A model generated the notes under the pieces. It ran no database searches and had not been told where the DNA came from. It was given only the letters and a program-made list of their open reading frames with translations. Position numbers and translations under genes: made by a program. This document shows, piece by piece, positions 1 to 64,000 of a DNA stretch of 64,000 nucleotides (position 1 is its first letter; every line of letters begins with the position of its first letter). Source of the DNA: Gekko japonicus (lineage: Eukaryota); NCBI RefSeq assembly GCF_001447785.1, contig NW_015169173.1, forward strand, positions 613,696 through 677,695. The letters are read 5' to 3'.

Positions 1-561
1 TGGGAGCGCCCCGCTCCCGGCCAATTTCGATTTGGCAACCCTACCTGGGATTACAACTATTTTCTAGGTGACAGAAATCAGTTCATGTGGAGAAAATGCT
101 CCCTTTGGAAGGTAGATGCTATGGCACTATACCCCACTGAAGTCCCTCTGAAGTCCACTGAAGTCCCTCTTAGGGCTGCCAAGTGGGGGCAGGGGGTGGG
201 GAAACCCCCGCTTTGGAATCNNNNNNNNNNNNNNNNNNNNNNNNNNNNNNNNNNNNNNNNNNNNNNNNNNNNNNNNNNNNNNNNNNNNNNNNNNNNNNNN
301 NNNNNNNNNNNNNNNNNNNNNNNNNNNNNNNNNNACGATCTGGGCCACGTCCCCAATGTGAGCGACGTAGCACGTCACTTCCTGTGATGTGCTGGTGGCG
401 TGTGCACGCTTTGCGCGCGCACAAATCCTGAGAGAGCTCCCGGAGCCCGGCAAGGCTCCCCCGCTGGCAAGGGTAAGTACACTTGGCAATCCTAATCCCT
501 CTCCTGCCTAAGCCCCATCCTCCTCAGGCTCCATCCTCCAAAGATCCAGGTATTTCCCAAC

Positions 562-700
562 CAATGCTCCCTCTAAGCCGTGGAGTCTTGTGAGCAAAAA
601 TTCTACTTAGTGAGCTGTTGGCATTAAATTTTTGAACCAGCAATTTGGCTACTGCATAAATTAGTTTGCTCTGGAGCCATCCTTCCTGAGGGAAGACCAA
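562..700. mobile_element. Partial hAT-type MITE (CAGTGTTCCCTCTAAGCTG family)
   Basis: Starts CAATGCTCCCTCTAAGCCGTGGAGTCTTGTGAGCAAAA, matching fuller copies at 2939, 35273, 35854 and 55481. Confidence 0.65.
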
Positions 701-1784
701 AATGTTATTATTATGAGTTATGTTATTATTATGAGTTATTATTAGGGTTGCCAGCTTGGGTTTGGGAACAGTGTTCCCGCTAAGCTGAGTCAGTGTGAGC
801 CGCGCTAGCCCACTCTGGCTGCCAACCTCGTGCAAGCCCCGACGCCTTCTTCCAGCCGCGCTCGCCAAGCCCGCCGCTGGAGACCGCCCGCTCGCAAGTC
901 TCGCCATTTTTTTTTCCAGCTCGCCGGCCGTGCTCGCAAGGCCCCGCTGCCGGAGATCAAGGCCCGCCGCCCTCTTCCGGCTCGCCAGCCGCGCTCTGCC
1001 TCAGGGCCGCTTCATTGTTTTTAGTCCTCCATGTAACCCTTCCTATCCTTTAGTAAATTTTCTTTTAGCTAATTTACACATGTATGCTGGGTTATTGTTT
1101 TTATGTGCCAACAATATAGGCAAATGTGGTGGTTGGCATGTCTCCAACTTCCCTTGTCTCTGGAGGGCAAAATCCTCTTTGAAAAGATCAAACAGCCAGA
1201 CCTTGGGCCTACACCCAGAAGAGCATGTGAACTCCCAGGAAATGTGCTACAGTAAAGGAATATTCACTAGCTATCCATGCAAATCAGCTCACCCTTCACA
1301 CTGATAAATTCCTCCATTTCTTTATGCTCTGCAGCTATATCATTTTTACAGGGATGACAAATATTTATCTAACCCTTATACCTCTTTCAGCCAGCATTTT
1401 ATATGCAGCAAAAAGCAGGGGTTAATGTTTATATATATACACACCACAAAGAATCCCTGATTTCTATATAATACACAAGGAAGAAGAGGCAAGTTTTGTT
1501 CTGGCATTTGCCAGCCATACTGAATCTAAGGTGCCTCTACAAATGGAAGAGAAAGTTTTGCAACTTTGAGGGGCCAAGCTGTGAATTCTGGTACAGCTCC
1601 ATGATGGAATCATTTGATACGTAGTTAGGGCTGTCAATTGGCCAGGAGAAAAATGTCCCGTCCCTTTGACAGAGGCTTAACATGTGGAAATGGGAAGTCA
1701 AAGCTTTCCATAATATGAAGGGTTTTTTTATAAAGCACCCATTATTTGCTGCAGATCAAACTGATATTAAAGCAGAGGTCCATC

Positions 1785-2020
1785 AGTGGCTATTAGCCAC
1801 AAGGTATAGATAGGAACTCTCAGTCTGGGGCAAGTGATGCACTGTATTCTTGGTGCTTGGGGGGGGCAACAGTGGGAGGGCTTCTAGTGTCCTGGCCCCA
1901 CTGCTGGACCTCCTGATGGCACCTGGTATTTTTGACCACTGTGTGGCAAAGTGTTGGACTGGATGGGCCATTGGCCTGATCCAACATTGTCTTATCTTAT
2001 GCTGTTATGTTCTTATGTTA
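1785..2020 (+). mobile_element. CR1-type LINE 3' end
   Basis: GGACTGGATGGGCCATTGGCCTGATCCAAC followed by a TTATG-type tail; recognised as a reptile CR1 3' end. Confidence 0.55.
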
Positions 2021-2938
2021 AAGGAATAGCTAGAGAGACCAGTTCAAAAGTTAGCAAACCTATGATGTAGCTTAGCAGTGCTATATGTGTAGAGAGTGAT
2101 TTTTGGATCAGGGCCAGAATGGTGAGGAAGAGGAGTTCTTTGGGTTACCAGGTCACAGTGCGGCAGTGGCAGTGGAAGCCACAGCTGACGGTGTTCCACT
2201 CTCGAAATAGTCAGTGTGCTCTTGTGGTTGATCTAAATTGTGAATGTGCCTTTCCGCAATCCATGGAGTGAGTCCCCCTGCTGTAGACATAATATCCCTC
2301 TAACGCAAACAGCCACATTTGCCCATCAGTTTCAAACTCCAGAATCACAAGAGAAGACATTGTAGGGAAACGTCCTTCTGGTTGAATCAATGAGTTCTCC
2401 CAAAGAACATTTTGTGAGTGCAGGAATCCCTTTCCCAATCTCCTGTCACTCATATCAAACTAAATCTTTTCAAAGTAATGCTAGAAATCTAGCTGTCCCC
2501 CTCTCTATTCGTAGCAGTTCTTTGTTTAATTTCCTCCTCCCATGATTTTGCTTTGTCAATAGACATCATCGACCTGAATAAGAAGTCTCAACACTTAACT
2601 TTACAGTGACATAAACATGAAATTGCGGAACAGTCCCCCTGCCTTGTGTATTTGAGCCACATACAACTTTTCTTCAACATTACACCCCCTATTCTTTCTG
2701 GTGGCTTCTCTGATGCACCCATTTCCCCCACATCCTCTCCACACAAAGGCTCACTTGCCAGCACGATCAAGTAGCATGAAATGGTTGGGCTACTTGATGC
2801 CTCTGACAGGAAAGGGACCCCAACACATGTTCATCTGACCTGGCTGCAAAAACTAACAGGCAAGGGACTGCTTCTCCTTGAAAGCTTTTCTCCATCTTAG
2901 TTTCCAAACTGGAGCACTTTGTTTAAAAGCATCTACAC

Positions 2939-3143
2939 CAATGTTCCGTCTACGATGTGGAGTCTTGTGAGCAAAAATTCTACCTTGTGAACTACGGGCA
3001 TTAAAATTGTGAGCAAGCGATTTGCCTACTGCATAAGTCAGTTTGCTCTGGAGCCATCCTTCCTGAACTAAGACAAAAAAGTGTGAGCCGGAGGCTAAAA
3101 ACTGTGAGCTAGCTCAGACTAACTCAGCTTAGAGGGAACACTG
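2939..3143. mobile_element. hAT-type MITE (~205 bp)
   Basis: Degenerate TIR CAATGTTCCGTCTACG ... CAGCTTAGAGGGAACACTG; same family as 35273-35478. Confidence 0.7.
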
Positions 3144-3754
3144 ACACAATACTGTGCTGTAATTGCCAGGCGTCCTGCTTTCCTATTTCCCTGGTGCACT
3201 CNNNNNNNNNNNNNNNNNNNNNNNNNNNNNNNNNNAATGAAGTCAAGCTTCCCAAATCCAAGTACCATAAATAGCAAATTGTTTGCTTATTGTGCACATC
3301 AGGCATTTTAATTATTTTGTCATCTATCAGTTGCTTTGCATTTTCCTCTTCTTAATTACCCCCCCCCCCAAGAAAGAAAACATACCTTTCCCCGACCCTT
3401 TGTTCAGACCAGGATTTGTCTCAGGCTCTCTTCTGAAACAACATCAAACCTTGTCTTGAAGACAGAATGATGGAGCTATGTGCTGTGTCCTCAGGTCTCT
3501 GGAGTTGCTGCTCCCATGATATGTCCCTCTGCACTTAACATGCAGCTGAAGATCCTGGGGTAGAAGGTTCTCCTGGAATAAACAACGGTCAAAGTGTACA
3601 AGGGCAGAACCCCTGAAGAGGACAGCAAACTTTCTCCTTCCTGTTCATCACATAGTTATAAGCTCAACTATGTATCTAGTTGTGTAAACTCCCCACCCCA
3701 TACTTTGTTCTACGTAATTGACCTTGGCTTACAGAGCAGTTCCGTATGAACAAC

Positions 3755-4042
3755 AACAAGAAGAAGAGATTGGATTTATTCCCCGCCCTTCACTACCGAA
3801 AAGTGTCTCAGAGCGGCTTACAAACTTCTTTCCCTCCCCATCCCCACAACAGACACCCAGTGAGGTAGGTGGGGCTGAGAGAGCTCTTGACAGAAACTGC
3901 TCTTTTTCAAGAGCAGCTCTTATCAGAACTACGGCTTGCCCAAGGTCATCCAGCCAGGTGCAAGTGGAGGACTGTGGGGAATCAGACCCGGTTCTCCCAG
4001 ATTAGAATCCGCGCACTTAAGCAATACACCAAACTGGCTCTC
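3755..4042 (-). mobile_element. tRNA-derived SINE (Squam3-like)
   Basis: Minus-strand head GAGAGCCAGTTTGGTGTA..., B-box-like GGTCTGATTCC; similar copies at 44020, 45415 and 62350. Confidence 0.7.
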
Positions 4043-4134
4043 TACAAAAGGTAATCCTTCCAGTAGGTTCTTCTTGTTTGCTTTTATTCCTCAAGTATTG
4101 AGCTCTTAACAAACACAAAACATACGAAAACCTC

Positions 4135-4600
4135 TTAGCTGACCACAGTAGACATGGAGACCCTTTTGTCCAAGGACTGTCCTGGAAGCTGTGCTTGCTG
4201 AGCAGCCTGGCAATGAAACGTAAAAGCAACATTCCTTGCAATGTGAACGTCATCTCCATAGACCTGGAGAGCTTTGTGTACAGATTGATGGACCACTTTC
4301 CTCGAATCAACAATCATTTTCAGGGGGTTAAAACTGATTTTCTGACCAGGATCCCAGAAGACATGTTGCACCAAGAGGACATGCTGAAGGGATTGTTGGG
4401 AGTGAATATGGTTTTAGGGAAAATGTGGCTCTCAGAGGAGAAAACGCCATCTTTTGGATATTGCTCCTGGAGGTTCTGCAGCATGGTTTTCCAGTCAGGA
4501 TATTTAATGGGCAGGATAATTCCATCAATGTAATTCAGCAGCAGATATTTACTCTTGGGCTGTGTGTATGTCCTTAGTCTCTATAAAGTTCAACAGCTCC
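4135..4600 (-). pseudogene. GT92/DUF23 galactosyltransferase pseudogene fragment (C-terminal third)
   Basis: Minus strand gives KYLLLNYIDGIILPIKYPDWKTMLQNLQEQYP...ESHIFPK, then after a frameshift QHVFW...KMIVDSRKVVHQSVHKALQVYG...FHCQA; homologous to the ORFs at 9702 and 48367; deletions and no recognisable 5' part. Confidence 0.85.
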
Positions 4601-5151
4601 CAACTGGTTCTTCTCTGCAACCAAGACACTAACATTTCATACATGTACCAAACAGGAACATTAAAAATACAAAGCATTCTGCCTTCTGAAAGTAGTAAAG
4701 TGAGATTATGTATGAGCAGGAAGGACATATTAGCATTTTCTGAAACTTCCATCTCTTGTTTCCAGACATACATATATTTCCCACCCCCGCAATAGCATCA
4801 AACCTTCAATTCTACTTCCAAGTGTTTACCTATTCACTACATGCAACTCTTATCTTTATGAGATGGGGTAACATTAAGACTAGAATAGGGACTGAATCTG
4901 CAGCACCTGTCACTTTAGAAATGAAAGGTATGATCACAAAAGCAGTTTAGATTAATAATTACCTTCGTGTGCACAGAAGCTTATAACCCAGATAAATATT
5001 GTACTAAATTTTATCTGCCTATATCCCACACCTAAAATCAATTTTTAGGAGTGCCAGTTTTGAACTTGAAAGGGAGGCGGAGCCTGAACCTCTCACAGGC
5101 TGGGAGAACTATAAGATTTCCCAGTGTGGGGGTGTGATTTGCACACAAATG

Positions 5152-5540
5152 CACATGAAGCTGCCTTATGCCGCATCAGACCCTTGGTCCGTCAAAGTCA
5201 GTATTGTCTACTCAGGCCCCGGTCACATGGGCCAGATATCGCGGGGGGGGGGGGAGGCGGTGACTGTTTGCCCAAGAGCGAACTACTGCGCGGCAGCTGG
5301 ATCAAATGTCCCGCCCGATGTCCCGTGGTTGGGGGGAGGTGCTGATCATACCTCACTCCTGCGGCGTGGCAAAGAAGCAGCGCTGTGGGGGTTGTGTTGG
5401 GTTTTTTAACCCAAGTGTTTGCATGCACAGAGGTATTTCACATCAACCTACTACCAGATCTTTTCACTGGAGATACCGGGGATTGAACCTGGGACCTTCT
5501 GCATGCCCAGCAGATGCTCTACCACTGAGCCATGACTCCT
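5152..5540 (-). mobile_element. tRNA-derived SINE interrupted by a Harbinger-like MITE fragment (~5215-5400)
   Basis: tRNA-like head (revcomp TGGCTCAGTGGTAGAGCATCTG...GGTTCAATCCC) at 5475-5535; GGCCCCGGTCACATGG TIR at 5215. Confidence 0.55.
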
Positions 5541-6159
5541 CCTAAGGGTAATTTGTTTTTCTTGCGAAGAGATTTCTCTGAGATCAGAGTAGTGGCCCTG
5601 CTATGGTTCCAACAGTTCCAAGTTTGTTGCTTGAAATATAAATGCAGCTGCCTGGTGGATGTACTACATTTCATACATACAATGAAGTGAGCTCTGACTA
5701 ACAACTGACTAACAAAAATTTATGAGGGAATAAATTTTGTTAGTCTTTAAGGAACCGGTGCACCCCTACTTAAGGCTCTTACCTGACTGACTACACATGC
5801 TAAGTCACTCAGAATTAAACTTTGTTGGTCTTAAAGGTGCTACTGGGCTACCTACTGCTTCAGACCAACAGGGCTGCCCATCTTTAAAAGGTTTACGGTG
5901 ATGTGTTAAACTAGGGTTACCAGTTCCTGGAGATTAGGGGGCCGTGCCTGGGGGAAAGCAGAGTTTGGGGAAGGGAGGGAGCTCAGCTAGGACGTGATGC
6001 CCATAGAGTCCACACCCTCTGAAGCTGTCCTGCCCTCCAGCAGAAATGATTGCTGTGGACTGGAGATCAGCTGTAGGTCTGGGGAAGTTACAAGCCCACC
6101 CTTGAAGTTGGTAACCCTCTCCTAAAACCATGCAGTTCAATGGACTTAGAAAGGTGTAA

Positions 6160-6512
6160 AGGTAAAGGTAAAGGTTTCCCTTGCTCGAAAGCCAGTCGAG
6201 TCCGACTCTAGGGTTGCGGTGCTCATCTCCGTTTCCAAGCCGAAGAGCCAGCGCTGTCCGAAGACGTTTCCGTGGTCATGTGGCCGGCATGACTAAACAC
6301 CAAGGCGCACGGAACGCTGTTACCTTCCCACCAAAGTGGTACCTATTTATCTACTTGCAATTTCTTGCTTTCGAACTGCTAGGTTGGCAGGAGCTGGAGC
6401 TAGAGACGGGAGCTCACTCCGTCATGCGGCACACTCGGGTCTCGAACTGCTGAACTACTGATCTTCCACAGCCTGCAGTTCAGCGTCTTAACCACTTGAG
6501 CCACCGCAGCTC
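6160..6512 (-). mobile_element. Sauria SINE, near full length
   Basis: (ACCTTT)n tail on minus strand, GTGGTACCTATTTATCTACTTGCA core, tRNA-like head, 15-bp TSD CTTAGAAAGGTGTAA at 6145 and 6513. Confidence 0.9.
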
Positions 6513-6542
6513 CTTAGAAAGGTGTAACTGTGTGTAAAAAAA

Positions 6543-6740
6543 ACAAAGTTAGAGTCCAGTGGCACCTTCAAGACCAACAAGGTTTTCTTCAAGGTATGAG
6601 CTTTCATGGGCACACACACTTCCTCAGACACAGTGCATAGGGAAGCTCATACCTTGAAGAAACCTTTGTTGGTCTTAAAGGTGCCACAGGACTCCAGCTT
6701 TGTTCTATTGCTTCAGACCAACACGGCTGCCCACCTGGAT
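6543..6740. mobile_element. Palindromic Penelope-like terminal remnant
   Basis: Inverted arms GGCACCTTCAAGACCAACAAGG / TTGTTGGTCTTAAAGGTGCC, resembling reptile PLE ends. Confidence 0.5.
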
Positions 6741-6892
6741 CCATCTGTGTGTAAAAAAATTATTCCTTATGAGTGACAGGCTAGACAAGAGAAAAACACC
6801 AAAATGCTGGGGAATTAGTCGGTGCACCCCAGGGTAACTAGCCACCACCAGTCCCTTTAACTAACTCTCCAGCTAATAGACCAAGGGACAGA

Positions 6893-7227
6893 GGCCCATT
6901 CTGCATCTAGCATTCGCTCCGTTGTTTTACCAAACCCGCGCTGGTACAGAAATTCCCCTCCACATTGCATGCCACTTTCACTTTGCTTGATTGTCGGATT
7001 TTATGACAGCGTCCAGACTGCATGCCCACTTTCACTTCATTCGATCTCTTGGTTTGATGGTAGCCGTCTGCATAGATTTATGTTTGTTTTATGGCCGTTC
7101 AGGGGTGACCCTGCAGTCAGTAAGGCGTAGGCCTGGGGTATTTGAATGTGGTTTTGAGCTGCATCTTTTTCTGTTCCAAAGTGGGTTTGGTAAAACAGCG
7201 GAGTGAATGCTAGATGCAGACTGGGCC
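6893..7227. mobile_element. PIF/Harbinger-type MITE
   Basis: ~45-bp TIRs GGCCCATTCTGCATCTAGCATTC... / ...GAATGCTAGATGCAGACTGGGCC; 3-bp TSD AGA. Confidence 0.8.
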
Positions 7228-7562
7228 AGAGTTCGGAGCCCTACCAGGTCTTCATCAAGAAGTCAGGCCGACAGGGTGGGACTCCATAAAACTCTGGTAG
7301 CCCAATGAAGGGCTAAAGTACTGGATTCAAATTGAAGCCTCAAAACCCAAGAACACCACAAAATATAATGAATAGGGTTTATTAAAGGAATGTGCAGATA
7401 TATACACTATAAGAGCAGTGAATAACAAGAAAAAAACAAGAAAGGCTAAATAGCTAACCTAAGGCACTTTTACAAGCATTGGTTCTCTAATCCAGCTATC
7501 CAGACTGAGTCCAGAAAGAGTTTCAAAGTGCAAAGTCCCAGGTGGGTGTTCTGGGCAGCAAG

Positions 7563-7783
7563 GCTAGGACTGACAACCTCCAGGTGGGGTCTGGAGATCT
7601 CCTGGAATGATAACTAATCTCCATACTGCAGAGATCAGTTCCCATGGAGAAAATGGCTATTTTGGAGGGTGGATTCTCTGGCATTATACCCTGCAAAGGT
7701 GCCTCCCCTCCCCAAACTCCACCGTCCTCAGGCTCTATCCCCCAAATGTCCAGGGGTGTCCCCATCTGGAGTTGGCAACCCTA
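7563..7783. mobile_element. TAGGGTTGCCA-TIR MITE (probably hAT, abundant family)
   Basis: Ends TGGCAACCCTA; related copies at ~5912-6120, 18894-19327, 38400-39231 and 40950-41262. Confidence 0.6.
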
Positions 7784-7939
7784 AGCAAGGCCCCAACATG
7801 GCTCAGAGTCAAGAGGTGACCCAAAGGCAGAGACAATCCAGACAAAGGACACAGACTAAAATGAAAGATCTTCCTTTATGCCACACTGTTGGCATGATTC
7901 TAGTTGACCAAATCAACTTCTGAGATCAGGTGGGTGAGC

Positions 7940-8095
7940 TGGATAGCCCAGGCTAGGCAGATCCCATCAGATCTCAGAAGCTAAGCAGGGTCGGCCTTGG
8001 CTAGTATTTGAAAGGGCAACTGCCAAGGAATACCAGGGCCGGGACACATAGGCAGGCAATAGAAAACCACCTCTGGAACATCTCTTGCCTTAAAA
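7940..8095 (+). mobile_element. 5S rRNA-derived SINE
   Basis: ATCAGATCTCAGAAGCTAAGCAGGGTCGGCCTTGGCTAGTATTTG...GGAATACC is a degenerate 5S internal control region followed by a non-5S body. Confidence 0.7.
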
Positions 8096-8113
8096 AACAC
8101 ACACACAAGTCTA

Positions 8114-8132
8114 GCTCGCCACCTAGTGGTGC
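8114..8132 (-). promoter_or_regulatory. Candidate CTCF site
   Basis: Minus strand reads GCACCACTAGGTGGCGAGC, close to the consensus CCASYAGRKGGCRS. Confidence 0.4.
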
Positions 8133-8169
8133 ATAACACCAAAGGAGCTAGAACTTCTGGCTGCCAGAA

Positions 8170-8945
8170 GAATTTATTTATTTATTTATTTATTTATTTG
8201 GGCTTCTAGCCCACCCTCCCCCATATAGCAGGCTCAGGGTGGGTTACAACAACAGTCTTAAAAGCATACCAAAAAATTTAAAATAGAATATAGCCATAAA
8301 ACAGTTACAATATTACAATATCTAAATATATATAAAAGGCTAGCTGTGTTCCCGACGACTCATCTTCTAGGCTAGGTGGACATCTTTGTGGCCGGGGATG
8401 ACCAGTAGATGTTGAGCAGAACCTTTTGTGTGGAAGAGCGCAAGGCCCTTCGAGGTCTAGAGACAGAGCAAGACAGTCCTGCAGATATGTTGAGCCCAGT
8501 CTGCATAGGGCTTTAAATGTAAGAACCAAGACCTTGACCTTGTTCCAGAATTAGGATCTCCTGGCTATTCTACACACAATGCCATAAAAGAATTAATTAT
8601 TAATTAGGTGGGTGACAACTTGGGAGAAGGCCTTCTTGGCCATGCCACCAAAGCTCTGGATCTCTCTTCCCCTTCTGTTGCCATATTCCGCCAGCTGGTG
8701 AAGACTTTTTTTGTTTTGTTTGGCATTCCCTCAATAACCTCTCCTTCCTAACCAATATCTTTATGTTTTGTATGTATTTTAACTCTGCTGTTTTTCACAC
8801 CGTTTTAATTATGTGTGTTTGGAGGACGGTTGATATTAATCCTTTCAAATTGTGATGTTAGGCATGTTTTAAATGGTTAGCTGCCTTGCAGGCCCTTGTA
8901 AGGGCGGAGAGGCGGGATACAAATTTTGTAAATAAATAAATAATG
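8170..8945. mobile_element. L2-type LINE 3' fragments in both orientations
   Basis: Minus-strand VLTFKAL..LG..YLQDCL peptide and (TAAA)n tails at 8172 and 8930. Confidence 0.55.
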
Positions 8946-9316
8946 CAGGTGATTTCCCCTAATATAGAAATGCAGCTTCAAATGTCTCCCAACATCACCC
9001 TTCAATACTGACCCCAAGACATTGTCTATACTATTAACTAACCAGCTACAAAACTCAAAGTAGATATATCAGACTTTTAATTGTACCCCACTCCAAGATT
9101 GCAGAAACAGAATAAACTTTTTGCTGGCATATCAAATCAAAACATATGCTGAAAATCATCACTGGATGGATCATTAAGCAATAATTTTCCGTCTTCTGAG
9201 TATACAGCTAAAAGAAAGAGATTCTTAGATTGTTAAAGGAGAGTAACTTTTAAATTATGTTGTTGGAATAACTTGAAAATTTGCAAAAAGGCCTGCAATA
9301 CTTTCCCTTACAATTA

Positions 9317-9322
9317 TTTATT
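9317..9322 (-). terminator. Candidate poly(A) signal of GT92 gene A
   Basis: AATAAA on the minus strand ~380 nt downstream of the stop codon. Confidence 0.45.
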
Positions 9323-9701
9323 TTAGAGGCCAGTTAAAAGCTTAACACTGCAATCCTATGCACAGCTACTCAAGTCTCAATCCCATGGATTTAACAGATA
9401 TGACTGGATATAAATTGAGAAAATACAAATGGAGCTACCAGTTGCTACATCTGGCCATGTCCATCACAGCCATAAGTTCTCTCATTGGCTAGAACAAGGG
9501 AGGTGGATCAAACTTTCTGTCAATCATTGTGATTACTTGCCTCATGGATTAGAACTAGGGAAGGGGGAACACTGTCAGTGGAACGCTCTCATTGAATGGC
9601 CACCTCCTTCCACTGCTCTTATCTCTACAGCACCACTTTGTTAAACTGTCCAGCGACATTCATGTCCATCAGTGAGATCTCTCTCAGCTGTATCCCCTAT
9701 C

Positions 9702-10991
9702 TTACAGTGCTATTTGATGGAGCACTTTGCTGACATTCCCAACCAAAGACACATTATATCTCCAGAGACGTATGTCCCTAATGAGGGATTCTCTTGGAAG
9801 CTGTGGTTGCTTAGTAGCCCGGCAATGAAACAAAAAGCCAACATTCATTGGAACAAAAACATTGCTTCCGTATGCTTGGAGAGCTTTATGTACAGATTGC
9901 TGGATGACTTTCCTCGGATCAATTATCATCTTCCGAGGGTTCTCAATGGGGTTCTTGTCAGGCTCCCTGAAGACATGTTGCAGTATGTTGGTGCCAGGTA
10001 TGTTTCTCCAAGAGGAAATGTTGAATGGGTCATCAGGAGTGAATACATGTTCAGGGAAAAGATGGCTCTCAAAGAAGAAAACAGCAGCCATTGGATATTG
10101 GGTCTTAAGGTTCTGCATCATGCTTTTCCAGTCTGGATATTTAATGGGCAGAATAATTTCATCAATGTCATTCAGCAGCACATATTTGCTCCTGTACATA
10201 TTGCGATAGACGCAGTCATTTAAGGCTGTGATTTGTCCATAGTAGCCAATGTCCTTGGGATCCATTGAGTGATGCCAGTGAGGAGAAACATTGAGGTATA
10301 ATTCAATGGGCCAGAGAATTATTTCAACAATCCCTTCTGCAACATAAAAGTCCAGCACTTTCTCCATCAGTGGGCTGCAGCTGTTCTTGTAGATCACCAC
10401 TCGGCCCACCCCGAGGATTTTATACATCTCCATGCTCTGCACAAACTGCAAGACATTGTTGTATTCCCCAAACATGGTGGAAATGCAGACTGTAAACTCC
10501 ACAAGGGAACCCCCAGGTTCACGATTTCTGATTTCAAATAGTGGTAATGGGTCTGTATTGTCCTTTGGAGACCACTGAATTGTCACATAATGTGGATCCC
10601 AGTGCTCTGGTTGTGGACAATGCAAGTGTGTGGCACCATAAGGGAATTCAAATCTCTCAGAAAGGACATGTATTTCAGCCTTGGAAATATGTGTTTCACC
10701 ATTGGATGGGTTGCAAAACCGGCAGTAAAGTTCCTTGACCTCTTTGTGATGGACTATAGCAATCACTCGTGTCGTTCTGTTCTTCCTGTTGTCCAAGTAT
10801 GGAGCAATGATAAAGGTTCTATTATCTCTTAAGGGTGTGATGGTGTCATTGACAACAATCCCACGGCAGAGGCTGTTCTTCACCACTGGCATGAAAGAGA
10901 ATTTTCCATTGTAGAAGTAGGAATAGGTTGTTATTGATATGAAGATGGCAATGCAAACAACGGCAATCAAATTTGGTTTTGTCCCAGACAT
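9702..10991 (-). CDS. GT92/DUF23 glycosyltransferase, beta-1,4-galactosyltransferase galt-1-like (gene A), 429 aa, single coding exon
   Basis: Intact ORF; N-terminal type II membrane anchor (LIAVVCIAIFISITTYSYF); FTVCISTMFG motif, GQITALNDCVYR and DxD-type LNDIDEII motif; splice acceptor TACAG at 11040-11044 just upstream of the ATG. Confidence 0.92.
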   Translation of the reverse strand: MSGTKPNLIAVVCIAIFISITTYSYFYNGKFSFMPVVKNSLCRGIVVNDTITPLRDNRTFIIAPYLDNRKNRTTRVIAIVHHKEVKELYCRFCNPSNGETHISKAEIHVLSERFEFPYGATHLHCPQPEHWDPHYVTIQWSPKDNTDPLPLFEIRNREPGGSLVEFTVCISTMFGEYNNVLQFVQSMEMYKILGVGRVVIYKNSCSPLMEKVLDFYVAEGIVEIILWPIELYLNVSPHWHHSMDPKDIGYYGQITALNDCVYRNMYRSKYVLLNDIDEIILPIKYPDWKSMMQNLKTQYPMAAVFFFESHLFPEHVFTPDDPFNISSWRNIPGTNILQHVFREPDKNPIENPRKMIIDPRKVIQQSVHKALQAYGSNVFVPMNVGFLFHCRATKQPQLPRESLIRDIRLWRYNVSLVGNVSKVLHQIAL

Positions 10992-11974
10992 TTCAGGCTT
11001 CTTTAAAACTGGCCAGTGAAAGGAGATCAGATGCCTGCTCTGTAGCTAGATACAAAACCACAACAGAGTCAAGGAAGAAGTACTGGTGTTACCTTCCCCA
11101 CTATACCTGTGTTAGACTCACTCTCCCCAAAAGCCTCGGAGGGACCCAGCAGCCAGAAAGGTAGTAAGACCAGGGTCCCACACCTCACGTTGGTCTCGCA
11201 CAGGCAGGCAACCTTGAGCCAGAAAAGACTTCATTTTTGAACCAGTCTAACAGACTCAGGAGCCAAATAGGAGTATCAAGAACAAGCTTTTACACAGGAT
11301 CCCATGACTGATACAATCAACAGAGATAGTCAGCCTCATCATCCTACTAATCTCTGATCCTATCTCTGCTGACCCTGGCACCACCTTGGTAAGCTGCACT
11401 GTCTCCTTCAAAGTAATTTTGAGGGTCTAGCACCCTTCCCAACTCAACATTGAGCCACTGACACGTAGAAACACAAATACTGAAGCCAAGCATCCTGCAC
11501 GTACCCAGCTTAATCTGGCTACTCGTTACACCCCAGACCAGCCCACCCCTGGCTCCCCAAAAACATATTTAAACTGGCACTCCATGCCTCAGCCTTTGTA
11601 CAGCTCTTGAGGCGCCCATAAGAGTGTATCCTCGGACTCTGTCTGAGCCTTTGACATGAACTGCTGGTCATGTCCTCCTTCTTCCACAAGGATTCCAGAC
11701 TTCAGGATCACATGAATACTGCCCTATCCTGGTTCTCAGGTTACAACTTTAAAGGAAAGCTTCTTTATTCAGTAATGCGATAAAAGAAGTAAAATTGTCA
11801 GGCAGAGATTCCATTGGCCGAATCTACATATGCATTTTAGAATCAGCTTGGTGCCGCTGTTATCCCATGTGGTTTAGAACTACTGCGCCTCTGCTTTCAA
11901 GTTAGCATTAGGGAAGTTGTTCACTTTGTCTTTTTTCAGTTATCTAATCACAATCTACTGTTCATCACTAGATG

Positions 11975-12670
11975 GCCCCTGGGGGTTACTGAAGTGTTCT
12001 GGGACTGGAATGAGAGGCCCCACAGTGGAATGTTAGCCCCTGGGGTTAGCAGGAGTATTCTGGGACTGGAATAACCGGCTCCAGAGTAGAATGACAGCCC
12101 AGGGGGTAGGAGATGTGTCCTGGGACTGTAATGATAGGCCTGGCATTCCAGTTCCACGACACAACTCTTACTCCAAGGGGGTGTCATTCCACCATTGGGC
12201 CTGTCATTCCACTCCCAGAACACAACTGCTACCCCAAAGGGCTGTCATTCCACTCTGAGGCCTGTTATTCCAGTCGCAGAACACATCTTCTACCCCCATG
12301 GACTATCATTCCACTCCGTGATCTCTCATTCTAGCCAAAGATCACTCCTGCTGTCATTCCACTCCAGGGTCTCTCATTCCAGTTCCAGAACACTCCTGCT
12401 AACCCCCAGGGGCTGTCATTCCACTCTGGAGCCTGTCATTCTAGTTCCAGAACACTCCTGCTACCCCCGGGGGCTGTCATTCCACTTTGTGGTCTCTCAT
12501 TCCAGTCCCTGAACACTCCTGCTATCCCCAGGGGCTGTCATTCCACTCCGTGGTCTCTTATTCCAGTTCCAGAATACTCCTGCTACCCCCAGGGGCTGTC
12601 ATTTCATTCCGGAGCCTGTCATTCCACTCCCAGAACACTTCTGTTACTCCTAGGGTCTGTCATTCTTACC
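11975..12670. repeat. 61-bp minisatellite with an orientation switch near 12139
   Basis: GCTGTCATT recurs at 12412, 12473, 12534 and 12595 (61-bp period); ~3 reverse-complement units at 11975-12138. Confidence 0.85.
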
Positions 12671-12924
12671 CCTGTGAACGTAAAAATGAGAAACGCCATG
12701 ACTACAAAGCAGGAATATCAACTTTTTGAGCCAAATGCAAGCTCTAACTCAAAAAAGCTGCTGACTGTGCATTGCCCAGTCATATTCAGTGATTATAAAT
12801 TTAATAAACAGATAAATTTCAAATAATTTTTTTTGAGGACTGGTACATAGTGATGAGTAAAAGCAGCCATGCCGGAATCAAACCAACAATGTTGAGGGCT
12901 GGTACATAGCTATGTACATAGCTA

Positions 12925-13230
12925 ATCCTAAAAGAAATCAACCCTGACTGTTCCCTGGAAGGCCAGATAATGAAACTGAAGCTCAAATACTTTGGCCACC
13001 AAATGAGAAGGGAGCACTCCCTGGAGAAGACCCTGATGCTGGGAAAGATTGAAGGTCAAAGAAGACGGGGACGGCAAAGGATGAGATGGTTAGACAGTGT
13101 CATTGATGCAACGAACATGAAATTGAGCAAACTTCAGAGGACGGCGGAAGACAGGAGGGCCTGGCGGGAGATGATCCATGGGGCCACGAAGAGTCGGACT
13201 CGACTGTGCGACTGAACGACAACAACAACA
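12925..13230 (+). mobile_element. Bov-B (RTE) LINE, 5'-truncated
   Basis: LKLKYFGHQMRREHSLEKTLMLGKIEGQRRRGRQRMRWLD; (CAA)n tail; ACATAGCTATG target duplication. Confidence 0.92.
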
Positions 13231-13794
13231 TAGCTATGAGGAAAGAGAGCCAAGCGGGAATAAAATTAGAAATGCCATTTCTGGATTTAAACGTTTTGAG
13301 ATAAATGCAAGCTCTTACTGCACCAGTAGTGAACTTAAAAATGTTCAGTCGGTCTGTAAAAGGGGTCAAGAAATAAAAGCTTCAAAACAAGACTAAAATT
13401 TTAAAAATTATTTTGGGGGCCAACTAGTAAAAAGAGAAAAGAGTACTGTTGGAATCGAACCACGAGTTACCACCTAGTTTATTGTGTGCCACCAGTTGGA
13501 ATTATTTAAGATTGAGCAGAGGAACGGCTTGTGCTTGGAGTGCAAGTTTAGAGAAATAGTCGGGGAAGCAGACATGATGAACACAGATCAAGAGAGTCTT
13601 ATTGGCTAATGAAGAAAGGGTGGTGTCATAGAAAATGGACATGGTAACACACAGTGTAAAAGGGATAGAGACGGAGACTGAAATTCTCATGTTGGATTCT
13701 GATCAGAAAAAGGGCACATCTCCTCACTGCAGCCAAACTGTTATAGGGAAGGCATGCATTTAGATTGTACAAAGCCCTACAGTTGTCTGCTCTT

Positions 13795-14310
13795 TCCAGT
13801 ATGTGAGACCTGTGCTGCTGAGAATTATTGTGAGTGGTAGTAGGGCAACCACAAAGAGCAGGGGTGATAGTGAGTCTCTTTGGAAACTTCCTCATTTGGT
13901 ATTGACTGTTCCAGTTTCTTCTCCATTCACTACCAGCCCAGTGCTCCATTTACTCATGGCAGTTTTGATAAACGTCATCATGGTTCTGCTGATGCCCATC
14001 ATCTCTCATGTTTTCAGGATCCATGTGTGAGGGAGTACATCAAATGCCTTCTTGTAATCAATCCAAGCAACATGCAGGTTGGTTTCTGCCTTTTGCAAGT
14101 CTGTAAGACAATTTTATCAGTCAGTAACTGATCTTTAGTGCCTCGAGATGTTCAGAAAATCCCTTTATGTTCATGTGGTAAAATTGAATTGAGCTATATA
14201 TTTTCTTGAATGGAATTGGCTACGATTCCTGTCAGCAGTTTAAAAGTTGTTGGGAGGCAGGTCACTGGGCGGAAGTTGCTTGACACTGCTCCTTTCTCTT
14301 TGTTCTTCAA
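13795..14310 (-). mobile_element. R4/Dong-clade LINE RT fragment (inverted 5' part)
   Basis: Minus strand: NFRPVTCLPTTFKLLTG...SRGTKDQLLTDK...VAWIDYKKAFD...FQRDSLSPLLFVVALLPLTIILSSTGL, with stops and frameshifts. Confidence 0.8.
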
Positions 14311-14471
14311 AATGACATCATCATCACCATCATCACTATCATTGCTGCTCTTTGTCATTACCCTAACACCATTCATAGGCTGTGGTCACACACACTTTCA
14401 ATCCACTTCCAGTGCATTTTCCAACTGGATTTTACTGTATGAACTGGCAAAATCCATTTGGAAAGTGGATT

Positions 14472-15081
14472 ATTTATTCTCAACAGCACAGGCCTAGGAT
14501 ACCAGCTTTCAAAGACAGGCCCCAAAGATTTCACACTTATTGTATATGGATGACTTGGTAATGTATGGAAAGTCATCATCAGAGACTGATTCTTCACCAA
14601 GTACAGTTCAGATATTCAGCAAAGATATAGCAATGGAATTTGGCCTCGACAAGTGTGCAGCATTAACACTGAATAGAGGAAAGGTCATTGAACAAGAAGA
14701 AATTAACAGCAACATCAAAACACTGAGCTCTGAAGAAAACTACAAATAGCTTGGAATTTTGAAAGCTGACAACATCAAACATAGTCTTGTTAAAAAAAAT
14801 AAAACCAGGTATTACCAATGAGTTAAAAAGATATTGCAAACAAAATTAAATTGGGGCAACATGATAAAGGCAATTAACACGTGGGTAGTCCCAATTCTAA
14901 GATACACAGCAGGCATTATCAACTGGAAACAAGTAGAATTAGAAGCAATAGATCACAAAACTCACGAGATAATGACAATGTATCACTCACTGCACCCTAG
15001 AACTGATGATCATCTTTACTTACCAAGAAAATTAGGTGGAAGGGGTCTTTTGAAACTTAGCAAGCAATTGAAGAAAAATTA
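14472..15081 (+). mobile_element. R4/Dong-clade LINE RT fragment (3' part)
   Basis: ILNSTGLGY...ISHLLYMDDLVMYGK...MEFGLDKCA...KAINTWVVPILRYTAGIINW...LYLPRKLGGRGL. Confidence 0.85.
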
Positions 15082-15492
15082 GTTGTTGTTTGTTGTTGTT
15101 CAGTCGCACAGTCGAGTCCAACTCTTCGCGACCCCATGGATAAGATCACGCCAGCCCCTCCTGTTTTCTGCCGTCCTCTGAAGTTTGCTCAATTTCATGT
15201 TCGTTGCATCTATGACCCTGTCTAACCATCTCATCCTTTGCCGTCCCCGTCTTCTTTGACCTTCAATCTTTCCCAGCATCAGGGTCTTCTCCAGGGAGTG
15301 CTCCCTTCTCATTTGGTGGCCAAAGTATTTGAGCTTCAGTTTCATTATCTGGCCTTCCAGGGAACAGTCAGGGTTGATTTCTTTTAGGATTGACTGATTT
15401 GATCTTCTTGCAGTCCAAGGGACTCTCAAGAGTCTTCTCCAGCACCGTAGTTCAAAAGAATCTATTCTTCGGCGTTCGGCCTTCCTTATAGT
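15082..15492 (-). mobile_element. Bov-B (RTE) LINE, 5'-truncated
   Basis: TIRKAERRRIDSFELRCWRRLLRVPWTARRSNQSILKEINP...; (CAA)n tail on minus strand. Confidence 0.92.
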
Positions 15493-15538
15493 CTGCAACT
15501 CCCACGAACTTGGCTAGGTCAGGGCCCTGCAAGACCTA

Positions 15539-15916
15539 GGCCCCGTTCACACTCCAAATTTGCTGCGGGAGAGCCACGAATGCTGGGCAGATTTTCAGGG
15601 TGCGATCACACCACAACATCTGGCAAGTGTAGCGCACCCGTGGCCAACCCGTGGCATGCCGCCAAAGTTGCACAGTTAAAAAGTATCTGAACAAATGTAT
15701 TAGCAAATGGTTTGCCATGGGCTGCCGATGGAATCGTTCTGTGTGATCGCACCAGCGTGCGGCTTTCCCCCGGCTGTCCTCGTTGATGCGGACGCACTGA
15801 CGGACGAAACCACGGTGTGCCGCTGTTGTGTCTGATTGCGTTCTGGCGGGTCTAATTGCACTGGCGCAAAGAGCCACGCCTCCCCCCCATGTTATCTTGC
15901 CCGTGTGACCGGGGCC
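15539..15916. mobile_element. PIF/Harbinger-type MITE
   Basis: TIR GGCCCCGTTCACAC / GTGTGACCGGGGCC; 3-bp TSD CTA. Confidence 0.8.
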
Positions 15917-18516
15917 CTAGTACAGTTTCGTGTGGCTTGCAAAATGGAGCTGGACATCCCTCAGTTGGCCTCCCTGCTGCTGTTGCTACAGTCTTGTCAC
16001 TGACAGGCTGCCACTGATGACTTTTATAGCTCAGCTGTGGCCCAGTTGTTCCCAGCTTTGATGCTGAATGTGTATTGTGTATTGCTGCTATGCCCATCTT
16101 TTAAACTGTTTTATTGCTTAATATTTATTGTTTTTATTGCTTCATATTTATTTAATTGTCCATTGATGTAATTTATTGCTGTGACCCGCCCTGAGCCCAT
16201 GCACAGGAAGGGCGGGATATAAATCTAAATAAATAAATAGATCTCAAATTGCAGAACACCATTTACCAGTTAAATATCTGACTGTAACAGATCATCACCA
16301 TCATCAGTATTAGTATTATTTGAGGTGCATTTATTGTTTCCAAACTGCCAAGTAATCAGGAATAACCACCCAGGAATAATTAGCAGGGCAATGTTATGGA
16401 GAGATGAGAACAAAGGAGAGAAGCAGGGACCAAGGGCCAGGACAGCAAAGGGAGAACAACTTCCAGACCCCCTGTTGTGAAACAGTAGATACTTTCCTCT
16501 GACGTGCACCCCAGGCACATGGAAGTGAGGAGCAGGTCTCACCAGCCCTCTCTACATGACCCCTCCACATCCATGCTCCACCCCTGTAATATATAGTTTT
16601 GACAATATGACCTGTATTTCTTATATATTTTTGTCTTGTAAAGTACTTATATTAGCATTTTTAATAATGGACAAAATATTTCTTTAGAGTAGTCATGTAT
16701 ATTTTTCTATGGACTGGTCTTCATTGTTATATTTAAATTAGATATACACATGACCTATATTACATAGTGCCTCCCTGAATTGTAATAACAAATATAATTG
16801 ATATAAAATTGATATTGTATAAGAAATTCATTTGTAACAGGAGGTTTAAGGCAATTTTAACTGGTCCCTATCGTAACATTTAATTAAGAAATACATCGGA
16901 TTTACACTACATAATGCCTCCCTTATATACTGTTGCAGTAGGATACAGAAAGGATCAGCTATGAAACATTCAAAAATAGATGGGTGATAATTAAAATAAA
17001 TAAATGTTCTCAATTATGGACAAGGTACCTTTAAAATTTTCACACCTGGAAGTAATTAGTACCTGAGCATTCTATATGTAATGAATATGTACCGAACCCC
17101 AAGTTGAGATGCACTGGAGCTGTTGTAAATAATATGGTTTTCCCAACTTTAAATTGTAAAGCTCTGCGTCCAAAGGTAAGTTTACTTTCTGCATGCTTCG
17201 ATCTTCTCACATATTTTTACACATTAGGCTTAATATTGTATTCTTTCTACAGAAAACACCATTGTGTTTAGACTTCTACTTGGAATTTTATTGTAAACCC
17301 TCTGTGGGGTCAGGTAAGCATTCTAAGTCTTTTGGCATTGGTCCTATGTAAATTACGTGATAAGCCTATGCCCTGTATCGTTAGACTGTACTTGAGGCAT
17401 TCTCCCGCCGGGAATCTGATATGCAGAATTTTATAAGAGCTTGTGTGGTAATCAATGTAATAAGCCAAACATTATGTGCTGTTAAGATGTGTTGGGCTAA
17501 TAGAATGTCCTTGCTTCCAATGGGAGTCTGACATGCAGTGCCTGTGCATAGACTAAGTAGTAGCAAATGTAATTGATATTGTAACTGACTTTGTATAGAT
17601 GCTGACTTGACTTGACGGGGCTTAAGACATTTTGTAACAAGTTTGTTTTAATTATAGACTATAATGTTTTGATCTGAAGAAGACTATGCAGAAAAGAGGA
17701 GAATAATTAAATCCCGAAACCTCTTCATCAACTACTGGATTGATCTACTACCAAGTTGCTTGAACAAACTTCTATGAGACCTGTTTGAATAAATTTCCAA
17801 TTTCTACTTCATATTCATATCCTTAAGTCTGATCTTCTATTGGTGGATCCTTTTGCATGGAGTTACATATTTTATCATGTATTTAGACTGAAGAGCTTTG
17901 CTCTCGTATTACATTGGGTCGTCCCACGGACATTTTCTTCTTTCCTCTTTATAATTCTTGGTCCCTGTGGGATCCTCTTTATATAGTTTTGTATGATTTT
18001 GTGGCATATTTTATTTGGGAAACAAAACACTAAAAGATAAAAATCCAGATCTGAATTTAGCCTAAGGATAGGGATAGCTCTAGTTCCCACAATCTTCAGG
18101 AAGAAGTTACATTTGCCAGGAAAAAAGGGGCAATCAATACTGGAGGTGTAACAAGACCTCGAGGGGGAATTCCAGGCATACTGGTGGTTTCCACATGGGA
18201 ATAGGCTTGTGTTGTTACCCCTACCAGCTTTGATTTAAACAACTGAATAGCTGATTTTAGTTTCTGGGGGAAATTAGTCAAATGATAGGCCTCAGCAAGA
18301 GGTGGAGTAATAAGTGCGGATTTGCTATCAGTGTTTACAGAGATAGTCCCTCAGACTTGAGGGGCTTCTCTCAGGTAAAGACAAAAGATTTCCTGGACCA
18401 ATAAGGGGTCCCAGGGGGTGTGACACCAGGAGGAGCAAAACCTAGGTGTGACCAATAAGGTCCCAAAAGGGCAGAGTCTGGTGCAGGCCTCAGAAATGGG
18501 AGGGAGGTAAGTTAGC

Positions 18517-19626
18517 CAGGGGTGTAGCCAGAAAACTTTGGGTGGTGGGGCGTTGGGAAATCCTGTGGGGCAGGGGAGCTGGGGAAAAGAGAGAGAGACA
18601 GGGGCAACTGGTGAGCCTGCCGGCAGCAGAGCAAAAGGACTCGGATTGGTGGTGGTGGCCTCACTGCGCCTGCACCAGCCCAGCCATGTGACCTGCCATC
18701 ATGTGACCCGGGCTGGCTCAGTGAGGCCACCACCACCAAGCTGAGTCCTCTTTCTCTGCTGCCGGCAGGCTCGCCACTCGCGGCTTGAGCGGCATTTAAA
18801 AGGCAGGAGCCGAGTCCTCTCCTGTGTTTAAAAGGGGGAGCCAAGTCCTCTTCCTCAGCTACTGGCTTCTTCATCTTCAGGAGTTGGGGGAGGTAGGGTT
18901 GCCAAGTCCATCTTCCACCCCTAGTGGGGGACTTTGGGGGCGTTCCTGGAGGGGGTGGGGCATCCCCGACGTGATAACGTCATGTTGGGGACGTCTGCCG
19001 CCCCCCACCTGCCCGTGCGCTGGATCTCCAGAGACAGCCATTCCCTGCACTTAAAGGAGCCGGTGTTTCCCTTTTAAATGCAGGAGCCGGCGTTTCCCCT
19101 TTAAGAGCAGCCGCGTTTCCCTTTTAAGAACACGAAGCTGGCGTTTCCGTCCAAGCTTGCGGAGATCCGGCTTGGGAGGAAACACGGGTTCCACACACTT
19201 AAAGGGAGAGAGATGGGTGGCTGTGGGTGTTGGGGGTGGGGCTTTCCCCGCCGGTCATCTGGCCGGCGGCAGATAGACCCCCCCAAAACGGGGGACCCCT
19301 GGCAAACCGGGGGGGTTGGCAACCCTGGGGGGGAACCTCTGTCTCTCGTTTGCATTTTGCAATTTTATTTTATGTTTTTGCAATCTTATTTTATTTTATT
19401 TTATTGCAATCTTATTTTATTTTATTTTGCATTTTTAAAAACTTATTTATTTTATGGTCCAGAAAAAATAAAATGAGACTGAAGCTTCCCTGACTGTGCC
19501 CAAGGTCATTTTGGAAACCCCATGCACATCTTACATTTTAAAAATAGTTTTTTGAAATTTTCCAGTGGGTAATGCTCATCCTTGGGGAGGGCATTGCTCA
19601 ACAATGCCCCCATGGCTACAGGCCTG
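18517..19626. mobile_element. Non-autonomous hAT element with a nested TAGGGTTGCCA MITE (18894-19327)
   Basis: CAGGGGTGTAGCCA ... TGGCTACAGGCCTG; 8-bp TSD AAGTTAGC/AAATTAGC; paralog at ~29313 lacks the nested MITE. Confidence 0.65.
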
Positions 19627-20669
19627 AAATTAGCCATCCTTCCTCTCCCTTCACAGGGCTAGCTGTCCCTTTCATGCAGAGAAATGGCTTCACCTACTGC
19701 TTTGACCTGACTACCTGTTCATCATTTATATGAACAAACCACCCTTCCCCTCCACCCCTGCATCAATCCCAGCAGCCCTTCACACCTTCACCATTCACAA
19801 GTTGCCAATCTGGGGCTGGCTTGTCGATCACACCTCCTTTCTTTCCCCCTCTTCCTTTTACTCCTCATCCCCTTCTACTGGGCCATGGACCTGCCCCTGA
19901 CCAGTTTTTGCCCACTCTGTCTCTATCCTCCATCTTGGAGGTGGGGGAAGTGGCTGGCTCATCCTCAGGGCTGGCTTGGAGTATGGTTTCCTCCCCCAGT
20001 GGTGGCAGACTCTGCTGGGGTTTTTGCTTCACTGCTGGCAGGCTCTCCACTTGCCTGCTGCTGCTGCCACTATCAGCTGGGGGATGCCAGCATTGCCACC
20101 AACCCCACACTTGATGTTGGGCAGCTCAGCCTCCTCTCCCCTCACTGGACATGTTCCCAGGTTCCCTGTTGACCCCAGGTAAGAATCTGGCCATCTCCCA
20201 GTTGCCTCGGGGTCTCCCATGAGATCAAGAAGCCACACAACACTTGGCATGTGGGAAGGAGGCCACTGGCTCTGGACAAATTGAATATGATTATATCAAT
20301 ACACCATTTAAACAACCTGTGCATCAGGTTCTCTGAATCGCCAGCTTTCATTTGCAAACTAAGTCGCTATCCCCTTTTGTTGAAGAAATATGCCTTTTCC
20401 CTTCTATCTCTACAACTAAAGAGCTAGAGATTTACTTTTTTTTAAATGAAGGATGAGAATGCAGAGATCCTGTTACCCAAGTTTGTTATAATGCTATATC
20501 AATAATGTTCATTTGTTCACACTAAGTTAAATGTATCTATATGAATGTCATATAAGATGTGCTTCTATTTTTGTAAGTAAAATTTCTTTCTCTTGTTACC
20601 ATTGGATTCATATCATCTTTGTAATTTGTTTGAACAGCATTTCCCCCTTAACCAGGAATTATGGAGGAT

Positions 20670-22400
20670 TGGGGATACTACATATCTTGTGGCACCCAGC
20701 TGGGCATTTGTTAGGAAACTGCATGGGTTCATGAAGGGCTTGCACCTACTGCACCAAAGGACTAGGGTCACCAGGGGTATGATGACCTCTTTGTATGGAA
20801 AGAATTTTTTGATTCATACAATGGGGTTAGTAGTTCCTGTCCTTTCGGGAGGAAGCAGGTCTGAGACAGGTCTGGCCATACCAATGTCTGGCATCTGGAT
20901 ATGAGGAGAAGAAGGGCAACTTCTGTATAAGGAAGACACTTGAAAGCTCGTCGGGAGAGTTTTTTCTGAAATGGCATTATGCCCCGTGAAGGCCTTATGC
21001 CAGTATTTAGCTATGCGGGCTGAGGGTGAAGGGTACAAGATGCTATGAGGGATACATGCAGGATTGCAAAGTTTGATGTTGTTTGTTATTAAGTTCTTTT
21101 TTCAGGTGCTGCACCCTGGTGTTGAAAGCAGAGGCGGATCTTGCGATGATAAGAGCAAGGAGGCCTGGAGTGCAGATGGTCTGGTCGGCTATTCTGCCTC
21201 ACCATGAAGGGCATGGCCCTGGTGTTACAAGCAGAGGCTGACCTGGTGATGATATGAGCAAGGTGGCCCTGAGTACAGATAGTCGGGTTGGCTATTCTGC
21301 CCCACCAGATGTGGTATAACTTGGGAGACCCCTGCGCCATTGACCGTGTCAGGCATAAGGCTAACAGGCAAATGAGAAAGGCTATGGGGGGGTAGTTTAG
21401 GGCAATTTTTGCTGCACCCCGACATACGGGTTGAGTTCCAGGACCTGTATAGAGTGGATGGGGTACACCTGTCAGACAAGGGCATTGGGTTATTCTTAGA
21501 GGACTTGCGGCAAGGGATTAGCTATGCCTTGTGCTGTTAGTGGGAGCAAAGGCCAAAGCAGAGGCTTGTTCTTGGCTGTGGCAGGTTGGTGCGGGCAAGA
21601 AACCGGAACCGGTGAGCACCTTACACAGGGCTATTTTGGGGCAGGAACGCACAGGATCAGAGTTCTGGCTGGCTTCAGAGTTGGCCACACCCACTACAGC
21701 CAAAACCTCTGCATGTGTGGTTACAGAGGGAAGGCCTGGAGAGCAACTCCGAGGCAGGTTGGCCATGGAGGGGGGGCGGCTCTGGAAGAACTGGGAAGGC
21801 ATTTAAATGCCTCCCCATGCCTTCCCCAGCCTGTCCAAGGGCTGGCTTGCTCAGGCTTGCCAAGGGAAGGCATGGGTGTGTGGCTTAATATGCTAATGAG
21901 CTGGGCTGTCAGGGTGTGACCTAATATGCTAATGCGTTTCTGCTGCTGGGTGTGGCCTATTATGCTAATTAGTTCCTGCTGGGCTTTTTCTACAAAAAAA
22001 GCCCTGACCTTACGGCATTTCCCCCCTTTGGGAACAGGGGGTCATCAGGAACTGCCTTCGGATTTCTAAGGTCCAAGGTGGTGAACGGTGATCACCTCTG
22101 GGAACCTCTTAGGGTACACTCCTCTCTGCAAGTTGGAAGGCTCCAGGGGTAGGTGCTCCTAGGTGGCAACCAGTTTTGCTGAGCTGCCAATTGCGAGCCA
22201 GAGCACTGGCTCAAGTCCGGTGCTGAGTGACCCACCTGAGAAGAGGGCAAGGAGGTTGGTCAGGGGAGTGACACCTGCCTTGCCTGTTCCGTGCTCACTT
22301 AGCTGGTCCCTTGCTGCAATGTTATGTTAAATAGTTAATAAAGTGGCCCTTGTTTACTTCCAAACTGTTGTCTGTCTCGTTATTCTGACTGGGGGGGGCA
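20670..22400 (+). mobile_element. Degenerate Ngaro/DIRS-group tyrosine-recombinase retrotransposon
   Basis: YR-like LCPVKALCQYLAMR (~20975-21020); SGNH-hydrolase-like ...HPDIRVEFQDLYRVDGVHLSDKGIGLFLEDL (~21415-21510); AATAAA-containing terminus; absent from the paralogous segment. Confidence 0.6.
21626..22006. mobile_element. hAT MITE nested in the Ngaro-like element
   Basis: CAGGGCT...AGCCCTG ends; TSD ACCTTACA/ACCTTACG; ATGCTAATGAG subterminal repeats. Confidence 0.7.
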
Positions 22401-22477
22401 AATGACCACCACATGGACCGAGGCAGGGAAAATGCCTGCCTCGTGGGTGGCTGTTACCCATACAGAAGCCAACCCGG

Positions 22478-24787
22478 TGTAACAGGCTGGATTAACCCCC
22501 CGGCCAGAGCAACCCCGGGGTTACTCTGGCCGGGGGGGTGAATCTGGCCTGTTACAGCCGGCCAGATTAACCCGGGGTTACTCTAGCCTAGGCCAGAATA
22601 ACCCCTCCGGGGTTATTCTAGGCTAGGCCAGAATAACCCCGGGGTTACTCTGGCCGGGGGGGTGAATCTGGCCTGTTACAGCCGGCCAGATTAACCCGGG
22701 GTTACTCTAGCCTAGGCCAGAATAACCCCTCCGGGGTTATTCTAGGCTAGGCCAGAATAACCCCGGGGTTACTCTGGCCGGGGGGGTGAATCTGGCCTGT
22801 TACAGCCGGCCAGATTAACCCGGGGTTACTCTAGCCTAGGCCAGAATAACCCCTCCGGGGTTATTCTAGGCTAGGCCAGAATAACCCCGGGGTTACTCTG
22901 GCCGGGGGGGTGAATCTGGCCTGTTACAGCCGGCCAGATTAACCCGGGGTTACTCTAGCCTAGGCCAGAATAACCCCTCCGGGGTTATTCTAGGCTAGGC
23001 CAGAATAACCCCGGGGTTACTCTGGCCGGGGGGGTGAATCTGGCCTGTTACAGCCGGCCAGATTAACCCGGGGTTACTCTAGCCTAGGCCAGAATAACCC
23101 CTCCGGGGTTATTCTAGGCTAGGCCAGAATAACCCCGGGGTTACTCTGGCCGGGGGGGTGAATCTGGCCTGTTACAGCCGGCCAGATTAACCCGGGGTTA
23201 CTCTAGCCTAGGCCAGAATAACCCCTCCGGGGTTATTCTAGGCTAGGCCAGAATAACCCCGGGGTTACTCTGGCCGGGGGGGTGAATCTGGCCTGTTACA
23301 GCCGGCCAGATTAACCCGGGGTTACTCTAGCCTAGGCCAGAATAACCCCTCCGGGGTTATTCTAGGCTAGGCCAGAATAACCCCGGGGTTACTCTGGCCG
23401 GGGGGGTGAATCTGGCCTGTTACAGCCGGCCAGATTAACCCGGGGTTACTCTAGCCTAGGCCAGAATAACCCCTCCGGGGTTATTCTAGGCTAGGCCAGA
23501 ATAACCCCGGGGTTACTCTGGCCGGGGGGGTGAATCTGGCCTGTTACAGCCGGCCAGATTAACCCGGGGTTACTCTAGCCTAGGCCAGAATAACCCCTCC
23601 GGGGTTATTCTAGGCTAGGCCAGAATAACCCCGGGGTTACTCTGGCCGGGGGGGTGAATCTGGCCTGTTACAGCCGGCCAGATTAACCCGGGGTTACTCT
23701 AGCCTAGGCCAGAATAACCCCTCCGGGGTTATTCTAGGCTAGGCCAGAATAACCCCGGGGTTACTCTGGCCGGGGGGGTGAATCTGGCCTGTTACAGCCG
23801 GCCAGATTAACCCGGGGTTACTCTAGCCTAGGCCAGAATAACCCCTCCGGGGTTATTCTAGGCTAGGCCAGAATAACCCCGGGGTTACTCTGGCCGGGGG
23901 GGTGAATCTGGCCTGTTACAGCCGGCCAGATTAACCCGGGGTTACTCTAGCCTAGGCCAGAATAACCCCTCCGGGGTTATTCTAGGCTAGGCCAGAATAA
24001 CCCCGGGGTTACTCTGGCCGGGGGGGTGAATCTGGCCTGTTACAGCCGGCCAGATTAACCCGGGGTTACTCTAGCCTAGGCCAGAATAACCCCTCCGGGG
24101 TTATTCTAGGCTAGGCCAGAATAACCCCGGGGTTACTCTGGCCGGGGGGGTGAATCTGGCCTGTTACAGCCGGCCAGATTAACCCGGGGTTACTCTAGCC
24201 TAGGCCAGAATAACCCCTCCGGGGTTATTCTAGGCTAGGCCAGAATAACCCCGGGGTTACTCTGGCCGGGGGGGTGAATCTGGCCTGTTACAGCCGGCCA
24301 GATTAACCCGGGGTTACTCTAGCCTAGGCCAGAATAACCCCTCCGGGGTTATTCTAGGCTAGGCCAGAATAACCCCGGGGTTACTCTGGCCGGGGGGGTG
24401 AATCTGGCCTGTTACAGCCGGCCAGATTAACCCGGGGTTACTCTAGCCTAGGCCAGAATAACCCCTCCGGGGTTATTCTAGGCTAGGCCAGAATAACCCC
24501 GGGGTTACTCTGGCCGGGGGGGTGAATCTGGCCTGTTACAGCCGGCCAGATTAACCCGGGGTTACTCTAGCCTAGGCCAGAATAACCCCTCCGGGGTTAT
24601 TCTAGGCTAGGCCAGAATAACCCCGGGGTTACTCTGGCCGGGGGGGTGAATCTGGCCTGTTACAGCCGGCCAGATTAACCCGGGGTTACTCTAGCCTAGG
24701 CCAGAATAACCCCTCCGGGGTTATTCTAGGCTAGGCCAGAATAACCCCGGGGTTACTCTGGCCGGGGGGTTAATCCGGCCTGTTACA
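22478..24787. mobile_element. Ginger1-like non-autonomous DNA transposon filled with a tandem array
   Basis: TGTAACAGG...CCTGTTACA termini; ~54-bp TIRs with 3 mismatches; CCGG at 22474-22477 and 24788-24791; empty site at ~31961 in the paralogous copy. Confidence 0.7.
22511..24770. repeat. 124-bp tandem array, ~18 apparently identical copies, each with three CCGG-centred palindromes
   Basis: GCCAGATTAA at 22561, 22685 ... 24421 (1860 bp = 15 x 124). Confidence 0.97.
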
Positions 24788-25654
24788 CCGGCTTTACAGC
24801 AATCTTATCCAAAACATCACAGCAAAGCGGGTTTAAGAAAGACTGAAGAAAAGCTTGGAAACCTTCAGAGGGTGCAGAGACCCACCACAGTGGTATGGGT
24901 AAGCAGGATCTCATAATCAACATTATTGTGCTCAAGTCACATTTATGATTTCTGACATCAAAAAGTATAATTATCAGGCCTAATCCAATGCTTCATAAAT
25001 GGAATTTTGTTCATATTAACTGTCAACTGTCTGTAAAATTAATTTGCACTAGTCTGTAAAAAATTCACAACCCCTGCAAATCAGGAATGCACTCTGAGTT
25101 TTGGACCTAGCAGAAACTAAGCTACTGACAAGATTCATTTTGGCACAGCTCTCAGTTACTCACGTTAATTTGGCACTAAGGGGCTTCCATCTTTTGATTA
25201 CTGGAATTGTCATCTACAGTTTACAAGGACTGAGAAAAATGTTTTCTTGTTGGACTCTAAAAATGTGCACTTTATCGTTGTGTTGCATTACAGCATGATT
25301 GATATTTATATAATAATTTTTCATGTTTAAAAAAGATTACCCTTACACAGTTGTTCGTCATGCTGAAAGCATTGTAGACATTTCCAGAACTACAAAATAT
25401 GCCCCACATTAACGTGCGACTTAGCCACATCTATAAATTATATTGGGGGTTTAGAGTTCCTTTCTTTCTTTGTATTTTTGAAACAAAGACAATACAAATT
25501 ATGAGTGTTAAACTTGTACAAACACGATAGACCAGTTATTCTTGAAGGGCATTACGACATTCTCTGTTGCAACATAGTGAACTCTCTGGAATGAAGGTCA
25601 TACAACTTTCTAAGATCCAAAAACCTATCACTTTATATTTAAAAAGAAGAAGAA

Positions 25655-25778
25655 GAACATGCAATCAAGTCACAACTGACTCATGGTGACCCCCACAGGG
25701 TATTCTAGGGAAGAGGCACACAGAAGTGGTTTGCCATTGCCTTCCTCTGCATAGCAACCCCAGGCATCCTCGGTTGTC
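25655..25778 (-). mobile_element. 5S-derived SINE truncated at the duplication breakpoint
   Basis: Nearly identical to 32815-32940, where the SINE continues into its 5S head. Confidence 0.7.
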
Positions 25779-25914
25779 AAGTATGAAGATGGTTAGCAGG
25801 ATCTTTTGATTACATATAGCAGAAATATATAAGCTTAACCTGATTTTAGATTATAAATAGTAGTACTGCTAGGGGAAAAAAAAAGCAGCCACAGAGAGTA
25901 CTCCATCTTTCTGT

Positions 25915-26197
25915 GTTATACCTCTGAGGATGCCAGTCACAGGCTGATTGGAGTCAGGCCGATTGGCCTAGGAGTGGGATGTGTGCATACAAATACCCTA
26001 TATCCCATTATGTTTGTAGGAAAGTAGCCATTCCTAACAGTGACGATGTTAATGCCTCTATAGCTCTTACAATAAAATATAACCTTATGATAAGCGTGTA
26101 CTCCTTTGTTTGGCTGTGGAACCTGACATTGGCGAAACGTCAGGTTCTACAATGCCAAGACCACGGCCACACAACCTTGAAAATCTACAACAACTAA
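25915..26197 (+). mobile_element. Penelope-like terminus with an interrupted minimal hammerhead ribozyme motif
   Basis: ACCT-CTGAGGA-TGCC...GGC-GAAAC-GTC-AGGT followed by CCACGGCCACACAACC. Confidence 0.55.
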
Positions 26198-26773
26198 TAA
26201 AGCTTTTAATATATATTGTTGCTAAGATGGAAATGCTTTATATGGTAAAATATTAGTTAGCTTTGTTATGTATGAGAATGTTGATTAGATACTATGACAC
26301 TGTAACTCTCTCGCTTTTATTTTTTCTTTTTGGAAAATTAATTTAAAAAAATTTTTTTAAAGAAAATTTACAAGGCCTGCAATACTTCCCTTAAAATTAT
26401 TTCTTTTAGAGGTCAGTTAAAAGCTTGACACTGCAATTCTATGCACAATTACTCAAGTCTAAACCCCATAGATTTAGCAGATATGACCGGATGTCAGTTG
26501 AGAAAATACAAATGGAGCTACCAATTGCTGCACTTGGCCAGGTTCATCACAGCCATAAGTTTTCTCATTGGCTAGAACAAGGGAGATGGAACAAACTTTC
26601 TTTCAGTCATAGCGATTACTTGCCTCATTGGTTAGAACAAGGGAAGGGGGAACACTGTCAGTGGAACACTCTCAGTGAATGGCCCCCTCCTTCCACTGTT
26701 CTTATTTCTACAGCACCACTTCACTAAATGCTCATGCCCATCAGTGAGATCTCTCTCGGCTATATCCCCTACC

Positions 26774-27672
26774 TTACAGTACTGTTTGATGGAGCTCTTT
26801 GCTGACATTCCCAACAAAAGACACATTATATCTCCAGAGACTTATGTCCCTAATGAGGGATTCTCTTGGAAGCTGTGGTTGCTTAGTAGCCCGGCAATGA
26901 AACAAAAAGCCAACATTCATTGGAGTAAAAACATTGCTTCTGTATGCTTGGAGAGCTTTATGTACAGATTGCTGGACAACTTTCCTTGGATCAATTATCT
27001 TCCGAGGGTTCTCAACTGGATTCTTGTCATGCTCCCTGAAGACATGTTGCAGTACGTTGGTGCCAAGTATCTTTCTCCAAGAGGAAATGTTGAATGGGTC
27101 ATCAGGAGTGAATACATGTTTAGGGGAAAGATGGCTCTCAAAGAAGAAAACAGCAACCATTGGATATTGGCCCAAGGTTCTGCATCATGATTTTCCAGTC
27201 TGGATATTTAATGGGCAGAATAATTTCATCTAAATCATTCAGCAGCACATATTTGCTCCTGTACATGTTGCGATAGATGCAGTCATTTAAGGCTGTGATT
27301 TGTCCATAGTGGCCAGTGTCCTTGGGATCCATTGAGTGATGAAAGTAAGAAGAAACATTGAGGTATAAATCAATTGGCCAGGGAATTATTTCAACAATCC
27401 CCTCTGCGACATAAAAATCCAGCACTTTCTCCATCAGTGGGCTGCAGCTGTTCTTGTAGATCACCACTCGGCCCGCCCCGAGGATTTTATACATCTCCAT
27501 GCTTGTCCTTATAGATACCAGGGGAATCTTCAGGTTTCACTGTATACTGTTTTCAGTGGATATGAGTCTACTCATCTAAGCCTTAATGAAGATCAGGGAT
27601 TTCTCTCTCACAAGCTAGTGATGCCAGCCTCCAGGTGAGACCTGTAGACTGCAAGACATTGTTGAATTCCCG
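26774..27672 (-). pseudogene. GT92 pseudogene (recent duplicate of gene A, 5'-deleted)
   Basis: ORFs 27138-27500 and 26774-27175 match gene A; frameshift near 27170; ~140-bp insertion at 27501-27640; start codon, TM anchor and acceptor missing. Confidence 0.9.
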
Positions 27673-30480
27673 AAGGTAAAAGAAAGTATCTAAAACTTGT
27701 GGAGCTGTGCCCTCCCTTCCGGAATGAACAGGGTGAAGGAATATGGACTACCTTGCTGTCCCAAGAAGTCGTGAAACAGTAGATACATTCCTCTGACGTG
27801 CACCCCAGGCACATGGAAGTGAGGAGCAGAACTCACCAGCCCTCTCTACATGACCCCTCCACATCCATGCTCCATCCCTGTAATTAGGGATGCTGCCTTT
27901 TGAATGTTTCCTGATCATTAGCATATGTATGCACACTTCCTCCACATGGAGGCACTGTGCTCACGATAAGCCAGAGATCATGAGCAGAGTCTGGCCAATG
28001 CACGCATGTCTTCTCTTCAGTTGAATCTGCATTTGCATTTCTAAATCAGTTTCGTGCTGCTGTGACGCCGTCTTTCTCTATGCTTGTTTGAACGTTGTTT
28101 GGAGAAGATTCTTTTAAAGCAGTGCGGGGGTGCAACGACAGTGGAGCCACCACGAAAGGGCGATAAACATAGGTGGACGTGCAAAAGTATGCTAGCACTC
28201 TTGAGATGTGAAGACGAAACCAAATGTAGACAGCTTTTTTGACAATGGAGTCAGAAGGCTAGGACACCGGTGGGAAAGACAAATCCAGATTCGACCGAAT
28301 TCCTGTCCATGTATTGACTAAGTGTGCAGAGGGGTCGTGTGTAGAGGGCTACCTTATCTCCACTCTGGCAGTAGTTTGCTTCACTCAGCTGTGTCGGAAG
28401 TAGGGGATAGGGACTAGGAGTTGTAAGGGAACTTCTCAGCCAGTACAACTTACCAGACTACAAATGTTTGTACAGCATTGCCTACCATAATTTGCTCCTC
28501 TACACAAATGTGACTGTCAGGATGTAAGTAAAAAAAAAGAGGATGGATTAGGGTGTTTTTTTTTGGGGGGGGTGACAGAGTGAAAGAGATGCTTTGGGGG
28601 AGAAGGCTGTATTAGGAAAAACGAACACTGTGACACTCATAGAAACCATGTAAGAGATCGCTGTGCTTGCATGTGACAGGCCTCCATTACAGTCAGAGGG
28701 AAGAATTCTCTCAGAGTTGTAGGCTAAAAACACCTTAACCTTATTGTTAATTTGACAGCCCATCACTCTTCTAAGCAGTTACACACATTATGGATTCTCA
28801 GTTGGATTGTTCTTGTATGGTTTTGTGACATATTTTATTTGGGAAACAAAACACTAAAAGATAAAAATCCAGATTTGAATTTAGCCTAAGGATAGGGATA
28901 GCTCTAGTTCCCACAGTCTTCAGGAAGAAGTTTCATTTGCCAGACAAAAAGGGGAAATCAATACTGGAGGTGTAACAATAGACAAGACCACGAGGGGAAT
29001 TCCAGGCATACTGGTAGTTTCCACGTGGGAACAGGCATGTGTGGTTTCCTCGTTAACTGGTGCAGCTGCTGATACAGCACAGTGGCAATGGTGCCTCCAC
29101 ATGGCACGTTTCCTCACAGTTTGCCTGCCCTAGTCCCCCATTAGTGCCATGGACCTTCCCCCAAATCACTGGGGCTTTCTCAGTTGTTTTAAAAATCAAC
29201 AATTACGTGATGTTCTCGCCCCTCTGTCTGCGTCTTGCTACCTTCCACTGTCCTTCCTCTCCCCTGGCAATTCTCCCTAGCCGGCCTCAGAAACAGGAGG
29301 GAGGTAAGTTAGCCAGGGGTGTAGCCAGAAAATTTTGGGTGGTGGGGCGTTGGGAAATCCTGTGGGGTAGGGGAGCCAGGGGAAAGAGAGAGAGAGAGAG
29401 TGGCAACTGGTGAGCCTGCCCACAGCAGAGGAAGAGGACTCGGCTTGGCGGTGGTGGCCTCACTGCGCCTGCACCAGCCCAGCCATGTGACCTGCCATTA
29501 TGTGACCTGGGCTGGCTCAGTGAAGTCATTGCCACCAAGCTGAGTCCTCTTCCACTGCTGCAGGCAGGCTCACCGCTCACAGCTGGGGTGTCATTTAAAA
29601 GGCGGAAGCCGAGTCCTCTCTTGTGTTTAAAAGGGGAACCTGAGTCCTCTTCCTCAAATACTGGCTTCTTCATCTTCAGGAGTTGTGGGGGACGGACCTC
29701 TGACTGTCTCTCTTTTGGATTTTGCAATGTTTATTTTGCAGTTTTATTTTGCATTTTTTAAAAACTTATTTATTTTTCAGCCCGGAAAAAATAAAATGAG
29801 ACTGAAGCTTCCCTGACTGTGCCCGGGGTCATTTTGGAAGCACCACGCACAAATAATGTTAAAAATATTATTTGAAATTTTTCCACAGGGTAATTCTTAT
29901 CCTTGGGGAGGATAAACGCCTTGGCAGGCCGGCTGGGAAAGAGAAGAGGAGGCTTTTGAATATGCCTCCCCCCCTTTTTTGCTTCCCCAGCCGGCCTGCC
30001 AAGACGGGCTGGGTGGGGGGAAGCAAAGTGAGAAGGGGTTTATCCTCCCCAAGGATAAGAATTACCCTGTGGAAATACAATGGAAAGATCGTGCCACCCC
30101 TGCGGCGCGACTCTAGAGAGAATGGGTTTAAAATATAAACCCCTTCTCTCTTCTTCAGGGGGAAAGGAGGGCATGTCTGACCGCCTCCCCTTCCCCTCCC
30201 CTGCCAACCCACCGGCTTTGGGGCACCTGGAGAAGATCAGGCTGGGAAGCCAGGCATTTAATTCTCCCCCCTTGGGAGAGAGGTGGGGCCTGGGGTCGTT
30301 ACTGCCGGAGCGCTGCTCTGGGGCGCTCCAGCAGGAAATGACCCCTGTGAATATGTCATATAAGTTGTGCTTCTATTTTTGTAAGTAAAATTTCTTTCTC
30401 TTGTTACCATTGGAGTCAGATCATCTTCGTAATTTTTTTTGAACAGCATTTCCCCCTTAACCAGGAATTATGGAGGATAC

Positions 30481-31820
30481 CAGGGGTCTTTTCCTAGAAA
30501 AAGAGCTTCAGAAGCTCATTAACATATGGTATGCTAATGAGATACTAGGCTATTAGCATAATAGCTCATTAGCATATGCAACGCCCCCTGACATCACCGG
30601 AAGTGCGGGGGAAGGCATGTTCAAAAGCCTCCCCTTCCCTTCCCCAGCGGGGGGGGGGGAGCGAAGAGAGAAGGGGTTTAAAGTTTAAACCCCTTCTCAC
30701 TAGAGTTGGGCCGCAGAAGGAGGAAAGAGGGAAGGAAAGAGAGAGAGAGTAGAGAGAAGACTCTGTTAGGTATTGTGATTGTGATTCAGAGGAGATTGAA
30801 ACAATCGAACATGTATTCCTCTATTGTAGTTTGCATGATGACATTCGGGCACTTTATTTAGAAGCTATTCTTAAGAAGGATGTCAAGCAATCTGATGACA
30901 GAATGTTGTACCGTTTACTGGTTTTATATTTAAATATTTTATATATATTATTGGTACCCTTTTGTATTGTTTGTAATTGGGCTGGTGATATACCGAATAA
31001 ACTGAATACTGATACTGATACTGGCTTCACAAAATATAGAGGTTATTGAAGCGGTGGCTAAGTTCTGTAACTGAATCATAATGAGGAAGCTGTGTGTTAA
31101 ACCCATGAATTGAAGGGTGACTGTTTATGATTCTGATCGATGCCAATAAAGGTTTTGNNNNNNNNNNNNNNNNNNNNNNNNNNNNNNNNNNNNNNNNNNN
31201 NNNNNNNNNNNNNNNNNNNNNNNNNNNNNNNNNNNNNNNNNNNNNNNNNNNNNNNNNNNNNNNNNNNNNNNNNNNNNNNNNNNNNNAAAAGGAGAGAATG
31301 AAAGGAGGGAAAGAAAAAAAGCNNNNNNNNNNNNNNNNNNNGAAGGAAAAGAGAGGAAGGAAGGAAGAGAAGTGAAAGAGAGAAAGAAAAGGAGGGAAAG
31401 AAAAGGAAAGGGGAAGGAAAGGAGGGAAAGAAAGAGGGCAAAGAAATGGGGGGAGGCTCTCCCACCCCCACCCCCCAATCAAGCCTCCGCCACCTCCCAC
31501 AGATCCCTCACTTACCCCGGGAGGTGGCAGCAGGGGGGCCTCTTCTGGCCTCCCAGGGTCGCAGTGCTCCGGCACTGGAACTGGGAGGCGGCGGTGGGGC
31601 TCTTCTGGCCTCCCAGGGCCGCAGCACTCCGGTGCTGGCACTGGGAGGCAGCGGGGTGGCCTCTTCTTGGCTCCCAGGGCCGCAGTGCTCTGGCGGTGGC
31701 CCGGGGAGGCAGCAGGGAGCCACAGCACGGAGAGCTGGGGGCGGGGCTTGCTGCTGCCACCTCTGGTGGCTGGGCTCCCAAAGCAGTGCTCCAGTGCACT
31801 CCGGCCCCAAAAGACCCCTG
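30481..31820. mobile_element. Non-autonomous hAT element with a nested LINE 3' fragment and ~60-bp internal repeats
   Basis: CAGGGGTCTTTT...AAAAGACCCCTG; perfect 8-bp TSD GAGGATAC; CDCDSEEIETIEHVFLYC at ~30775; ~3 GC-rich repeats at 31520-31715; contains N gaps. Confidence 0.8.
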
Positions 31821-33075
31821 GAGGATACTGTGTAGAGTTTCTGTGCTTCCAAGTCAACACTGACTTTTTTACATTTAACCCAATAGAAATGACCACCACA
31901 TGGACCGAGGCAGGGGAAATGCCTGCCTTGTGGGTGGCTGTTGCCCATACAGAAGCCATCCCAAGTTTACAGCAATGTTTTCCAAAACATCACAGCAAAG
32001 CGAGTTTAAGAAAGCCTAGAAACCTTCAGAGTGTGCACAGACCCACCACAGTGGAATGGGGAAAGAGGATCTCATATACAACATTATTGTGCTCAAGTTG
32101 CATTGATGATTTCTGGCATCAAAAAGTATCATTATCAGGCTTAATCCAATGCTTCACAACTGAATTTTGTTCCAATTAACTAGCTCCTAAAACAATTTGC
32201 AGTAGTCTGTAAAAAAATTAGCAACCCCTGCATATCAGGAAAAAGAATGCCTCCTCTGAGTTTTGGACATAGCAGAAACTGACTAAGCTATAGACAAGAT
32301 TCATTTTGGTACAGGACTCAGTTCCTCGTGTTAATTGGGCACTAAGGGGCTTCCATCTTTTGATTACTGGAATTGTCATCTACAGTTTACAAGTCTGAGA
32401 GAAATGTTCTCTTGTTGTACTCTAGAAATGTGTACTTTATTGTTGTTTTGTATTATAGCATGATTGATATTTATACAATAATTTTTAATGCTTAAAAAGA
32501 TCAACTTTACACAGTTGTTTGTCACACTGAAAGAATTGTAGACATTTCCAGAACTACAAAATATGCCCCATATTAACATGCAACTTAGCCACATCTATAA
32601 ATTATATTGGGGGTTTAGAGTTCCTTTCTTTCTTTGTATTTTTGAAATAAAAACAACACAAAAATTATGAGTGTTAAACTTGTACAAACACGATAGACCA
32701 GTTATTATTGGAGGGCACTACGACATTCTCTGTTGCAACATAGTGAACTCTCTGGAATGAAGGTCATACAACTTTCTAAGATCCAAAAACCTATCACTTT
32801 ATATTTAAAAAGAAGAAGAAGAACATGCAATCAAGTCACAACTGACTCATGGTGACCCCCACAGGGTATTCTAGGGAAGAGGCACACAGAAGTGGTTTGC
32901 CATTGCCTTCCTCTGCATAGCAACCCCAGGCATCCTTGGTGGTCTTCCATCCAAGTACTGCTTAGTGGACAACTTTGCTTAGCTTCCAAGTTCTGACAAG
33001 CTCAACTGGGTTATGCAGGCTGCATACGTAAGCCATATATTTAAGCTACCAACAAATATGGATGAATTCACTGCA

Positions 33076-33200
33076 ACTCACCTTGTCTGTGGAAGTCAGC
33101 CGTCCTCTTATGCGGCGGTAAAGAGCCAAGTCTTGATGTTAAAGAAAGGAAGTGACTCTTTCAGATTAATGAATCACCACAAGTAAGCAGCCCTAGGGTA
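33076..33200 (-). other. Candidate non-coding first exon and splice donor of GT92 gene A
   Basis: CAAG|GTGAGT donor at 33082/33081, conserved with 54527/54526; TATA-like TATATA near 33225; 5' boundary uncertain. Confidence 0.5.
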
Positions 33201-33544
33201 ACAAATCAGCTCACCTTTCACATGTATATAAACTGCCGAATTAATATACGCATTACAAATATATCTTGGTTAAAGGTTTGGTAATATTTAAACCAACCTT
33301 TATATCCAATCAGAACTTTATCGGTAGCAAGCAACTGTTAATGTTTGTGACCCATAAAACATCGCTTCTTTTCCGCGTATGAATTTTAAAGCGTGCTCTG
33401 TGATGGTGATGGCAGCGACGAAGCAATACTTTTCTGCCACCATTGCGTCTGCATAGTGTAGGCCAGTGGAGCTGTTCTGGATAGTCAGAGGCCTGTTGGG
33501 ACCTGACCTTCAGGAGGATGTAGAATCGAACTGCTCAGGGGTAC

Positions 33545-34560
33545 TTGTGACGTGGACCCAGGCCTACTGCTGGACAAGCAGGTGGCAGTTGTGGCTAAGA
33601 GGACCTTTTACTACCTCTGACGAGTTAACCACTGTGACCCTTCCTGGAGATAAAAGATCTGGCCGCTGTGATGCGTGGCATGGTTACATCTAGATTATAT
33701 TACCGAGATGCGTTCTATATGGGGCTGCCCTTGAAAAGTGTTCTGCAATATCAGTTGGTACAGAGTGCTGCAGCCAGGATGTTGACTGGAGCAGGTTGTA
33801 GGGATCATATCAGTTCAGTCTTAGTGCAACTACACTGGCTTCCAGTTTGGTTTTGGGCACAATTCAAGGTGCTGGTCTTGACCTTGGTTTGGGATCGAAA
33901 TACCTGAAAGGCTGCTGCATCCCGTATGAACCTAAAAGATAACCAAAAAGATAGAGGGGGGTGCAGTATGATACGAATACAAACAGAATAGAACTACTGC
34001 AAATTGTGCATATTTCAAACCTGTATTAAATGCAATAACAATATATCAGACTATGTTTTACAGAAAACTGAAGCCAATATTTATAAATGATGATGGATGG
34101 ATGGATGGATGGATGGATGGATGACGAACTCCCCCGGAGTTGATATTCGTTTCGAGGCATCTTTTTCAAACATCAAACCTCATGCAAGTGTGTCTCCACA
34201 AGGTCACAAATCTTCCAAATTGGATTTCTCCTTAATTCCTGTACATTTAGGTGTTATTCATAAGATGTTCTCAATCATAATAGGTGCTGGTCTTGACCTT
34301 GGTTTGGGATCGAAATACCTGAAAGGCTGCTGCATCCCATATGAACCTGCCCAACCATTATGACACTCTTCAGAGGCCTGCTTGGGTGCCTTCTGAGATT
34401 AGGTGGATGACAACCCAGGAGAGGGCCTGGGTTCTTGGTCATGGCACCAACACTGGAACTCTCTCCCCAGAAAGATTGGTCTGCTCCCTTCTGTTGCTGT
34501 CTTTCTCCAACAGGTGAAGACTTTTTTGTTTAGTTTGGCATTCCCACAATGATCCCTCTT
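33545..34560 (+). mobile_element. L2 LINE 3' fragment split by a 348-bp insertion
   Basis: FYMGLPLKSVLQYQLVQSAAARMLTG...LHWLPV...FKVLVLT; 67-bp direct repeat at 33867-33933 and 34282-34348. Confidence 0.75.
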
Positions 34561-35272
34561 TCCTAACCAAAGTTTCATGTTTGGTATTTATTCTAACCCT
34601 TTTATATATAAGCCCTATTTTCCATATTGTGGAGTACTAGGGAATTCTCTGTTGCTGTTGGCCACTGTGAAAAATGGAAAAGAGTCACACCATCTCATAA
34701 TATGGGGAAATATGTTGAGTGTACAGAATGCATGGTAGAACCCACTGACACTGGCATTGCAAGCTGTGATCACTGGCACCATGTGTGTGTGCGCGCACAT
34801 GCGCTTGTGCAAAGTTGGCTGCAAACCCACCACGCTTTGCACAAGGCTGCAATTTGTATGACGGAGCAGTCCTAAACTGGAAAAAAAAAAGGGCTGTACA
34901 TTTCTCCAATGCCCTAGCGCAGTTACACAGTAATGCTAATTTCCTGCCCTTCCTTGCAAATTAGTGTGGTCTTCTCTTTGTGATTCTCTAATTTGATCCT
35001 GCACACTGGTCGTCATCTTGGCAGTTTTTTAGAGCCTGTCCAGTGCAGATTGCACTCTGTCCTCCAAATGGATCAATTCCAAGCAACTCAGCCCAACCTA
35101 CATTGCAGGGTTGTTGCAAAGATAAAATAAAAAGATAAAATAAAAAGAGGGAGACTGTCGTAAGCTACTTTGGGTTCCCCACTGGGGAGAAGAGTGGAAT
35201 ATAAATGAAGTAAGCAAATAAATCATAGTAAAAGTAATGTGTACCATCGAGTCGCAACCAACTCATGGTGAC

Positions 35273-35478
35273 CAGTGTTCCCTCTAAGCTGACTTAGTGT
35301 GAGCTAGCTCACAGTTTTTTAGCCTCCAGCTCACACATTTTTGTCTTAGCTCAGGAAGGATGGCTCCAGAGCCAACTTAGTTATGCAGCAGCCAAGTCAC
35401 TTGCTCACAACTTTAGTGCCAGTAGCTCACAAAGTAGAATTTTTGCTCACAAGACTCCACAGCTTAGAGGGAACATTG
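35273..35478. mobile_element. hAT MITE
   Basis: TIR CAGTGTTCCCTCTAAGCTG / CAGCTTAGAGGGAACATTG; imperfect ATGGTGAC duplication; empty site at ~60590. Confidence 0.85.
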
Positions 35479-35853
35479 ATTGGTGACCGAATGAAATTCC
35501 ACCTCTTGGGGTTTTTGAGGCCAGAGATGAGTGGAGATGGTTTCCCAGTGCCTTCCTCTTCATAGCAGCTCCAGTCTCCTTTGTTGGTTTCCCATACAAA
35601 TAATGACTTTGCTTAATTTCCAAGCTCTGGTGAGATCAGAGAAGTCTGGACTATGAGGGCTGATACAAATTATAGTAAGCCAATGCAAGTTTGTGGCAGC
35701 CGTAAAGAAACATGTAGAGCTAGATTTCCACCCCACCACCACCTCCCCTTTTTGACTGCTGTCAGTAAAAGGTCTTTCAGCGACTGCAGAACGGATGCAA
35801 AATGGAGGTGCCCCTCTCAACACTTCCCTTTGCTGGCAGTGGGTGATGATGAC

Positions 35854-36045
35854 CAATGTTCCCTCTAAGCTGTGGAGTCTTGTGAGCAAAAGTTCTACCT
35901 TGTGAGCTACTGGCATTAAAGTTGTGAGTGAGCGATTTGGCTGCTGCATAAATTAGTTTGCTCTGGAGCCCGTCCTTCCTGAGTGGAGACAAAAATCTGT
36001 GAGCCAGAGGCTAAAAAACTGTGAGCTACCTCACAGGGAACACTG
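35854..36045. mobile_element. hAT MITE (same family, opposite orientation)
   Basis: 8-bp TSD ATGATGAC/GTGATGAC; empty site at ~60230. Confidence 0.8.
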
Positions 36046-36576
36046 GTGATGACTGTTTTACTTCATCCATTTTACTTGATTTACTTTAGCAAAAGAACAC
36101 AAAAAGACTCATGCACAAAAGTTTAACCTCTCCCCTCTTGTTTTAGTTCACCCATTATATTCTTGTTAGTTTGGAATAGTGGTTAGAGTATTTCACAAAG
36201 ACCAAGGAGACTTGGGGAATAATCCAAAGAAGATCTACTCAGACTTAAACCCCAATTCATTCCACAAGGCTTGCATGCCCAGATAAGTGTTCTTAGGACT
36301 GCAGTCTTGATTTCAGATTGTCACTCAGCTAGGACCTTGGGTCATTTGTGCACACTTTTTCTCAGTCTAACCCATCACTCAGATACTCAGATACTCAGGA
36401 TTATTGTTAGGATAATATGGGGGAGGGGAAAACATGTAAACAGTTGCCATGTGATCTCTAGGGTTCAAAACCCCTTCGGCAACAAGATGTCATGGAGTAT
36501 AGGATGATCCTTTGAGTTGTGTTCAAGCAGAGGACATGGCCAACACAGAAGACGTGCTCCATAATTTATGGAAATT

Positions 36577-36928
36577 AAAGTAAAGGTAAAGGTTCCCTTG
36601 CTCGAAAGCCAGTCGAATCCGACTCTAGGGTTGTGGTGCTCATCTCCGTTTCAAAGCCAAAGAGCCAGCGTTGCCCGAAGATGTTTCTGTGGTCATGTGG
36701 CCAGCATGACTCAACACCAAGGCGCAGAGAACGCTGTTACCTTCCCACCGAAGTGGTACCTATTTATCTACTTGCAATTTCTTGCTTTCGAACCGCTAGG
36801 TTGGCAGGAGCTGGAACTAGAGACGGGAGCTCACTCCATCATGCAGCAACTCGGGTCTCGAACTGCTGAACTACCGACCTTCCACAGCCTGCATTTCAGC
36901 GTCTTAACCACTTGAGCCACCGCAGCTC
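36577..36928 (-). mobile_element. Sauria SINE
   Basis: Closely similar to 6160-6512; absent from the inverted paralog at ~59720. Confidence 0.9.
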
Positions 36929-37838
36929 ATGCAAATTGAACGTGTTAAATAAGCATACATAATTTGTATGATAACTAATAAACCCGTTATCTCAATATAA
37001 ATAATTGTTCTACTTTGGGGAGACTTGGGGAGTAATCCAAAGCAGAAGGTCAGGTCTATTGTTATAGCTATGGTGGGACACCTCCCAGCTTGGCCCTCTA
37101 GTCCCCACCACTGCTCAACAGGATGGTGCTGGCTGGGGGGGGGGAATGGGGGGGGTTCAGCATTGCGCCAATGTGCAACATCAGTTTCAGTGTGAACCCA
37201 GAAGTGCCATCATTGTATCAGCACAACACTCTAGGACTCACTGAAAACTCTTTGGTTCTTGTTGGAAGTGACATTGTGATCTCGATCCTGCCCCCTCCCC
37301 ATTCTCCCACTAGGGTGACAGCTAGGCCCGGCAGGTCTAATTAGGACTGTCATGGAACTTTGGAAAGACTGAAAGAGTTGCCTTTTCCTGTGGGGAAATG
37401 GATGTAGGGAGAAATAGGGAGGGGAAACAGAGAAAGGCAGTCAAAGAGAGATCTACCATCAGGAACAATCCTGTGACAGCTGAAAAGATACCAGTGTGAG
37501 GACTGTAACTTGGAATAAAAAACGTCTTGGAGTAAGTAACGGTGTAAGACACTGGGTATTGATGATATATATCTAGTGCTGGATTATGGATCGGTTTCAG
37601 TTTATAAAATATCAGGCACCATTGCTTTTAAACTTTATTTAAAAACAACAACAAAAAAAAACAACACTCAGATTGAGTGATACAGTGTTTTGGACCAAGC
37701 CCATTTGCAGTTGTCCATTGCAATTCTCATGCTTAAATCTTTGTGCCATTTAAGCTGCACATGGTCTATTTCTTCTGGAGAAGCATGACATTTTTACAGA
37801 TCTTTACCAATCAAACCTTTTGTAAGGTTTGTTAAAAG

Positions 37839-38242
37839 CAGGGGTCATTTCCTGCAGGAGCACACAGGAACGGAGCTCTGGCAGTAAAGAGCCCAGGGGG
37901 TGGGCACATGCAACAAGCCCCACCCCCTGCTCCCAGCAGCCCTCAGTCAGAGCAAGAAGCAGCCAGGTAAGTTGCAGAGCCCCCTGGCCCAAAACAGTCC
38001 AATGGCACCTTTAAGACCAAGTTTTATTCAGGTACAAGCTCTCCCTCCTCTGCGAGGACAGATCTGCACGTCCCCCCCCCCCAAAGCTAGCAATCCAAAA
38101 CAGTCTAGTGGAGCCTGAGCGGTGGGTGCTGCCTTCTGACACACTTCTGGTGATGTCAGGGTGTGTGGCATATGCAAATAAGTTATGCTAATGAGCTATG
38201 CTAATTAGCTCCTGCACCTCTTTTTCTACGAAATGACCCCTG
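37839..38242. mobile_element. hAT MITE
   Basis: CAGGGGTCATTTC / GAAATGACCCCTG TIR; perfect TSD GTTAAAAG. Confidence 0.85.
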
Positions 38243-40181
38243 GTTAAAAGTCAGTTTGACTCTTTATAGAGTAACACTAGCAGTAAAGCCCGCTGTGGAA
38301 ATAAATACAACAGGATCTAGAAAGAGGCTCTGGGGGAGTGCTCTGGCTTTGGGCAAACAGTGTCATTTTGCTGTGGTGACCTCAGCAGGGTATAATGGCA
38401 GAGTCCACTGTTTTCTCCAGAGGAACTGATCTCTGCTCCCTGAACAGCAGTTGTAATTTTGAGTGATCTGTAGCCCTCACCTGGAAATTGGCAACAATTG
38501 TTACCCAGGACGAAATGGCTGGTTTGGAGGGTGGAGTCTATGACATTCTACCTGTCTGATGTCCCACCCCTCCGCAAACCCCACCCTCTCCAGGCTCCAC
38601 CCCTCAAATCCCCAGGAATTTGCCAGCCTGGAGTTGGCAACCCCATCTCATTCGCAGCTAACCATCAACCTACCATTATCTGCCCCTTTGACTTCAGCTG
38701 ACTTCCGCTCTCCCTTCTGCAGAGCAATTGTAATTTTGAGTGGTCTCCAGCCCTCACCTGGAGATTGGCAACAATGGTTCCCCATGAGGGACTGAGTGGT
38801 TTGGAGGGTGGAGTCTATGGCATTGTACCTGTCTGAGGTCCCACCCCTCCTCAAACCTCACCCTCTTCAGGCTCCATCCCTCAAATCTCCAGGAATTTCC
38901 CATCGGGAGTTGGCAACCCTATCAGGATTGGCCCCAATATGTTTTCTCCCAAAGGGCAAAGTAGGTGACTGGACCAAACTTAGTTGCCTACCAACAGGCA
39001 CTGAGGGGAAAGTAGGGTTGCCAGCTATAAGGAGGGAAATACCTGGAGTTTTGGGGGGTGGATTCTGTAGAGGGCAGCATGGGGGGGGGCGGAAGGACTC
39101 AGCAGGTATAATGTCATAGGGTCTACCCTCCAAAGCAGCCATTTTCTCCAGGGGAAACTGATCTCTGTCATCTGGAGATCAATTGTAGCAGTGGGAGATC
39201 TCCAGGTCCCACCTGGAGATTGGCAACCCTAGGGGAAAGTCAGCTGCACAGCAGGGGGTTGAAGAGAATGGTTTGATGGGTGCTGGGCCAAGATTGGCAA
39301 CAATAGTTCCCCAGGAGCAAATAGCTGGGTTGGAGGGTGGAGTCTATGGCATTGTAACCTGTCTGATGTCCCCCTCTCCGCCCCCCCCCCAGCCTCTGCC
39401 TAGGGAAAGCAGCTGTCATCATTCTCCTCACCCCCTATGAGGTATGTTAAGGTTGAAAGTGTGTGAATGGTCCATAATCCCCCAGGCAGCTTTTAAAACA
39501 TGATCCTGGGACCTACACACCACCAGACATTCCAACTGCCTTCCGGGGGGGGGGGGGGTATGAGGTGTGGAATGGAGTGAAGTCCAATCAGCTTCCATAT
39601 GCAAAAGACCTTGAAGGTTCCATATGCAACTGACATTCCAACTGCCTTGCGGGGAGGGGGGTGAGTTTGAGGTGTGGAATGCAGTGAAGTCCAATCAGCT
39701 TCCGTATGCAAAATACCTTGAAACGCTGGGCGGGACTGCACAAAGCAGCCAGTCAACCCAGCCAGCGTCTTCTGACTGACAGTTCAAGCGTCCATACACT
39801 AAAGGGGCCAAATTTAGAATGTTCATATAGAATGTTCTTACTCAATTATATATAAGGAGAGATTTGTGTTGCAATACTACAATGATGCTTCTAGTTTGGA
39901 AATATTGAAATGAGGTGGTCTAAAGCTAACCCTCTTCCCAAGTATTTGCTCAAAAGGTAACATCTGGTTGTTATGGAGGCTATCATGTATAGAAGGTAAA
40001 TGGGATTTATCCCATCCTCTCTGAAATATATTGGGTTCAGATGCGTAGAAGTGATCAGCTCATAGTTCGTTAGTAATTCAGCAAGAGAAAGAAGACTGAC
40101 TATCCCTGGCCGAAGCCCGGTATTTATGCCTGAAAAGGGTTACATGGTTGCACCCAAAACACACCCCACTCCCAACGATAG

Positions 40182-40459
40182 TGTTATGTAGTGGGTTGCC
40201 GCATGGATAAACGACCGACAACGACGTGGTGCATGGCACGCTTTATTTGGTACACAACAAGAACAAGCACAAACGGCCGGCAGGCCAACTATATACATAC
40301 CTGGGGACACACCCCTGGTCACCATTGGTGGGTTTGAATCTCCCGCCATGGTTCCCATTGGTTCCCCAGTGGAGGGACTAGGAGCCTAGTCCCTATTGTT
40401 CTTCCAGAGCCAAGCTCTGGCTGTTCGCTGGCCCCCGGTGGTGGTCAGCATACACTACA
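40182..40459 (-). mobile_element. Solo LTR (278 bp)
   Basis: TG...CA ends; perfect 5-bp TSD GATAG; CCAAT x2, TATA-like motif and AATAAA in order on the minus strand. Confidence 0.8.
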
Positions 40460-41767
40460 GATAGGCTATTTACACTCTGATGTTTCCCAATTGGTTTATT
40501 CTAGGATCCCTATCTCCCTAATGGTCCATTCTAGGATCCTAGCAATCTATTGTTATGCATTCCAAGCTTAGTCCTTTTGCAAGGACAGTTCAGGCTCAAT
40601 ACATAACACTCTCTCTTTAGAGGATTTATATTTTAAAAAGGCAAACCATGCTGGCGATGACTCACCTACTTCCCATTGGCCACTGGGGAAGCTGCCTTGG
40701 TGTCCTATTGGCCCGTCCTGCCAGCTCCTCCATTCTTACACACCCACTTTTGACATGTTGCACCTTGGGAGTTGTAGTTCTCAGCTAGCCTTACGGCAAC
40801 CATTAGAATTACAACTTCCAAGTTGAGAGTCCCAAGAGGCCATTAGGCATTAGCAGAGAATCAGTTAGTTAATCAGTTAAAGTGTTAAACAGGAAGGAGC
40901 TTTGGAATTGAAAGGGGTTGGGGGGAAAGGGAAGGCCTGGACATTTCCCTGAATTACAATTGATCTCCAAACTACAGAGATCAGTCCCCATGGAGAAAGT
41001 GGTGACTTTGGAGGGTGAGCTCTATGGCCTTATACCTCACTGAAGTCCTTCAACAAACCTGGCCCTCCCCTTAGTATTGCCAAACTCCAGGCAGCACCTG
41101 GAGATCTCCAAGATCAGTTCTCCTGGGGAAAATGGCTGCTTTGGGCAGTGGACTCTATGGCATTATACCCTGCTGAGGTCCCTCCCCACCCCAATCCCTG
41201 CCTGCCTCAGGCTATACCTCTCAAATCTACAGGTATTTCCCAACCCAGAGTTGGCAACCCTGTAACTGGCTACAGAACCACTTTCCAGACCCTTGAAACC
41301 CAGAAAAAATGGCATAGGAGGAGGTGGTTTTCTACCTTAGCTGCCACTGCAAAGCTACAAACAGCATTAGTCAGGTGTGGAGGGAACTATACCTGTTACC
41401 ATGTGGTTGTGCTCCCATACTACCCACTTGAGGCAGCAAAATGACTTGAGACAGCCCTGCCTTAAAGCTAAGCAGAAGGAAATAAACATGGCTCGCCTCC
41501 CTGTATTTTCCCCTTTTTCCCACCACCCTACCAGCCACAGCTGGGACACTCACCTAGAGCTTCTTTCTAGAGCTCATTGTATTTCTTCCCACAACGGGCT
41601 TTATTCCTAGTATTCTGGTATTTCCTAGAAGATTCACTATCGATCTATTTCATTACTGTAAAATAATGCAGAGAGATCAGGAGAGAGGCTCTGTTTCCTT
41701 TTATATCACACTTTCTGTGAGGACAAGACCAAGACTAACGTCAGTGTTTTTATTCCATCCCTTTTCC

Positions 41768-42234
41768 CAGAGGTCATTTCGGGGGGGAACGCGGGGGAAC
41801 ACAGTTCCCCCTGGTGAGGTACGGGGGGGCGGGGCACATGACGAAGCCCCGCCCCCTGCTTCCAGCCGCCCCGCTTCCGGCCCTCATTCAGCCAGGAGGA
41901 GGCAGGAGAAGAGGGAGGGTAAGTTGCTTCCTCCCTGCCTCCCCCCACCCCTGCCTGCCTGTGGTCAGGGAGGGCCTTCGCAAGGCTTCCTTGCACTCCC
42001 GCCGGCCTTGCAGGTCCATCGCCGGGCCCCTCATAGGGCTCGGCAGTGGAGCTGCAAGGCCGGCACCGGCGGCCGGGACCGTTGGGGGCGGGGGTGTGGC
42101 CTTATGACACATTTCTGGTGTTGTCAGGAGGTGTGGCCTTATGACACACTTCCAGTGATGTCAGGGGATGTGGCATATGCTAATGAGTTATGCTAATGAG
42201 TTCCCCTAGCTCTTTTTCTACGAAATGACCCCTG
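41768..42234. mobile_element. hAT MITE
   Basis: CAGAGGTCATTTCG / CGAAATGACCCCTG; perfect TSD CCTTTTCC; related pieces at 54925-55070 and 56060-56245. Confidence 0.85.
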
Positions 42235-42756
42235 CCTTTTCCTGAAACCGCAAAAGATTCCAGCGCTGTCAATTCTGCAGCACAATAATACCAACTGATC
42301 CTGGGTGTGCCGAAACCACCCATCTCCTTCCTTTTTAACAAGACTGTTGAAGAAATTCTGGGATGTTTGCTGTCCCCTGTAAAGCCTGAGATTAATTGGG
42401 TGGGTGGGGAGTCCGGTTGTGATTTGTCAAGTGCCAAAGCTAAACTTTTAAACAGGAATAGTAAAATGTTTATTTTGTTTTCTGTGGTGGTGGTGGAAAC
42501 TACCATCAAGTCTCAGGTGACTTATGGTGACCCTGTAGGGTTTTCAGGGCAAGAGACGTTCAGAGGTGGTTTGCTGTTGCCTGCCTCCATGCTACAACCC
42601 TGGTATTCCTTGGAATTCTCCTGGGGTCAACCCTGCTTAACTCCAGAGATCTGACAAGATCGCTAGGGCAATTTTGCCCCAAACAATATAACTTTTTCAA
42701 AGAATAGGATTTTAGTTACACGATTAATTCTGAAGCCTGCCATTCTACCCAGCTCA

Positions 42757-42912
42757 AGGTCAAGGTCTCCCTTGCTCGAAAGCCAGTCGAATCCGACTCT
42801 AGGGTTGCGGCGCTCATCTCCATTTCAAAGCCGAAGAGCCAGCGCTGTCCAAAGACGTTTCCGTGGTCATGTGGCTGGCATGACTAAACACTAAGGCGCA
42901 CGGAACACTGTT
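42757..42912 (-). mobile_element. Sauria SINE 3' fragment
   Basis: Matches 6165-6320. Confidence 0.8.
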
Positions 42913-42961
42913 CCCAGCTCAAGTCTACCCAGCTAGGAATGATTAAATGAAGCCTAAAAGT

Positions 42962-43400
42962 AGTCATGTATGGCTGTGAGAGTTGGACTATAAGGAAGGC
43001 CGAGCGCCGAAGAATAGATTCTTTTGAACTATGGTGCTGGAGAAGACTCTTGAGAGTCCCTTGGACTGCAAGAAGATCAGATCAGTCAATCCTAAAAGAA
43101 ATCAACCCTGACTGTTCCCTGGAAGGCCAGATAATGAAACTGAAGCTCAAATACTTTGGCCACCAAATGAGAAGGGAGCCCTCACTGGAGAAGACCCTGA
43201 TGCTGGGAAAGATTGAAGGTCAAAGAAGACGGGGACGGCAAAGGATGAGATGGTTAGACAGTGTCATAGATGCAACGAACATGAAATTGAGCCAACTTCA
43301 GAGGACGGCGGAAGACAGGAAGGCCTGGCGTGATCTGGTCCATGGGGTCGCGAAGAGTCGGACTCTACTGTGCAACTGAACAACAACAACAACAACAACA
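42962..43400 (+). mobile_element. Bov-B (RTE) LINE, 5'-truncated
   Basis: MYGCESWTIRKAERRRIDSFELWCWRRLLRVPWTARRS...; (CAA)n tail. Confidence 0.93.
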
Positions 43401-44019
43401 AAAGGTTAGCACTTTCTCAAGCGCCTCATATAGCAGAATATATTTGTTGATTTGTGGAATGAAATATACAATGTAATTACTTCTTAATGGAAGTGTATTT
43501 TTGTTAGTCACTGTTATATATATATATATATGTTTGGATTAAAAAGAAGAAGAAGTAATCAGCATAAACACACATTCACATCTGGTTCCCGAGTGAATCT
43601 GGAAGAAAACTTCCAGTTATATAGGATCTTTGAAATGGTGCAATTTAAACCTACAATGTTCCTATAGATGCTCACAGCACCCAATTGTCTATTCATCTCC
43701 TGACAACAATTTTTCTTATTTAATATATTTAATATCACTATAGCAACCCTTTTATCTGCTTCCTTAATTTCCTAAGTGTCCTTAATTTTCTGAATTACAT
43801 GAGTATCTTCAAATAACTACAGCAAATGGAGCAGGTATGTTTTTCATTTTGGTGAGACTTCACGATCCTGTTCTTGATTATTTCTAATTATTGAAAATTA
43901 TTAATTGAGCGTTGGAGACACTTTGGAACATTATATCATTGTGTAGTGATGTGGCCCTTGCAGATATGCATTGGCCTCGGTACTACTGAATGGCAATGTT
44001 ATTGCATTGTCCCTGTCAT

Positions 44020-44340
44020 GTTTGGTGTAGTGGTTAGGAGCGCAGACTCTAATCTGGGAGAACTGGGTTTGATTCCCCACTCCCCACATGCAGCAGCTGG
44101 TGCGACCTTGGGTCAAGATAAATATGGACAAACACGACCCAATCAGAAAATAAGTATAAAGACAACAGTCGTGAGAGTCTGACCTTGGGTCAGTCATAAG
44201 TTCTCTCAGAGCTATTCTCTCACGAGCAGTTCTTGAAAGAGCTCTCTTGGCCCCACCTACCTCACAGGGTGTCTGTTGGTGGGAGGGGAAGGGAAAGGGA
44301 TTGTAAACCACTCTGAGCCACTCTGTAAGCCACTCTAAAT
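44020..44340 (+). mobile_element. Squam3-like tRNA SINE with a small internal insertion
   Basis: GTTTGGTGTAGTGGTTAGG...GGTTTGATTCCCCAC head; duplicated GACCTTGGGTCA around a ~65-bp insert. Confidence 0.7.
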
Positions 44341-46065
44341 CCAATCTCCTCCTCCTCCTCCTTTCTCTTCTCCTTTCTCTACCTTCTACATGGCCTTGAA
44401 TGAACTCCACATTAGGACTGAGATGGTGATGTCATGTGGCGACATGCCACCTATTTTATTTTTTTTGTGCAATCGCTGTACTGATATATGATAATACCTG
44501 AAAATGCCAGACCCACAAAGACCACCCTAATTGTAGCAGGGGATGTTTGTGATTGGTTAATTACCTTCCCGCCTCTGAGACTTAGAATTTATTGGATGAG
44601 CACCTTACCATAGAACCCTTGATTGGATTCTAGAATATGTTGTTGCTGGCTGTGTGCATGTTGATATATATATTCAAAATTTCAGGTTAATGATAACATA
44701 ATCACAAATAAATAAATAAATAAAAAACAAACAAAAAAAGTGTTGATTTCAAGGTTTATAGCATACAAGTGAGAAAGCAAGAGCCAAAATATCCATTATG
44801 GATGGTGCCTACACAGTTTGCAGGTCACTGATAAAGCCCTATGGGGAAACTGAGGCAGGTACCAAAGACTCTTTGACCATGCAGTCAGTAGGGCAAGGAA
44901 TGTGGTGGAATGTGCCTTTGGCCACCTCAAGGCTCACTGGCAATGCCTCACCAGGTGAATCCCAGTGTTTGAGGAGAACATCACCTATGCGGTTCCTGCA
45001 TGTGTCATCCTGCAGAATATTCAGGAGGAGAAAGGATATGCTGTGTTGCTGGACCGCTGGGATCCAGAGTCCCTTCTTGTTCTGCAGGATGAGGAACAGT
45101 ACTTCCACATCAACAACATAAAACAGAAGGGAAACATATGAGTGGTGTGATAAATGATTTCATGTTCAGGTGTCAAGCTGATCCCTGACCTCCACCTGGA
45201 CTTCTTTGGTTCCGCCATTAGCCTTCAGCTAGGTTGTTAACTCACTGCTTTCCACTTGAAAATAAAGAATGAACATAATAAACCAAAACCATGGTGGTAA
45301 TTAATTATCGTATGGCATTGTGTGTAGAATAGCCAGGAGATACGAAGATTGCCTGGCAGCCGCACGTTTTAGTTCTTAGCATTATGCTAGTGGTGAGCTA
45401 GACTTTGTTTTTAGGGGCTGAGAGAGCTCTGAAAGAACTGTGACTGACCCAAGGTCATCCAGCTGGCTTCCTGTGGAGGAGTGGGGAATCAAACCCGGTT
45501 CTCCAGATTAGAGTCTGCCGCTCTTAACCACTACACCAAACTGGCTCTGCCATGCTGGTAAGTACAGTTGGTAAGGTTACACTGTTATGCACTCCATGTG
45601 CATCAGTTTAAGGAAAAGAAAAATGAACTATTGCATTTCAAAAATGAGCAGACAACACATCTGAAGAAGGCATGAGGGCAAAGCAGTGTTGTATCAAGGG
45701 ACTGAAAATGATGCCTAGTGGTAGGTGCTTGGAATCATCATCTTAAAAGAATTCTGAGTAGCTCACTGTAGAAGAATACCATAATAGGCTGTTGTTTCTC
45801 CTCCTCCTATTCTTCTTCGTCTTCTTCTTCCTCCTCCTCCTCCGATATAGAAGAATCTTACTGTGGCTAAAGCTGAAGATCAGAAGAACAGCCTATACGG
45901 GGCAGTTAAAAGGACTAGTAGCTAGCACAGCTAGACTAGGGACATCCCACAATTTCAGATTATGCCCTTCCTGTCTCCTGATTGGCTCTTTGCAGACTTC
46001 CTGGTCCAGCTGAGCCCTCCCCCTTCATTCCTGGCTGTCTCACAGCAGTTAGTCAGTTATTTAAG

Positions 46066-46658
46066 TGTCAGATATGAGACTCGAGGCAGCAGGTGAACAG
46101 TGATAACAGGTTTATTTGAACATGAAGTCAGAAGAACCAGAACGAGACAAACTATGGAGCAACAGGCTCCTTTTTAAACAGTCCGGGCTTGGCAAGCCAT
46201 GCCCACATGTCAGCTAAGGTCCAATCAAATACAGTATATAAAGACCAATCACTTCGCTTCCCTCCAGAACTTTCTTTGTTCTGATAGGTCAGTTTACAAT
46301 ACCTTGTTAGACTCAAGCTCAATACATTTATTACATTACATTTCATACACAACATTAAGCCTTTCCCCCTCTCCTCTGTTTTATCAGAGTTTATTTCTTC
46401 TTTAATAAACCAGGTTATTTCCTTTAAATCATTGGTGCTCCACTCCTTTGCATATTTAAACTCTGCCAACACTCTGCAGTGGCCACTGTGGGTCTTAATA
46501 GGCAACCAAAACAATATTGTCAGCCTTTCATTTTGTCAGTCAGAGGTAGAGGGAGGGGGCAGGGCCCTTTCCAGACTTCTTTTGGGGCTAGGCCATGAAG
46601 CAACCATTGGCGGGCCTACCTGTTCATACTCAGGTCTCAAACTGCTGAACTACTGACA
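46066..46658 (-). mobile_element. Possible solo LTR
   Basis: TGTCAG...CTGACA ends, minus-strand AATAAA; no clear TSD. Confidence 0.35.
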
Positions 46659-46736
46659 AAAATCAAACCTTGTGGTATCCCGTTATTATGAAACCAGTGC
46701 AATACTGAGTGTACAGGTCCAAAATTAGTCAGGAAC

Positions 46737-47294
46737 ACCAGAAGGGTGCCATGGGTCATGATACTGGAAGCCAGTGAGAGTTGCAGGATGAATACCATTG
46801 AAATACAAAACAAGGCCAGTGCAGACGGTGCACTCTCTTCTCAGAAGTATCATTTTAGTCTAAATCCTGGTGGTCAGAGCTATCCGCACTATGCAGTCAG
46901 CAAACTCACAACATCTGGATTAACTGACAGGTCAGTTTTGGCCTGGCTGGACAAGGATGGGGATTGCATCATAACAGCACTGGCATTGTTGGCAGAACCA
47001 TAATATCCATACAACACAGCTGAGCCAAGGGGGAAAAACACAAGCCATTAGTCCATGGTACAAAGAAGTGAGGCTTAATCGAATTCCTCTTCTCATTAGC
47101 CCTGACCTGGACAGCCCAGGCAAGCCCAATCTCATCAGATCTTGGGAACCAAGCAGGGCCGACCCTGGCAAGTGCTTCGAAGGGAGAACTCCAAGGAATA
47201 CCAGGGCCGGGATGCAGAGGCAAGCAATAGCAAGCCACCTCTCTGAAACATTCAAGCCCCACTAGAGGTTGCCAGAAGTCAACCCTGACTTCCA

Positions 47295-47346
<52 letters not shown>

Positions 47347-48258
47347 TACTCACCAAAAAAAACCCCACAAAAGAATTCCTCTTTTCAATTAGCCCCCTAC
47401 CCCGATGTAGGTGAAATATTACAATATCAAAATGGTGTGTGTAAATTCAAATATTCCCACTGACTGTCCATTGAGAGCCCTGAGGACCAGAAGGGGGCCA
47501 TGGGTCATGATACTGGAAGCCAGTGAGAGTTACAGGATGAATATAATTGAAATACAAAACAAAGCCAATGCAGACTGTCTGCTCTGTTCTCAGAAGTGTC
47601 ATTTTAGTCTAAATCCTGGTGGTCAGCGCCATCTACATTATGCAGTCAGCAGTCTCACAACATCTGGATTAACTAACAGGTCAGTTTTGGCCTTGCTGGA
47701 CAAGGATGGCATTGCAATTCAGTCAGGTTGTGCTGGGGGTATACAGAGATAAGCTGCACTCACAGTGCTGCATCATAACGGCACTGGCATCGTTGGCAGA
47801 ACCATAATATCCATACAACACAACTGAGGCAAAGGGCAAAAATATAAGCCATTAGTTTGTGGTACAAAGAAATAAGGCTTAATCGAATTCCTCTTTTAAT
47901 TAGCCGTGGCCTCGATAGCCCAGGCAAGCCCAATCTTGTCAGATCTCAGAAGCTAAGCAGGGCCCACCCTGGCAAGTACTTGGATGGCAGCCCTCCAAGG
48001 AATACCAGGTCTGGGATGCAGAGACAGACAATAGCAAGCCACATCTTTGAAACATCCAAACCCCCTAGAGGTTGCCAGAATCAGCCATGACTTCCAGGCA
48101 CACACACATACATAGACACACACACTCACGCACAAACACACACACACTCACGCACAAAAAAAGAATTCCTCTTTTCATTTAGCCCCCTGCCCCGATGAAG
48201 GTGAAAAAGGGTGTGTGTAAATTCAGATATTCTCACTGACTGTCCATGGAGAGCCCTA
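46737..48258. repeat. ~750-bp tandem duplication (46737-47480 / 47487-48258), each copy with a 5S-SINE and a (CA)n tract
   Basis: CCATGGGTCATGATACTGGAAGCCAGTGAGAGTT at ~46749 and ~47498, collinear to GAGAGCCCT. Confidence 0.9.
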
Positions 48259-48366
48259 TATGATTACTCTTAACATCTCTGTTCCAACTTCTCTTATCTC
48301 TACAGGTTGACTTCACTAAATTGTCCAGCAACATCCATGACTGTCAACTTGATGACTTTCATTTGC

Positions 48367-49662
48367 TTATGAAATTATTTGTTGGAGAACTTTGTTGACA
48401 TTCCCAATTAGTGACACATTGTATCTCCAGAGTGTTGTGTCCTTAATGAGTGATTCTCGAGGAAGATCTACTTGTTGAGGAACCCGGCAATGATAGATAA
48501 GAGCAACATCCATCGGGACCTCAATGCTATTCCCATACATCTGGAGAACAGAGTGGACGGACGTCTGAACCACTTTATTTGGATCAATGATAATTTTCCG
48601 AGGATTGAAGACGTTTTTCCTGTCAGGTTCCCGAACAACGTGACTCAGTATATTAACTCCAGGAACTGTGCTCCAAGAGGAGATGTTGAACATGTCAGTG
48701 GGTGTAAATACAGTTTTGGGGAAGATGTGATTCTCAAAGAGGAAAGCACCAGCATCTGGATGTTGCTGTTGAAGGTTCTGCATCATGGTTTTCCAGTCTG
48801 CATATTTCCCTGGCAGAATAATTTCATCCATGTCATTCAGCAACACATATCTGCTCCTGTACATGTTGCGATAGACGCAGTCATTTAAGGCCGTAATTTG
48901 TCCATAGTAGCCAATGTCCTTGGGATCCATTGAGTGATGCCAGTGAAAAGAGACCTTGAGGTAGGAATCAATGGGCCAGGGGATTACCTCGACAGTCCCT
49001 TCTGCAATGTAGTAATCCAGCACTTTCTCCATCAGTGGGCTGCAGCTGTTCTTGTAGATCACCACTCGGGCCACCCCGAGGATTTTATACATCTCCATGC
49101 TCTGCACAAACTGCAGGACGTTGTTGTACTCTCCAAACATGGTTGAGATGCAGACTGTGAAGTCAACAAGGGAACCTTCAGGATCACGGTTTCTTATTTC
49201 AAAAAGTGGTAGCTGGTCAATATCTCCTTTAGGAGACCAATGTATTGACACGTAATGTGGTTCCCAGTCTTGTGGTTCCAGACATTTCACGTCTGTGGCA
49301 CCGTAAGGGAAGTCAAATCTATCAGAATGGACATCTATTTGAGCCTTGGAGATGTATATTTCACCATTGGATGAGTGGCAGAACCAGCAGTAAAGTTCCT
49401 TGACGTCTTTGTGGTGGACTATAGAAATCACTCGTGTCATATTGTTCTTTCTGTTGTCAAAGTATGGAGCAATGATAAAGGTTCTATTATCTTTTAAGGG
49501 TGTCATGGTGTTCGTGGCGGGAATCCCTCGGCAGAGGTTCTTCTTCACTCTAAGCGTGAAAGAGAATTTTCTATTCAGGAGGTAGGAATAGGTCATTATT
49601 GACATGAAGGTGGCAATGTAAACGATGGCAATCACATTTGGTTTTGTCCAAGAACAAGTCAT
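48367..49662 (-). CDS. GT92/DUF23 glycosyltransferase, beta-1,4-galactosyltransferase galt-1-like (gene B), 431 aa, single coding exon
   Basis: Intact ORF; TM anchor VIAIVYIATFMSIMTYSYLL; FTVCISTMFG, LNDCVYRNMY and LNDMDEII motifs; acceptor TACAG at 49711-49715. Confidence 0.93.
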   Translation of the reverse strand: MTCSWTKPNVIAIVYIATFMSIMTYSYLLNRKFSFTLRVKKNLCRGIPATNTMTPLKDNRTFIIAPYFDNRKNNMTRVISIVHHKDVKELYCWFCHSSNGEIYISKAQIDVHSDRFDFPYGATDVKCLEPQDWEPHYVSIHWSPKGDIDQLPLFEIRNRDPEGSLVDFTVCISTMFGEYNNVLQFVQSMEMYKILGVARVVIYKNSCSPLMEKVLDYYIAEGTVEVIPWPIDSYLKVSFHWHHSMDPKDIGYYGQITALNDCVYRNMYRSRYVLLNDMDEIILPGKYADWKTMMQNLQQQHPDAGAFLFENHIFPKTVFTPTDMFNISSWSTVPGVNILSHVVREPDRKNVFNPRKIIIDPNKVVQTSVHSVLQMYGNSIEVPMDVALIYHCRVPQQVDLPRESLIKDTTLWRYNVSLIGNVNKVLQQIIS

Positions 49663-49974
49663 TTCGGGCTTCTTTATAGGTGGTCAGTGAAAGGAGATCA
49701 GAGAGCTGCTCTGTAGATAGATGGAAAAACACAACACAGAGTCAGGGAAGAAACATTGGAGCTTATTCTTAACCCCAAGATATGCTTGGAGTACAGCTTT
49801 AGAGGAACAAATGGGGGGGGGGACATGACTTGAATATGGATTTCAGAAAAGATTGTATTGGATAATTAAGGAAGGGATGTGATATATAAAGGGGACAAAG
49901 GGAAGTGATATATAGTGTGTAAGGAAAGGGGACAGAGAATGAAATAGTATTGTGGGATGCTAATGGGGAAATGG

Positions 49975-50204
49975 GGAACTGCCAACCTAGCCGTTCGAAA
50001 GCAAGAAATTGCAAGTAGATAAATAGGTACCACTTCGGTGGGAAGGTAACAGCGTTCCGTGCGCCTTGGTGATTAGTCATGCCGGCCACATGACCACGGA
50101 AACGTCTTCGGACAGCGCTGGCTCTTCGGCTTTGAAACGGAGATGAGCGCCACAACCCTAGAGTTGGACTCGACTGGCATTCGAGCAAGGGAACCTTTAC
50201 CTTT
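49975..50204 (+). mobile_element. Sauria SINE, 5'-truncated
   Basis: ACCTTTACCTTT tail; TSD TAATGGGGAAA at 49961 and 50205. Confidence 0.85.
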
Positions 50205-52711
50205 TAATGGGGAAAAGGCCACATCACAGCACTCCAACTGGCATCACGTCAATATACATAGAGAGAGTCATAGCCCCACAAAAGTCTGGTGGGATTGCCA
50301 GTATTTTTGATGTCTCCTGCTTTTGTGATTTTAACAGCACAAACATTACCAGATGAAAAGGTTTATGTCTATGCTATGGAAATCTTTGGCTGCTGATCTC
50401 TGCAGACAAGGCCAGTATTCAAAGCTCAGGAGTAGTAAACTCGGTTTCTTTTTCTGGTAGATTGGCAAGTTTATCTGCTCTTCAGGGTGATATAATTTTG
50501 GAAGCATTTGTAATATTCAGCACCTGCCCTGTGTAAGACTCAAGGGCAGCAAACGGCTTGAGCTTTCTTAACACTGTAGCTGTTCCACTATAAGAATGCC
50601 GCACTGAATAACGCCCCCAAAGAGCTTGTCATTCTAAGCTTTTTTCTCCAAGTGATAGGTATCTGCTGTTTCTGCACAATGTTGAGGTTTGCATATAAAA
50701 CAACCTTTCTTTTTTTACTATAGTGTTGATCATTCCAACTAAAATGCTGATTTCCTGCTGTTGTCTGGCCAGTATATACTTGGGCTTCTTAGAACATTGC
50801 AGCTTTCAGCTCGTGCTCTAACACAAGATCTGTTTTATTCTTTAACTAAATTGTTCTTTAACTAAAATCTAAATATGTACCAAACAGTTCAAGTGTAGGT
50901 GACAAGTTATGCATAAGGCATTTCACATTCTCAGGACAATTTTTGTTGTTGTTCAGTTGCACTATAAGCTTAAATTTTATATGGAAGGAAGTATTGCATA
51001 TACGTCAATGTTTTCTTAAATGTCAAAGTATTTGAACAGAAAAACCACTGCTATTTTCTATATACCGCTTCAGATTTTCCAGAAATTTGCCTCTGTACTT
51101 TGGAGTGCTTTTTCATTCTCCATAGCCAGTTCTCACCATCCTGAGATGAAGGACAAAAACTGAATAAGAAGAGGAGCTGAACTCACAGCACTTCTGACTT
51201 GATCACAGTGACTTTTAAAACCCTAGAGAAGTAACTTTATATTTATTTTATTTTATTTCTCCACACAGTTGTACATTACATGCAAGGCTTTATAGCACAG
51301 AAACTTATACCCGAGCTATTTGCAGTACTGAATAAATGTTGCACTAAACTCTCTTCATCTATACATATGTCAGTGCTGTCAAGTTACAGCTGACTTATGG
51401 CGATCCCTGCAAGGGGCTTTCAAGGCGAATGAGAAGCAGACGTGGTTTGCTATTGGCTTCCTCTGTAGAGTTTTCCTTGGTGGTCTCCCATCCAAGTATC
51501 AATCCTGCTTAGCTTCTGAGATATTACGAGACTGGGATATACCATGACACCTTTCCTCCCTCTTCATCTATAACACCCCTAAAATAAAATTTTAGGAGAG
51601 CTTAGTTTAAATTGTACGGGTCTTTAAAGAAATATAACATTATCAGATTTGGAGATGTGATTCACAAATTTCAGATAAAAAACACTCTCTCCATATATAT
51701 ATATCCTAAAAGATATATATCCTAAAATTAATTTTGAAGAGCCCCTAGTTTAAACTGACTGTGGGGTTGACACTCTCAAACATAAGGAAAAGTATAACAT
51801 TACCAAACTTGTATGTGAGATTCACAACAGTACTGTATTTATCATGGAGATTTTGGCATTTTTAAATTAGGCATTTGGTCTTTTCATTTCTGGGACTGCA
51901 AGAGGAACATGCAAAAGTCACCTGCTTGTGTGTATTTGATGTTGCATGTTTCAAGAAGGAGAGGGGCTTTCTCTTCTGCCCAGTCAATGGTCGCGATCAC
52001 GCGCACAATTAGCCATGCCATAGGCGCAAATGCTGGGTGGATTTAAAAGGCGTGATCAGACGCAAACATCTGGGAAGCACCCCGCAACCATCAGCAACCT
52101 GTTTTGCTCTGCCGCAGAAGTGGAGTAAAAAGACACTAGGGAAAGTCCGATAGCAAATGGGTTGCTATGGGCCACGGATGGACTTTCCCCTGTGTGATCG
52201 CTCCAGCGTGCTCCCATATCATCGGGATGGTCTGATCAGGCCATCCCAACTCTGTGCCATTGTCCCCCCCCCCCGTCTCAGTATGTGCATCATCGCACAC
52301 TGCATAGGGAGCGATGCAAATTATCGATCCCTCATTGAAGGACAATGGAAACCCACGGCAAACCCCCCCCCCCCCCGATTCACTCACGGTTGCATCTGAT
52401 CACGCAGTGGTGGGCTGCCCCCACAGCTTCCAAGGACTGTGTGATCGCGCAACAGTGGGTCGAATTCCTATGGAGTAAATAGTCTAATCCCCCCCCCGCG
52501 TTATCTCACCCGTGTGAACACCACCAATATGTCTAAATGATGACAACAGAATACAGCTATGAAAGTCAATGGGAAAAAGATCTCGATTTTGCTTCCTCAG
52601 ATAGGATCTGGAAACAAAATACACGGTGCAGTTAAGGCTTCCTCACTCTGTAAATAAGACTGTGTATAAGGTTCTCTGTAAATGGTACCATGCTTCAGAA
52701 AAGTTAATCAT

Positions 52712-53155
52712 GGCCCCAGTCACACGGGAGGTTTTGGCCCGGAAGAAGGACGGATCGGGGGCACAGCAAATGGGCGCAATCACACCGCAACATCTGGGAA
52801 GCGGCGCGCACCCATCCCCAATCCGTCCCTTCAGGCTAAAAACATGCAGTAAAAAACCCCCAAGGAAATGGTAGGACCAACCTGAAATGCCACAGCAAGC
52901 GTGGCCGTGGGATCACCGGCACACCCGTCTTCAGGAGCGTTCGAGGCTCCCAGCTGAACTGCACATGCACACACATGCACAGCCGGCTGCCTTGGTCTCC
53001 CTTCCGTGGCTCCCCCTCCCGGCATCTGATCGTGCCGGGGAGCAACTGCGCGGCGGCTCAGGGGATCTGTCTGATCCCGCCGCCACGTTCTCTTTTGGTG
53101 CGGCTCTAAAAAGCCGCACTTTGGCCAAGTCAATTTCCCCCATGTAACCGGGGCC
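52712..53155. mobile_element. PIF/Harbinger-type MITE
   Basis: GGCCCCAGTCACACGGG / CCCATGTAACCGGGGCC; 3-bp TSD CAT; related fragment at ~51980-52520. Confidence 0.75.
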
Positions 53156-54520
53156 CATGATGTTCAATACAATCCATTTCAATTAGCTGCTCTTTGTGCA
53201 TTCTTATTCATTGAATTATTTAAAACATTTATTAGCTGCCTTTCTCCCTTGTGGAAATCAAGGTGGCTTATAGTATAAATAAAATCGTATTAGAGCACAC
53301 AGCCGCAATAAAAATAAGAATTATAGAAACCCACTGACCATCCACAATTTTAAAATTCCAATTAGGACTGCCAATAAAACCAAAATCAGCCAAATGCAGT
53401 CCTAAATTTAAACAAAACTGCCTTCTCCTGCCTCCTGAAGATTGACAACAAGGGGGCCAGTCCGCTTACAACACTGGTGGAGTTGACATTGTATGCAACA
53501 TTATCGTGCTCAAGTTGCATTCATGGTTTCTAACATTCACAAATATAACTCTTGGGCCTAATCCATTGCTTCTTTACTGTACTTTGCTCAAATTAAATGT
53601 CAGTTTTCTGTACAACTGGCAATCTTATTCCTTTTAGTTGCTGCTGAAATCATGACTCTGGAAACAAAAACAAAAAAATTACAACCCCTGTAATTCATGA
53701 ATGGCTTCTCTATGTTTCAGACCTAGCAGAAATAGGCAATCTTGTGGACAAGATTCTTTTTGGAATGAGATATTTCATTCTTCCACTCAGGTCGGTAGGA
53801 AGCGGGTCCCATTTACTGGTTACTGGAATCATCAACTAGGATCCAAAGGAACGTCTTCTTCTTGTCCTCTAAGAACGTGTACTTTGTTGCTATATTGCAT
53901 TATATTACAACTAAGTTTTATACAACAGTTTTGTTAAAAACACACACACACTACGTTCGCACGGTTGTTCATCATACTGAAAGCTTTTCAGACATTTCTA
54001 GAACTACAGATTTGATATATGCTTCATACTAACCTGATGATGAGGCTCCACTGGCTTCTTTTAGCAGTTATCCTTCCAGTGTACATTCAGGGGAAAAAGA
54101 AGCAATAAAAATAACGAATGTTAGACGTGTATAAAGACAATAGATCTGTTAGTCTTCAAGTGGTACCATGACATTCTTTGTTTCCATAGAGTGAACCCCT
54201 CTGGAATGAAGGGTAGACAACCTTCTAATAGCCAAAAAGTTATCACTTTACATTTAAGCTTCTTCTTCTTCTTGCCGTTAAGTCACAGCCGATGTATGGG
54301 GACCCCATAGGGTTTTCAAAGCAAGATACATTCAGAGATGGTTTGCCATTGCCTGCTTCTGCATAGCAATCCTTGTGTTCTTTGTTGGTCTCCTATCCAA
54401 ATACTAACCAGGGCTGACCCTGTTTAGACTTCCAAAATCTAATGAGATCAGGCTAGTCTGGGCTATCTGCCTGAAGGCGTATTTAAGCTACTGGCAATTA
54501 TATTGGTTGAATTCATCACA

Positions 54521-54640
54521 ACTCACCTTGTCTGCAGAAACCAAGCCTCCTATTTTATAGCAGGAAACAGCAAAGCCTTGAGCCTCCACTGCAGAGAACA
54601 AGTGTTGTGGGATTTTTTTTTGGCATAATGGCCTACTGCA
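54521..54640 (-). other. Candidate non-coding first exon and splice donor of GT92 gene B (intron ~4.8 kb)
   Basis: CAAG|GTGAGT at 54527/54526; adjacent ~1 kb of intron (53480-54530) is homologous to 32070-33090. Confidence 0.5.
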
Positions 54641-55480
54641 AATAAGCGCTTACAAGGTGACAATGGAAACTGGATCACCCTTCAGCCATAATGTGCTGAA
54701 CGTACATATGGCCTTCAATATTATCTTTATAGATTTTGCAGTATTTGAAACAACCATTATAAAAAACATGTACAAAGATTTGGTGGGACTCTTGGTGTCA
54801 ACAGTTAGACAATGAGTGATTGTAATATGCCCTTTTCTAAAACATGTTTGCTCAGGGTGGATAATGTGTTAGCTTCCCAATCCTCCAGCTTGCATAGAAG
54901 ACTCTTACTATATATAGTTTGGAGCAGGGGTCGTTTCATAGAAAAACAGCTAGGGGAACTCATTAGCATAACTCATTAGCATATGCCACACACCCTAACA
55001 TCACCAGAAGTGTGTCATAAGGCCACACCCCCTGACATCACCGGAAGTGTGTCATAAGGCCACACCCACCACTCAGTTAGTCTTAGTCTTAAAGGTTAGT
55101 CTTAAAGGTGCTATTTTTTAGTCTTAAAGGTGCTATTTGAACTCCTGGACTATTTTGCAGCAACAGACTAACACAGCTAATTCCTCTGAATCTAAACCCA
55201 CCACTCAGGCTCCACCCCCAAAATCTCCAAGGTATTGCCAACTCAGAGCTGGCGAGCCTATCTGATGGCACATGTGGGGGAAAACAAGCAAACCACCCAT
55301 GTCAGGTAAAAAGGATAGAAGTTCAACACAATTTTATCTATTTTCAGTAACTGGTTTGTTGAGAGAAAAGCAACAACAAGCACATCAGTGAAGACCTAGT
55401 ACCAGAGTGCCAAAAAGGAAAGCTGTTTGGTAATAGATGAAGTACAAAATATGTAGCTATTCACATTCCAGTTACCAGGA

Positions 55481-55685
55481 GTGTTCCCTCTAAGCTGAGT
55501 TAGTGTGAGCTAGCTCACAGCTTTTAAGCCTCTGGCTCACATATTTTTCTCTTCACTCAGGAAGGAGGGCTCCAGAGGCAAACTAACTGATGCAGTAGCC
55601 AAATCACTCGCTCACAGCTTTAATGCCAGTGGCTCACAAAGTAGAAATTTTGCTCACAAGACTCCACAGCTTAGAGGGAACATTG
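55481..55685. mobile_element. hAT MITE (CAGTGTTCCCTCTAAG family)
   Basis: GTGTTCCCTCTAAGCTG ... CAGCTTAGAGGGAACATTG. Confidence 0.75.
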
Positions 55686-57489
55686 GTAGGCAATTCCAGA
55701 GAGAAAAAACAGCTATAAACCAAGACCAGCTATAAACCAAAACAGCTATAAACCAAGCATGGGGGCAGATGACCACATTGCTACGGAAAATACACAGAAA
55801 ATCCAGGCACTATACTTTGTTTTCACTCTCTCCCCCCAACAATTCTGGCGGCCGCCCTGGTTTCAGCTCTCGCNNNNNNNNNNNNNNNNNNNNNNNNNNN
55901 NNNNNNNNNNNNNNNNNNNNNNNNNNNNNNNNNNNNNNNNNNNNNNNNNNNNNNNNNNNNNNNNNNNNNNNNNNNNNNNNNNNNNNNNNNNNNNNNNNNN
56001 NNNNNNNNNNNNNNNNNNNNNNNNNNNNNNNNNNNNNNNNNNNNNNNNNNNNNNNNNNNGGCCCCAGGCAGGCAGGGGTGGGGAGAGGCGGGAAGGAAGC
56101 AACTTACCCTCCCTCTTCTCCTGCCTCCTCCTGGCTGAATGAGGGCCGGAAGCGGGGTGGCCGGAAGCAGGGGGCAGGGCTTCATCATGTGCCACGCCCC
56201 CGCACCTCACCCGGGGAAACGGCGATCCCCCGTGATCCCCCCTGAATCGACCTCTGGTTTGGAAGCTATATCCAACAAACTGATTCAATAGTAATGATGA
56301 TGAGCCAATTTACTTTCCCTTTTAAGTACTAAAACTAGAATACCCAGTTTCCACCCTGAGGTTGACCCGAGTAAACAGCTTGGCTTGCTGGATCCTCCAT
56401 TCATAAACTCCAGGGCCGGTCACCCAAATAGGCAGTCTCCTAATTAATTGGGGAAAATACCTTTAATGGAGTCAGAGCAAGAGGCAGGTAACTGGGATCT
56501 TCATCAATGTTTATAGGGATTTTTTTTCTTAGAGAACTAAATAAATAAACTCTTGAAGTAACCAGTCAAGTGTTCAACTGAAATGTGTTTTTTAGGGATA
56601 AAGGTAAAACACACACATATAAACCACAAACTAGCTAAGAGGAAATCAGGAAGGAGAGGGAGAAAGTGATTTTGGGGATGGTGATAATTACCAATCTTGG
56701 AGAGCAAGGTCCACGGAGGCAGCTGAGACATGACCAGCTTTTCATGGAGCAAAGAAGAGAGGGAAGCCCACACACAAGTGGCGGTGTTAGATATGGCACC
56801 AAGATCACACACACACTGCTATGGTGCATGGTGCTGGCAGTTGTAGGAAAAATGTTCCCTGGGGCTGTCTGATGTGTTTTGGAAACCTTGATGAGTTTTC
56901 CAGGGGTTAACCTATAGGTGTTAATGTTTCTTGATGACCCTCTGAGCATCAGACAGGAAAACTACCAGGTTTTGGTGAATAGTGTTACGAGTTACATAAT
57001 GAGGGTAAATGGATAAGGGGGAAGTAAGGATGGGCATGTGATGGGATTAGTCCAAGGTGAGGCAACCTACCTTGGGAGACCTATTGTTCCTAAATGATGC
57101 ATCTCCTCATGGTTTGGAGAGAGTTATTAGTCTGTCAGCCACTTCTGACTCAGCTCCAAAAATATTTTGTCCAGGCTTGTCTCTGCCTGGCATCCATTTT
57201 GTGTCATTTTTGGTCAGGCAGTGTACATTTATTATTTTTGAGGAGATATTATATGAAGGGTATTTATGTCCTTTTCTCTCTAACTGCTAAATTGCCCCTC
57301 TGCGGGAGGAGGGGTCTGACTGTTAACAAGCCATGTAAATCAGAAACCTAATTTACTTATTTATGGGCTTTTAAAAAGGGATCCCCCTTGTAAGCCTCCC
57401 TAGCACACCATTTTCTGGATAAAAAATGGTCCTGCGGACTGGTGAGTGGTGACTTTTACCTCCTATTTGCCCTACTGGAAGAGGGCATA

Positions 57490-57775
57490 CAAGTGGGCTT
57501 TCCTTTGAAGGTTTTTAAGCAGAAGCTAGATAGCCATCTGAAAGCAATGTTGATTCCATGACACACTATGAATGTACACAGATCATGAGAGGAGGGCAGG
57601 AAGAGATGAGCTAGTGCTTGGCTCTTGTGACCCTTTCTTATATGCCCTGGGTAATGCCTATCACCACTTTGGGGTCACGGAGGATTTTTCCCCCTCCAGG
57701 CCAGATTGGCCCAGGGATCCTGGAGGTTTCTTGCCTACTCTGGACATAGAGTAGAAGTCACTGGGGGAGTGGAGG
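57490..57775 (+). mobile_element. CR1 LINE 3' fragment
   Basis: GAAGGTTTTTAAGCAGAAGCTAGATAGCCATCTG (end of ORF2) plus UTR. Confidence 0.55.
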
Positions 57776-57849
57776 GAGGAGGTCCAAAACATTATATCAC
57801 TGAATCTGAGGGAATTGTTTTTAAATAAAATTTAATATCATCAAAATAA

Positions 57850-58945
57850 ATTTTAGATGTGATTAGAAATAAGTTGTCAGGAACCGACAGTTATCCCACA
57901 GAATATTATTAAACATTATTAAACATTTCAACACATTCTGGCGTCATACCCAAGTCATGGACATCGACAAAGCTTATTGTATTACCTAAATCAAGCAGAG
58001 ACAAATCTCATCCAAAATCTTATCGTTCAATATCATTACAACTGTGACTATAAAATCTTTGCGGCTGTACTCACATCAAGGCTTAGTCACATTATACCAT
58101 CCTATATTCATAGGTATCAGACAGGATTCATCCCGAATAGGGATCTGACAGACAACGTGCACAAAACAGTTGACATCATACACTGTTGTAAACTCCATAA
58201 AATTAAGCCTTCCTTTATCTTGTCATTAGGCATAGAGAAAGTTTTCGATAGCCTGGAATTTAGCTACCTTACAAATCTATTAGACAGAATGTGTTTTGAA
58301 ACCATCTTCCAAAGAGCTATTCAGACAATCTATTCATCGCCAGCTGCTTCACTACACATCAATGATCATATCACAAATTATATCACAAATTCATTTGATA
58401 ACAGGTCATTATATCCCTAAAGACCCAGCCTTAATTCTTTTGAACTTCTGGCCAAGAATCAGAATTCCTCAAAATACCAAAGACCTCATTTCCACCCTTT
58501 GGCAGCAGCAAAACATGTGCTTGCTTCATATTGGAAACTACAGAATATCCCCTCGATGCATCAGTGGTTATGGGAATATTTTTTACTAGACAAGACCTCA
58601 GACTGGATTGTGCAGCAAGACAGACAGGTTACCGCTACTAGTATTATGGCCAAATGGTCATTATGGCTAGATGCTTTTGCTGACCCAGAAGGAACTTTAC
58701 AGAAATCACCTTTAATTGGTTCACACACCATATATCTTTACCATTAAGTAGTTGGAGAATCTTTAAAACCGACTTGAACTCCATTTATTTTTATTCTTAT
58801 GTTTAATTATTTAAATAATAAGCTCAAAATTAGCAGATAACTTGTAATGGCAATCCTTGATTCACCAGGAACTTAATGATCATTTTCATTCATGCGTTAC
58901 TAAGTACTGCATTGTATTTTATTTCAATCTTCAATAAACAGTTAA
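57850..58945 (+). mobile_element. L1/Tx1-type LINE fragment with internal deletion
   Basis: CDYKIFAAVLTSRL...YQTGFIPNR...IEKVFDSLEFSYL (RT N-terminal part), then C-terminal AAKHVLASYWK and AATAAA. Confidence 0.75.
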
Positions 58946-61900
58946 TTTTTGTTAAAATAGAATTTTTAATACCAATGGTGCCTGACATTTTATAAACTGA
59001 AACTTATCCATAATCCAGCACTAGATATATATACTGCCATTGTCACTACCCAGGGTCTTACAGCAGGACTCCAAGAAGTTTTTTATTCCAAGTTACAGTC
59101 CTCACTGGTATCTTTTCAGCTGCCACAGGTTTGTTCCTGATGGTAGATCTTCCTTTGACTGCTTTTCTCTGTTTTCCCTCCCTTTCCCTCCCTTCATCCA
59201 TTTCCCCACAGGAAACGGCAACTCTTTCAGACTTAGGGGCTGTCAGGCAATGTCATATTTCAGAAGATCCATGACAGTCCTAATTAGACCTGCTGGGCCT
59301 AGCTGTCACCCCAGTGGGAGAATTGGTGGGGGGGACAGGATTGAGATCACAATGTCACTTCCAGCAAGAACCTGGAAGTGGTTAAACCACAGAGTTTTGG
59401 GTGAGTCCTAGAGTGTTGTGCTGACACGATAATGGAACTTCTGGGTTCACACTGAATGTGATGTTGCACATTGGCGCAATGGTGAACACCCCCCAATCTC
59501 CCCCCCCCCCGGCCAGCACTATCCTGTTGAGCAGTGGTGGGGAATGGAGGGCCAGGCTGGGAGGTGTCCCACCATCGCTATAACAATAGACTTGATCTTC
59601 TGCTTTGGATTACTCCCCAAGTCTCCCCAAAGTAGAACAATTATTTATATTGAGACAACAGGCCTGTTTGTTATAATACAAATTATGTATGCTTTTTTAA
59701 CACATTCAATTTGCATGTTTGTAATTTCCATAAACTTTGGAGGAAAGAGCACATCTTCTGTATCGACCGTGTCCTCTGCTTGAACACAACTCAAAGGATC
59801 ACCCTATACTCCATGACATCTTGTTGGAAAATGGATTTTGAACCCTAGAGATCACATAGCAACTGTTTACATGGTTCCCCCGCCCCCATGTTATCCTAAC
59901 CATAATCCTGAGAGATGGGTTAGATTGAGAAAAAGTGTGCACAAATGACCCAAGGTCGTAGCTGAGTGACAAGGCTGCAGTCCTAAGAACACTTATCTGG
60001 GCATGCAAGCCTTGTGGAATGAATTGGGGTTTAAGTCTGAGTAGATGTGCTTTAAATTAATCCCCAAATCTCCTCAGTCTTAGTGAAATACTCTAACCAC
60101 TATTCCAAACTAACAAGAATATACTGGGTGAACTAAAACAAGAGGGGGTGGGGTTAAACTTTTCTGCATGATTCTTTTTTGTGTTCTTTTGCTCAAGTAA
60201 ATCAAGTAAAACGGATGAAGTAAAACAGTCATCACCCACTGCCAGCAAAGGGAAGTGTTGAGGGGGCATCTCCATTTTCCATCCCTTCTGCAGTCGCTGA
60301 AAGACCTTCAACTGACTGCAGTCAAGCAGGGGAGGTGGTGGTGGGGTGGGAATCCAACTCTACATGTTTCCCATGTGATGCTTCTTTACAGTTGTCATGA
60401 GTTTGCATTGGTTTACTATAATTTGTATCAGCCTTCTTAGCCCAGACTTCTCTGAGGTTGGAACTTAAGCAAAGTCAGTATTTGTAAGGGAATTCAACAA
60501 GGGAGACTGGAGCTGCTATGAAGAGGAAGGCACTGGGAAACCATCTCATCTCTGGCCTCAAAAACCCCAAGAGGTGGAATTTCATGGGGTCACCATGAGT
60601 TGGTTGCGACTCGATGGCACACATTACTTTTACTATGATTTATTTGCTTACTTCATTTATATTCCACTCTTCTTCCCAGTGGGGAACCCAAAGTAGCTTA
60701 CGACAGTCTCCTCCTTTTTATTTTATCTTTGCAACAACCCGGTGATGCAGGTTAGGCTGAGTTGTTTGGAATTGATTCATTTGGAGGACAGAGTGCGATC
60801 CGCACTGGACAGGCTCTAAAAAACTGCCAAGATGACGACCAGTGTGCAGGATCAAATTAGAGAATCACAAAGAGAAAGCCACAATAATTTGCAAGGAAGG
60901 GCAGGAAATTAGTGTTACTATGTAGCTGTGCTAGGACATCAGCAAAAATTACGCCCCCTTTTTTTCCTTCAGTTTAGTGGCACAAAACTAAAAAAGCTCT
61001 CCAGAGCTTCTTCCAGAGGAGTGCTCCCTCATACAAACTGCAGCCTTGTGCAAACCATGGTGGGTTTGCAGCTGACTTTGCACAGGCCCGTGCACACGCG
61101 CACACACACACACGTTGCCAATGATCACAGCTTGAATTGCCAGTGTCAGTGGGTTCTACCATGCATTCTGTACACTCAACATGTTTCCCCATATTATGAG
61201 ATGGTATTACTCTTTCTCACAGTGGGCAATAACAACAGAGAATTCCCTAGTGCTCCGCAATATGGAACATGGGGCTTTGCAGCTGCTTGTCAGTTTCAAA
61301 AAAGTCTGGACAGTTTCAACATTGGGTTTCCCCCCTTTACCTGCATTCCTTTGTGTTCCTTTTCATTCAACAAACTAATGCTAAAATGTATGCACAAAAC
61401 CTGAACCACGAGGATTTAAATGGAAGGTGCTTGCTGGACGCTACTACACAGATGTGATAGAGCAAGTGGCCACCCGCCCCCACATGTCACAAGTGACGTT
61501 CCACCCCAATTTAGAGAAGTGCATTAAAAAAAAACTGTAGCTGCAGAATACACCAGACGAAAAAGAATGGTGCGTAAGGTGGGCACAGAATCCAAAGTCA
61601 AGATTAAAAGCTTACTGCTCTGAAAATTTGCAGTAAGATGTGCGTGCATAATGGGCCTATGTCTCCCAAACATCAGTTATGCTCCTCAGAAAGCCTTCTC
61701 CTTGTGGTGCCCTGTCTTTGGATTGTCTATATGCAGCAGTTAGGTTGCAGGCATTTTCTGTGGAAGGTCCAGTTCTTTGGAAGGACTTACCGGATTGGGT
61801 GTGGAGCATGCCTTCACTCTTATGCATTGAGGAATGTGTGTAGGCTTTTATTTCAGAGGCTGTTTGGTAGAGGTTAAACTGTTTTGGCACCTCTGGCTGC

Positions 61901-62349
61901 ATTTTTCACCTGTGTATTTTGAACATCTGTACTTTTAACTTGTGTGTTTTTATCTTGTTGATGGATTGTTGTACTGTTTTGGTGTCCTTCCAATTTTCTG
62001 TTACTTTACCTGAGAGTCTAAGGCAATGAAAGTGGTTATAAATGCTTCACATAAATACATAAAAATAAAAGGACAACCAAAATGAACACAGGGTCAGATC
62101 ATCTGTACAAGTAATGATCAAATAGCTTAGGGCTGTACTTAGAAGAACTTTCTGAAGGGATTTTAGGGTCTGATTTTCTATACCCACCAAGATTGAAAAG
62201 ACTTCCAGAGTAATTTCTGACAGAAAAAGGAAAGTCTGTAGGGATGTAATTTTTGCCTTTGATAGCTTTAAACTAAGGGATTCTTTGTTAAAAATCTTAA
62301 GATCAAACCCCCTACACATTGATAATGAGACAGAAGGAGGAGGAGGAGG

Positions 62350-62592
62350 AGGAGATTGGATTTATACCCCGCCCTTCACTTGGAGTCTCAGAGCGGCTTA
62401 CAAACTCCTTTCCCCTGTGAGGTGGGTGGGGCTGAGAGAACTGACACAAACTGCTCTTTCAGGAACAGCTGTGCCAGAGCTTGTGACTGATCCAAGGTCA
62501 CACCAGCAGGTGCAAGTGGAGGAGTGGGGAATCAAACCCGGTTCTCCCAGATTAGAGTCCGCACACTTAACCACTACACCAAACTGGCTCTC
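62350..62592 (-). mobile_element. Squam3-like tRNA SINE
   Basis: Same family as 3755-4042. Confidence 0.75.
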
Positions 62593-64000
62593 CAATACAG
62601 GTACTCCCCAGTCTATCCCGTGTTACATTGTAGAAACATAGAAATCTAAGGTTCCTCTCTGATAAACCAGGGAATAAGAACATAGTTTATAGGTGGGGCT
62701 TCCCCTTCCAGATCTTTTGATATATGAACATCAACTATAACATTAAGACATTAGAGGAAGCTAAGAAACTAGATGCTGTCCTGTTTTTGCAAATGTTTAA
62801 CTTTGTTCGTATTTTCTGTAGTTGCTGCCCTACTATTGTTTTTGTATTTTAAGTGAGATGTTTTAGGATTGTTTCAATAAAGCTGAGCAAAGATTTAACA
62901 AAAAATAAGAGTTGAATGAGGCACAGAAGACAAGAAAATATCTTCAGATTTTTATTAAAAGAGCAAGTTATCATCATTTATTTTCCAATTTATACCCCAT
63001 CCTCCCTGCCAAAGCAGGCTCATGTTATTGCAGGAATGATACACTGGAAAGTCACAAGAACATTTATTGAAATATCCTAAATCAGGGCAGGTGTACATAT
63101 ATCATCTGCAGATAACAAAACAAGGGGAGTTGCCATATATATTAAAAACCCTTATGTACGATCGTGTTTCTGATACAGAGGGCAGATTTTTGTACTTGAA
63201 AGGTACACATCTATGCTTCAAATGTTAACCATAATAACTTTTATAAGCAGCTAGACAAAAGGTTTAGATGAGTTTTCTGTAGGTGATATCATAATAAAGA
63301 AGATGCTGCTAATATGAATGGTGGGGGGAAAACGATTTTAAAAAGATTGATTAACCAGTCACTAATTACTCATCCTTTGGCTGACATATGGCATCTCTTC
63401 AACCCTAGGGGGGTAAAGATTTCACTTTTTTCTCAGGTACTCATGACTCTTCAAATCCATTTTTGACTGCAGTGGAAAAGGCTAGAAGAGGGTCAATCCA
63501 CCTCTCAGGATCATGCCCAAATATATGTGACAGATTTAACAGCTATTCAGACAGAAAATATTTGGTGTTTTGATAATGGTTTTTTAGGAATCCTTAGATT
63601 TAAAAAAAGGAAATCCAAAATATTTGATAAAATTTTGTACTGTGAATAGAAACACCAGTACAGATACCATATTTTGGGAGACTAGCAAAGCCTGCATCAG
63701 AGGTGTCATTCCTTCTGAAGCATCAAGAATTTTTTTAAAAAAGAAAAAGAACTAAAGAGCAAAATATGTTTAGAGTAAATTTTAAAAAACAGGAATGTGA
63801 ATGTCAAATAAAAAAAGATTATGAATTGTTTAAACTTCTTAATTTATTTAGGAGACAATTGGAGGAAATGGAACTATTCTTAAAAATTGATTATGTTAAG
63901 CAAAAATGCTTTGAAAATAGCAGTGAAATGGGCAGATGTTTAGCTGTTAGGGTTAAGAAAAGAAAGTCTAAGGAAACAATTGTAGCAATTAGAAACAGGA

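What the first reader, a model, noticed from the sequence alone, without database searches (positions are those of the whole stretch)
22474..24791. Apparently young Ginger1-like DNA transposon (TGTAA ends, CCGG TSD) in a squamate, with its empty site visible nearby
Seen: the 2310-bp insert begins TGTAACAGGCTGGATTAACCCCCCGGCCAGAG and ends with the near-exact reverse complement (~54-bp TIR, 3 mismatches). It is bracketed by CCGG on both sides. The paralogous duplicate at 31951-31970 reads AGAAGCCATC-CCAA-GTTTAC, a single 4-bp position with no insert, so the insertion most simply postdates the local duplication. Known: TGTNR termini, long TIRs and 4-bp CCGG/CCGT target duplications are the described signature of Ginger1 (Gypsy-integrase-like DDE) transposons. 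These are mainly reported from invertebrates, while vertebrates are best known for the domesticated GIN genes. The other MITEs in this window have 8-bp or 3-bp TSDs. Inference: a recently active Ginger1 family, with an autonomous partner somewhere in this genome.
Basis: partly seen in the sequence, partly recalled or inferred. Interest (0 to 1): 0.8.

Follow-up and report, generated by a model that had tools for sequence, protein, structure and literature searches.

The report
Ginger1-type transposon carrying its own satellite
A 2.3-kb cut-and-paste DNA transposon without a gene of its own, whose ends and CCGG target duplication match the Ginger1 type, sits between glycosyltransferase genes; its interior is 18 near-perfect tandem copies of a piece of its own end, which is a tidy but not unprecedented example of a transposon seeding a small satellite.

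Summary
A 2310-bp insert lies at 22478-24787. It has 54-bp terminal inverted repeats (TIRs) with 3 mismatches that start TGTAA, and CCGG on both sides. The local paralogue has a single 4-mer (CCAA, 31961-31964) at that position and no insert.

The interior is a 79-nt foldback head, then 17 identical 124-nt units, then a 123-nt last unit. All of it is built from one 15-nt motif, GGCCAGARTAACCCC, in alternating orientation. It holds 94 CCGG sites and no ORF.

Raw reads of the same species pile up about 17-fold deeper on the TIR than on the adjacent flank. About 94% of them carry the right TIR's letters at two left-TIR mismatches. So this is a multi-copy family, and it also occurs in two other coded organisms. 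One contig from another data set follows the left flank through CCGG and then leaves into unrelated sequence, which looks like a second empty site.

The Ginger1 assignment rests on the signature only: TGTNR ends, a 4-bp CCGG target duplication and TIR length. No transposase link could be tested. Earlier notes from this scan report OTU-bearing Ginger1 copies elsewhere in this genome (called a gecko) and read this same stretch as a satellite. Verdict: a new member of a known kind, of moderate interest.

The parts
22474..22477 (.). Left copy of the 4-bp target site duplication, CCGG
   Evidence: A contig of run X1 lies on 22374-22477 and leaves the reference exactly after this CCGG (table 8, record 7).
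22478..22531 (+). Left TIR, 54 nt, starting TGTAA. It holds two direct copies of the 15-nt motif, at 22485-22499 and 22502-22516.
   Evidence: About 94% of reads show C at 22488 and T at 22510, the letters of the right TIR (table 3).
22478..22556 (+). 79-nt foldback head: the left TIR paired with an internal copy of the right terminus (...GGCCTGTTACA)
   Evidence: It folds as a near-perfect DNA hairpin at -35.9 kcal/mol, z = -10.2.
22557..24664 (+). 17 identical 124-nt units. Each is GCCGG, then a roughly 100-nt palindrome of motif copies, then a right-terminus copy. Each has 5 CCGG sites and 7 motif copies.
   Evidence: TRF gives period 124, 18.5 copies, 99% match. Unit census, motif map, hairpin at -44.4 kcal/mol with z = -8.4.
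24665..24787 (+). Last unit, 123 nt, ending in the true right terminus
24734..24787 (-). Right TIR, 54 nt; its letters are those most family reads show at 22488 and 22510
24788..24791 (.). Right copy of the target site duplication, CCGG
31961..31964 (.). Unoccupied paralogous site, a single 4-mer CCAA, inside the duplicate block 31887-32944

Best explanation
This is a non-autonomous, MITE-like cut-and-paste DNA transposon of the Ginger1 type. It inserted at a CCGG between two glycosyltransferase-92 paralogues after the local duplication, and the 4-bp staggered cut duplicated the CCGG. It encodes nothing. Presumably it moves when a Gypsy-integrase-like Ginger1 transposase made elsewhere in the genome binds its ends. 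Each end is TGTAACA followed by two copies of a 15-nt motif, GGCCAGARTAACCCC, which I take to be the transposase-binding site (inferred). A 124-nt stretch made of that motif plus a copy of the right terminus then expanded to about 18 head-to-tail copies. The likely mechanism is replication slippage or unequal exchange helped by the strong hairpins. This turned the element into a small CpG-rich satellite bounded by working ends. Shown here: the insertion, the target duplication, the empty site, the anatomy and the multi-copy family. Inferred: the enzyme, the motif's role and the way the array grew.
For: The ends, the CCGG duplication and the empty paralogue are. CCGG is rare outside the element, about 1 per 720 bp. 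The published Ginger1 signature is a 4-bp target duplication that is CCGG in 75% and CCGT/ACGG in 24% of cases, 5' TGTNR ends and TIRs of 40-270 bp. All three are met. Related superfamilies differ: Ginger2 targets AT-rich RTATAY, GingerRoot/IS3EU makes 6-bp duplications with TA..TA ends, and piggyBac ends CC..GG. Family evidence: in raw run X13, depth is 244 on the TIR bin against 14 on the adjacent flank. About 94% of reads carry C at 22488, and about 91% carry T at 22510. The contig runs of two other coded organisms show 20-33 times the flank depth. An X1 contig with 1 mismatch and 1 gap over 104 nt stops matching exactly after CCGG and runs on for 413 nt of unlike sequence. Array anatomy is, and hairpins. 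There is no ORF above 47 codons inside the element. Transposons that seed tandem arrays are documented: Tetris (PMC4079207), and a hobo array of about 16 copies plus TE dimers (PMC5932611).
Against: No copy with a transposase was seen, so the superfamily call rests on end and target signatures from a single insertion. The paralogous empty site differs from CCGG-C at three adjacent bases, so the ancestral target sequence is not directly seen. The two TIRs differ at 3 of 54 positions, which is not the mark of a brand-new insertion. Family boundaries and family-wide target duplications are therefore untested. The letters of the X1 contig beyond 22477 were not shown. It could be an empty allele or a very recent empty duplicate. 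Copy number is rough because no bin of the laid stretch is clearly single-copy.
Confidence: 0.7

Rival explanations
1. It is a TIR or foldback-type element of another, or an unclassified, superfamily. It merely happens to have TGT..ACA ends and, at this one site, a CCGG duplication.
For: Only one insertion was examined and no transposase was linked. The body is a foldback-like stack of palindromes, as in Drosophila foldback elements such as Tetris.
Against: A 4-bp duplication, CCGG in particular (1 per 720 bp), TGTNR ends and a 54-bp TIR are jointly the published diagnosis of Ginger1. The other superfamilies I considered with 4-bp duplications have different targets or termini, for example piggyBac with CC..GG ends and TTAA for piggyBac and Kolobok (my own knowledge).
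Confidence: 0.15
2. The element is real, but the array as written (18.5 units, 17 of them identical) is partly an assembly product. The true locus would have fewer, more, or more varied units.
For: Seventeen letter-perfect 124-nt copies are unusual. Hairpin-rich, G-run-rich repeats are hard to assemble. Reads show length variants in the G runs (table 4). The reads tool could not lay the full array.
Against: Unit-specific bins have depths of 100-200 in X13, so such units are common in the genome. Both junctions are clean and the period is exact. Young arrays can be this uniform.
Confidence: 0.12
3. The array grew from a tandem double insertion. A second copy landed in the CCGG regenerated beside the first, the inner left terminus was then lost, and the dimer expanded by unequal exchange. 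The alternative is a plain internal duplication.
For: Every unit ends in a right-terminus copy followed by G+CCGG and then a left-end sequence that starts at position 8. A CCGG-specific element recreates its own target on both sides. Insertion-site preference is the main source of TE dimers, and a hobo dimer expanded to about 16 copies (PMC5932611).
Against: The internal junction is off by one base from a canonical terminus-CCGG junction and lacks 9 nt of the left terminus. Slippage between the many direct 15-nt motif copies explains the unit without a second insertion.
Confidence: 0.2

Closest known systems
Ginger1 DNA transposons (Bao, Kapitonov and Jurka 2010, PMC2836005)
   Same: 5' TGTNR ends (TGTAA), TIR length within 40-270 bp (54 bp), and a 4-bp target duplication with the preferred sequence CCGG. 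Non-autonomous copies sharing the ends of an autonomous one were described in lancelet.
   Different: There is no transposase here. The host is apparently an amniote, where the literature I could search reports only domesticated GIN genes and old relics. The interior is a satellite made of the end motif, which the Ginger papers I read do not describe.
Tetris foldback element and its TIR-220 satellite in Drosophila virilis (PMC4079207)
   Same: A non-autonomous TIR element whose end-derived internal tandem repeats expand into satellite-like arrays, with a foldback-prone structure.
   Different: A different host and presumably a different transposase. Here the array lies between the two TIRs of a single 2.3-kb insertion and is letter-perfect. 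No separate kb-scale arrays were demonstrated.
Tandem TE dimers and the roughly 16-copy hobo array (McGurk and Barbash 2018, PMC5932611)
   Same: A DNA transposon expanded to a comparable number of tandem copies, and target preference proposed as the source of the first dimer.
   Different: Those units are whole elements. Here the unit is a 124-nt part with a truncated left end, and the junction is not canonical.
Ginger2/TDD, GingerRoot/IS3EU and IS481EU (other integrase-related DNA transposons)
   Same: Some share TG..CA-type ends and short target duplications.
   Different: Ginger2 targets AT-rich RTATAY. GingerRoot/IS3EU makes 6-bp duplications with mostly TA..TA ends. IS481EU is known only from parabasalids and has discrete duplication lengths. 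None matches CCGG with 4 bp and TGTAA.

Membership tests
Ginger1 | 4-bp target site duplication | tested here: met
   CCGG on both sides. The paralogous empty site holds a single 4-mer, and the gapless alignment scores best with one CCGG kept. An X1 contig leaves the reference exactly after CCGG.
Ginger1 | Target sequence CCGG (75%) or CCGT/ACGG (24%) across the family | tested here: inconclusive
   Met for this one copy. Other copies could not be fetched, and the loose-end rows at the junction were cut, so there is no family tabulation.
Ginger1 | 5' TGTNR ... 3' YNACA termini | tested here: met
   TGTAA ... TTACA, against the definition.
Ginger1 | Terminal inverted repeats of about 40-270 bp | tested here: met
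   54 bp with 3 mismatches.
Ginger1 | Encodes, or shares ends with a copy that encodes, a Gypsy-like integrase transposase (YPYY, H2C2, DDE, GPY/F, with an OTU or Ulp1 domain) | not testable with these tools
   There is no ORF above 47 codons in the element. Ginger1 protein seeds exist only as text in a paper's supplement with no reference usable in the tools. Earlier notes of OTU-bearing Ginger1 copies in this genome were not verified, and their ends were not compared.
Ginger1 | Dispersed multi-copy family with the same ends | tested here: met
   X13 depth is 244 on the TIR bin against 14 on the adjacent flank, and about 94% of reads carry C at 22488 (91% T at 22510). The family is also present in the runs of organisms B and C. 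There is no second copy in this window.
Ginger2/TDD | 4-5-bp duplication in an AT-rich RTATAY target | tested here: not met
   The target here is CCGG. Definition.
GingerRoot / IS3EU | 6-bp duplication, mostly TA..TA termini, TIRs of 100-150 bp | tested here: not met
   4-bp duplication, TG..CA termini and a 54-bp TIR. Definitions.
TE-derived satellite / foldback-type element (Tetris-like) | Tandem repeats derived from the element's own terminal region, lying within or between its TIRs | tested here: met
   The 124-nt unit is built from the TIR motif and holds a terminus copy, in 18 copies. This is a structural class, not a transposase family.

The most novel reading that the evidence does not exclude
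Ginger1 is, or was until very recently, mobile in an amniote, with this insertion still segregating (an empty allele in another individual). Because the element recreates and multiplies its own CCGG target and its putative transposase-binding motif (about 130 motif copies and 94 CCGG sites in 2.3 kb), it would act as a self-target and transposase sink from which satellites are born.
Probability: 0.2. Interest if true: 0.6.

Novelty: new member of a known kind. Interest (0 to 1): 0.4.

Why it matters
In the literature I could search, Ginger1 in tetrapods is known only from domesticated GIN genes and ancient relics. A multi-copy family with clean target duplications and a possibly unfixed insertion would show that integrase-type cut-and-paste transposition lasted much longer in reptiles. 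The locus also catches a transposon at the moment its end motif becomes a small, perfectly homogeneous satellite. That is useful for the question of how satellites start. The value is incremental: both phenomena are known in kind, and this scan had already flagged Ginger1 copies elsewhere in this genome.

Tried and rejected
The right junction, reads that skip the insert, and the loose-end rows at 22477/22478 (cut from the output by far more abundant MITEs) were therefore not seen.

2. I scanned metagenome contigs twice and viral contigs once for the TIR and the motif pair. There were no matches, as expected for an animal repeat.

No other copies and no record name for the organism could be fetched.

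4. I looked for a transposase in the window. The ORFs of 100 aa or more gave only two GT92 genes among the ten scanned, and the element has no ORF.

5. I looked for other family copies in the window. There are none, only chance 10-13-mers.

6. A solo LTR (TG..CA ends with a 4-bp duplication) was rejected. The ends are a 54-nt inverted repeat and the body is a stack of palindromes.

7. Two independent MITEs flanking an older satellite were rejected. The paralogue shows one 4-mer and no array, and the outer CCGG pair brackets the whole 2310 bp.

8. The double-insertion origin of the array was kept only as a weak rival, because the inner junction is not canonical.

9. Using Ginger1 integrase sequences from the supplement of Bao 2010 as search seeds was left out.

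10. A word search with short stop-free translations of the TIR was considered and dropped as a long shot that did not justify its cost.

11. The organism is coded. I did not verify 'squamate' or 'gecko' myself. CpG depletion (observed/expected 0.31) fits a vertebrate.

Full report
**What is there**

Reading 22380-24900 shows CCGG at 22474-22477 and an insert from 22478 to 24787. The insert begins TGTAACAGGCTGGATTAACCCCCCGGCCAGAG and ends with the reverse complement of that string. CCGG follows again at 24788-24791. The 32-nt end pattern occurs exactly twice in the 64-kb window, once on each strand, with none expected by chance. The two ends match over 54 nt with three mismatches, at positions 11, 33 and 47.

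**The empty site**

The flanks belong to a collinear local duplication, 17989-25778 against 28813-32944. It consists of six blocks of 84-95% identity, with a weighted mean of 89%. It is part of a tandem cluster of glycosyltransferase-92 genes.

In the second copy the sequence runs straight through...CAGAAGCCATC-CCAA-GTTTACAG.... Removing the insert and one CCGG from the first copy gives a gapless alignment. That alignment scores better than keeping both CCGG or neither: 203 against 192 and 198. The insertion therefore came after the duplication and duplicated 4 bp.

There is one blemish. The paralogue differs from the reconstructed target at three adjacent bases (GGC against AAG) right at the site. 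The ancestral CCGG is therefore inferred from the duplication itself, not seen in the paralogue. CCGG is rare here, with 85 sites in the other 61 kb, about 1 per 720 positions.

Tandem Repeats Finder reports a 124-bp period with 18.5 copies at 99% match across 22502-24792. Cutting after each copy of CCTGTTACA gives three parts:
- a 79-nt head (22478-22556);
- seventeen 124-nt units that are identical to the letter (22557-24664);
- a last unit of 123 nt that ends in the true right terminus (24665-24787).

The head is the left TIR folded against an internal copy of the right terminus. Each unit is GCCGG, then a roughly 100-nt palindrome, then the terminus copy.

The whole element is made of one 15-nt motif, GGCCAGARTAACCCC, in alternating orientation. 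There are seven copies per unit and two direct copies inside each TIR. The motif does not occur anywhere else in the window.

As single strands, the head and the units fold into near-perfect hairpins (z = -10.2 and -8.4). The element carries 94 CCGG sites and has no stop-free stretch above 47 codons. An earlier first-stage note on this same stretch (s1-818747) had read it as a satellite built from the transposon's end. I agree with that reading.

**Is it a family?**

The window has no second copy.

In raw run X13 (same species label, about 1.7 billion letters read), depth is 14 in the bin just left of the insert and 244 in the first TIR bin. It is 100-200 over the unit. At two of the three TIR mismatches most reads carry the right TIR's letter. 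At 22488, 238 of 252 reads show C. At 22510, 203 of 222 reads show T.

So the right TIR carries the form most reads show, the left TIR has two changes of its own, and there are many other termini in the genome. I put the number at tens to a few hundred. No bin of the laid stretch is clearly single-copy, so the scale is rough.

Contig runs of two other coded organisms (X3, X5) also hold the TIR at 20-33 times their flank depth.

One X1 contig of 516 nt lies on 22374-22477 with one mismatch and one gap, and then continues for 413 nt that do not match the TIR. Its match starts 26 nt upstream of where the window's own paralogue begins to align. It is therefore not that paralogue. It is either an empty allele in another individual or a very recent empty duplicate. 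Its further letters were not shown, and the loose-end rows at the junction were cut from the output.

**What kind of element**

Bao et al. (PMC2836005) define Ginger1 by these features:
- TIRs of 40-270 bp;
- 5' TGTNR ends;
- highly specific 4-bp duplications, CCGG in 75% and CCGT/ACGG in 24% of cases;
- a Gypsy-like integrase transposase with YPYY, H2C2, DDE and GPY/F motifs plus an OTU or Ulp1 domain.

The first three are met here. The fourth cannot be tested. The only Ginger1 protein sequences I could see are text in a supplement, which may not be typed into the tools.

The related superfamilies do not fit. Ginger2 prefers AT-rich RTATAY. GingerRoot/IS3EU makes 6-bp duplications with TA..TA ends. 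IS481EU is confined to parabasalids. piggyBac has CC..GG ends.

I therefore file it as Ginger1-type by signature, at about 0.7. Earlier notes of this scan (s1-830822, s1-830841, s1-835272, s1-821626) report OTU-bearing Ginger1 copies in the same genome, which they call a gecko. I could not check those notes or compare their ends, so they are leads, not evidence.

**How it most likely works**

Shown:
- a cut-and-paste style insertion with a 4-bp staggered target cut at CCGG;
- a family of like ends;
- an interior made of repeated end motif.

Inferred:
- A Ginger1 integrase made elsewhere binds the 15-nt motif pairs next to TGTAACA and moves the element.
- A 124-nt block containing seven motif copies and a terminus copy was duplicated and then expanded by slippage or unequal exchange. 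The hairpins would favour this.
- The expansion or last homogenisation is very recent, because 2.1 kb of CpG-rich repeat carries no difference at all.

A double-insertion start, with a second copy landing in the regenerated CCGG, is attractive in the light of McGurk and Barbash (PMC5932611). However, the inner junction is off by one base and lacks 9 nt of the left terminus. I give that reading about 0.2.

The written copy number could be partly an assembly product. I could not test this.

**Novelty and score**

In the literature I could search, Ginger1 in tetrapods means GIN1/GIN2 and old relics in alligator, turtle, coelacanth and frog. I found no paper on Ginger in geckos. I could not consult Repbase or Dfam.

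Transposons that seed satellites are well known: Tetris and hobo. This is a new member of known kinds. It is neat and informative, it was already noticed on other DNA of this genome by the scan, and it still lacks the transposase link. Interest is 0.4.

Noticed in passing
window 9702-10991 (-), 48367-49662 (-), and the degenerate copy around 26362-27503: A tandem cluster of single-exon glycosyltransferase family 92 genes. The ORFs are 429 and 431 aa and match PF01697 at E = 4e-38 and 1e-41. They sit in repeat units of roughly 17-22 kb, and the transposon lies between two of them.
   Followed up: partly
window 21626-22006: A very abundant MITE with CAGGG...CCCTG ends and an imperfect 8-bp duplication (ACCTTACA / ACCTTACG), which looks hAT-like. 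Read depth reaches about 34,000 in X13 against 4-14 for the quietest bins. Thousands of reads join 21688 to 21984 on opposite strands, which suggests foldback or rearranged forms.
   Followed up: partly
window 31027-31959 (-): The 310-aa ORF listed next to the empty site runs through two N runs (31158-31286 and 31323-31341) and has no Pfam match. It is an artefact of the masked letters, not a gene. The N runs were left as they are.
   Followed up: yes
window 22374-22477 (contig of run X1): A 516-nt contig from another data set of the same species matches the left flank up to and including CCGG, then runs 413 nt into unlike sequence. It may be an empty allele, which would make the insertion polymorphic, or a very recent empty duplicate. 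Its letters were not available.
   Followed up: partly
window 31963-31965 against 22476-22477 plus 24792: There are three adjacent mismatches (AAG against GGC) exactly at the insertion site, between paralogues that are otherwise about 95% alike over the 76 nt to the left. This may be CpG decay in the empty copy, or a CCGG that arose only in the copy that was hit.
   Followed up: no
window 22478-24787: The insert holds 94 CpG, all within CCGG, in a genome with CpG observed/expected of 0.31. It amounts to a 2.3-kb block of HpaII/MspI sites about 1.6 kb from the neighbouring GT92 copy. Its methylation state and any effect on the neighbouring genes are unknown.
   Followed up: no
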